Shown in pieces: positions 1 to 64,000 of a stretch of DNA of 64,000 nt. Positions within the stretch are counted from its first letter, which is position 1, and each line of letters starts with the position of its first letter. This DNA is from Octopus vulgaris (lineage: Eukaryota). The position numbers and the translations under genes were made by a program. The notes beneath the pieces were generated by a model. It ran no database searches and was not told where the DNA came from. It was given only the letters and a program-made list of their open reading frames with translations. The stretch covers positions 61,132,001 to 61,196,000 of the forward strand of contig OX597826.1 in NCBI GenBank assembly GCA_951406725.2, in the 5' to 3' direction.

Positions 1-120
1 ATACATACATACATACATACATACATACATAGGGAGAATTCACGAAAAAACAAAAGACGAAGACAGGTGGTGTAGAAAACAAACAGATGTATTAGTATAA
101 CGCTCATGAATAGAAAAAGT

Positions 121-156
121 CTTTAACGTTTCGAGCTTACGCTCTTCCACAGGAAG
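121..156 (-). ncRNA. Hammerhead-ribozyme-like motif (variant core CUGUGGA) in a short dispersed repeat; second copy at 5285-5320
   Basis: cuuc-CUGUGGA-a-GAGC-guaa-GCUC-GAAA-CG-U-U-aaag. Confidence 0.45.
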
Positions 157-239
157 GAACACAGAGAGAAACAAGGAGAGAGAAAAATGTGTGTAGTGGC
201 TACCGATCTATCATGGCGACATACATGCATACATACATA

Positions 240-376
240 TAAGCATAATTACTTATATGTATACATATGTATCAACATAATCCAATCATAAATCAATCTA
301 TCCATCCATCCATCCCTACGTACATATATACATACACATACACACACATACATACATACATACATACATACATACA

Positions 377-410
<34 letters not shown>

Positions 411-730
411 CGTACATACATACAAGACCATTTTATCGTTGATATCTAAATTCCAATGAAAGAATCTTGTTTCTAGGCTAGAAACCGGCTCTTTCCCCCA
501 TTGATTAGAAATTCGGAAACCAAAATTCGAAAAATACATACATACATACTTACGTACACACACGTTTATATACATGAACACTCGCATACAAAAATACATG
601 TTTACACAAACAAACGCGTGTGTATATGTTGTGATTTTTCTGAAGCCGTCTGTTCATGTAAACCGTGTATGTAAGTAGGTAAGTCTATGCGCGTGTGCAT
701 GTGTGCGTGTGAGTGCGCGTATGTGTGCGT

Positions 731-789
<59 letters not shown>

Positions 790-1171
790 AGAAATAGAAG
801 GTCGTCCAATTAATGTAAAGAGGTCAAAGGTTATTGGATTGTCAATGTTTCAATGTTTTGCGTTAGTTACAATTGATTGGATGAACTACGTTCAGGAGGC
901 ATTAAACTATGCGTCTGTTGAGCTACATGTGTGTGTGTGTGTGTGTGTATATATATGTGGAGCGCTGCACTAGCTATAGTGTGTGTATATGTGTAAGGTA
1001 AACAAACAGACAATACTGTATGATGGCGTACAAGAGAGTGGTATGCAATGTTAATGGTTGGTATGTATTTGTCTATTCTATGTTTTATGAACAATAAATT
1101 GCGTATTTAAATATATATCTAAATGTGTGGGAGTGTGGTATGCGCATAAGCACGCGCGTGGGTATTTAACA

Positions 1172-1224
<53 letters not shown>

Positions 1225-1293
1225 TGTGTGCATACATGCGAACAATACAAGGTGGAGAAAATAACACCAGAATAACAAAACAGTATATGTATA

Positions 1294-1339
<46 letters not shown>

Positions 1340-1386
1340 CACACCCACATCACATACATATATATACATACATACACATACATACA

Positions 1387-1422
<36 letters not shown>

Positions 1423-1619
1423 TATATACATGTGCGCGTCTGACTGTGTGCGCGCGCGCATGTGTTTATACATACATATTTTTAGATATATCTAAAGATG
1501 TATACTTACGTATGGACACATACTATTACATGTGTGTATGTATATAAATATGTGTATATATCTATCTATCTATATATATATATATACACACATATGTATA
1601 TATACAATTATATATACAT

Positions 1620-1704
<85 letters not shown>

Positions 1705-1813
1705 GATAAACACATATATTTTAGATATATTTATAGATGTATACTTACAAACGTTCACTTACTATAACATGTGTGTGTATATATATATGTGTGTGCGTGT
1801 TTGCGCGCGTGCA

Positions 1814-1865
<52 letters not shown>

Positions 1866-2299
1866 TATATGATATATATACACACACACACACATATATG
1901 AATATATGTAGCTATATATATATACATATATATATAAAAACATATATACACACATACACACACAAACACACTCAAACACACACATACACACATGCAGATA
2001 CACACATATACAAGCAACCCATGGTCGTATATATTAAATTAAATATCTATTAAAATTACAGCAGACATTAATTAGGATGTGGAATTTATAATAACCTGGT
2101 CTACGATATATTGTGGCCGCGGGCAAGAAAGTTTCCTCTCTCTCTAGCGACGATTGAAACAAACGCATGAAACGTCAGTACTAATGACTGGCATAATTTT
2201 AATAGATATCTAATTTCTATAACTGTAGATTGCCCGGCTTCAACAGTACACGCATACATATATACATACATACATATATATACATACACACACACACAC

Positions 2300-2348
<49 letters not shown>

Positions 2349-3556
2349 CATACATACAAACATGCACACACACATATATATATATATATACATATATACA
2401 TACATATATATATATACACACATATATATACATACACATATATATATATACACATATATACATACATATATATACACATATATACATACATATATATATA
2501 TATACACATATATACATACATATATATATATACATGTATACATACATATATATATATACATGTATACATACATATATATATACATATATATATATATATA
2601 CATATATAGATACATATATATATACATATATACATATATATATATATACATATATACATACATATATATATATACATATATACATACATATATATATATA
2701 CATATATACATACATATATATATATACATATATGCATACATATATATATATATACATATATACATACATATATATATATATATATATACATATATACATA
2801 CATATATATATATACATATATACATACATATATATATATACATATATACATACATATATATATATACATATATACATACATATATATACATATATACATA
2901 CATATATATATATACATATATACATACATATATATACATATATACATACATATATATATATATACATATATACATACATATATATATATATACATATATA
3001 CATGTATATATATATACCTATATACATACATATACATACATATATATATATATATACATATATACATATACATACATATATATATATATATATACATATA
3101 TACATACATATACATACATATATATATATATATACATATATACATACATATACATACATATATATATATATATATATACATATATACATACATATATATA
3201 TATATATATATACATATATACATACATATATATATATACATATATACATACATATATATATATATATACATACATATATATATATATATACATATATATA
3301 TACATATAAATACATATACATATATATATATATATACATATACATATACATATATATATAAATATATATATATATATACATATATATATGTATATATATA
3401 CATATGCATATATTATATATACATATACATACATATACATATATATATATATATAATATATACATACATATATATATATACACACACATATATATGTACA
3501 CATGCACACACACACACATATATATATATATATAAATATACACACACACATACACG

Positions 3557-3597
<41 letters not shown>

Positions 3598-3814
3598 ACA
3601 TACATATATATGAACATATAAACACATACATATATATGAACATATAAAGTTATTTATATGTATATATATATATGTGTGTGTGTGTATGTAGACGTAGATA
3701 TATTTAAAGAGAGAGAGAGAGATTTATATATTCATATATATACAGATAATTATATACACATTATACAGATATCTATGTACATAGATATACATTGATGTTC
3801 ATTAACATGCGTAC

Positions 3815-3893
<79 letters not shown>

Positions 3894-4003
3894 TGTATGT
3901 ATGCATATATATAAAGAGAGAGAGAGGAAAATATATATTCATATTTACATACACACATGTACATATATATATTTATATATATATATATATATATACATAC
4001 ACT

Positions 4004-4053
<50 letters not shown>

Positions 4054-4060
4054 CACTTAT

Positions 4061-4093
<33 letters not shown>

Positions 4094-4155
4094 ACAATTT
4101 AATAAATGAAACATATACATACATACATACATACATACATACATACATACATACA

Positions 4156-4188
<33 letters not shown>

Positions 4189-4230
4189 GTACATACCTAC
4201 ATCTATATGTATATATACATGTATATATGG
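240..4230. repeat. Compound microsatellite field: (TA)n, (CA/TG)n, (TACA)n, (TAGA)n, (GA)n; densest at about 2250-3680
   Basis: Directly visible; the source of the YI/CV/HT-repeat ORFs in the track. Confidence 0.98.
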
Positions 4231-4811
4231 GTACAGGACACCACAAAAAAACGTAGAACACAACGAGACACGAAAACATAAAAACAAAACATGGAAAAGG
4301 ACTTTTTTTAACAACGAAAAACCAGAGTACAAAATATACAACACAAGGAATATTCCCCCTCTTCAGCTGCCCCTCTTTCGACTTATTGCGTGTTTCGAAG
4401 GTAAGAGCAGGACACATAATCAAAATAAGCAGCAAGGATATCCAAAGGTAGTGTAGTACAATCGTTTCATGCTACTTAATTTAATTAAACAATGTAAGAA
4501 TTACATCAGTTTTAAAATGTAGAGCAATCTTCAGCCACATATGGAATTTTTTAAATTAAATTGACAATGCTCATTTTTATACTTATTCCATTTGCCAACA
4601 TTACAAAGAGGGTAGGTATATTGACAGAGATGTGAAATTCATCAGTAAAAACATGGTAGTAAAAGATCTTTACTCGTGGGTAGATTTCTTATCACTGAAT
4701 TTACTATGTTATTTAGATTTACCATTGGGGAGGGGGTTTCTGTGACCGCGTGTGTACCGTTGGCGATTTTTTTCCTCTGTCTTCCCTTTTCTGAATCTTT
4801 CCTTCTCCTAT

Positions 4812-4846
4812 GTTTCCGACGAAGAGCTCCGCTCGAAACGTTAAAC
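4812..4846 (+). ncRNA. Minimal type-I hammerhead-like motif (core CCGACGA)
   Basis: GUUU-CCGACGA-a-GAGC-ucc-GCUC-GAAA-CG-U-U-AAAC: stems I and II pair, stem III is the ACGU palindrome. Confidence 0.55.
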
Positions 4847-4941
4847 CCTCCTTCTTTCCTTCTTTCCTGAGCGTCCAATAATACTATATTTGTTCCACGT
4901 CCTCGCGTTGTTGTGTTTTTCACGTGCTTTCTTGTTTGGAT

Positions 4942-5005
<64 letters not shown>

Positions 5006-5149
5006 CAAAGATAATCTGGAACTCGACTGAGGAAAGAAAACACACCATGATTTGTCCACGCTTCCTTGTATCGACTATCTGAATGTTTTGTTGCCCCTTT
5101 TTTTGTATCACTTAACTGTCTTGATGTTTTGCGATCTTGTCCTATTTTG

Positions 5150-5194
<45 letters not shown>

Positions 5195-5385
5195 AAAATT
5201 CACAAAAAAAAAAACAAAAGACGAAGACAGCTCGTGTAGACAACAAGCAGATGTATTAGCTTAACGCTCGGTAAGTGAAAAAGTCTTTAACGTTTCTAGC
5301 CTACACTCTTCCACAGAAAGGAACATACGTACATATATACATACATACATAAATACATCCATACATATATACATACATACATATA

Positions 5386-5417
<32 letters not shown>

Positions 5418-5658
5418 CATATATACATATATATATATATACATATATTAGAAGAAATGAGGTAATCAGAAGATGGGATGGTTTATATTTACAGATATTT
5501 ATTTATATATTACATTTTTTACATATACATCATATCACTTAGATCATTAGCGCTTTCTCCCATTCTAGTGTGGTTTTCAAATCAAAATAATTCCTTTGTG
5601 GGGAATTTTAATCATTTTATAGAGTTTCGTAGTGGTGGGGAGGAACAAGACAGCACAA

Positions 5659-5723
<65 letters not shown>

Positions 5724-6440
5724 CATACATACATACATACATACATACATACATACATACATACATACATTTCTTGCAGCAATGTTGTTGCAGTTTCGAC
5801 CCCTTTGTGACAAAACCGTCCAACTAGCCGAGTTGAAGGCGGCGAACTGGCAGAATCTTCAGCAGCCTAAATGCAATGCTTTTATGTTTTGAATTCAAGC
5901 TCTGCCGTTGTCGACTCTGCCTTTCATTCTTTCGGGGTTGATAAAATTAGTACAATTTACAGACTGGGGTCGGTTCAATTGACTTACCCGCCTCCCGAAA
6001 ACAGCCGGCTTTGTGCCAAAATTTAAAATCAATATCTTAGTTGGGTTGATGTCGGCGAACTAGTAAAATCGTTACTACACCAGGTAAAATGCTTAGCGGC
6101 ATTTCGCCCAGCTTACGTGTTCGGAGTTCAAATTCCGTGATGTCGACTTTGCTTTTATTCTTTCGGTGTCGATAAAAACAAGCTCTGCAACGAGTTCAAT
6201 GTAGTCGACTTATTCGTTGTCCCGACATTTCAGACATTGCACCTATATTAGAAAGGAATATCTTAGCTGGCCCTCGTATGCATATATGTATATGCACAAA
6301 GACAGATGGATGTATGGGCGGGCGGGCGGACGGACGGACGGACGGACGGACGGACGGACGGACGGACGGACGGACGGACGGATGGATGGATGGATGGATG
6401 GATGGATGGATGGATGGATACCTACCTACCTACCTACCTA

Positions 6441-6848
6441 CCTATTTCTTTATTACCCACAAGGGGCTAAACATAGAGGGGACAAACAAAGACAGACATA
6501 GGTATTAAGTCGATTATATCGACCCCAGTGCATAACTGGTACTTAATTTATCGACCCCGAAAGAATGAAAGGTAAAGTCGACCTCGGCGAAATTTGAACT
6601 CACAACGTAACGGCAGACAAAATACCTTTTTCTTTACTACCCACAAGGGGCTAAACAAAGAGAGAACAAACACGGACAGACAAACGGATTAAGTCGATTA
6701 TATCGACCCCAGTGCGCAACTGGTACTTATTTAATCGACCCCGAAAGGATGAAAGGCAAAGTCGACCTCGGCGGAATTTGAACTCAGAACGTAGCGGCAG
6801 ACGAAATACCGCTAAGCATTTCGCCCGGCGTGCTAACGGTTCTGCCAG
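6441..6848 (-). mobile_element. tRNA-related SINE 'family B' with a tandemly duplicated 3' part
   Basis: GGCAGAA..GTTAGCAC..GAGTTCAAATTCC head and GCCTTTCATCCTTTCGGGGTCGA..AAGTACCAG central domain (resembles the Meta-SINE domain, from memory). Other copies at about 5835-6250, 11870-12078, 14367-14572, 21790-21990, 24400-24590, 35516-35755, 41040-41450, 56830-57240, 60657-60930 and 61570-61805. Confidence 0.85.
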
Positions 6849-7289
6849 GATACCACAACGCAAGTAAAACGTAAAACCTGACAACTTCAGACAGGTCTCC
6901 GTTGTATTTACCTGTTTTTCTTCTTATCCTGTCTTCTTTCGTATCTCACCTTTTCTCTTATACTCATTTCTGTCTCTGTCTACAACATCCCATCTCCAGC
7001 AAGACATTGCTTCTTGGCACTAATATTGTTTGATGAATTACAAATAATTCAAAACAAAACATTAAAGAATTAAAAATATCAAAATTTAAATAAACTTTAA
7101 AACATTAAATACAAATTAATTAAAAGAAAAAAATTTTTAAACATTAATTAACTAAATTGAATTTAAAGAACAATAAAATAATAAAATAGAAAAATACAAT
7201 CATAATAATAAAACGAAAACTAAAAAGAAAGCAAAGAATAAAATAAAATAAAATAATAATAATAAGGAAAATGGAGGTAGAAGATGTTG

Positions 7290-8012
7290 CAAGAGAGAGT
7301 AGGGATGTTAAGTCCAAACGGTATATGAGTTCGATGAGAGAAGATGTGGTACTGTTCTTGGTGAAGTCTAGTGGTGGTAGTTCCATGGTGAAAGGCCAGG
7401 CCGAAGACAGCAATATTTTCGGTGGTGTGGTTGATAGAGCAAAAGTGACGAACGATGGGAGTATATTTTTGGGAGAGGATATCCCGTAGATGTGCCGTAA
7501 ATCTGTCGGCTAGACGACGACCCGACTGACCATCATATAAAGAGTCGCAAAGGGCGCATTTGAGGAAATAGGCAATGTTGGCCGCGATATATAAGAGAAA
7601 CAGTCCCGTATGTGGATAATGTATAGGTTGGCTCCAGTGATGGAGGTGGTGTTGGTGATAAACGGACAGGTGTCACAACGGGATCTGGAACAAAGGGAGG
7701 ATCCAGGATGAATGGCAGTGTGGAAGGGGAGAGAGCTATGGTCCAGAAAGTCGCATAGGTTACGGGAGCGTTTGAAGTTGGTGGGAAAAAAACAGGGGGA
7801 TAGTAGGATCGGATTGAAAACGACGGAAGGCCGGTAGGAATTTCCGACGAAAGGGGAGAGTGGAGCGATGGAAAAGGAGGGGAAAGATGATGCGGCTGGG
7901 AGACAGGTATGGGGAAGGAGTGATGGCTGTGGTCCGATCAGTTTGGCGGGCGCAGGCAAGGGCTGTCTGGACAAGAGTGGAGGGTGTTCGCGACGAGTGA
8001 TGAGACGGGCCA
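7290..8012 (-). mobile_element. Penelope-like retroelement remnant: frameshifted GIY-YIG endonuclease region
   Basis: FKRSRNLCDFL...CSRSRCDTCPFI, then in another frame ANIAYFLKCALCDSLYDGQSGRRLADRFTAHLRDI...VRHF...PFGLN. This is the PLE GIY-YIG layout with a degenerate YIG. Confidence 0.85.
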
Positions 8013-8084
8013 AGCTATTTATGTATCTTAATTAATGTCATTAGCCCCAGTTATATTCACTGTTTCCTATATTAATGGCTATGT

Positions 8085-8495
8085 AGGCGTAGGAGTGGCT
8101 GTGTGGTAAGTAGCTTGCTTACGAACCACATAGTTCCGAGTTCAGTCCCACTGCGTGGCACCTTGGGCAAGTGTCTTCTACTATAGCTTCGGGCCGATTA
8201 AAGCCTTGTGAGTGGATTTGGTAGACAGAAACTGAAAGAAGCCCGTCGTATATATGTATATATGTATGTGTGTGTATGTTTGTGTGTCTATGTTTGTCAT
8301 CCCAACATCGCTTGACAACCGATGCTGGTGTGTTTACGTCTCCGTAACTTAGCGGTTTGGCAAATGAGACCGATAGAATAAGTAGTAGGCTTACAAAGAA
8401 TAAGTTCTTGGGTCGATTTGCTCGACTAAAGGCGGTGCTCCTGCATGGCCACAGTCAAATGACTGAAACAAGTAAAAGTGTAAAAGAGAGTAAAG
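8085..8495 (+). mobile_element. tRNA-derived SINE 'family A' (CORE-like CCTTGGGCAAGTG segment, internal TA/TG tract)
   Basis: A-box-like TGGCTGTGTGG and B-box-like GGTTCAGTCC. Copies at about 9128-9580 (+), 10790-11170 (-), 14750-15148 (-), 26350-26490 (+, partial), 28712-28850 (+, partial), 31880-32610 (-, interrupted), 33343-33690 (+), 37975-38335 (-), 38628-39045 (+) and 62480-62820 (-). Confidence 0.88.
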
Positions 8496-8717
8496 AGTAT
8501 ATATGACCGGCGGTGAATACGTGCAATAAAATAGAAATGTCCAAATAAACAGAAATGCGTCTAACGTATTCACTGGCCACGGGTGGGACGAATTTTCGTT
8601 TCCCTTCGATATCTGATAATTAACACAGCACGTCTGTACAGCATCAACTGACCCATCAACAGTATGTTTGTGTGTGTGTGTGTGTGTGTGTGAGTGTGCA
8701 TGTATGTATATACATAT

Positions 8718-9022
8718 GTGATCTCCGTGACCGACCAGGCTATCAGTGTTGTTACACATCGCTGGTCACAATGCGCTTCGCATTGTTTTAGCCTTCAAAT
8801 GACGCCACCCCGCTGGCTAAGCGAGCAGGCCAACAGAAGAAAGAGTGAGAGAAAGTTGTGGCGAAAGAGTACAGCAGGGATCGCCAGCACCCCCTGCCGG
8901 AGCCTCGTGGAGCTTTAGGTGTTTTCGCTCAATAAACACTCACAACGCCCAGTCTGGGAATCGAAACCGCGATCCTACGACCGCGAGTCCGCTGCCCTAA
9001 CCACTAGGCCATTGCGCCTCCA
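8718..9022 (-). mobile_element. tRNA-derived SINE 'family D'
   Basis: Head GGAGGCGCAATGGCCTAGTGGTTAGGGCAGCGGACTCGCGG..GGTTTCGATTCC is nearly identical to 62057-62160 (+). A body fragment recurs at about 17440-17555. Confidence 0.8.
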
Positions 9023-9597
9023 CATATATATACATATGTGTGTGTGTTAATATATGTGTGAGTATGTGTGTTTATGTATACATATATGTGTGTGTGAGTA
9101 AGTATGTATGTGTGTATATGTGTGTATGCAGCAGTGACTGTGTGGTAAGAAACTTGTTTCCCAGCCACACGGTTCCGGATTCAATTCCACTTCGTGGTAC
9201 ATCTGGCAAGTGTGTTCTACTATATCCTATGACTGGGCAAAGCCTTGTAACAGTATTTGGAAGACGGAAGCTGAAAGGAATCTGTCGAATGTGTGTGTGT
9301 GTGTGTGTGTGTGTCTGTGTTTGTGTGTGTATTTGTATGTGTGTGTTTGTGTGGCACTGTGTGTGTCTTTGTATATCTTTGAGTCTGTCTTTGTCCCTCA
9401 CTACTGCTTGACAACCGGTGTTGGTGTGTTTACGTCCTCGTAATTTAACGGTTCAGCAAAATCGTGCGATAGCATAAGTGTCAGACTTCAAAAATCAGTA
9501 CTGGGGTCGATTCATTCGACTAAAGGCCTTTCGAAGCGGTGCCCCAGCATGGCCGTATTCTAATGACTGAAGCAAATAAAAGATAGTACACACACAC

Positions 9598-9699
<102 letters not shown>

Positions 9700-12380
9700 T
9701 ATGTGTGTGTGTGTGTGTGAGGGATGACCACTAAGTGGACATCCATTTTGCTAGAAGTTGACCCCCTATGGTATTACCACTAAGAAAATTTGGTTTGTAA
9801 TTAATCTGTATATTTTGTATCATTTCATTTGGCTTGCTCGCTTACGTTCTGGCGTTTGCTAAATTTTCTTAAGAACAATCCTTTCTCAGTGGTAAGATCA
9901 TAGGGGGTTGACTTCTAGCATAATGGATGTCCACTTAGTGGTCATCCCACTTATATTTATGTAATATAATTTTTCTGAATCTTCAGATTTTTCTATATGC
10001 TAGACCACTGGTATTAAATTCATATTAATCAAATTAATATTCAATTTTTCACCCCTATTATTTTATATATATGTGTGTGTATGTATATATATATATATAT
10101 ATATACATACATGTATTAGCCAAGGATCGAGTTGTAGGAAGTAAGTGAGTTCAAGCAATCCGCAGAAACTGTAAAAAAAAAAAACTTTCAGGAACAATGC
10201 AGATTTATCAGGGCGGAAGGCTGTGAACTTTTCCGTATCGAACAACGATAAACTGAAAAAATTATTTCCTATCTCACGGTTGGCAACCACAGTTGACGGA
10301 TATTCGAATAAAATTCCCAAAGTTAAGAAATAGAGTAGACACAATCTGGGCTACATATGTTTCATAGCGAGCGGAACCTCGGAAGCGGTATATAGCCAAG
10401 GGAGGTGTGTATCGCAGGCTACTCGTCAGGCTAAGGATATCTTCATTATGTGTCGTTTACATTGTCGTTAAGAGACCCATGTTAATACATGGAGGATTCG
10501 ATCAGAATGCGTAGACAGTGGAGTTTGAGTGGGGAATATAATTGTGAAAAGAAATTAGGAATATGAGAAAAGAAAAAAGAAAATATATAAAGGAGTGGGA
10601 AAGTTTGCAAGTAATGAATTCAAGTGGGGGTCGTTTAACAGGTTTTCAATAAGACCATTTAAACCCAGTAGGAGAGAGAGAAAGAGGAAGTGATAGTATG
10701 TATGTATGTATACGCATATTCACATATATATGTATGATATATACCTGTGTGCGTCTATTAATATATATATTTCTTTCTTTTACTTATTTCAGTCATTTGA
10801 CTGCGGCCATGCTGGAGCACCGCCTTTAGTCGAGCAGATCGACCCCGGGACTTATTCTTTGTAAGCCCAGTACTAATTCTATCGATCTCTTTTGCCGAAC
10901 CGCTAAGTGACGGGGACGTAAACAAACCAGCATCGGTTGTCAAGCAATGCTAGAGGGACAAACACAGACACACAAACATATACACACACATACATATACA
11001 TATATATACATATATACGACAGGCTTCTTTCAGTTTCCGTCTACCAAATCCACTCACAAGGCTTTGGTCGGCCCGAGGCTATAGTAGAAGACACTTGCCC
11101 AAGATGGCCACGCAGTGGGACTGAACCCGGAACCAAGTGGTTGGTTAGCAAGCTACTTACCACACAGCCAAAAGATGCAAACATACGCATACACATACAT
11201 ACACACATACACTCATATCCGGTTTATGCAGTTGATGCAGTATTGTACATATATACACACACACTGTGTGACACACATACTCACTCACACTTCGCACGCA
11301 AGACCTTTGTTTATGACATGGAATTTCCTTTTGTTTGTTTTTTCTTCAGAGAAATTGAACTCTTTTTTCCTATTTGATGTAATAAACGTTTCCTTTGTGC
11401 TGTCGCTTCAGCGTACAATATTCGATTAGCTATTCATTTCAGCTAATCGAAGAACACAATTCGATTAGCTATTCTTTTGACCTAATCGAACGACAATTAG
11501 TCACCTTCAGGTATACTTAACAGTTCTAGGAAATAAAAAAAAATTTTTTTTTTCAATCTCGCTCAAAATGCGTGGGCTACACACACGCGCGCGCACACAT
11601 GTCAATCATGAGTTACTTCCCTTGAACACATGCGTTTCGCAGTAAGTTTTGAAGAGTTATTTCCCTTACATCTATAAAACAATTATTTTCCTTGTTATTA
11701 TAACAAGCGTTGCTCCCGTCAAATTAGGAATTATTTATAATGTGATACAAAGGGATCAGTTCTTTAGAGTCAATCTTTGAGCATGTTTAAGAACAAGTTA
11801 GAACATAATTATGCTATCAATATGATTTATGTTAATTAATAGATTTATGCTAATATAAACAACATATTCTTTTCTACACTAGGCACAAGGCCCGAAATTT
11901 TGGGGGAGGCGGCCAGGCGATTAGATTGATTCCAGTACGCAACTGGTACTTAATTGATCGACTCCAAAAGGATGAAAGGCAAAGTCGACCTCGGCGGAAT
12001 TTGAATTCAGAACATAAAGACAGACGAAATGCCGCTAAGCATTTCGCCCGGTGTGCTAACGTTTCTGCCATCTCACCGTCTTTCCGTCGACTAAATTTTC
12101 CTACCACATTAGCTTTCAACACAACACCTGAAGATGTTTTATTCTATGAGAACATTAACTGATGCATCTATAACCAATTTTAACATACTGCGGTTCAACA
12201 GAAGATTCTTCTGTTGTTATACTTCCTGATTGCCTCTGAGACCGTTGGATGGACGGACGGACATACATACATACATACATACATACATACATACATACAT
12301 ACATACATACATACATACATACATACATACATACATACATACATACATACATACATACATACATACATACATACATACGC

Positions 12381-13370
12381 ATGCTCCTCGAGAAGCACTA
12401 TCTCTCTGATGATCTCCTATGCAGCCCCAAAACAGCTGAGTTCACTTACCTTAGAGAAGACCTGGATAGAAACTACTTAGCATTCAAAAAAAAGACTATG
12501 CATAGGTATGTTGCCCGGAAGCGTGAAGGAGACAGTAGAATTGGCACGAAACGCAGCCTCTCTTGGACACATGACTACTACATCACATCACACTTTGAAG
12601 GCTATACGTTTGCATTCCAGGAACAGGAGATTGCCACAAAGTACCTGGTGAACAAGGGGTACAATGAGACTCTTATAATCCCAAGGTAAAATTGCATGTG
12701 TAGGCTGTCATGTTTTTGTGGAAGACATCACGCATGTGATTAGCAGGTGTCCTAAAATGTCGTCGCGGTATTCCCTATGCGGCACAATGTTGTTGCGAAA
12801 ACAATTTAAAATGCCATCCGCAAAAAAAAAACTGTCCTGAAATAAACTTAGAAAATCCCTCTGTTATGGAATACATTTATAAACACCAACTCAAGGAATA
12901 CTGGTGGAATATTCCTACCAAAACTTCTGTCAAACGTAAACAAAACAAGCTGAATATTGTTGTTTGGGACAGAGGAGCAAAGGTATGTACCATCATAGAA
13001 GTCAACTGCCCTGCAGATATAAATATATCTTTGAAAGACAAAGATAAAGAGGATGTCTATGGACAACTGTTTCGAAACCTCCCTCCAGACTATGAATTCA
13101 TATTTATACAAATGATAATTGGAGCACTAGGTTTTGTTAGTAAATGATTAAAGGAGAATCTGGATAAACTGGGATTTTCAGAAAGAGAACTCGACCGGCT
13201 AATTCGTACAAGTACAATCCGTGAGTGGAATAGTAAAAATATGCAAGACTTTTCTCAAGTTCCAAATGTGAATTTGTCTGTGTAAACTACATCCCAAAGA
13301 TGGAGCCTTGTATCTTTGTTGGAAACCGGCTCTCTCTTCAGTGGAAGATTTATAATAATTAAAAAATAGA
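12381..13370 (+). mobile_element. 5'-truncated, decayed R4/Dong-like non-LTR retrotransposon (CCHC finger plus restriction-like endonuclease)
   Basis: FAFQEQEIATK, CRLx..VEDITHVISRC..RHNVVAK, WWNIP..NIVVWD..IIEVNCPADIN..KEDVYGQL and IIGALG across frameshifts; short TAA-like tail; (TACA)n on both sides. Confidence 0.82.
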
Positions 13371-14059
13371 AGATACATACATACATGCACGCATGCATGC
13401 ATATATACATACACAGATACATACATACATACATACATACATACATACATACATACATACACGCACGCATACATACATACATACATACATACATACATAC
13501 ATACATACATACATACATACATACATACATACATACATACATACATACATACATACACGCATGCATGCATGCATACATACATGCATAGTGGCACTCCATT
13601 AGTTACGACGACCTAGGGTTCCAGTTGATCCGATCAACCGAACAGCTTGCTAGTGAAATTAACGTTGCAGGTGACTGAGTACTCCACAGACGCGCGTACC
13701 CTTAACATAGTTCACTGGGAACTTCAGCGTGACACCAAGTTTGACGAGGCCAGCCCATTTTGAAATGCAGGTCCTACTCATTTATATAGGAAAGAAAGGA
13801 AAATCACATACCATTGGTATGTGATTAGTAAGATGTTAAATTTCCTTAGACGTTTCTTATTTTAAAAAAAAGCGGTAATGACACAAAAGAATGAATACTT
13901 GATCTTAAATCAAGAAAGTTTTTAAATGGGACTTTACATGATGGTATTCTATACCTTATCAACGATTCTATGAAGGTGTCAATGATCTATGAACCTCGGC
14001 GATCCCTCCTATCATAGTCGCTCGAATCCCAGTTTTTAACAATAAATCATTTCATAATC

Positions 14060-14262
14060 ACGGAGATGTACTCGCATAGCAAGTAATTTTATCTGAGATC
14101 GTGTGCTGAAACGAAAACAATTGCAGCGTGGAAGGTGTTTATAAGCCATTTAAGAAACACACAAAAGCCGTTCGATTCACTTCAACATTTAAGTTTAATT
14201 TGTCAAAATATTTTCGTCGCTAAAATCCGCGACCTGTTCACTGACAAAAATCCGTGCTGCAT
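14060..14262 (-). mobile_element. Short dispersed repeat carrying a hammerhead motif (14199-14248); a degenerate relative lies at about 49895-49990
   Basis: Shared TAGCAAGT..ATC.GAG..C.TGTG.TG.AAC.GAAACAA segment; hammerhead fold described in findings. Confidence 0.55.
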
Positions 14263-15210
14263 CTCATAATCAAACTTTACAAGAGTTACCTCCCTCTAAA
14301 GTATTATCTCCCTTTAAATAAAATGAACGTATATAACACGGTTTCTCTCTCCACTACAACAAATATACCTATTTCTTTATTGCTCACAAGGGGCTAAACG
14401 CAGAGGGGACAAACAAGGACAGACAAACGGATTAAGTCGATTATATCGACCCCAGTGCTTAATCGGTACTTAATTTATCGACCCCGAAAGGATGAAAGGC
14501 AAAGTTGACCTCGGCGGAATTTGAACTCAGAACGTAATGGCAGACGAAATACGGCTACGCATTTCGCCCGACGTTGCTCAAGACTACATGCTTGTTTGAT
14601 CTTTGGTTTGTTTTTTGTGGGGGGGTTTAGCCATCGGATTGCTAAAAGAAAATAATAGCCTGCTCCATTTTCTAGAATTAGGCCACCGAAACCTACAACC
14701 GTTTATTTAAATCGACAATAAATTCTATTCCTCTAGTGATCCCTTTAATTTACTCTTTTACTTGTTTCAGTCATTTGACTGTGGCCATGCTGGAGCACCG
14801 CCTTTAGTCGAACATATCGATCCGAGGACATATTCTTTGTAAGCCCAGTACTTATTCTACCGGTCTTTTTTGCCGAACTGCTAAGTTACTGGGACGTAAA
14901 CACACCAGCATCGGTTGTCAACCGATGTTGGGGAGACAAACACAGACACACATATACATGTATATATATATATACATATATGCGACGGGCTTCTTTCAGT
15001 TTCCATCTACCAAATCCACTCACAAGGCTTTGGCCAGCCCGAGGCCATAGTAGAAGACACTTGCCCATGGTGCCACGCAGTGGGACTGAACCCAGAACTA
15101 TGAGGTTCGTAAGGAAGCTACTTACCACACAGCCACTCCTATGCCTATAGTTTACATAACAATAGGAAATATTGGTAACATAAAGAAAATTAACTTCTTT
15201 AATCACACAG

Positions 15211-15251
<41 letters not shown>

Positions 15252-15396
15252 TTAATTAGAAGTTAAAATAGCCTCATTAAGAGATAAAAATATCCAATGA
15301 ATTACTGGTTCATTGCCTAGTATATTTTGGGAATAGTGATATTTGCAGTTAATAAATAATATTAATGCTACGTCTCTATTTTCTGTATTTTATTTT

Positions 15397-15439
<43 letters not shown>

Positions 15440-15981
15440 AGGTGGTACCAAAAGTTCCCATGTCAGCTCTGATTCACCAGGGCTATAATCAAAGGGATTA
15501 TATATTTGTTACCATCCGGATCTTTTTTGTTTTTCTTAAAATATAGTATGAAGCCTTTATTCAATGATGGACACTGGCTGGCTTGGACTTGCCAAGTGCC
15601 TTAAATTTATCACAAGAAGAAAAGATATCATTGATGATTCAACCCTAGCAGCTATGTTTGTATGTTTGTATGTATGCATACATATATATATCATCATCAT
15701 CATCGTTTAGCGTCCGTTTTCCATGCTAGCATGGGTTGGACGGGCTAGCATGGGTTGGACACATAAGAGATGGCCATAATAGGACATCTGACTCACTAGA
15801 AAGAGCAGTTAAACTCCAAACCACTAATAGTTGTAATTCTGACAGAATCCTATTATGGCCATCTCTTATGTGTATAAATGTATATTATATAATCTATTGA
15901 CTATTTTTTCCTTCTCGCTAGACCACTGGTAGAGAATTTTTCTAGAATTCTTTTTGCTACCCAAAAATTTATTAATATATG

Positions 15982-16021
<40 letters not shown>

Positions 16022-17636
16022 TTGTGTCTGGGTGGGTCATTATGCCAGTAATAATAAACACATGCACTGATTTAATTTCACTTCCTTATTGTTTGTCAAG
16101 AGGTTAAATATCCAACCAACCAACTAACCAATCACTCATTTAATGTGTTGGTTAAGCAATCAATTTGTTTTTGTTTGTCGAATTTTTTTGTTGTCAGCAT
16201 TTGCAACCTCATCGATGAAACGACCTCTCTCTTCAAGATCTGCCTCGAATCTGTCTGTGAATTAGTCTTATGCCTGTGAGTATGTATGTTTGTATTTGCA
16301 TGTAGGTGTGCGGTTGCTTAGAAGAAGAGAAGGGTGAGAGTAATCAGAGAATATGTGTGCGCTTGCAAGTGTGCGTGCTTCAGTGTGTACACTAACATGC
16401 CTGCCTGTATATGTGTTTGTGTATTTGTGAGTGTGTATGCATTGGCCATCAGTCACTTCTTTAATGGTTCAGACTTTATATTCAAGGTCAGCTCAGTCTC
16501 AGATCTGCTGGGATTTTTTCATCATCCTGTGAAGATTTATGGGTGAAGTTCATTATGTGGAGAGAGAGAGAGAGGAGGGGGTACTTCTGAGTGATCAGAC
16601 ATGGGAAGGGCATAAATTGTTAGCAACAGTAGTTTTGTTCTGTTGTTTCTTTTTGTAACTATTTTGGAGGTCTTCTGTCATTATTACTGTTGTCGGCGAT
16701 GAAATAGCCCCTGGAGGCAGTACTTCTTGTGTTGCTTTTGCTGTTGCTGCCACCGTTGGTCTTACTGTTACCATAGCTTCCATTTTTGTAGCTACTATTG
16801 GTAACACTATTCATATTGTTGTGCTGATACTAGTGGAGGTCTTCCTTCAGCTGTCACTTTCTGTAGTTGGGGACAGAAAGGCCTTGAAGGTGATCCGTGT
16901 TATCCCAATTGTGGCATCTAGATTTTCACCAACTGCAGATGCAACCCTCCTGAGATCTTTATTAGGCTGCGGATCCAATTCTGTGTCTCGGATTTTATAT
17001 GAATGAACGTCTCTACTTCCATCACAACCCAGTTACTCTATACAGCCATGCTAGCAGGCATGAGTAACGAAAGTCTATATTCATCTAGAAGCTTTTGAAG
17101 CACAGTTCAATTGGCTTTGGAGAGACTCCTTCCAGTCTACACCTCTTCAGCAATATACATCAGTAAATTGACATTCTTCTATCTGCCTGCTTTAAAGAGC
17201 TGCAGTGATATTGTGAGTGTAGCTTTACTACCATGTCAGTTGATGTATTTCCATGCTTGTTCTAGATATTGATGTTTTCATCTAACAGGATTAAAACGTT
17301 TAAGCAACACCTGCAAACAAGTTGCTTTTTACACTGCTTTCATTGCTGCTGTTGTTTGTTTGTTTGTTTGTTGAGCAAAGCGGTCTTCGTGGGAGAACTT
17401 CGAAACGTGGTCCTTTGCTATTTGTAAGACCCGCAGAAGAGAAAGCAGGTTGACGGTTGCGTAGGAAGTCGGGGACAAGAAACTGGAAGAAAGAGTGAGA
17501 CAAAGTTGGAGCGAAAGAGTACAACAGCGGTCGCCACCACCCCCTGCCGGAGCCACTATAGTCTCGGGTCGACCAATGCCTTGTGAGTTGAATGGAAACT
17601 GAAAGAAACTTGTGTGTGTGTGTATATATATATATG

Positions 17637-17668
<32 letters not shown>

Positions 17669-18924
17669 CACGCACATATGTGTGTGTGTGTGTTTGTGCA
17701 TCCATCACTACTCGGGTCGACCAATGCCTTGTGAGTTGAATGTTTGGTGAACAATGATGAATCATAATTCAATGATGAAAGTGCGTCAGTTGAACAAGGA
17801 CTTGTTAACAATAGAAAGCAACACGTCAACAAGACGTTGAGTAAACGTTTTGTTGACGTATGCATGAAGAACTATTAGATTACCATATTTGCTAGCATAT
17901 ATTACACACTTTTTTTTTACCAGAAAAATGTCTCAGGATATCACCTCAGATCATATAAGTGAAGTTGTGCATTCTTTAATACACTCAAAACGATTCTCCT
18001 TGAATGTACGCTGCTTATGTTGGGATGCACCAAAGATTCCTGTGTGTCTTTTATGCCATTAAATAATTACTAAGTAATATTAGAGGGAAAATGTGGAGGT
18101 GCGTGGCATAGTGGTTAAGGCGTTGTACTCGTGATCTTAAGATTGTGGATCTGATTCCTGGACCAGGTGATGCAGTGTGCTTTTGAGCAAAACACTTCAT
18201 TTTATGTTCCTCCAGTCCACACAGTTGGCAAAAATGAGTAGTCCTGTGACAGATCAGAGTCCCATACAGGGAGGAATATATATGCTACAGAAATCAGGAA
18301 ATTAGCTCTGTGCTAATTACAGAGTAATGTACACTAACTGACTGAGGGAAAGACAGTCACCAGATTATGGTGACAAATCGATTGTAAGTGCAAGTATTGA
18401 GGGGAGGATATGGTGAATAAAAACAGGTACTTCATGGGATAGCAAAGCAATATCCAGTGATAAAAAGTAGAATCTTTTTGAAGAGTTAAATCAACTGAAT
18501 CAACCCTATTATAATGCAGAAACCTTAATTCTTAACAACTCTAGTGGGACATCAATACAGAGGGACAAGGCAATGTTAAGTCCAATGACTTTATTTCAGC
18601 CAACTCATTACTGAAATAACAAGGGTTTCTGACTTGGATACAGTTCTATTGGCCAGGTTTCCACCCAATCATCATCATCATCATTTAACATCTGCTTTTC
18701 AGGTTGGCATGGGTTGGACGGTTTGACAGGAAACAGGCAAGACAGAGAGCTGCACCAGGCACTATTTCTCCGTTTTGGCATGGTTTTTAAAGCTGGATAC
18801 TCTTCTGAATCCCAACCACTTTACAGAGTGTACACAGTACTCTTTACGTAGCACCAGTACTTCATACATGGCACCAGCACAGGTGCTTTATATGTGACAC
18901 CAACATGGGTCCTTAAACACAAAT

Positions 18925-19140
18925 CAGTTTTGCTAAGCAACTTGATCCATCACCCCAACTTTCATTTCATGAATAGGATCCAATCCTATATCCTCCTTCA
19001 GATGATGTAAATATCTAATATAAATATCAGAAATATCTGAAATAAATTTCAGATAACGTCTCCCATGCTTGCTGGTAACATGCAAGGTACCATGAAGTAG
19101 GTCCCAGAGCACAAGTTTTGATACATCTTCCTGGTGCCGC
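18925..19140 (-). mobile_element. RTE-group LINE 3' fragment
   Basis: RHQEDVSKLVLW...GRRYLKFISD...LKEDIGL resembles the RTE ORF C-terminal GRP..W/Y.D..D motif. Confidence 0.5.
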
Positions 19141-19863
19141 ATTATTCTCTAATCTTGTTAATCCCTTTTGGAAGGCTTCCGCAGACACATTCATTGGTTA
19201 TGTGCTATGTGCTGTTGCCATTTCACATCCAGGGCCATTTAGGTACAAGGCCAGCAATTTTAAGGAGAGTGGGGAGCAACCAATACCACCAACCCCAGGA
19301 ATTACTGGTATTTTATTTCATCAAACCTGAAAATATGAAGAACAACGTTGGCCTTGGTAGGATTTGAAATCCTGCAGAGAATTTTCTCTAACATGCAAAT
19401 GATTCGGCCACAATATTGTTGAAACAGTAAAGTCAAAAAATAGAGAGAGAAAAAGTGATTAGAAATGAAATTTTAAAAAGAAAAAAGCAGACAAATATTT
19501 TTTTTATCTCATTGTTTGTTATTCAGGGTTGAAATTCGAAAAAAAAAAAAAAAAACTGAAATATCACATTGTATACGATAATACGATATATATATATATA
19601 ACCAAATCTATATACATTTAATATATACATATACATATATATATACATAAAATATATATATATATACATACATGCAAACCTAATATACATATTAATACAC
19701 AAACGAAAGTTGTTGACGAAAAATTTTTTGTTTAAAAAAATTTCAAAGGGAGTAAAAATATAAATACATGAAAAAAAAAATGTATGCGTGTGTGTGAATA
19801 CTTATATATATACATACCTATATATCTCTATATATATATATATAATGTATGTATGTATGTATG

Positions 19864-19918
<55 letters not shown>

Positions 19919-20138
19919 CAAGAAAGGTGATAGAGAGGTGGGGTGATAGAGAACAGTGAACAAATGCACTCATGAAATATATTCACATTTCATACATAAC
20001 AGAAGTATATATTTTTTTTTCAAGTGTAAGTATATATCTCTCTCTCTCTCTTTCTCTCTCCCTCTCACACACATATTGCAGTAGGTAATTATGTGAGTGT
20101 ACAACAGTCTATATGCATATATGCGTGTGTGTGTATAC

Positions 20139-20180
<42 letters not shown>

Positions 20181-20718
20181 TCACACACCCACAAACACAT
20201 ACATTTATAGTAAGTATATTACATAAATTTGTGTGTGAGTGTGATTATTTACCTTTTGTTTTGTTTTGTTTTTTGGTGTTTTTTTTTTTGGGGGTTGTTT
20301 TTTTTTTTTACATTTTGCACTTAACCAATTTCGTGACAGAAGAATAGCCACTATCATTGGAAACAACACCACCACAGCACTCAGACACCTCTCACACCAG
20401 TGTGTGCCTGTGGGTGCTTCTGTGAGTGTGTGTGTGTGTGTGTGTGTATGTGTGTGTGTATAGTCATATCAAGTTTATAGAGCTTACTTTTACTTTTTTT
20501 TTTTTTTATCAACTCATCACCCACCAGCTGCAACAGACAAAAACAGAAAGTACAATTCCTACACCACCAAAACTTCACTCCAGCAACCTAGCCTAACCCC
20601 GCTTCCCTTTGGAAGGTCTTGAATTCAGAAATGAGGGGCACAAAACAAATCATACACACTTTTTTTTTTACCTCAGTTGCTTACACCACACATATATGTA
20701 GGTGTATATGTATTGGCG

Positions 20719-20794
<76 letters not shown>

Positions 20795-21996
20795 TGAGCA
20801 TCTAATCTCATTTATTTATTTATTATTCAAAAACTTCAGTCTCACGAGGCAGATGGTGTAGCAACCTCCAAACCATCACACACACACACATCCATGTACC
20901 TCCTCTACTCCACAGATTGCTTTCAACCTCTAGTGGTGGGGGTAAACTGACAGCAGATGACCTCCAGGAAGGCTAATGTGAGATACACACACACGCACAC
21001 ACACACACACGCACACAATAATTTCATAATCAAGACTTCAAGTTTTGCCTTTTTATGATTTTGGTTTTTATTTTTTTGGGTTTTGCTTTCATTTTTAAAA
21101 CAAGCTGTTGTTGTTTCATATCCCACCATGGGGCTACTGACAACGTCAACCTATAAAGCGGAAGGTCAGAGTGAAGGGTGGGGTGGAGATTAAAATAGAA
21201 GAAAAAATGTCTTTCAAATAAATAATGAAGTATTAAAAAAATGTTGATTATACATTTTTCCTCTAACACTTGTAGCCTCTCCCTAAACCCCTCTCAGTTC
21301 CCTATCCCTTCTCTCCTTTTAACCCTTTCTCCTCTCCCTAATACCCTGTCCTCTCACTATGCCCCCTCTCCCTATTTCTTCCACTAATTAATTTTTAAAA
21401 ATGTTCAATAAGTTGAAACCCAAATTCTGCAGTTTCAGTTAAGCAAGAAAAAAAAATGAACAAAAAATAAATAGAATAAAAATCAGTTCACAGCTGCATC
21501 ACTGCACACTGCACACTTCAATGACATCGCATTGTTATTATTTTTAATTTTGGCAAAAAAGTCAGCAACGTTCAGGGGAAGGGGCAGTGGTCAGTTGACA
21601 CCTCCAACCATCCCCCCACAACACCCAAGTATTTGACTGGTATCTTATTTTCATTAACCCCGAAAGGACAAACAGCAAAATTGACTGTAAAGGGATTCGA
21701 ATGCAGAACATAAAAAAACTAGAATAAGCACCACAAGGTATTTTTCTGTTGTCAATCAAATCACCATAGTAACAATAATAATTGTTTCTAACTTAGGTAC
21801 AAGACCAGCAATTCGATAAGTCAATAGCACCAGCCCCAGTTTTTGACTGGTACTTTATTTTATTGATACTGGAAGGATGAAAGGCAAAGTTGACCCTGGC
21901 TGGATTTGAACTCAAAAAGTAAAGAGCCGCAACAAAAACCACTAGGTACTTTTGTTCCAACACTAATGATTCAGCCATCTCGCTGCCTTAATAACA

Positions 21997-22042
<46 letters not shown>

Positions 22043-23361
22043 TAATGGTTTGTGATTTTGGCACAAAGCCAGGAATTTTTATGGGAAAGGGTTGGTTGAA
22101 TCCATCAACCCCAACAACAGTAAATGACTGGTGCTTTATTTTTATCAGCCCTGGTGGTGGGGCAAAGGCAAAGTAGTTAGCTCCGGCAGAAATTGAACTG
22201 GAGTCAGAACAAATACCCCAAAAAAAAATTTTTTTTTTTTTTCTCACCACTCCACAAATTCTCCCGACTCACTAGCATCTAACAACAATAATATTAATAG
22301 CAACAACAATAATAATAATAATAATAATAATAATTCTTTCAAACTTTGGCACAAGGCCAGCAACTTTAACAGAGGGAGTAAGTTGATTATACTGATCCCC
22401 GTGTTCACCTGGTACTTATTTTATCATCCCTGAACGGATGAAAGGGACAAGAGACCTCAGGCAATAAAAGCCAGAAGAAATGCCCCTGAATATTTTGTCC
22501 AACATGTTAACAATTCCGGCATAACAATAAATAATCTCTATTATAGTCACAAGTGCAGATAATTTAGTGGGAATAATTGATCTCAAGGGCCTCCCTCATT
22601 TAGCCTTCTTCTACTTTAGAATTTGCTTGCAACTTATAAATGAGAAGAATAAACTACAAAAGCCGACTCCGGCAGGAGGATTAGAACTCAGAACCTACAA
22701 GAAAGTAACTAAATATAGAAATTGGTTAATTAGTCTCTGCCACTAACAATTGTGCCAATCACCTACCAGTAATAATGATGATGATAATAATAATAATAAT
22801 AATAAGTCACCATGTCATGCACATATGGTTGTGATGCACGTGCCTGGTGTACCCTTATCAGACGGGTAGTCACAATGGGTATACTGGGCTTCGTATGTTT
22901 TACCCCAGTGTCACTTTGATGGCATGCACTGCTCTCTCACTCAATAATAATAATAATAATAATAATAATGATAATAATAATAATAATAATAATGATACTA
23001 ATAATAATGATTTCTACCATAAGCACAGAACTTGAAACTTTAGGAGGAGGGGACAGTTGAATTTGTAGCCTCAGAAGAATGAAAGACAACAGAGACCTCG
23101 ACAGGATTTGAACTCAAAAAGTCAAGTGGTGTCACTAAATACCACACTGCAATTTGCCCGGCTCTAACAACTGTTTTGATGATGTTATAGAGATAGAGTG
23201 TGGCATTGCAATATGAGTGGAGCCGAGTGGAAGGAAAGAGAGAGGGGGGATGGAGGGATGATGAGGGAGAGGGGTTATTACACAGCTAAGTTGCACAGAG
23301 GTGATGGTGGTGGTGGTGTTGGGTGGTGGTGTTCGTGTTGTGGCTGGTCAGGTGAAGGTTT

Positions 23362-23477
23362 TCAAAATGTATGAGCGTTCCGACAGACACCGCAGCCAAG
23401 AGCAAATTCTTCCCCTGTTGGCGGATGTTGGACATTTAAAGGACACTCATCTGCCTCCATTGCTTGAGCTTTGGGAC
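23362..23477 (-). CDS. MYCBP2: MYCBP2 last coding exon [38 protein letters not shown]
   Basis: TGCAG| acceptor; TGA at 23362-23364; canonical PHR C-terminus. Confidence 0.98.
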
Positions 23478-24589
23478 CTGCAACGATAGAGAGAAAAGAA
23501 AACAGTCAAGGTAGGAGAAATGGTAGCAAAACACGGGGGGGGATAGGGGAGTGATGATTTGGGTGGTGGCTGTAGTGGTGGTGAAGGCTACAGCAGTGCT
23601 GATTGTAGTAGTAGTGGTGGTGGTAGTGGTGATGGCAGTGGTTGTGGTGGTGATGATACTTGTCACAACTTCGTCATGCTGTTGCTGATGTTGTTGTTGT
23701 TGTTAAGCAACAAGACGGGTAAGGGTGATTAGGTGATGGTCTAGGGCTTAGAGGTGGGAGACCCCAGACCTTGGAAAGAAAAAAAAAAAATTATGGTCGT
23801 CTTGTTGTAGTCGAGGGCTCTTCGTTGACGCCTGACACCACTGGGAGGTGGTGGCCCTCGAAGTCGCTGGAAATGGGGATCTCCAAGTCCAAATTCTTGA
23901 ACGGCTGCTGTTGCTGATGATTAAAGTGGTTGAGATGATGGTGGATGTGATGATGATGGTGGTGGTGATAATCATGGTGGTTGTGATGGTTATGGCGGTG
24001 GTGGTGATTCTGGTAGTGGCAAGAATGATAATGCTGAGACTAATAGCAAATGAAAAATTTAATGAAACATAAAACAATATATGCAGTAGTAGTAAAAATA
24101 GTGGTGGTGGTGGTGGTGGTGGTGGTAGTAGTAGCACTGTAGTTTAACCTACCAGCAGGACATCTTGGTAAATCAGCTTTTGGAATGTTGGTAACTCTTT
24201 GGAAATCATCGTGACAGGTATTGCAGAAATGAGTCGTTCCAAAACAGAAAAATACAGCAACAGAACAGCAATATCGACATTTGTATTCTAGAAAATCAGT
24301 TCCATGTTTCGGACATAGCTGAAAAGAAGGAATAGAGAGAGGCGGGGTGAGTTGTAATGGTGGTGGTGAGTGTATAAACAGCAGAATGGGTGGTAGTAAT
24401 ATTTGGTTTCAAATTTTGGCACAAGGCCAGCAATTTTAGGGGTGGGGTTAAATAGATAACATCGACCCCAGTGATCAACCGGTACTTATTTCATCAAATC
24501 TGAAAGGATGAAAGGCTAAGTTGACCTTGGCAGAATCTGCACCCAAAACGTAAAGACAGGTGAAATGCTGCTAAGCACTCTACCTGGCA

Positions 24590-24643
<54 letters not shown>

Positions 24644-27600
24644 GTGGTGGATGTAGTTGTTGTGTCAGTGGTTGCATAAATAGTAGTAGTGGTGATAGCA
24701 ATAACAGTGGTATACAGCTAGTGTATAACAGCATACAGTAGGGACATCAGAAAGGTCAGCATCAGTACCTTTCTACAGATTCTCCTTTAAAACCTGTTTG
24801 GTGGGTTCAGCCCCACCCAGATCAGCTCTGATGAAACAGGAGTATGGTTTACCCTTTCGTTATTGTATTTCTGTTGAGATGCTCTGTGTTTCTTTCAATT
24901 ACTTTAAATATAACAAAGAATTTAGTAAAATAACTTAGTTATCATTAAGCTAGTGTTAGGAACATAAATTGTGACTAAGGTTTGGTGGAAGATTTTAATT
25001 CCAAATTTATGAAAAGACATTTGTACTCAGAGCCAGAGCCGGTTTCAGCCAGGTTGGTAATGAAAGGGTTAAGATATTCCAACCATGGCCATTCTGTCTA
25101 TTAATCAAACAGAGCAATCAGAACTAAGAACAGCAGGCTGTGACTTATTTTATGGCTGAGTGCAACGAAGAGGAAGAAGAACAGCATCCATGACCCTTTT
25201 TCAGGGGTATCTGAGAATGAAGGGAGGAAAGAAGTTTTTCTTGAGGAATAATTTAACTGCTAGTGCCAGGAAGTTAAGAAGTTGACCAACTGCCCAGAGG
25301 CTCTATAGTTGATTAATTCAACAGCTGTTTTAGTAGAATTTTAAGTATAAAACAAGAACAAACAAACATAATTATAAAAAGGACCCACCTGAGCTCTGGA
25401 CACATCTGAACAGGCCCCACAAACCAGTTCTGTGGGGTCGTAGTCATCAACAGCACCAGCTTGTTCATCACAGCGTGCTTCTCCACCATAGTAGGCCTGA
25501 GATATAGCAAAAAAAAGCCATCAATATTTACATTATATATATCCCATGCCAACCCCTTTGCTTGCGAAGACATGTTCAATATCGAATTGAACCACATTAT
25601 ATAAAAAGCATATCTATAATGCCAGCGCCGCTCGACAGGCTTCCGTAGCAGGTGGCACATAAAATACACCAATCCGACCGTGGCCGTTGCCAGCCTCGCC
25701 TGGCACCTGTGCAGGTGGCACGTAAAAAGCACCCACTACACTCACGGAGTGGTTGCTGTTAGGAAGGGCATCCAGCTGTAGAAACATTGCCAGATAGGAC
25801 TGGAGCCTGGTGCAGCCTTCTGGCTTCCCAGATCCCCGGTCGAACCGTCCAACCCATGCTAGCATGGAGAACGGACATTAAACGATGATGATGATGATGA
25901 TATCTATAATAATAAATGGTAAGTTTGTGAATTTGTTACACATACATACATGCATGCATATGTGTGTGTGTGTGTGTGTGTATTTGCATGCTTATACAAA
26001 GTCAATGTTGAGGATGAGACACTGGAAGCTTAACAATAAAAAACAGAGACAGGAAATAAAATTTAGTGAAAACTACCAGCAACTGTAAATGAGAATGAAA
26101 AATTACAAATAATGTTGTAGTTGAAATAACATACTTAGGAATAAAATCCACACTGGTCTTTGTTTCAGAGACAAGGGACAATAACGAACATGTTTCAGTC
26201 TTAGTCTGGCTTCATCAGCATTAACAGCCTTTTGTCTTTCCCCTTTTACTTTTTCACCTGGTAATCCCAATAACCTTATTGACTTAGATCCAGGTAGAGA
26301 TTAACCAAGGAAACATATATACATATATACACCCAGGGACGAGCTTAATTTTTCCCGTCACTTAGCGGTTCGGCAAAAAAGAGACCGATAGAATAAGTAC
26401 TGGGCTTACAAAAGAATAAGTCCCGGGGTCGAGTTGCTCGATTAAAGGCGGTGCTCCAGCATGGCCGCAGTCAAATGACTGAAACAAGTCAAAGAGAAAA
26501 AAAAAGAGAAAAAAAAAATACAAGTGAAAACGTTATTGGACTTACCTTGCCACATTTATAACATACGTAGTAGGCATAGCGTTCCATAGCAAAGCTGGCT
26601 GGATCATTGAAATAACGAGCACCTGGAGTTGTAATAGCTTCAGCTTTGTGTAATCCTTCATATTCGAGCCTCATCAAGGCTTTCCGCCGCACATCTTCAT
26701 AAAGTTCTCGGATTGGTGCCAGCAGATCTTTCAACACAGGATGGTTGATGGTATCCTATAGTGGAGAGGAGAAAATTCAGTTAAAAGTTAAAAATTAAAG
26801 CCATAAAGTGGCTGATCGGTAGATTAATGAATTTGGTTGATGGTAAATATCAGGTCAGGTGAAAAATACAGAAGTGGCTCAGAAAGGAGGTGACGATAAG
26901 TGGCAGCACAGGAAAGGTGGAAATTAGAAGTTAAGTTAAGTTAAGTTAATTTTTTGGCTCAAAAAGCAAAAAGCAAGGCCATGTAGGTGGACATGGAGTT
27001 ATGTACAGCGAGGGTGTTCATGCAAAGAGTTCAGGCCATTTGTGGTCAAGAGAGACTTTGAACCGAGCGGTCGTCGGCATCTTCACTATCTCGTCCGGCA
27101 GCTTATTCCACAGATCTGCAACCCGGACGGAGAAAGCCCCTCTCCTTCGATTGAGATGAAATCGTCGCAGATAGAGCTTTTCGGAGTGACCCCGCAGCCG
27201 ACGCTCTGGAGCAGGAGTGAAGAACAGCTCTTTCGAGAGGTTACACTTTCTGCTTATGATGTTGTGAGCAAGAATGAGATCACCACGGCGGCGTCAGCCA
27301 GTAGGTAGTTAAGAAAATAGGAAGATGATGCGTGAGGTGGGAGAGTAGAGAGGACAAGAAAGAGAGAGTGATGTACAGTGATAGAGAAGAATATCAGAGG
27401 TTTGTAGGGGTGGCTTTAGTGAGTAGCAAATATGAGAGGATGTAGGGACTGGATGTAGGATAGTGTATTTGTCATTGTTGTTTAGCCCCAGGACATCTCG
27501 GTCTAACAGAACTTAAGGAATGGAGTACTTGTTGTTTAAACAGTTAGAAGATAGTTATATAGAAAGTAAAAACAACCCCTACTTAACCAGCGAGTGAAGT

Positions 27601-30600
27601 TACTTTTTTTCAATGACACAGTTATTGCACTGATCCATGTCTGTTGGACTGAGTTACTTACTTTGCAAATAGGACACAGTGAGAATCCAAATGTGATTCG
27701 TGGTCCAACCCACTTTCGGATGAGGACATTCTTCGTACAGTGCAAGTGGAATACATGAGCACATTTTAACTGTAATGATAAGAGAATGTAGGAATAAGAG
27801 ATTAACAGCAACAACTGAAAAAACATTAAGACAAAAAGAAAGCAATATATCATAATCATTTAGTGTCTGCTTTCCATGCTAGCATGGGTTAGACAGTTTG
27901 ACTACAACTGATAAGCCAGAGAGCAGCACCAAGTTCCAGTCTGATTTGGCATGGTCTCTATGGCTGGATGCCCTTCCTAACACCAACCACTCCAAGAGTG
28001 TAGTGGGTGCTTTTTACATGCCACCAGAATGGGAGCCAGTCAGGGAGCACTGGCATCAGCCACATTTGGATGGTGCTTTTAACATGCCAATAGCACAGGC
28101 AACCAGTCAGGAGGCACTAGCATCGACCCACGCTCAAATGGTGTTTATTACGTACTACCAGCATGGGTGCCAGTCAAGTGGCACTGGCCATGACTACAAT
28201 GTATAATATTTGTTCAGACACTGTTTGGCTATCAGAGACATAAAATCCAATTTGAACTTTCAGCTTTATAAATATATTTTGATATTCTACTTTCTGTATA
28301 GGAAAAATCTTTGCTTCTCTCTTTCTTGTCTAATACAGAAGTCTTTGCATTTAAAGTGCTTACATACACATATACAAACTGTTATATAACTATATTTGCT
28401 GTAAATTACAGGCGACCATTAATGGCTTTCAACAAATAATTTTCACTAGATGCAAAACCAAAAACCATTTTAATTTACAAAGTGATTGGTTGAAATGGTT
28501 GATGCTTCTCTCATCATTTCCTTAATAACCCAACAGATTAAAAATATTGAAGGAGACAAAAGTAAAAGTTTTTACTGGTTCCAATTAGCTGTTAACATAT
28601 TACAGCCTTGCTTTTTTTTTTTAACTTTAAACTCTCGAATGAGCCAAATGCAGTTTAAAAAGAGAGAGCCATCGTTTACAGAGAGAAGGAAAGACAACAA
28701 CAAGAAACATTACTTAGTGGTTCGGCAAAAGAGACCAATAGAATAAGTACTGGGCTTACAAAGAATAAGTCCCAGGGTCGATTTGCTCGACTAAAGGCAG
28801 TGCTCCAGCATGGCCGCAGTCAAATGACTGAAACAAGTAAAAGAGTAAAGAGTATTACAGAGGAGAAAGAGAGAGGGATTTGTAGTTAACTTACCTGCAA
28901 AGCTGGAGCAGCAGATAGGGCCTCAGTAAAACAAATCATACACATATCGTCAGCATCTTGTTTGAGCATCTGTTGATTGGGGGCAGGGCACCGGTTTAAG
29001 CAAGGCAGGCAGCTCTCTTCATTCTTTATCCCTCCACAGGTGTGACCACAGGGAAGGGTCTTTGTACAGGCATTGCGACCATGTTCCTACAACAGCAAAA
29101 TAACACAACTTTTCATTTACATTAATATTTACGTTTAACAGATAATCTGGCAGAATCGGTGGAGTATCAAACAAAAGGCTTAATAGTGTATCTTCTGGTT
29201 CTGTAGGTTCAGAATTCAAATTCTGGTGAGGTTGACTTTGCTTTCCATCCTTTTAGGGTCAATGCAATCGATTGACTCTCTCACCAAAATTGCTGAGCTT
29301 GTGCCGAAATTAGAATTATTAACAGATGACCAAAATAGGTTCAGCAAGCAGCATGTTAGACTGAAGATCTAATATTCCTTCATCCAATTCTGGGTTCCAG
29401 CATATTCCTGAAGTTCTTTTCAAGAGCAGTGGATTGGAAGAATCATTAGAACACCAAACAAAGTGTCCTATAGTATTCAGTTATATCACACTGTACATTT
29501 TGTCTCAAATTCCATTAAGGTCAACTTTGCTTTTCAAGCCTTTCAGGGTTGATAAAACAAAGTACACATCAAACACTAGGGCAGATAATACTGATTAAAC
29601 CCTTCCTCAGAAAAATTACTGGCCCTGTGAAACAATTGTTAATCAGTGTTACAACCATTTAGACAACTCAAATAACCACAATCCATTATCGTTATCATTA
29701 TAATACATAAACACCATGATTGTCACAACTAGTTCAATCAGTAACATGCAAGCCTTTTGGGTAATTATTTTGGGTACTTTTAGTAGTTTAATCAGAAGAT
29801 TAGAAGGGCAGCATTATGGAACTGATGGATAGTAAGAAAGTAGGCATCTGAAGCTAGAAACCTGGTCTTAATGTTAACAACAAACTAGACCCTGCTAAAG
29901 GCACCTCAGGGTCAGGTTATAGTGTTGAATTGGGTAACAGATTAAGACTGCCACCCATGAACCTCATGGTGACAATAACTGTCATGATGTGTGAACATCT
30001 CTGAATAGGAGAGCTGTTAGAAACCCAGCAAAATAATAGAAACTCCATCAAAAGGACGGGTGAAACTAGTATAAGGTCAATGACTCTCTAGCAAAAGTGT
30101 GCAGGGACTGGTAGGCAAGCATGTCTGCTTACATACATACATAGGTACATAGCTACACGCAAATACATGTGCACCTGCTGTCATTTAAATATACACGCAT
30201 ACAAAAATAGAAATATCAAAAGAGAAAGAACTAGTGAATAGAGAGAGATTCCAGAGAAAACTATAATCACCTGGCATTCAGCATCTGAACAGACATTACC
30301 GATGGCAAGGAGGCCGTTATTACTGGATGTTCCACAGAAACGACAAGTTCCAGAACCTGCAGGAGTGGCACCAACTTTTCCTGAAAAAATAAGTGGAATG
30401 GATAGAGTAAAAACACAAAGTGGTATGTGGTGTGTCTATAAGAAAAATGGTAACTGATAGCTGTGTTCACACACACACACACACACACAAGCAAGGGAGA
30501 AGGGGAGTAACACCAACAACTAAAGAAGGAGGCTCTACTACTTGCTCATTGAACCAGCTAGTTAAAACAGCCGAATCTCCTCCTAGTCAGAGTATACCAT

Positions 30601-33600
30601 CTCATAACAGAACACACTGGATAAGGTTGTTTAAATTACATAGAATCTCCACAGTAGGGTGGAGTGAAAATAAAAAATTGTGGAAATTGAAAATGCCTGA
30701 GGGTTAAAATGTTGCTATATTTGATTACTAGAAAAATGCTAAATTTTTGCTGAGATCAATCAAGAACATTTACTCCCTCAAGCCCCCTAAACTCCAGAAA
30801 TGGGAGATTTTTGTAAATTTTTTGCAATAGTGGAGTTAATGGGTTTGATGGAGTAAATGCCCTTGACTGCTCTAAACAAAAATTTTGCATTTTTTCCAAT
30901 AATAATATATATCAAGATTTGAGGCCTCAGGCATATTCAATTTCCATAATTTTTTATTTTCACTCTACCCTAGATTATATGGAATCGAAATTGAACCAAT
31001 CCTATGACTGGCACCCGGCAGATGACAGGACCCCTGGACTGGAGATACGTAAAAAGCACTATCCAAATCATGGCCGATGCCAGCGCCGCTTCGACTGGCT
31101 TCCGTGTCGGTGGCACGTAAAAAGCACCATCCGAATCGTGGCCGAAGCCAGTGCCGCCTCGACTGGCTTCCGTGCAGGTGGCGCGTAAAATGCACCAATC
31201 CGACCGTGGCCGATGCCAGCCTCGCCTGGCACCAGTGCAAGTGGCACGTAAAAAGCACCCACTACACTCACGGAGTGGTTGGCGTTAGGAAGGGCATCCA
31301 GCTGTAGAAACATTGCCAGATAAGACCGGAGCCTGGTGCAGCCTTCTGGCTTCCCAGATCCCTGGTCGAACCATCCAACCCATGCTAGCATGGAGAACGG
31401 ACGTTAAACGATGATGATGATGATGATGATACCCGCGCATACACGCACACATACACGTGTGATAGGGTGGAGTGAAAATAAAAAATTGTGAAAATTGAAA
31501 ATGTCTGAGGTCTAAAATCTTGCTATATATTATTACAGGAAAAATGCAAATTTTTTGCTTAGATCAGTCAAGGGCATTTACTCCCTCAAAACCAAGCAAA
31601 CTCTGCTATTGTAAAAAATTTACAAAAATCCCCCATTTTCAGAGTTTAGGGGGCTTGAGGGAATAAATGCCCTTGATTGATCTCAGCAAAAATTTTGCAT
31701 TTTTCTAGTAATCAAATATAGCAACATTTTAGCCCTCAGGCATTTTCAATTTTTTTATTCTCACTCCACCCTACTCCACAGTCTACAAAGCAACAAATGA
31801 ACATCCATATCAGTCATAGGCATACTGTGGGTCTGCAAGGCTTTCTGAAAGGCATGCCTAACAAAAGATTATTCTTTCTTTTATTCTTTTACTAGTTTCA
31901 GTCACTTGACTGCGGCCATGCTGGAGCACTGCCTTTTGTTGAACAAATCGACCCCCAGGACTTATTCTTTGTAAACCTAGCACTTATTCTATTGGTCACT
32001 TTTGCTGAACTGCTAAGTTATGGAGACGTAAACACAGCAGCATCAGTTGTCAAGTGATGGGAGGGGACAAACACAGACACACACAAGGGTGACCCCCTCC
32101 AGCCATGAATGACCATGGGATTGCACCTGGAAAGTTATGCTCCAAGGCACAAGTCCTGGGAAGGTTGTTTATGGAAGACCAGCTGTCGCCCATGCATACC
32201 AGCGTCCCCTCTCCACACCACCAATGTTATCCAAGGGAAAGGCAAAAGCCAATGCAGCTTGGCACCAGTGATGTCGCAACTCATTTCTACAGCTGAGTGA
32301 ACTGGAGCAACATGAAATAAAGTGTCTTGCTCAAGAACACAACATGCAGCCCAGTCCAGGAATCGAACTCACAACCTCACGATCGTAAGCTCGATGTTCT
32401 AACCACTGAGCCATGCGCCTTCGCTACAGACACAGACACACAAATATATATATATACGATGAGCTTCTTTCAGTGTCCGTCTACCAAATCCACTCATACG
32501 GCTTTGGTCAGCTCAAGGCTATAGTAGTTACCATTTGCCCAAGATGCCACGCAATGGAACTGAACCCGGAACCATGTGGTTAGAAAGCAAGCTTCTTATC
32601 ACACAGCCATGAATTTTCTTTTAGTAGTATATAGCCTGTCTGAGTTATGCCTCATACAGCCCACTTCTTGGAAAAGGTTGCTTATAAAATCAAAAGTAGT
32701 GTAGCAGCCTTGACTTCCCAAAACATTTTTTCACACTCAGAATGGCTAAGGTATGGAATATTCTACCCATATCAACTGATAGTTGTCAAGATACAGAATC
32801 CTTCAAAGTTACCATGCTTCCTGAAGTTCACCAACACTAATCCTGAATGTACCTATGCACCCTTTCTCGTTTACGGCTGTTTCACTGTTCACTTTCCCAT
32901 TGTTTTATGGTTTATTCTGCATACTCACCATGTATTTTTTGCTGTCTTTCTTTTTGTGCCCCACCTTTAACCCTTTTCAAACAAGTTGTAATGTGCTATA
33001 TACAATAAGCTCAACCTCATCAACATCACAGTGACTGCTAAACATTCTCGAATTAACATTAGTATTTTAAACCTCTCATAAACTGGGCCCATGTCTAACT
33101 TTACCTTCCACCTGGGCTCCCGAACAAAAAAATAAATAGCTGCATATACAGCTCAGGAGTAACAATTGCAGGCAAACTAATGGACAGAATCAGTTGCATC
33201 TTTTTCTGCATCGTGTTGGTCATTGCCACTGAACTGGGAATCCAACAGAGATGGCATTTAAGCTATTCCTGCTACAGCAAGATTGAGGCAAGACAGAATT
33301 AAAAAGAAGGAAAGACACCTTGGATAAGACACTTTGGATAACAGCCATGGCTGTGTGGTAAGAAGTTTGGTTCCCAATCATATGGTTCCAGGTTCAGTCC
33401 CAATGCATGGCACCTTGGGCAAGTGTCTTCTGCTATAGTCTCAGGCCAACCAAAGTCATGCATATATGAATATATGTGTGTGTGTGTGTTGGTTTCCTCC
33501 TCACTGCTTGACAACCGGGGTTGGTGTGTTTACATCTGTATATTAGCAGTTCAGCAAAAGAGACCGATAGAATAATTACATAAGTACTAGGCTTAAAAAC

Positions 33601-36597
33601 ACAAGTCCTGGAGTCGATTTGTTCAACTGAAAACCCTTCAAAGCAGTGCTCCAGTATGACCACAGTCAACTGACTGAAACAAGAAACAGAATAATAGAAA
33701 ATAGTGTTGGCTTTACAATTGTCTTTGATAAGAAGTTGATTTGATCGTGACCACAAACACCATCACGTCTGAAGCAGAACTGACAATGGCTTTACAATAA
33801 CTACCACCATCACAACCACTAAAACCATACAACTACTACTACTACTACTACTACTATAACCACACCAAATTCCATCATAACGATAAATGTTTCACACATG
33901 TATGAATAAATGAGAGAGAGAGAGAGAGATTTCTAAATGATATGTACCTTCTCGGAATTCAACCATGGCTTTCAATGATTTGGAATCAGCCAACAGCATC
34001 AGCCAAAACAGCTTCATTCTGCCACAGCCTTCATGCAGGTCAACCTTGATAGCCTCCTCTTCCTCTTTGAACACCTGTACATAATGGACAAGAAACAAAA
34101 AAAGATTGCAATCTTCAGTCTTGATACATTGTAAATAATAAAGATTGATGGGGTGGGAGAATCGGCTGTGATATCCCTAACTTCCTCTCCATCAAAATCA
34201 AATCAAATTCGCAAATTCAATGACTGGCACCTGTGCCAGTGGAGCGCTAAGAGCACTATCCAAGCGGGATCACTGCCAGAGCAGCTGACTGGCTTCCGTG
34301 CCAGTGGCACATAAAGAGCACCATTCAAACGTGATCGTTACCAGCATCGCCTTACTGGCACTTGTGCCGGTGACATGTGAAAAACATTTGAGCAAAGTCA
34401 TTGCCAGTGCTGCTGGACTGGCTCCTGTGCAGGTGGCATGTAAAAAACACCACTTGAGCGTGGCTGTTGTCAGTACTGCCTGACTGGCCCTCATGCCAGT
34501 GGCACGTAAATGCACCCACTACACTCTCAGAGTGGTTGGCATTAGGAAGGGCACCCAGCTGTAGAAACTCTGCTAGATCAGATTGGAGCCTGGTGCAGCC
34601 ATCTGGATTGCCAGTCCTCAGTCAAATCGTCCAACCCATGCTAGCATGGAAAGTGGATGTTAAACAATGATGATGATGATGATTGTTGCATAAAGTTATC
34701 ACCATCATAAGTAGAATTGTGTTAACAATCATCATCATCATCAAACTTCTGTCACTACAACCACTATCACATTTATCACAAATACATCACCATTATAATG
34801 AGATAGTCATGACTGGAATATTTTTTAATCAGAAGTTTGCCAAATCTTGTCTAAATCCAGGTAAAAACAACATATCCAGCCTCCATGCATTTACACAGTT
34901 TGCTAGAAATAGTAGCCTAATCTTACTTAAATCACACCCTAATAGTTTAAGATACACTGAACATTGTTAACATACATATACAAAATGAAAGGGTGGCTAC
35001 TGCAGGAATGTCTTTCATCATTGCTCCAGTCAAACAAATTTAACCTTTCATCATCTGTCTGGTAAAACATGTCTTTCCTCCTCCTCTCAGTAAACTTGTG
35101 CCCAAACCCCAGGTCCAAAGTTAATCCTTATGCCTAGTCCTTTCTTTTCAGGATGCCAGCCCTTTGGAAATTCCTAACTGCCCACATCTTTACTTGCAAG
35201 TTTCCAGAAAAAACATTCAGAACATTGATTTGATCGCAACTGTCTATGAAGGCCTGTGAAAACTTTCAGCATTGCTTTTTCCTACAGACCCCACCAAGTT
35301 AAAAAAATAATTAATAAATATAAAAAGAAAAAATACAGTTGGTGATTCCAGCATGGTGGCTGTATATGTTGTTTTTACCTGGAGTTAGACAAGATTTGGC
35401 AAACTTTTGATTCAAAAATATTCCAGTCATGACTATCTCATCATAATGGTGATGTATTTGTGATAAATGTGATAGTGGTTATAGTGACAGAAGTTTGACC
35501 AATCAATGAAAGGAGATCAATCAATCAATCAATCAGTTCTTTTCAATTCTGCCACAAGGCCAGAAATTACAAGGGGAGGGTTTAAGACAATTAAATCGGC
35601 CCCAGTGCCGAACTGGTACTTTATTTTATCAGCCCCAAAAAGATGAAAGGTAAAGTAAATTTGGCAGAACTTGAACTTAGAATATAAAGACAGATGAAAT
35701 ACTGTTCAGCATTCTGCCTGGCATGCTAATGGTTTTGCCGAGCTCATTGCCTTTCGACCAATCAATGAAAGGAGGTTTACCTGTCTCTGGTGAGCCCTCG
35801 TTCTTCGGTGGAGATGGAGAAAACGGTTACAATCGGCGCACAAGTTTCCACACATATTACAAAGTATGATGGCAGGGGTCTCCCCATCATCATGGTTATC
35901 ACAGGTAGGCTGAAACAGACAGAAGGTAGACATAATATATATAGACACAGATATTCACACGTCATCATTTTAACGCCGACTTTTCTATGCTTGCATGGGT
36001 CAGGCAGAATCTGTCGAGGCAAATTTTTTACAAGATGTCCTTCATGCAGTCATGTGTGTGAGTATGTATAGGTATGTGTGTGTGTGATTTTGTAGTTGTG
36101 GTCAAAAGTTTGGAACATTTTTTGAAAATTAAAATTGTTATACCCAAATACAATTCTATTCAAATATATGCAACGTAGAGATATACTTGCCTAATAATTG
36201 ATCCGATCATTCAATTCTAGTTCTCAGACCTATGTTCCAAACTTTAGGCCATGACAGCAAGTATGTATGTACATACATACGTACGTACATTGTAAATATA
36301 TACAGAAAATTACAAATACACACACATTATCCTTTCTTCCATTTCTTTCATGTTGGCATCATTTGCTCCAGTATGGTATCTCACTTCTTGCAAACCTTTA
36401 TCTCTTTGGTCAAGCTGAGCATCCCAAGATCAACTTTCACTACTTCTTCCTTTACCTCCCTCGTCTGTAGGCTCCTTCTAGTTAGTTCATCAGACTCTTT
36501 CTCACTCAACTGTAATCCTTCAAGCAACATCAACACATCTGTACCAACGCAGTCTTCTCTCTTGTACACTACAGCTGATTTCTCTGATACCTGCCTG

Positions 36598-36632
<35 letters not shown>

Positions 36633-38791
36633 TCCTTTCCTCTGCTGTGCATGCATGTTAAAATTATGCATCTAATACAGCAAAAACACATACACATGTA
36701 CGAGAGTGTATGTATATATACTTATATAAACATTTCCCTTTCAAATACTCCCTTAGCTGAGTCGGGGGAGCTTTTTCCTATTCTTGTTCTTTTCTTCTCT
36801 TGCAAGTTACTAAGCGGCTTCACCAGTGGTGGTGGCACACTGCAAAGTGGTTGGCACTAGGAAGAGCATCCAGCTGTAGAAATTACGCCAAAGCTGACAT
36901 CGGAACTCAGTGCAGCCATGCAGCTCGCTGGATTCTGTCAAATCATCCAACCCATGCCAGCAGGGAAAAAACGGACATTCAACAATAATACTGCTGATGA
37001 TATATGCATGCATACAAAAGAAATGAATGAAACAAAAGGCAAAGAAAACAAGACGAGTCACATATACTTACACGGGGTGGGCCACGTTGATTATCAGGAC
37101 TGCTGCGCCATTCTCCAGATGACAAACGTTCAACATGGTCTTGGTCAAGGACACACAGAGATGCTAAGGCTAACCATAGCTGTGGAGAGAAAGAGAAGAG
37201 AAACTTGCTTAAGCTACCAGGAAATGAAGAGGGATAGCTTTGATGTTGATGTCTTATGATTTTCAAAGATTTATCACTCATTTCCATTAAGCCTTTCGTT
37301 ACTGTATTTATTTTGAGATGCTCTGTGTTTCTTTCAATTACTTTAAATATAACAAAGAATTTAGTAAAATAACTTAGTTATCATTCAGCTAGTGTTAGGA
37401 ACATAAATTGTGACAAAGGTTTGATGGAAGATTTTAATTCAAAACTTATAAAAACAAGACATTTGTACTCAGAGCCAGAGCCAGTTTCAGCCGGATTGGT
37501 AACGAAAGGGTTAAAGGTTTAACATTTATAAATAACTAAGTGGCAAACTGCTTACCACCAGCTTAAAGTTAATTACTCTGTGGAATCATACTTGAGTGCT
37601 TGAATAACACTTTGATGCATTACATAATAAACAGAATCTTTATATAATGTTATAAATCTGATAGAGAGAGAGAGATAAATAAGGAGACGGAAATACAGAA
37701 TATGAAAATATGGCAACTTACTGTAGGAGTTTTCATACAGGCCTGTGGAAGCCGCAATGACTCATCAAGTTTTGTCAAAGATAACAAGGCCTCGGCTATA
37801 GCTGCTTTGCTGACCATTGCCCATGCCTCCGACAAATGACCCTGGCAAATATAGCAATACACAACCGCATGTATAAATACGTGTAGAATTGTGTGTGTGT
37901 GTATCATATACACACACACGAATTTTAAAAAAAACAGGAGGAATGAACTATTCTGTACAATTTCTTTTCCTTTTTTTACTTGTTTCAGTCACTGTCTTTT
38001 GCCATGCTGGAGCACCACCTCAAAAGGATTCAGTTAATCAAATCAAAACCAGAATTTATTCTCAAGTTTGGTACTTATTCTATTGATCACTCTTCGTTGA
38101 TCTACTAAGATGCAAGGATGTAAACAAACCAGCACCAGTTATCAAGCAGAGACAAGCTCAAACACACACACACACAGCTTTCATGTAGTTTCCATTCATG
38201 AATTTCCTTGATGGGGCATTAGTTGGCATGGGGCTATAGTAGGAGACCTCACTAAAGATGCAGCATAGTAGGATTGAACTTGAAACCATGTTGTTGAGAA
38301 GCAAACTTCTTAACCACACAACCATGCCTGTGCCTATTCTTAACCACCCAACCTCATGCCGGCACTATTACAAACAAAATCAAGGAAAGAGTGTTGACAC
38401 ATAATTTGTAATTTTATATTAAAAAGGCACAGAACTCATATTTTAGGTGTTATTGTTGTCACTATTAAAAGGGCCCAAACAGCTTAGTTAAGGCAGAACT
38501 GACAAAGACAAAAATAGACAGTTGAATGTCCTGGAGTGAGCAACAACAGTTCCTATTTGACTGCTATTCTCAGAAGGTTGACCAATCACAGGGAATTCAT
38601 ACTTAATGTTTTTTTTTCCCCCCACATAGGCGCAGGAGTGGCTGTGTGGTAAGTACCTTGCTTACCAACCACATGGTTCCGGGTTCAGTCCCACTGCGTG
38701 GCACCTTGGGCAAGTGTCTTCTGCTATAGCTCCGGGCCGACCAATGCCTTGTGAGTGGATTTGGTAGACGGAAACTAAAAGAAGCCTGTCG

Positions 38792-38824
<33 letters not shown>

Positions 38825-41800
38825 ATATGTTTGTGTGTCTGTGTTTGTCCCCCTAGCATTGCTTGACAACCGATGCTGGTGTGTTTATGTCCCCGTCACT
38901 TAGCAGTTCGGCAAAAGAGACCGATAGAATAAGTACTGGGCTTACAAAGAATAAGTCCCAGGGTCGATCTGCTCGACTGAAGGCGGTGCTCCAGCATGGC
39001 CGCAGTCAAATGACTGAAACAAGTAAAAGAGAGAAAGAGAAAGAGAGACATAAATTTCATATTCACAATCACTTGACTTACAAATCAGTTTAACTACCAA
39101 ATATATTAGTAATTAATTAATCACTTGACCCCAGCAATATAGACTTCCTCTTAGTTCCTCTCATGCAGTTGGCCAGTACATTGGGCAGCAAGACATCTCC
39201 AATAATACTAGTTTTGCAGACAGGCACCTACATCTTCCAGTTGTTCCAGATCTTCTTTGAAAGTGGCATGTCATGTCCTTCTAGGTTATCCTCTCTTTCT
39301 TCATCTTACTGTATAGCTGTGCTGGATATTTGTCCTTCTGGCAGTCAGAAAAAAAATGACCTGCAAATCTCACTTGTCTTTGTGCCAAAATCTCTTGCAG
39401 GTTGCACTGATTGACTCTTCCCAGAAGTTCAGAATTTGTGAATCTATCCCTGTAAGTGATCTTGAGTATTCTGCATAGATACCATTTAGGAATGCATTCA
39501 ACCTCTGAGTAATCTAGGCAACCATTCCAAGTTTCTCTTGCAGAGACTGTTGTTGGCAAAATAGCCATTAAATTAATTAATAATTAACTAGTTGCCTGCC
39601 TGATCATTATAACTACCAAATATATATGTATTAATCAGTTACCTGACTCAGCAAAAGGGCCACTAAATTTTCTCTTAGTACACGATACAGTGAACCAGTG
39701 AGAGAGCTTCTAAAGTGTCACACAGCCTGCTAGAAATAGCAGCTAAATCTCTATCGAACATTCTTCTGTCTTAAAGGAGGGACAAGGTACACATTAGTCC
39801 CAGACCTTAGACAAATTGTGTCAAGAACAAAAAAAGTTATGGGATAGTCATGACTGGAAAGTTTGCTGAATTAGGGATGATTTGAGGCTAACCAACAATA
39901 ACATGACAAAGTATTGTCAACAACACAAAGAGTAGGTTACCTTGGCCATGTCTTGTAGCAGAGCAATAATGTTACCAGCTTGGCACATTGTCATGTGACC
40001 TCTCAGCCACCATCTTGGACCTGTGGCTCTGGAAAAGAAAATATATTAAGCATTATATATATATAAAATATAGAAAGTTTACATGTCAATTTACTAAAAC
40101 TCCAGTGAACCGTAATATAATTAACTCAATCTGAATTTAATCATAAAAGAATCATAATTAAATTAGATTTATTATCATTATCATAATTATTGAGTTGCTT
40201 GCTCTTAACAATCACTACTACTTATATTACCTTAACAAAACCCAAACTACAACACATGCTCTCACCACTACTCCCTCAACAACCACCAATGTCCCACAAT
40301 ATATGCCACCACCACTACCAAACTCTTAGAGTAGACACCACCACACTCCAATAACATATACCACCACCCATAAAACACCACAAAGATCGCCAATACTCAA
40401 TGTACAGCATTACTACACTAACACCACTAATACACCACTGTCATACTACCACCACAAGCATACACCACCATGCCAGATCAGATCCCAACAATACTCCTCC
40501 AACATACTTCCACCACCACAACCAGCACAGTAACACAATTCACCACCACCACAACTACCACACAACCATCACAGTAACACACATCGCTACTACCACTACA
40601 ACTGCACAGCCATTACAGTAACATATATCACTACCACCACCACTACACTCCCAACACAATATACACTCCACCACCACTATCACACCTTCCCCACCACAAC
40701 TACAACATACCTGCTAGATGTGTGCTCAGCCAGACACTCTGCTAAGGTAACGGTGGTGATGCCTTTCTGGAACTGGTTACTTTTGACTTTGGTCTGGACA
40801 GCCAGTGCTTTACTGATGCAGGCCAAAAATACATCCAGGATGCAAGGCTTCTCAGAATCAAACTCTTCTTCGACAGACGGCTTGTTCGTCGAGTGCATAA
40901 TGTTGAAGTCTGTGGGTGGTAGATTTGGCACGAGAAGTAAGTCGGCCAAAGCTTGGGGGTGGACATCGGGAAGTACTCTTCTGATGACTGATGTCACCTG
41001 AAAAAAAAAACAAATTGAAGAACAGGTGGTGAATATCTGCAGTTTAGATTTTGTCGAGGTCAACTTGACCTTTCATCGTTTTGGGGTTGATAAATTAAGT
41101 ACCAGTCATGTATTGGAGTTGATGTAATCGACTAGACCCCTCCCCCAAAATTTCAGGCTTTGTGCCTATAGTAGAATGGATTATTATTATTATTATCATT
41201 AAGGCCTTGTACCTAAAAAAGAAGGGATTATTAAGACAAAGAGCTGGAAGAATCCTTAGCAACACCAGACAAAATGCTTAGTAGCATTTCTTCTGACCCT
41301 TTATGTCTTTACTTCAAATTATGCTAGGCCAGCTTTGCCTATCATCTTTTCAGGGTCAATAAAATAAGTACGAGCTAAGTACTGGGATTGATGTAATAAA
41401 CAAACTCTCTCCCCTAAAATTTGCTGGCCTTGAGCCAAAATTCCAAACCATTCTTATTACTATCATGAAACCCTGGTCCACACATTCATTGCTTTTTGTA
41501 GCAATAAAAAAACAATTCTTGTTATTATAGAGGGTTATGGTGAACAGAATTTTATAGAACGGTTCCTTATCATCATCATCATCATCATCATTTATAACCC
41601 TTTTCCATGTTGACATGGGTTGGAGTTTGACAGGAGCTGGCAAATCAGCTCTACTGTCAGTGGATAGCAGAATTGACAAAATGGTGCCTTATAGTATTCA
41701 GTCACCTCTCTTTCTATTCTCAGTTCAAATTCCATTGTAGTTGACTGAATCTCCAGCTTCTGATTGCAATACAATATGTACTTGTCAATAACATCTGTTA

Positions 41801-44608
41801 ATTCCCCTCCTGGGGTGGCACCCTTCCTTTCACTTTATTTTGTCTTGTAGATATCTTGGTGTAGTAATTTGTTTCATATGAAGAAAACCGTGACATCAAC
41901 CCTTTAAACACATTGGATAATGCAGGTATTATATAACACACTGAATACTAGACGGGAATGGTCATGGATGGAATGCCTTTGACCATATATCTACTTGATT
42001 ATGTTGGAGTTGGAACTAAACAACAATACCAATGACAACAGCAAATTAATGTAAATGAGCCAATGTTGGAGTATCTTCATAACCACTAGACTAGCTAGAA
42101 ACAATAACCAATGTAGTCACAGAGAACTCACTAAATAGATGGTATGGCCATGTTTGGATTAACTTTAACCACAGGTCTACTTCAATCAGATTTAATTTGT
42201 GGTTAAACAACAGCAACAATAAAAAAAATACTTTTAAACAAAATGAAATAAAACAAGAAATAAATATTGGCTTGTCATATAAATTCATTTCATTTCCATT
42301 TATTTTAAACATTTCCAAAGTTATTTGAATTAATATGAAAATTTATTTTTATCATAGTGTTTTACGGGTTTTTTGTAGCTTTTCTTTTACAAGTTTTGTT
42401 TATCATTTTTGAAGTTTGAATGAGCTTTACCACTTTCCAGACGTATGTAAATGGAGTGCCAAGTAGTAAAATAAAAGAAAAAAAATTTATCTGACAACCC
42501 ATATAAAACAGAAAAAAAACCATTTAGTTAGTCAGAAGAAATAGAAAAAAAAAATAAAGTGGAAGGAAAAAAGAAAAAGACAGACAAAATGGAAAAGAAT
42601 GTCTGTTCAAATGATCTTACTTGTCTTTGAACACGCGGAGATGCTGTATGGAGGAGGCTGAATAAGTCTTGAAGTAGTCCTGTTTGTTGAGCCAAATAAT
42701 TCCTGCCAACTGAGGAACCACTCAATGCTAGAACCATGGAGAGCAGTTCGAAGCAGTAAACATCAGATGAAGACCTATAGACACACAGACAAACAGACAA
42801 AATAAGTAACCATAACTGATTCCAAAGTGCTCAGTCTTTTTCAATCCCTATGCTGTATCCACCACACAAGAGCATTTAATTCTGTTTATTTTGATAATAA
42901 ATGTAATTTTTTTTTTTTTTTTACTATTTTACATTAATTTATCCATTCTAGCATTGATCAGATGGTTCATAGGTTAGAATAATTGCTTTAACACCCGGAT
43001 GGTGATTACCCCTTCCTATGACAAACTATTCAAAAACCAGTCACTGGACTTACACGATTTAAGTCCCATTGATGAACTTGCAGCCTGAAATACTTTCGTT
43101 TTGAAATCTTCCCCTAGATTATTGAGATCAAGATTGATACTTTCTATAGCATCATGGAATCTTTGCAAGTTGTTTGGTAATTTGAAGTTTGAAGCATTTA
43201 ACTTTTTGGGTACCTTAGGACCAGACTATTGACTTTTAGGCATTATTGAAAAATTCTTTTTTCCACACACTAGACGATGATCAGTCCTGCTCTCTGCTCC
43301 TCTCATGGCCCAAACAGTAGAAACATCTTTCATACCATGCTTTCTGATCAAAATATAATTTATGAGATGATAGTCCTTAGATCATGGATCCAGGTGGTTT
43401 TACATTTATTTTTCTGCTTAAACAGTGTTGGTAACAACCAGATTATTCTCGGTACAAAACGTCAAAAGAGCCACTCCATTTTTATTACATGTCGGCCTGA
43501 AACAAGCTATGAAATGTAGTCATTTCCAACTCTTGCATTGAGATCTCCCAATATGACCAACTTGTCAGAAATTGGTACTTTCCTCAATAATTGTACTAGA
43601 TTATCATAAAACTGTCCTACAGTTTCATCAGAATGAGACATTGTTGGTGCATAAATACTGGCAACAGGAAGAAACCTACCTTTTGTCAATTTTATACGGC
43701 ATGATATGGTTCATTCAGATATGCCACTTGGAAATTTTGCAATGGAGGATACTAATGAATTCTTGAGAGCAAACCAAACTCCAGAAGGTAGTATATTCAC
43801 AAGTAGGTTCATTTATTTGACCCTCACCAGAGAGATGAGTTTCAGAGAGCACAACTATATGAAGGGAATACTTTTAAAAGCTCACATGCAATAAGGGCAG
43901 TATGCCTTTCTGGCCTCTTGTTGAAATTATCATCTAGAAGTGTACGCATATTCCAACAGCCAAAATTCAGAGGATATATACATACACAAACATACATATA
44001 AAAGCCATTCCGTTATGAAACAGTTTAAGACATGTGCAAAACTAACACTAATGGAAAAATGTCCTACAGGACTTAAAAAGGAAGGTAGAGAGATAGAAAA
44101 TATGTATGTATATTAAAACACACAGATGTGTGTGTGTATAAAATATTATAGTCGGCACTAAGTTTCTGCAAGGAATCATTCTAGAAATATTACCAACCAA
44201 GATTTTGAATGATAAACTGTGAGACTGATCTACTGATCAGTAAGTTCCAACTAAACATCCAACTCACCTGCTTCCATCTATAGATGTAGATGATCGATTT
44301 AACAAACTGGCTTCCCACTCATCTCTCACACGTCGGGTCTCTTTCTTGATAGCCTGTACAATATGGGAGCATACCTGGAAAGCAACACAGACAGAGATTA
44401 GATTTCTATGCTTAAATCACATCATATGTAGGTTTCTCGATTAAAGGGAACAGGGTAGGTAATCAATAAGTATACTTCTCTTTCAGCCACTTGTACTGTG
44501 CTGTGTAGGGCCCTGACTAGCCATTCTTGATAGGCAACTGATACATGGTGTCTGTAGTGGTGTAGTAGCTATAGATATTAGAAGACATTCAATACCCCCC
44601 CCCCCCGG

Positions 44609-44641
<33 letters not shown>

Positions 44642-47600
44642 ATGTAGGATAAAATTTTTTCGAAAAAAATTTTATCAATGGCCAGCATGTTAAATAATAC
44701 CTTTAAAGGTTAAATTTATAAACAACTTATAAATAAGGACAAACAAAAAAATTTCTAATGCCAAATATGCCGAAATTAGACACATTGTCCATAACCATAT
44801 AATTTATCATAATACGCATGCTACTCAAAATAAGGTCGACAGAAATCTCTAAAACATTCCATTATTACCATATCGGACCAATTTCAGGGTTAGTTCATAA
44901 AAACCCTTCCTTCGTCAGTGATAAATGTGGAAAAGAAATAAATGAGATACTTACTCATACTCTTCCATGGGTATGAGTAAGTATGGTAATAATGGAATTT
45001 TTTAGAGATTTCTGTCGACCTTTTTTTTGAGTGATAAATTATATGGTTATGGACAGGGTGTCTAATTTCGGCATATTTGGCATTGGAAATTTTTTCGTTT
45101 GCCCTTATTTATAAGTTATATATATACATATATATTTATATGCATGTATATACAAGGTGCTGAAAAGTTCCTGGCTCTGGCTAAATGAAAATACAGGAGG
45201 ATCACTTAATTATGATTTTATTTAACATATTCCCCTCTCAGATTCGCACATTTATTGCAGTGGTCCTTCATGCTTTTTAAGCCCTATAAAAGAACTCGCA
45301 AGGTTGGGCCTCTAACCAGGCCTTTTGCAATAACGTCAAAGCCAGGAACTTTTCAGCACCCACTCAAATGCATGTATATATTAATAAAAGTCTTATTCAA
45401 AGAGTGTCGTTTGTTTCCAGTTCTCTACATAACTATGTCCAGGATATTTATTGTTTGATAGCCTGAATGATAAGTGCCACACTTGCAGACAGACAGAGTC
45501 TGAACCCAGGAAGGGCATCCAGCAATAGGAAACTGTCCCAATGTACTTTACTTTATATGACTCATGTAAGCATTGTAAAATGGTAAAGTAGACATTAAAA
45601 TAAGCTGATATATAATGTGTATGGAAAAGTGGATGTTAAAATGACAATGATAATTGGGAGGAGAGGGGGGGGATATATATGTATATGTGTGTATGCATGT
45701 ATAACAGGAAAGATAAGTTCAGGGTGTGTCACTCACTTGTTTTTGTAGATGGGACAACTTGCTACCTCGGCTAAACAAGATCCCTAACATGTGTTCTTTG
45801 AGATCATTGTCACGTGCTGTACCAGACTCTCCTCCATCGACCTCGCTAACTTTCTTCTCCTCAACTTTGTCCTCAGTGCAATCATCTGTGATCAAACGAC
45901 CAAACACCTGGAGAACAAAATTTCAAAAAGATATAAGCAGACTGTACAGTGTTGAAGGAAAATATGCAGGCGTACACAAGAATAACTTAGACCAATGAGT
46001 GAAACAGCTAAAACATAAGAATATGTTTTAAGGGAGATTTGGAAGCTATTTCCGGCTGGTTAATAATTATGAAGCAGGTCCCTCATTCTACCAGTTAATA
46101 TTCTGAAGCAGAGACAGGTGAAGGCCTGGGAGCTTGTTTAGTATTAGCTCATTTAATTACTTTGTAAGTCAATAATTAATTAATCGATTAATTACCTGTG
46201 ATGTTAATAAACGAAAGACTTTTAGGGTTTCTGCTTCACAATTATCCTGCTGCATTTTCAAAGGATTCTTCATGTTGTTTATGCGACAGTCACAGCCCTC
46301 AATCTCACCCAATACCTTGATTTGTCGCAGACGAAGGCTATTGTCGGGCCCCTTCATCTCCAACTTCATGTAACGGCACTTCTGATCAGGTAAATAACAG
46401 TTCACCCAACCAACATGTCGGGCTTCAATTTCAACCTAAAAATGGAAAGGAAAAGGAAATGGTTTGTTATAAGTGGGTTGATAAAATTAGTACCAGTCAA
46501 ATACTGGGGTTCAATAAAATCGATTTACCCACTCCCTTGAAATTGCTGACCTTGTGCCAAACTTTAAAACCAATATTTATCATAACATCGCAAGCACCAT
46601 CTGAATGTGATCAATGCCAGGCCAACCTGACTGGCTCCTGTGCCGGTGGAACATAAAAGGTACCCACTACACTCTTGGAGTGGTTGGCATTAGGAAGGGC
46701 ACCCAGCTGTAGAGACATTGCCCAAACAGATTGGCACCTGGTGCAGCCACTGGTTTTCCATACCTAAGTCAAACCGTCCAATCCATGCCAGCATGGAAAA
46801 CAGACGTTAAACGATGATGGTGATGATGATGATGATGAAAACAAATATAAATAATAAAGAGGAAACGATATCTGCGGCATAAAAGACGTACCTTTTTCTT
46901 CCAAAAAAAGGTGGCGGAAAAAAAATTACCCCAGGGCCAGTATGCAAAGCTGAGCCTCCCATAAGCTTATTTTTTCCCTGATGCCCACTCTTTCCTGAAT
47001 ATGAACTACTGAAATTGGGATGCATCTAATATACCTGAACATCAATTATGCCATCAAATACAGTAATAAAGAATGAGCATAACTTACCTGTCGTATTTTA
47101 TTCATCTCCTCAGCTGAAGGACCACAGAAGAACTGGATAAAAGAGACTTTATTCTGAAATGAACAAGAAAGGAGACGAATAATGAGATCCCTGTAACACG
47201 AACTATAGAAGATAAAGAAAAAAATCAGCTGACTGCAGGTACATATCACCACCGCATGCAAAACATGCTTCCTACAGTTTTTACTTGAGACATTTACTCA
47301 CAATATATGAGTTACTCAAGAGCCACAATACAAGATATTTGCCTAAAGTGCCATGAAGGGGCACTGAACCTGAAAGCACATGGTTATGAACTGAACTTAA
47401 TCACAGCTGTGCAAGCACCTATATATGTGTTTGTGTGTGCATGTATACACACACACACATGTGCGTGTGTGACTGCATGTGTGTATTGTGTTTATTCATG
47501 TAAAAGTTGCACTCCATATTAAACAGAAGTTGATACAAAACTTCTGTAAAACAAGGTTAATTAACCTTGTGTATAAGTCATATCATTGACTTTTGTTATC

Positions 47601-50600
47601 AAAGTACTGCTACTGAAGTCATGTAAAAAATGTGTGACTTAGACAAGATTAAATACTGTGTGTATGTTTGAGCACACACATATATATATATATGTATGTT
47701 AGTTGTCTTTCACTTCATTTTTATTTGTTTATTTAAATTACAGAAACTCATGTGTTGCCCTCTTGCTTTTTGGGTGTGTGAAGCAGGGCTCAGTTCAATA
47801 TGTGAAAATGTGGAATAAAGTACCTTACCCAAAATCAAGGGTTGACATCAGGAAAGTGTCCAAGAATTAGACCACAAACTCCTGAAGTATCCATCCAACA
47901 AATGACAGAATGCAAAAAGCAGAAGTAACAATGATGATGGTAAAGATGCAATTAGCATTGCACCATCTTTCAAGATTAATCGAAGTGTAGCATCTCTGTC
48001 TAGAAGCCATCAGTACTCGAGGTTGTACATTTTTGTGTTTGCTTGTGTACAGTTCTATACGTTATTACTAGTGGTAGCCCTGTATGTTATGAAAGAGATT
48101 CATTGTAATTATAATCTTAGCAGCATTATAGGCTCCTGGGCAAATCGATGCACTGGACCACTGAATCTGTGAGGACCCCAGGCAAGTGCCCAAAGTGCTC
48201 ATGTCTTAAGATAGTACTGTTCTCACTACCCTCAAGCACAAAATTTCTTCCTTCCAGGTGCTACCAGATAAGTCCTCTCTCTATCAGGTTCAAAATTTCA
48301 GAGCTGCAACAATTGAGGGAACAACAAAAAGTACGTCCAGAGTGACTGTAGAGATGCTTGGATAGAGGTGCTTAGATGTATTCTGGGTACAAGGACTAAG
48401 ATGGAGAAATGCCCAGTCCAACCTCCACATTGACAAAGAACACAAAACCCATACCGACATAGACACATATATACATATATATACATACAACATACAATTA
48501 CACTTACAGCTAAGTCTCTGGTGTTATCTATATGTGCAGCTATCAATCGTGCATGACACTGTGCTGTACACACAACATTAATAACTTTAGACTTGTTGCG
48601 ATCTTCATCTCCACTCTCCCAAAATGTTTCTGTTGAACAATCTGAAATGCAGAAAAAAAACAAGTTACATTTTGATGATGATGATGATGTCTTTGTAACG
48701 GGCAGTAGTTGGTGTGAGACTTTAGTGGCACTTGCTGCCATAGACTCTCAGAGATAAAACAGTCAGTATGTGTGTGATGTAAATGATCCACAGATTAATT
48801 AATTTCTTTCGAAAGAAATAAAAGGTTGCTCACCTGTTAGACTGGCAATCATACTCTGTCGGCTTGAAGCCCTGATGTCAGCTGATGCAGTCAAGTCTTT
48901 CCACAGACTCAGCATACTTGTTGACTGGTAACGATAAAACACAGTTAATTACTGATAGTGCATGCTAATTAAAGACAGTGTCATGGACTTGTTATACATT
49001 CCTAGGAAGGCATGTGCCCAACACAGGTTCAGTTTGGGGGTTAAACCACTTCACTTTTCATCACTTCCCCTAATTATCTGCAATCTCTCACCATCATAAT
49101 AAATGTCTTGGTCACACACCAAATTACCCAGCAACCCATCAAGTATTCCTGGCAAAACACACAAGCTTCAAATTACTCCCATCTCACACAAACTTCAAAT
49201 TACTCCCATCTCACACTCCCCAAAACTCCCTACCACCATATCTCTACTTGCAAACACACTAAACTACCAGGGACACAAAACAACAGCTTCCTGCTACAGA
49301 AAATTAAGGAGTAAAAAAACAGTTCAAACCTGAGCGTTTTCAGTGTTGTTATCTTCTGTGTCTTCGTCGTCAGACTTTACCAAGATTCTACTAATGTTAC
49401 TGAATACATGACTCTCATGTAGAAACTGATGGTCAGCCTGAGTGAAACGCAGACAGTAGCAGCGTACTGCCATTTGCTGGAGAGGACACAAAACATAGAA
49501 GACAGTGACAGTGATGATGATGACGATGAGCAAAGAATAGAGAAAAGTAAAATGCTATTATTGTTAGATTGGGTGAATTGTAAAAGTGTTGGGGAAAAAT
49601 GTGCTGTGACTATATATGTGTATGTATGTAATGTTAGTGTGTTCAACTTACCTGGAGACTAGTGCCAAGAGGGAGATGCATCATAACATCGGCAACTGTC
49701 TGCAAAAGGGTATGGAAGGTGACAGGTAATGGGTGGACTGCTGCTCCAGCTATCGCAACATCAGCAAGAGGATGATCACAAAGAGGGACATCCTAAAAAA
49801 TTAAAAAATACAATTTGTTTTTAAATATTGAATGAAAAAAATCTACTATAAAGAAAAAAAAGAAAAGAAATAAACTAACAAAAGATGTACAGCCTAGCAA
49901 GTGATTTGATCCCAGACCATGTGTTGGAACTGAAACAAGTGAGTCGTGAAAAAAACCATTTTAGCATTTCAAGAACTCAAACTGAACTATTTTGGTTAAT
50001 GACCTACTGCTATCATCTGTACTTGTGACATGTGTAGTTGAGATATTTCAGCAAGCAAAAGTTCAAACTGACCAAAACCCAGACCAGATAATCATGTCTC
50101 ATCATTGGTCAGGAAATCTGGCATGGAAAAATGACATTGGTTTGGGCAAATCCCCCAACAAGGTTGATTGAAAAACACTAAAATAAAATTTTCTTTTATC
50201 ATTAAATAAAATCTGGTTCTGTTTAATTCCCTTTTCATTTATTTCTTGGTGTCAAAGTTTACATTGCATCACTGCAAACTGATCACTGGAACAGTTCCAC
50301 TGCAACTGTGTGAAACTTAGTTAACCCTTTCGTTACTGTATTTCTGTTGAGATGCTCTGTGTTTCTTTCAATTACTTTAAATATTAATGAAGAATTTAGT
50401 AAAATAACTTGGTTATCATCCAGCTAGTGTTGGGAGCATAAATTGTGACTAAGGTTTGGTGGAAGATTTTAATTCAAAACTTATGAAAACAAGACATTTG
50501 TACTACAGAGCCGGTTTCAGCCGGGTTGGTAACGAAAGGGTTAATGATTAGTTCTAAGCCTCATGTATTTTCCCTTCTTTCTATAAAAGTCTGTGTATTC

Positions 50601-53600
50601 ATGTTGATTGACATTCATCACATTCTTTTGGTCTGCTTACAGCTTTGTATACATCACTGTCATCATTCCACTATTTTCTTATCCTTTTCCTTTTCTTCCT
50701 TCTTTTCTTGAAGGATAATTCTATATCTCTACAAACCCCATTAATGACATATAAGGTATTTTAGTACATTTCTGTCTTGTGATACAAGTCCTACAAAAAC
50801 TAAGAGATTTATAAAAAATCTATCAATAAATCAATAATACTCCTGCTCGGATATTCTTTGAATCAACAAAAATGTATCACACTTGACATATTAACAATAG
50901 CCAAATCTCCCTCCAGTAACACCCTATCATCTTGAACAATATAGTCCTAAAATATAGACTATCACTTAAGAAAAAAAAAAACAAAAAAAAAACAATGTAT
51001 AATATGAAATTATATTTGCATAAACAAGAGATGATCGGAGCTTGAAGATCTTTATCATAGGTTTGTCTGTTAATTCAGAGGTGACTAGAATATGATTTGA
51101 GAAAGATTTGTCTGCTATTTCTAGTAAGTAATTTCACTGGTTCATGATATTCCAAGTTGTGAGCCAGGGCATTGTATATTGAACTTCTGCATTTCTTAAT
51201 CTGAACCTCACTAGAGCACTCTTAAGGAATATCAACATGTGACACCTGTGTCGCAGTTTAGCTGCAGCTGTTGACAGAATGAAAACAAATGGTCAGTCTA
51301 CCTACAAATATAGGGGCTGCACACTATATTTTGTAAGGTTAACCTCACATAACAATGAGGGAAACAATGAAACAGTTCTTTTTTCACAGTGTTACCAGTA
51401 TTTGATGCCAGCTAAACTGTACTGTGGTACCCTTATATAGATAGGTGAACTGAGCCTTTTACAGTTACATCCAATATCATGAACATGGGCACAGTACAGT
51501 GTCATGATACAAACAACTGGTCCCTATATCATCATCATCATCATCATCATCGTTTAACATCCGTTTTCCATGCTGGCATGGGTTGGACGGTTTGACTGAA
51601 GACTGGAGAGCCAGCAACTACACCAGGCTCCAATCTGATCTGGCAATGTTTCTACAGCTGGATGCCCTTCCTAACACCAACCACTCCAAGAGTGTAGTGG
51701 GTGCTTTTTATGTGCCACCAGCATAGGAGCCAATCAGGCGGGCCTGGCATCGGTCACGTCCAGATGGTGCTTTTTACATGCCACCAGCACAAGAGCCAGT
51801 CAGGGGGTACTGGCATCGGCCATGATTGGTTGGTGCTTTTTACATGCCACCGGCACGGGAGCCAGTCAGGTGGACCTGGTATCGACCACATTCAGATGGT
51901 GCTTTTTACGTGCCACCGGCATGGAAACCAGTCAGGGGGCACTGATCACAGCTACGATATTGGTTTCACTTGACTCAGCAGGTCTTCTCAAGCATATCAT
52001 ATCACCCTACACAACAGGGGTATTCTTAGCAGGGCCGGACATGCATGGTTGTGATCTATATCCAAGCAATTCCAATGCAAATAAACAACTGGTCCCAATG
52101 AGCTTATCTATCTCCAAGCTACTCCACTGCAGACATCTGATACATTTGGTGCAATTATAAATGTGCATCAGATGCACAATGAGCAGTAAATCCATAACCC
52201 ACAAAACCATCTACCTGAACAATAACAAAGTACTCCTACTTGTGGTTAACTGCACCAAATTGCACTGGTTCATAGCACAATGACAGTCAGCTAGGACACA
52301 GACAAGATTAAGAGTTTTAAGAATTGAAGGGGTTTCAGTGAAACAACAGTGCAGGGAAGATTAGTAAAAAAAAATGAGGGAGCAGGAATCTGAGAGCAGG
52401 TGGGAAAGAATTTGTTTACCTCTTGGTCTTTTCTTTCTTTCTTCTCTTTCACTTGCTGCTCAGCTTCCTCTTCTTCCTCTTCCTCGTCATCATCATATGT
52501 TGGCGACAATGAAGACACAAAAAACCAGAGCAGGTCGTGGATGCAAGTAGCTTGGGTGACGGTCCTCACTAACCAGTTTAAACCCTGCGAAAGGAGAAAA
52601 AAAACCACAAATTACTATTATTTATTGGAATGTACTCACTAAGAAATTTAGAAGTTTAAAAGAAATTGTCTCTGTTTCAGGGGTTCTGCTACAGAATTAA
52701 AAGAGTTTGAAAACGCGGAGAAAAAAAAAAATTAGAGACATAAAAGGAAGAAAGGAAAAAAACAAAGATACAGAAAGAAAACATAGAGACAAAGATAAAG
52801 AGAGATGAAAAAGGGTATGTATCGCCACATAGTTAAAATAATCTAATGTCTGTGAGTGACCCTTTTCTACAAGAAAGCATAGTAGTTAACTCACTATACT
52901 ACCAGCATTTCTGTCAACAATTACATTAACCATCTCTACTGAGTCTGACCTTTTATGGAAAAAGTAAAACTATCAATTAATTTACACTACAGAACCAACT
53001 CTTTCTGCTATCATCTTCCTCTGGAAGAGTACTGCAGTACTCAGAAGAACAGCTTATTTGCTTATTTGTCTTTCAAACTGAATATCACACAGATAGAAGG
53101 AGAGAGAGCAATGGAAAGAAAACAGATAATGACGGAGGAGATTGACAGATACATAGATAGAAAGTTAGAGACTCCTACAGAAAGGAAATAGATAATGACG
53201 GAAGAGATTGACAGATACATAGATAGAAAGTTAGAGACTCCTACAGAAAGGAAACAGATAATGACGGAGGAGATTGACAGATACATAGATAGAAAGCTAG
53301 AGACTCCTACAGAAAGGAAACAGAAAATGACAGAGGAGACTGACAGACACATAGATAGAAAGATAGAGACTCCTACAGAAAGGAAACAGATAATGACGGA
53401 GGAGATTGACAGACACATAGATAGAAAGATAGAGACTCCTACAGAAAGGAAACAGATAATGACAGAGGGGACTGACAGACACATAGATAGAAAGTTAGAG
53501 ACTCCTACAGAAAGGAAACAGATAATGACGGAGGAGATTGACAGATACATAGATAGAAAGATAGGGACTCCTACAGAAAGGAAACAGAAAATGACGGAGG

Positions 53601-56217
53601 AGATTGACAGACACATAGATAGAAAGTTAGAGACTCCTACAGAAAGGAAATAGAAAATGACGAAGGAGATTGACAGACACATAGATAGAAAGATAGAGAC
53701 TCCTACAGAAAGGAAATAGAAAATGACGGAGGAGATTGACAGACACATAGATAGAAAGATAGAGACTCCTACAGAAAGGAAACAGATAATGACGGAGGAG
53801 ATTGACAGATACATAGATAGAAAGTTAGAGACTCCTACAGAAAGGAAACAGATAATGACAGAGGGGACTGACAGACACATAGATAGAAAGTTAGAGACTC
53901 CTACAGAAAGGAAACAGATAATGACGGAGGAGATTGACAGACACATAGATAGAAAGATAGAGACTCCTACAGAAAGGAAACAGATAATGACGGAGGAGAT
54001 TGACAGACATATAGATGGAAAGATAGAGACTCCTGTAGATCTTACCTGCATTGCAAACACTCTACAGATAGCTTTCCTCAATGCGTGTCTCATGGCAATC
54101 TGCAGATTATCCAAGTCATGACGCTGAACTACAAACGCCATCACAGGACGGTTTAAGGTTTTCTCATTGTGGCCGTTGTCCCGAGAATTCTTTGATTTAT
54201 CAACAAGGCTGATCAACCGACTCATTGCTGCTGATGGGTTTTTCAATAATGACATTCCACCGTCTGAAACAACAAAAATATTGACATCAATAACGGTGGT
54301 GACGATAATTAAAATTTACAACTTGTGACCATATGAAGAGTATAATGGAATTGTTTTGGGGTGGTGCCTAGCACTACATTGATAGGAGAGTGTTGTTGTT
54401 CAAGCTCATGGTACCCCTGATCAGACAGGCAGATATACAATCAAAGAGTGTCTTAGATGTTGCTAACCGCTATCAAATGAAGTGTAACAGTAGTGAGGTG
54501 GAAATAGTGGTAATGGTGGTGGAAATGTAGTGGTGGTGGTGGTGGTGGTGGTGATGGTGGTGGTGGTGGTGGTGGAAGCAATAGTGTTTAGAATTAGGTG
54601 TTTGATTGAAAGGAGGATCTGTGATTACATTCCAGCCTTGATGATCCCCTTCTTTTTGTAGGACATGAATCAATTTATCCTTCCTGTTTCAGTGTCCTTT
54701 AAGGGAATTTCGCTTCTATTTCTAGCAGATCAATCAGCTTTCTAGAAGCTTCTGCCCATCACTATGGTGTAGAGTGGTATATGGCACTGCAGCTATGGTA
54801 GTGGTAGCTATATGATGGTGCTATAATTTAGCCCCAGGTTAGTTCAGTCCTGATCATGCAGACATGATGATCAAAGGTGTTCTAGCCATGACAAGCTATG
54901 AATAAAGAGATATGATTGTGTGGTTAAGAAGTTTGCAATCACATATTTCTGTGGGTTCAATCCTATATAGAGGCACACAGGGAAAGCATTTTCCACCAGA
55001 ACTTGGGGCAACCAAATTTTGCAAATAAAATTTAAGAGACATAAAACAGAAATTTTACTGAATGTGTTTGTGTGTGTGACAGAGTGAGAGAGAGAGAGAG
55101 AAAGATAGGGTGGGAGAACTGGTCTGTTGAATAAAAATTGTTAGCAGCATTTGTTTCCAGCCAATTCGCTTTCCTTTATAACCATGTTCACTGTACTTTT
55201 CTATGAGACCAGTAACAAATGTAGCAAAGCACGGGGTTTGATATACCCAACTAAAAACCTACAGAAGGAGTGCCCCAACATAGAGGACAAACATTTGCGA
55301 ATGATTCTGAGGACTCATCTAATCTGCTGCTTATGACTAAAGAATAATGGGAGGGGTGTGATGATGTGGTCTTCATGTCAGTAGTGCTTAGGATTGTTGT
55401 TGTTTTTTTTGTTTGTTTTTTTTTTCAGTTGGGATACTTTTGAGATCTCTGCTGTTGCAGAAATACACCAATTCAAAGACTCTCTTGCTTTCCAAAGACG
55501 ACTTACTCTGAGGCAAAAAAATTTTTTCCTGTCACCTAGATAAATCTTTCATTCAATCAGCTTAGTGTGAAATATTCTAAGCCAGCCAAAAGACATTACT
55601 TTAAATTGATTCCTTACTAAGAATACACACACACACACACACACATATATAAATATATACAATTGTAAGATCCAAGGATCTATGTGTAGGAAGTTTACAA
55701 CCTTTGAGCAGTTCGTGGTGGTAGGTATAAAAAAACAATGCTCAGGAACAATAATAATTTATTGACATCGAAGGTTGTAGGCTTTTGTCATATCAAAGTT
55801 CGATAAGCTGAAAAATATTTATGTATAGCTCATGGTTAGCAACTAAAGTTAATTATTACATCAGAGGATCTACTAGCTAGAAAATATATGTAGCCTAGAT
55901 ATTACCTGTTCTACTCCCTCAGCTTGGAAATATATATATATATATATAATTAATATATATATATATATATTGGTAAAAATGGTAAGATAACAAAAGAAAG
56001 AAAAGAGACCTCAATATTATGTAAATAGAGGAAATTCATCTGTAAAATAATATGTAACAATTATTCAAGTTTCGGATGCTGAGGTGGAAATCCACAACAC
56101 CATCTCTTCGGTTATCTGGCCAGATAACCGAAGAGATGGTGTTGTGGATTTCCAACTCAGCATCCAAAACTCGGAGTTTTATTTTGGCTATTGAATAATT
56201 GTCACATATTATTTTAC

Positions 56218-56262
<45 letters not shown>

Positions 56263-58317
56263 TATGCGCCAACCAACAAATACACACACAGACATATGAG
56301 AGGGAGAGGAAGAAATAGATGACAGATCAACGTTTATGAATACTCACCTGAGACACCACCACTATTGTTTCTCCGTCTCATCACGACTCGGTTGAAGTGT
56401 TTGTCCCCTTGGTCAAGTAGACAACTGTCCACCTCAGAGATACTGCGTTGAAACAGCGTCGTCTTCTGGTCTTGTTCAGCCTCAGGACTGGTGCCGGCAC
56501 TCTTTGGTAATGGTTTGCTTTCATGTGTGTGCCTCAGTGGGTCCTGTCATGGAGAGGGGGAGAGGAAAGAGCAGGTAAGAAAATCATAAAGGTTACCATT
56601 ATAATTATTATGGAGAGAGGGAGAGAGAAAAAGATCATCATACTTAAAATGGGTCTACATACGGCTGTAGGTTGCTGGCAAGGATAGGAGACATTTTGGC
56701 ACAGCCATTTTGACACAGCCATTTTGGCACCAACTATTTGGAATCACTGAAACAGCGGGAGTCAATGTAATCAACTTATCCCTTAATGGCTGTCCTTGTG
56801 GCAAAATTTGAAACCATTATTATCAATATTATTGTGGTAAGCTAGTGGAATTGTTGCACACCAGACAAAATAGTTAGCAGCATTTCATCTGCGTTTATGT
56901 TCTGAGTTTAAATTCCGCTGAGATCAACTCTGCCTGAACACCAGGATCAATGTAATCAACTTATTTCCTCTCCCAAAACTGCTAGCCTTGTGCCAAAATT
57001 TGAAAACAACATTATTATTATTATTATTAATGTGATGAGCTGGTAGGATCATTACCACGCTGGATGAAATGCTTAGCGGTATTTCGCCCAATGCTACATT
57101 CTGAGTTCAAATTCCGCCAAGGTCGACTTTGCCTTTCATCCTTTCGGGATTAATAAATTAAGTACCAGTGAAGCACTGGGGTCTATGGAATCAACTAGTC
57201 CTCTCTCCACAAATTTCAGGCCTTGTGCCTTTAGTAGAAAGGATTATTATTATCATTATAAGTAAACTCAAGGTGGCAAAATCATTAGGGTTAGCAGAAA
57301 AAAATGCTTTGTGGTATTTCTTCCAATTCATTACATTGAGTGCAAATTCTACCAAGATCAACTTAACATTTTATCCTTTCAGGACCAATAAGATAAATCA
57401 TCAAAGAAGTACTCTGGTTGATAGTATTCAATAAACCCATCCCTGGACTTTGTGCCTAAATTAAAAACATATTATTATTATTATTCTGTTGTGTCTGGGG
57501 AAAGTGATTTTCTTTTTGTGTATTATTATTATTATTATTATTTTTATTAAGGCAACAAGCTGGCAGAATCATTACTAGATCAGACAAAATGCCTAGTGAT
57601 ATGTCTTACAGCTCTTTATGTCCATTCAAATTCCTCCATGGTTGACTGCTTTTCATCCTTTGGAAGGGAGGTCAGTGATTCTCCCATTCTCTACATTCTT
57701 TAGTCAATCCCTACCAATTCTGTCACCCACTCCTCTATATTTTACTGCTGCTGCTGCTACTACTACTGATGCTATATTTAGAAGAATTCATACTGTGTCA
57801 GATAAAATTTCCTGTGATTCCTCATTTCAGGTTAAATAAACAAAGTACCAGATAACAAGTTTAGATGATGATCCACTCCAACAAAAAACCTGACCTTCCC
57901 ACTATATTAGCAGAAATAAAAGTACATGAATTAACATACATCTTAATTAACTATATCCCCTCTATTAATTAACTATACCTTCCTGTCCACAATTAATTAA
58001 CTCTATCCTTTTCCCCATAAATTAGTGGTTGTGTGCCAATCTAAAGCAGTCAGTAACATTAACTATCACATTACTGGACACTAAAATAATGACTGTTAAT
58101 GAAAAAAACAAATGTTTTTTTTTTTTCATTTCAGGCAAATAAGGAAATTAATGCAAGTGAAAGGAGGTCAAAAGTCAAGTAATCAACAAACTGACAACTG
58201 AAGCTGAAAGTGGATTTGTAACAGGTGAAATATAAAATGAGATTATGATTCAAGATACATGAGAGAAACACAATGTATTTGGTCACTTATTTTTATATAC
58301 ACACACTTGTGCACGTG

Positions 58318-58351
<34 letters not shown>

Positions 58352-61300
58352 TACATTGGGTTGTCAAGAAAGTAATTTCACTTACTGCAAATAGATAGAG
58401 TTATGATTTCATTTAATGACTTTTGTCCATATTATGATATTTTTCCTTTTATATATATATAGACACATACAAACACACACATTATTATTATTATTATATA
58501 ATAATATATATATTCTACTATGTTGAGTACCTTTTTCTTTTGTTTTATCCATTCACTCGTGCGTGTGTATAAAGTCTGAAACTACACATACAGACAAGTA
58601 TACATGCACACACAAATATTAACATAGATATATATATACATGAGCACATACACACACACATACATGAGCACACAAGTACAAAAACAACATACACACAGAA
58701 GAACAAGCACACACAAGTAGACACACAAACATACAATACACTCGCTAAAAGATTTGCCCTTCGTTTCTCACGTGTCATCATAGAAGCAGAGTGAACGTAA
58801 AGAGCATACTAACCTGAGGGCTTGGAGGTGATATGTTTGAAGGAGGTCGAAGTTCCTGGCTGAGGGAGCCAGATCTGGCTAAAGGACTGTGACGTGGTTC
58901 AGTAGGTAACCGAGGACGATAGCGCTGCTGTTTCTGAGCCAAACTCAATGACCCTGAACGCACAAACACTCGTTCCTCTGTGTCAAAGAATATGTCCTCG
59001 GCGAATGCAGAGTCAGAAGCCTGAGCACCTTGCTGTGTCAAATACTGGAATGGCGCCATGGGGAAAGGGTTGAGGTCAGTGCCGATGTCTTCACTGACAC
59101 TCGGTAGGAACATGTCCAAACGATTAAGGCTATTTGGAGTTCTTTTGTGACTGTGCGAGGGAAGACTGATTCCAGCGGCGCTTGCCAAATCCAACAGAAA
59201 CATTGCATTGTTTTTAAGAATTATATGAGATTCCATAGGAATCAAGTTCGACTGCTGCTTGTTGGCGAAGATTTTTTTCTTATACTTTCGTGATTTCTCT
59301 TTGTCTTTCTGCGCTTGTCGACGTTCACGCAAGTACTTATCCCTGCACCGATCACAGATCAGGTACCAACTGCTGCCTCCAAAGCCCCCCTCTCCACAGT
59401 TACCGGCCCATCCACCACAGAAGTTGCCACCACTATTGTAGCCCTTGCCTCCAGCATATCGGCCGCAGCCAGGATGCGAGCGGCGCATATGGTAGGTGAC
59501 AGGATGTGGATACATAACACCACACAGTTCGCACATTGTCTCACGCTCAGCGCCAGCTGTGCCGGCAAACAGTACACCCGCTGCTTCTCCAAACAAGTTA
59601 CCCCGCACAATTGGCTTCAGGTCACGTTTTTTCTTTGTTCGTTTCTCTTTTGTTTTTTCCTTCTCCTTCTTCTCGACTTTCTTTGTCTTCATGCTTAGGG
59701 CAGGACTTGGGTAGATCATGTCCTTTGATATCACATTGAGCATTGTTGATGCCAGTTCCTCCCAGAATCCCACCAAATGATACAACGTTGCTGGGAGTTT
59801 TGCATCCTCTCGCTCGTAAGTACCATTCTCAGAATGGATCAAGAGAGGGTCTTCCTGGTAATTCACACTACCCTCAGATTTGTGCCGTCCAAGGATTGGT
59901 TTCGGTTGTTTCAAAGGATCTATTTTCACAGTATCTATCTTAACCTGGTCCAACTTGCCTGAGTCAGTCTGCAGAGTGCCTAATCGGACACTGTCCTGTC
60001 TACTGACATCGGAATCTGAATCAACACTATCCTGGTGTTCAATGAAGAACCTAACACGAGTCTCGTTCAAATTGTCTCCCTTCTTGGACGGTTCCTTTTT
60101 GATTTCTTTCGACGATTCAGCTGGCTGGCGGACTTTCGTTTTCTCTGACTTTTTGTCGTCAACTTGAGACATTTCCTTAGATAAATTTGGATGAAATTTC
60201 AAAAAAGATGCACAGGCCATTGCATCATGCACGATTCCTTCGTGCCACAGAAAAGCGGCGTAGACAGCACGGAGACATTCGGCAACAGACGGTGAGAGAG
60301 CTTCCTTCACCGGCTCACGGGTCCTCTCAAAGATCATGGTGGCTGAACCAGAGCGACTCCTATTGATCGGAGTGGTCTCCCTTGGTGATGGTGATGCTGC
60401 TCGTTCTCGTTTGTTTCTCAACTGTCGACCCCTGTCTTTGCGAATAGCTTTTGGAGATAACCTGTAGTAAGGAGAGTAAAAGAAAATTCAATAATATCTT
60501 GTACTGTCAATGAATGAAAAATCATGAATATATACAAAAGGGAAATCAACAATAATAATAGTTATACCAACAACAAAAATACATTAGTTACAATTGCGTA
60601 ACCGTGGTGATTAAGGCAGTGGTATTAATGATGATGATTAATTAATGATGATGAAGGCAGCGAGTTGGCAGAAAGGCGGCAAGTTGGCAGAAAGGCAGCG
60701 AGTTGGCAGAAACGTTAGCACACTGGGCGAAATGCTTAGCTGTATTTCGTCTGTCGTTACGTTGTCAGTTCAAATTCCACCGAGGTCGACTTTGCCTTTC
60801 ATCCATTCGGGGTCGATAAATCAAGTACCAGTTATGCACTGGGGGTTTATGTAATCGACTTAATACCTATGTATGTCCTTGTTTGTCCCCTCTGTGTTTA
60901 GCCCCTTGTGGGTAATAAAGAAATAGGTATTAATGATGATGATGATTATGATGACAATAATGATGAAAATGATGTTCATGATGGTGATGATGATGATGAT
61001 GATAGTGGTGGCAGAACTGGCAGTGTTTCTGACAATGATGAGGGAAATGTTCCTGAAAAAAAAACACATTTTCCTTACATATACAATTCACATAAAAAGT
61101 AAATATTTTAAATAAAAGACAAAACCAGAGAGTTGGGGTTTCTATTTTACAAGCCCAGGGTTCCAATACTAATACCCACCACAACCTGGGAGAAAGTTAC
61201 AATGATACAGAAGAGAACTGTAACGAAACGTTACAGAAAAGAAAATAAAAACACAGATTTAAACCTAGCCAAGAGATAGGTTTATGCTACGATTAGTATT

Positions 61301-64000
61301 ATCTATTTCTTTATTGCCTACAGGAGGCTAAACATTAGTAATATCACACTGCCAAAATACTATGTCTTGCAACTGGCTCATTATACCCTCATCTGTCTCC
61401 AGACTTTCTCCTAATTACAACTGAAGTTTGATCTACAAACTGGTATGTATGACAAAGGACATAGTAAAGATGATTGATAAAGTCATCAAAGGTAGGAATT
61501 GAACCCTACAACATAATGGTATATAAGCAAATATTAATGCCAGAGGAACTGGCATCAATATTTGCTTAAGGCGGCGAGCTGGCAGAAACGTTTGCACGCC
61601 GGGCGAAATGCTGAGCGGTATTCTGTCTGCCGTTACGTTCTGAGTTCAAATTCCGCTGAGGTCGACTTTGCCTTTCATCCTTTTGGGGTCGATTAAATAA
61701 GTACCAGTTACGCACTGGGGGTCGATATAATGGACTTAATCGGTTTGTCTGTCCTTGTTTGTCCTCTCTATGTTTAGCCCCTTGTGGGTAGTAAAGAAAT
61801 AGGTATGTAAGCAAATAGCATAAGGTACTTTACTTGATGCTATCGGTTCAACCCCTTACTGCCCCTAGCAATATACTTACTACTTAAGCCCTGTGTTCCC
61901 TATGGAGCATAGGCCATTGATAACTTTTTTCCACTGTCATTGATTCTAGGTTGTCTCTTCTCTCCTCTGCTAGGTCAATGTGGTTCTGAATTGTCATCAA
62001 TGCTTTTGTAATCAATTGTTCCAGAAGCTGGCATTAGCTGGTGCAGTTCATAATGTGGAGGCGCATTGGCCCAGTGGTTAGGGCAGCGGACTCGCGGTCA
62101 TAGGATCGCAGTTTCGATTCCCAGACCGGGCGTTGTGAGTGTTTATTGAGCGAAAACACTCTCTGTGTCACGCTGAATATCCCCGAGAACTACGTTAAGA
62201 GTACACGTGTCTGTGGAGTGCTCAGCCACTTACACGTTAATTTCATGAGCAGGTTGTTCCGTTGATTCGGATCAACCAGAACCCTCGTCGTCGTGACCGA
62301 CGGAGTGCTTCCAGTTCATAATATTGCAGATCAATCAGAAATTGAAGAAATCCAAAGAATGTTGTGTTTTGTTATGATGGTGATTTAGCAAACATTTTCT
62401 TTTTTTTTTTTTTAATTTCTTTGGGATTTTTTATAAGATGACCAGCACCAAATAAAGAAAACCTTAACCCAAAACAATATTTTACTTGTTTCAGTTATTT
62501 CAATGTGGCCATGCTAGAGCACCATATCAATCCCAATATTTATTTTCAAATCTGGATCCTATATTAGTGAGTTCTGTTTGTGACACTACTAAGTGATGGG
62601 ACATCGATAAAGAAGTCCTTTTTTTCCCTTCAAACACTATCAAAGAAAGACAGACTGAAACACACACACACACACACACACACAATGAACTTCTGCACAG
62701 TTTCCTACTACTAAAATCACTCACCAATCATTGGTCAACACAAGGTTTTATATAAGAGTGGTATTGAACACAAGACCAAGTACTTGCTTAGCAAATTTCT
62801 TGACCACACAGCCATACCTCCACCTCCAATATTTTACCGTTATATCAGGAACATGCTGGCAAGGTAGGCAGTGCCTACTTTGGATAAAATAGATCGATAA
62901 CATTTTCCCGTCATGGTAAAACATGCACCTTATCATGAAAGTTACTCTAGTTACTATGTATAAAATGAAAATATTTTATTATTTTAAAGATTAGGTAGGC
63001 ATAATTCATCCCTGCTTTTCAATTTCAGTATTTAAGCTACGCATAGTACTGCTGTAGTACATGTGCTGCGTACATTCCTACAACAATGTTTTATTTACAT
63101 GCTATAAAGGCAGAAGTAAATCTGTCTACAACTCAGTCACGTGCCTGTGGTTTGCTTATTTTTTGTATGTTTTACTACATAGAGGTCACCACTGCCTGCC
63201 CTGAGTAATTACTGACGGCACGTGCCTGCATTATATCTACTCTGGCCTCACTGATGGCACTGTTAATCTAACAGAAAACCTCTCTAAGATCAGAGAACCA
63301 GTTGTGCATGTGTGTGCATATATATTGTAACTACACTCACGGAGTGGTTGGCGTTAGGAAGGGCATCCAGCTGTAGAAACATTGCCAGATTAGACTGGAG
63401 CCTGGTGCAGCCTTCTGGCTTCCCAGAACCCCGGTCGAACCGTCCAACCCATGCTAGCATGGAGAACGGACGTTAAACGATGATGATGAAGCTGAGAATA
63501 TGTTGTGCCTCTTGAGTTTCAAGCCAGTGAGATCTTCAAGCGAAATGAGATATGTCTGAGGATTACAGTGGCATGAAACTCCCGTTGCAAAGCAAACTCT
63601 CAGCTTTTGGTTTCAATAAAACAGAAAAAAAAAACCTATATCCTCTTCAGCATGTATTAAGCACTCCTTTCTGATCTGTTCAACATTATGCAACATAAAT
63701 GTGAGTATGTATGTACATACACACGCATACATGTATAGATGTGTTCTTGGAGACATTGGCTCATACTTCTGTTTTATCCTAACATGTTCTAAATAGACAC
63801 TTTCTTTGCATTTCCTCAAATGAGGAACAAAGATAATAAAAAAATAAATAAATAAAAAGCCAGAAAACCCTAAAATGAAGGATGCAGGAGAGAGAAAAGT
63901 TTCAAAGCAGGCCCTTCCTCACCTGATTGTATCATCTTTTGGTGAGACTGCACCGATATTGAAAGTGGGTTTGATTGCTGCCTCACATGTGCTGCCTCCA
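23362..64000 (-). CDS. MYCBP2: MYCBP2/Highwire/RPM-1 E3 ubiquitin ligase, 3' portion (27 exons, about 1807 aa; gene continues beyond 64000)
   Basis: Hand-spliced GT-AG exons with compatible phases. Diagnostic PHR-family motifs: [42 protein letters not shown] (DOC), [27 protein letters not shown] (RING-H2), [21 protein letters not shown] and the C-terminus [17 protein letters not shown]. Confidence 0.98.
24153..24318 (-). CDS. MYCBP2: MYCBP2 exon [32 protein letters not shown]...CPA (downstream catalytic Cys)
   Basis: TTCAG| and G|GTAGG; 166 nt, phase 0 to 1. Confidence 0.98.
24852..25068. mobile_element. piggyBac-like MITE; further copies at 37291-37510 and 50325-50540
   Basis: TIR CCCTTTCGTTAC / GTAACGAAAGGG with TTAA on both sides (perfect at 50321-50324 and 50541-50544); three highly similar copies. 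Confidence 0.9.
25389..25496 (-). CDS. MYCBP2: MYCBP2 exon [12 protein letters not shown]...[11 protein letters not shown] (upstream catalytic Cys, mediator loop)
   Basis: CTCAG| and CAG|GTGGG; 108 nt. Confidence 0.97.
25620..25900 (+). mobile_element. SINE-like 'family C' with (GAT)n tail and variable internal ~57-bp tandem units
   Basis: GGAAGGGCATCCAGCTGTAGAAAC..CCAACCCATGCTAGCATGG..AAACGATGATG. Copies at about 18668-18910 (-), 27855-28200 (-), 31005-31429 (+), 34222-34683 (+), 36840-36985 (+), 46595-46836 (+), 51528-51965 (-) and 63331-63488 (+). Confidence 0.85.
26182..26223 (-). ncRNA. Minimal type-I hammerhead motif with canonical CUGAUGA/GAAA core, sense within a MYCBP2 intron
   Basis: UAAUG-CUGAUGA-AGCC-agacuaa-GACU-GAAA-CAUG-U-U-CGUUA; stem III is the ACAUGU palindrome; one mismatch in stem II. 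Confidence 0.6.
26546..26755 (-). CDS. MYCBP2: MYCBP2 exon [12 protein letters not shown]...[12 protein letters not shown]
   Basis: TATAG| and AAG|GTAAG; 210 nt. Confidence 0.97.
26929..27305 (-). mobile_element. CR1/L2-group LINE 3' end with (TTAAC)n tail
   Basis: The minus frame reads [49 protein letters not shown], a typical CR1-group ORF2 C-terminus. Confidence 0.85.
27662..27769 (-). CDS. MYCBP2: MYCBP2 exon [11 protein letters not shown]...[15 protein letters not shown] (RING-H2)
   Basis: TACAG| and AAA|GTAAG; 108 nt; completes the C3H2C3 pattern. Confidence 0.97.
28895..29086 (-). CDS. MYCBP2: MYCBP2 exon [15 protein letters not shown]...[21 protein letters not shown] (RING start)
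   Basis: TGTAG| and CAG|GTAAG; 192 nt. Confidence 0.97.
30271..30380 (-). CDS. MYCBP2: MYCBP2 exon [17 protein letters not shown]...VCSDAECQ
   Basis: TTCAG| and CAG|GTGAT; 110 nt, phase 1 to 0. Confidence 0.95.
30655..31773. mobile_element. Two inverted hAT-like MITEs (30655-30972 and 31463-31773) enclosing a family-C SINE, all within one 8-bp TSD
   Basis: TAGGGTGGAGTGA...TCACTC(C/T)ACCCTA termini; CTCCACAG at 30647-30654 and 31774-31781. Confidence 0.85.
32087..32424 (-). mobile_element. tRNA-derived SINE nested in a family-A SINE; a relative lies at about 18095-18310 (+)
   Basis: Head GGCGCATGGCTCAGTGGTTAG..GAGTTCGATTCC, followed by GTGTTCTTGAGCAAGACACTT. Confidence 0.8.
33948..34074 (-). 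CDS. MYCBP2: MYCBP2 exon [19 protein letters not shown]...KAMVEFRE
   Basis: TACAG| and G|GTACA; 127 nt, phase 0 to 1. Confidence 0.97.
35781..35909 (-). CDS. MYCBP2: MYCBP2 exon [11 protein letters not shown]...[20 protein letters not shown] (B-box-like zinc finger)
   Basis: TTCAG| and CAG|GTAAA; 129 nt. Confidence 0.97.
36093..36257. mobile_element. Tc1/mariner-like MITE
   Basis: Imperfect TIR GTTGTGGTCAAAAGTTTGGAACAT / ATGTTCCAAACTTTAGGCCATGAC. Confidence 0.6.
37072..37179 (-). CDS. MYCBP2: MYCBP2 exon [22 protein letters not shown]...GPPR
   Basis: CACAG| and CGT|GTAAG; 108 nt. Confidence 0.96.
37722..37841 (-). CDS. MYCBP2: MYCBP2 exon [17 protein letters not shown]...CMKTPT
   Basis: GCCAG| and ACA|GTAAG; 120 nt. 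Confidence 0.95.
39125..39570 (-). mobile_element. RTE LINE 3' fragment
   Basis: ETW...[20 protein letters not shown]...RQVRFAGH, a typical RTE post-RT motif. Confidence 0.8.
39941..40028 (-). CDS. MYCBP2: MYCBP2 exon [10 protein letters not shown]...[10 protein letters not shown]
   Basis: TCCAG| and AAG|GTAAC; 88 nt, phase 2 to 0. Confidence 0.94.
40711..40997 (-). CDS. MYCBP2: MYCBP2 exon [10 protein letters not shown]...[16 protein letters not shown]...HTSS(R)
   Basis: TTCAG| and AG|GTATG; 287 nt, phase 0 to 2. Confidence 0.95.
42621..42774 (-). CDS. MYCBP2: MYCBP2 exon [24 protein letters not shown]...TASPRVQRQ
   Basis: TATAG| and CAA|GTAAG; 154 nt, phase 2 to 0. Confidence 0.96.
42950..43975 (-). 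mobile_element. Decayed RTE (BovB-like) LINE 5' part: apurinic-type endonuclease
   Basis: [39 protein letters not shown] plus flanking degenerate motifs interrupted by stops and frameshifts. Confidence 0.85.
44268..44374 (-). CDS. MYCBP2: MYCBP2 exon [21 protein letters not shown]...DGS(R)
   Basis: TCCAG| and AG|GTGAG; 107 nt, phase 0 to 2. Confidence 0.95.
44640..45117. mobile_element. Fold-back (Penelope-like non-autonomous?) element in (TA)n: arms 44724-44872 and 44982-45117, hammerhead-like motif at 44871-44923 (-)
   Basis: Inverted arms visible; CUGACGA...GAAA..GUC motif in the loop. Confidence 0.6.
45153..45365. mobile_element. mariner-like MITE
   Basis: TIR GTGCTGAAAAGTTCCTGGC / GCCAGGAACTTTTCAGCAC in a TA context. 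Confidence 0.75.
45737..45907 (-). CDS. MYCBP2: MYCBP2 exon VFGRLI...[23 protein letters not shown]
   Basis: TCCAG| and CAA|GTGAG; 171 nt. Confidence 0.96.
46196..46435 (-). CDS. MYCBP2: MYCBP2 exon [11 protein letters not shown]...[16 protein letters not shown]...[12 protein letters not shown]
   Basis: TTTAG| and CAG|GTAAT; 240 nt. Confidence 0.96.
47088..47153 (-). CDS. MYCBP2: MYCBP2 exon [22 protein letters not shown] (DOC)
   Basis: TTCAG| and CAG|GTAAG; 66 nt. Confidence 0.92.
48508..48641 (-). CDS. MYCBP2: MYCBP2 exon [17 protein letters not shown]...IDNTRDLA (DOC/APC10)
   Basis: TTCAG| and GCT|GTAAG; 134 nt, phase 1 to 0. Confidence 0.96.
48834..48924 (-). CDS. MYCBP2: MYCBP2 exon [12 protein letters not shown]...[11 protein letters not shown] (start of DOC domain)
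   Basis: ACCAG| and G|GTGAG; 91 nt, phase 0 to 1. Confidence 0.92.
49330..49476 (-). CDS. MYCBP2: MYCBP2 exon [25 protein letters not shown]...ENAQ
   Basis: TCCAG| and CAG|GTTTG; 147 nt. Confidence 0.93.
49652..49792 (-). CDS. MYCBP2: MYCBP2 exon [16 protein letters not shown]...LPLGTSLQ
   Basis: TTTAG| and CAG|GTAAG; 141 nt; absent from the ORF track. Confidence 0.95.
52420..52584 (-). CDS. MYCBP2: MYCBP2 exon [11 protein letters not shown]...[11 protein letters not shown]...KDQE
   Basis: CGCAG| and GAG|GTAAA; 165 nt. Confidence 0.95.
53112..54036. repeat. 66-bp minisatellite, about 14 copies, at the 5' end of a MYCBP2 intron
   Basis: Unit GACGGAGGAGATTGACAGA(T/C)ACATAGATAGAAAG(T/A)TAGAGACTCCTACAGAAAGGAAACAGATAAT; period 53131 to 53197 is 66. 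Confidence 0.97.
54046..54263 (-). CDS. MYCBP2: MYCBP2 exon (D)[10 protein letters not shown]...[25 protein letters not shown]
   Basis: TTCAG| and CAG|GTAAG; 218 nt, phase 1 to 0. Confidence 0.96.
56038..56221. repeat. Near-perfect palindrome (fold-back element) centred on TGGCCA at 56117-56122, inside (TA)n
   Basis: Arms are reverse complements apart from a ~20-nt asymmetric insert and a few mismatches. Confidence 0.9.
56348..56543 (-). CDS. MYCBP2: MYCBP2 exon DPLRHTHE...FQRSISE...[10 protein letters not shown]
   Basis: GACAG| and G|GTGAG; 196 nt, phase 0 to 1; FQRS and RRRxNSG motifs. Confidence 0.92.
58814..60461 (-). CDS. MYCBP2: MYCBP2 large central exon (1648 nt)
   Basis: TACAG| acceptor and CAG|GTTAG donor. 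Overlaps the 547-aa ORF with [20 protein letters not shown] and [31 protein letters not shown] motifs. Confidence 0.97.
62057..62312 (+). mobile_element. Family-D tRNA-derived SINE; its 3' body also occurs inverted at about 13588-13740
   Basis: A box TGGCCCAGTGG and B box GTTTCGATTCC; body CTACGTTAAG.GTACACGTGTCTGTGGAGTGCTCAG shared with 13.6-13.7 kb. Confidence 0.8.
63923..64000 (-). CDS. MYCBP2: MYCBP2 exon (5'-truncated by window edge): [25 protein letters not shown](R)
   Basis: Open frame ending AG|GTGAG; its phase 2 matches the acceptor at 60461. Confidence 0.8.

What the first reader, a model, noticed from the sequence alone, without database searches (positions are those of the whole stretch)
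14199..14248. Structurally complete hammerhead with a natural G3:C8 compensatory swap
The minus strand reads UUUGUCA-GUGAACA-G-GUCGC-ggauuuua-GCGAC-GAAA-AUAU-U-U-UGACAAA. It has a perfect 7-bp stem I, a perfect 5-bp stem II with G10.1-C11.1, a palindromic stem III AAUAUU (dimer-type) and cleavage triplet UUU. The core is GUGAACA instead of CUGANGA. Established: C3 and G8 form a Watson-Crick tertiary pair in the active hammerhead, and compensatory swaps can rescue activity. Both positions are exchanged here, which is unlikely from random decay and invisible to CUGANGA searches.
Basis: partly seen in the sequence, partly recalled or inferred. Interest (0 to 1): 0.8.

Follow-up and report, generated by a model that had tools for sequence, protein, structure and literature searches.

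The report
Swapped-core hammerhead in Penelope-like retroelement
This is one of thousands of genome copies of the tail end of a Penelope-type jumping gene whose hammerhead-shaped RNA carries two paired core letters swapped relative to sister elements; it likely still cuts itself slowly, but cutting is untested.

Summary
Observation confirmed. The motif lies in a 207-bp copy of the 3' end (pLTR plus tail) of a Penelope-like element (PLE). Longer copies carry an RT/GIY-YIG frame about 1.1 kb upstream. G3:C8 is the family state: 6,805 of 7,523 genome matches, also seen in runs under four organism labels. Sister elements with the same stems carry C3:G8 or U3·G8, so the swap is inherited covariation, not decay. 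Function is less certain. A mismatched G3:G8 form also spread (236 matches). The extra nucleotide is G, not the usual A/C/U. Copies show no excess of starts at the cut site (2 of 77), and the core is not significantly more conserved than its flank (p=0.28). Natural G3:C8 was not found in print (0 of 56 PLE hammerheads in Cervera 2014), but two key papers were unavailable. The engineered double mutant is known to be partly active. This scan noted similar, unsettled G3:C8 candidates on other DNA. Verdict: new natural variant of a known kind; activity untested.

The parts
14060..14266 (-). Short copy of a Penelope-like element 3' end (pLTR with hammerhead plus tail), 207 bp, young subfamily
   Evidence: About 98-99% identical to many dispersed copies; 98.6-100% to the 3' ends of RT/GIY-YIG-bearing long copies L264, L269, L272
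14264..14265 (-). Inferred transcription start (A at 14264) with an extra G at 14265, where long copies have C; possibly a reverse-transcribed cap (inferred)
   Evidence: 25 of 77 unselected arms start at element positions 1-6; G precedes AGATG in 8 of 17 short copies, p=0.008; C in 100 of 100 listed long copies
14242..14248 (-). Stem I, 5' strand
14235..14241 (-). Core nucleotides 3-9, GUGAACA (G3 = 14241, C8 = 14236)
   Evidence: family state
14234..14234 (-). Extra nucleotide (G) between A9 and stem II
   Evidence: shared by sister families; PLE consensus is H
14216..14233 (-). Stem II (5 bp) and loop II (14228-14221); the loop is the part that changed between subfamilies
14207..14215 (-). 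G12 A13 A14 A15.1 and palindromic AAUAUU (helix III as an intermolecular duplex, predicted)
   Evidence: self-duplex only -0.2 kcal/mol
14205..14206 (-). Predicted cleavage site after U17 (triplet UUU)
   Evidence: by hammerhead numbering; not shown experimentally
14199..14205 (-). Stem I, 3' strand
   Evidence: a subfamily A>G change here keeps a U·G pair (element position 64)
14060..14121 (-). Region between the two preferred 3' ends of the family (element positions about 146-154 and 204-207), the PLE tail; inferred to mark two RT start sites
   Evidence: 3' ends of 224 arms; interpretation from Frangieh 2024

Best explanation
The motif is the hammerhead-shaped element in the pLTR of a Penelope-like retrotransposon family in which the core 3:8 pair reads G3:C8 where sister elements read C3:G8 or U3·G8, and it likely still self-cleaves slowly after U17, probably only as a dimer or with help from the element's protein. 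Shown: the sequence, the family-wide G3:C8 state, the link to an RT/GIY-YIG frame, the two fixed 3' ends, head-to-head pairs and (TA)n flanks. Inferred: RNA starts about 16 nt before stem I, from an internal promoter. The PLE reverse transcriptase starts about 145 or 203 nt downstream and copies back to the RNA start, so the short copies, including this one, come from uncleaved RNA. C3:G8 became G3:C8 once, before this family split from older relatives, and was kept because position 8 needs its 2'-OH held by a Watson-Crick partner, not a particular base. Cleavage would trim the leader off multimeric or paired transcripts but is not required to make a copy.
For: Family state 6,805 of 7,523. None of 30 sampled G3:G8 loci is of the youngest type. 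Homologous families differ at both positions while keeping a pair, and stem II reads GUCGC/GCGAC versus GUCAC/GUGAC. Between subfamilies 4 of 7 non-CpG loop II sites changed but only 1 of 34 core and stem sites, and that change keeps a U·G pair (p=0.0016). G3:C8 is in older relatives (9 of 21) and in loose-end consensus of runs X1, X8, X15, X17 under organism labels A-D. The parent frame has 530 open codons with a YVDD motif, a CxxxCxxC linker and GIY-YIG (Pfam 23.1 bits, cut-off 22.6). In the Anolis PLE hammerhead the C3G/G8C double mutant partly restores cleavage and cleavage needs the protein (PMC11167929).
Against: No cleavage data and no run on record as RNA. G3:G8 has 236 matches against about 26 for the mirror change G3>C, and 3 of 9 head-to-head pairs have it in both arms, so a predicted-dead form was copied. 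Core plus stems are not significantly more conserved than the flank (1 of 34 versus 10 of 127, p=0.28). Old relatives show A3:C8 in 8 of 21 (the pattern fixed C8 and the other core letters). The extra nucleotide is G (1 of 56 in Cervera Fig. S3); G there was harmful in a viroid hammerhead (recalled, De la Pena and Flores 2001, not read). Helix III is six A-U pairs (-0.2 kcal/mol). Only 2 of 77 arms start at positions 59-65, against about 3 expected by chance. The stem II difference between families could also be CpG decay on both strands.
Confidence: 0.6

Rival explanations
1. The motif is a catalytically dead or negligible relic of the PLE hammerhead. Positions 3 and 8 drifted in source elements, G3:C8 happened to sit in the sources that spread, and the stems persist as a fold recognised by the PLE protein or simply by descent.
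For: G3:G8 was copied, and the state at position 8 is unlinked to every other diagnostic site (r2 at most 0.10). A3:C8 is common in old relatives. There is no excess conservation over the flank and no excess of starts at the cut site. Hammerhead mutants did not alter insertion in vitro (PMC11167929). Naiad PLEs thrive without canonical hammerheads (PMC8557442).
Against: Two transversions that exactly restore the pair are fixed in over 90% of matches. The other nine core letters and the stems show no subfamily-level break, while loop II turned over. The state is shared across older families and organism labels.
Confidence: 0.28
2. The conserved letters are kept mainly at the DNA level, as part of the internal promoter just downstream of the transcription start, and the pairing of 3 and 8 is incidental.
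For: Copies start 16-20 nt before stem I, so the core lies at about +24 to +35. TGTCA and GGTCRC are shared by all sister families. GGTCG fits the downstream-promoter-element consensus RGWYV (motif recalled, not from a call). An internal promoter in the pLTR is reported for Penelope (passages).
Against: A promoter would not need stem I and II complementarity, GAAA or a palindromic helix III 45-65 nt downstream. The RGWYV match is about 3 nt off the recalled spacing. The sharing was partly imposed by my search patterns.
Confidence: 0.08
3. It is a fast monomeric hammerhead stabilised by a loop II pseudoknot with the RNA 5' end.
For: The old loop II can pair with GAGAU at the 5' end of short copies (-6.2 kcal/mol).
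Against: The pairing needs the extra G that long copies lack (-2.2 kcal/mol without it) and is weak in the young loop. Helix III closes a 2-nt loop. Thousands of copies span the cut site intact.
Confidence: 0.04

Closest known systems
[quoted passage not shown]
   Same: Position near the PLE 3' end in sense orientation, extra nucleotide between A9 and 10.1, G10.1-C11.1, short palindromic helix III, frequent U17, thousands of dispersed single or inverted copies.
   Different: Core is G3:C8. Their 56 representatives are C3:G8 except two U3:A8 and one U3·G8, none G3:C8. Their extra nucleotide is H (G in 1 of 56). Stem I here is longer (7 bp).
Natural U3-A8 core covariation (Perreault 2011, PMC3088659; Schistosoma Cercyon PLEs in PMC4209133)
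   Same: Natural double change at 3 and 8 that keeps the Watson-Crick pair.
   Different: Two transversions that reverse the pair rather than two transitions; the single-step intermediates (G3:G8, C3:C8) cannot wobble-pair.
Engineered C3G/G8C double mutant, including the Anolis Poseidon (PAc) hammerhead (PMC11167929; review PMC8495972)
   Same: Identical 3:8 state; reported as partly active, with single mutants inactive.
   Different: Here it is the natural family state; its activity is untested.
EN+ Penelope-like elements with the CX2-5CxxC linker (Neptune or Nematis clades as described in PMC8557442)
   Same: RT plus C-terminal GIY-YIG in one frame, linker and CCHH-type motifs, 5' truncation, inverted partner, tail, (TA)n targets.
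   Different: Tail is about 55 nt rather than 30-40; most copies are only the last 150 or 207 nt; clade not placed on a reference tree.

Membership tests
Hammerhead ribozyme, PLE minimal/dimeric type I | Literal consensus letters C3 and G8 | tested here: not met
   G3 and C8; hence filed as a variant motif, not a standard member
Hammerhead ribozyme, PLE minimal/dimeric type I | Watson-Crick pair between positions 3 and 8 | tested here: met
   G3:C8 in 6,805 of 7,523 matches; potential to pair only, pairing itself not shown
Hammerhead ribozyme, PLE minimal/dimeric type I | U4 G5 A6 A9, G12 A13 A14, A15.1-U16.1, NUH triplet | tested here: met
   no subfamily-level variant at these sites in 107 arms
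Hammerhead ribozyme, PLE minimal/dimeric type I | Stems I and II with G10.1-C11.1; palindromic or absent helix III | tested here: met
Hammerhead ribozyme, PLE minimal/dimeric type I | Extra nucleotide after A9 is H (A, C or U) | tested here: not met
   G here; consensus CUGANGAH, G in 1 of 56; also G in the C3:G8 sister families
Hammerhead ribozyme, PLE minimal/dimeric type I | Match to an Rfam hammerhead model at gathering score | tested here: not met
   0 hits in the window
Hammerhead ribozyme, PLE minimal/dimeric type I | Site-specific self-cleavage after N17 | not testable with these tools
   needs in vitro assay or raw RNA reads; only contigs were available
EN+ Penelope-like element | RT and C-terminal GIY-YIG in one frame upstream of the pLTR | tested here: met
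   530-aa open frame in L309: GIY-YIG 23.1 bits. RT rests on the YVDD motif, homologues named RT-domain proteins and 28.9% identity to other PLE RTs; Pfam RVT_1 did not hit
EN+ Penelope-like element | 5' truncation, inverted partner, optional tail, (TA)n target | tested here: met
   13 of 26 loci have a head-to-head partner, 12 of them one arm with tail and one without; 19 of 26 have (TA)n at the 3' end
EN+ Penelope-like element | Full-length pLTR-ORF-pLTR tandem copy | tested here: inconclusive
   the four long copies examined (L262, L264, L269, L272) are 5'-truncated or cut off; 455 upstream-extended matches exist, 30 fetched
Neptune/Nematis clade | CX2-5CxxC linker before the endonuclease | tested here: met
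   CQSNCAVC in L269/L272 frames; definition from PMC8557442
Neptune/Nematis clade | Placement in an RT tree with named references | not tested
   no named reference set on hand
Non-LTR retrozyme | Head-to-tail tandem monomers | tested here: not met
   single copy in the window; sampled loci are single or head-to-head

The most novel reading that the evidence does not exclude
An active natural hammerhead with the core pair reversed to G3:C8 has been fixed in a Penelope-like lineage across several species as a slowed, dimer- or protein-gated ribozyme. One genome then holds a natural series (C3:G8, U3·G8, U3:A8, G3:G8, G3:C8) that lets one test whether cleavage matters to PLE spread.
Probability: 0.35. 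Interest if true: 0.68.

Novelty: new variant of a known kind. Interest (0 to 1): 0.5.

Why it matters
Published PLE and genome searches use CUGANGA (plus U3-A8) descriptors, so a G3:C8 family with thousands of copies is invisible to them, and PLEs scored as lacking hammerheads may hold such variants. If it cleaves, it is the natural counterpart of the classic swap experiment. The role of PLE hammerheads is still called unclear (PMC8557442). A family with paired and mismatched natural alleles of different copy number offers a direct test. If it does not cleave, it is a well-documented case of a hammerhead fold kept without catalysis.

Tried and rejected
Rfam scan: no hit. No RNA holder listed for certain; 15 of 21 listed runs are only guessed to be RNA, and all are contigs, so expression, ends and circles could not be tested. 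Joints were single contigs. A Pfam accession recalled for PLE proteins is not in the library. A GIY-YIG search of the genome found other active PLE families but not this one's parent; the parent was found through the upstream loose end. Idea that G3:G8 is the ancestral step from C3:G8 to G3:C8 within this family: not supported. Older relatives already have G3:C8, G3:G8 copies form no cluster, and the 3 in-family C3:G8 copies fit decay of G3:G8. Idea that the fixed 5' boundary is a splice product: the upstream sequence looks like a branch point and acceptor, but no constant first exon is seen before it; kept as open. Loop II pseudoknot: rejected. An ORF starting at the ATG before stem I: all three frames stop within about 35 codons in the young form (read by eye). 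Retrozyme: no tandem array. Papers not held: Lunse 2017 and Przybilski and Hammann 2007. File 1 of the Cervera supplement could not be searched.

Full report
Observation. Stems I and II are the predicted fold (also in 70-, 150- and 205-nt contexts). A descriptor allowing any Watson-Crick 3:8 pair finds this one site in the window and none at medium or strict stringency in 150 shuffles. Rfam does not detect it.

It is a repeat. The window lies in G000, a 2.8-Gb genome, and the motif sits at the 5' end of a 207-bp dispersed element, window 14266-14060. An 18-nt pattern with positions 3, 7 and 8 free has 7,523 matches (control 3). Non-G3 with non-C8 has 65, non-G3 with C8 has 219, and G3 with non-C8 has 434, leaving 6,805 G3:C8 (90.5%). 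These are arms with exact flanks, not loci, and include a few sister-family members. A pattern downstream of the motif has 8,694 matches. Among 70 arms not selected on the core, 60 are G3:C8 and 5 are G3:G8; this set includes partner arms of G3:G8-selected loci. The old-type form with G3:C8 appears in loose-end consensus of contigs from four runs under organism labels A-D (4 of 21 listed runs laid, none on record as RNA).

It is the end of a Penelope-like element. Of 224 arms, most end at element position about 146-154 or 204-207 (207 is also the end of my reference). Of 26 unselected loci, 13 have a head-to-head partner, 12 of these one arm with tail and one without, and 19 end in (TA)n. These are the PLE hallmarks described in PMC8557442 (passages); PMC11167929 (parts 1-2 of 4) ties the tail to two internal RT start sites. 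A loose end led to 455 upstream-extended matches (30 fetched). Four of these (L262, L264, L269, L272) share 1.4 kb or more upstream and carry, about 1.1 kb before the motif and on the same strand, a frame with a YVDD motif, a CxxxCxxC linker and a GIY-YIG domain. The longest open piece is 530 aa (L309): Pfam GIY-YIG 23.1 bits over a cut-off of 22.6, no RVT_1 hit, 139 homologues at E up to 1e-20, the best named one labelled Octopus vulgaris, RT-domain protein, 52%. The window copy is 98.6-100% identical to the 3' ends of these long copies. No full-length copy was retrieved.

How the short copies arise (inferred). 25 of 77 unselected arms start at positions 1-6. Long copies read C before AGATG (100 of 100 listed), short ones read G in 8 of 17 (p=0.008 against 19%). 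This fits reverse transcription to a capped RNA start about 16 nt before stem I. A splice-acceptor reading of the same boundary is not excluded. Either way the copies span the cut site, so their templates were uncleaved. Only 2 of 77 arms start at positions 59-65, against about 3 expected.

The swap is real covariation. A pattern aimed at relatives gave 372 matches; of the first 100 listed, 58 are C3:G8 and 12 are U3·G8 (counted by eye). These families are homologous through the tail and share the extra G and the stem II layout. A sister PLE (L089, 49% amino-acid identity) carries the same architecture with C3:G8 behind its frame, though this copy has C at position 9. A tree without columns 3 and 8 separates the two G8 families from this family and a set of old C8 relatives with 97% bootstrap (unrooted, short alignment). 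Of 21 matches with C8 fixed, 9 are G3, 8 A3, 3 C3 and 1 U3. Taking C3:G8 as ancestral, the reversal predates this family.

Evidence on function is mixed. For: between subfamilies 4 of 7 non-CpG loop II sites changed but 1 of 34 core and stem sites, and that one keeps a U·G pair (p=0.0016). None of 30 sampled G3:G8 loci is of the youngest type. The engineered C3G/G8C double mutant of a PLE hammerhead is partly active and protein-assisted (review PMC8495972, section 8). Against: core and stems are not significantly more conserved than the flank (1 of 34 versus 10 of 127, p=0.28). G3:G8 has 236 matches against about 26 for the mirror change (12 of the first 100 of 219). It occurs in both arms of 3 of 9 pairs (p=0.011), forms no cluster and is unlinked to other sites (r2 at most 0.10) although sites 164 nt apart stay linked (r2 0.70). 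So a form predicted to be dead was copied, in line with hammerhead mutants not affecting insertion in vitro. The extra nucleotide is G, where the PLE consensus is H. Helix III is six A-U pairs (-0.2 kcal/mol). PLE minimal hammerheads cleave poorly even as dimers.

Comparison with the known. It works like the minimal dimer-type hammerheads of PLE pLTRs (PMC4209133; main text parts 1-2 of 4 and supplement file 2 parts 1-2 of 3 read, file 1 not searchable). Of their 56 representatives none is G3:C8, two are U3:A8, one is U3·G8, 24 have U17 and one has an extra G (counted by eye). Perreault 2011 (passages) reports natural U3-A8 only. Searches for G3-C8, C3G plus G8C, G3C8/GUGANCA and natural core variants returned only engineered cases (PMC3884650 passage) or unrelated papers. 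Passages of PMC6765202, PMC6155905, PMC10085705, PMC2837043 and PMC1636495 and the abstract of bioRxiv 10.64898/2026.07.22.740005 added no natural case. Lunse 2017, which surveys many PLE hammerhead variants, and Przybilski and Hammann 2007 were not held, so a prior report cannot be excluded. This scan earlier noted unsettled G3:C8 candidates on other DNA; none matches this sequence or genome. Because the literal C3 and G8 letters fail and cleavage is untested, I file it as a variant hammerhead motif of a PLE, not as a proven ribozyme.

Verdict. A real, family-fixed reversal of the hammerhead 3:8 pair in a Penelope-like lineage; probably a slow, dimer- or protein-gated ribozyme (0.6), possibly a dead fold (0.28). 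New variant of a known kind; interest 0.5.

Noticed in passing
G3:G8 loci L031, L121-L149 (element position 31; window equivalent 14236): Position 8 switches between C and G on every old background, unlinked to neighbouring diagnostic sites, at about nine times the mirror mutation rate; cause unexplained.
   Followed up: partly
window 14238-14244: Position 3 is the centre of the palindrome TCA-N-TGA, so a micro-inversion or template switch could turn C3 into G3 in one step; speculation from the sequence.
   Followed up: no
L256-L285, 24 nt upstream of the element start: A branch-point-like CTAAC, a pyrimidine tract and CAG end exactly at the short-copy boundary, recalling the intron end at helix I in Drosophila virilis Penelope.
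   Followed up: partly
L046, L047, L048, L052, L039: The two arms of one head-to-head insertion often differ at subfamily-diagnostic sites, implying two RNA templates per insertion.
   Followed up: partly
L181:5288-5325 (+), also L186, L157, L159, L160, L163, L168, L174, L193: A young PLE family with a 781-aa RT/GIY-YIG frame (and an overlapping upstream 479-aa frame in L182, L191) carries a U3:A8 hammerhead-like motif about 100 nt before its 3' end, with weak stem I.
   Followed up: partly
L184:4800-4850 (+), L187; L189 (minus strand): Two further PLE families have hammerhead-like motifs with odd cores (CCGAAGA, i.e. U4 to C; and CUUGAAGA), seen by eye.
   Followed up: no
L089, minus-strand positions 970-1030: Sister PLE with a C3:G8 motif of the same architecture; this copy has C at position 9.
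   Followed up: partly
window 58778-60487 (-): 569-codon stop-free frame with no Pfam hit.
   Followed up: partly
window 14340-14600, 6439-6810, 60830-60928, 61706-61804: Copies of another abundant short repeat, SINE-like, one directly beside the element; tandem 184-bp pair at 6439-6810.
   Followed up: no
window 53114-54034, 51700-51944, 31047-31259: 66-68-bp minisatellite arrays.
   Followed up: no
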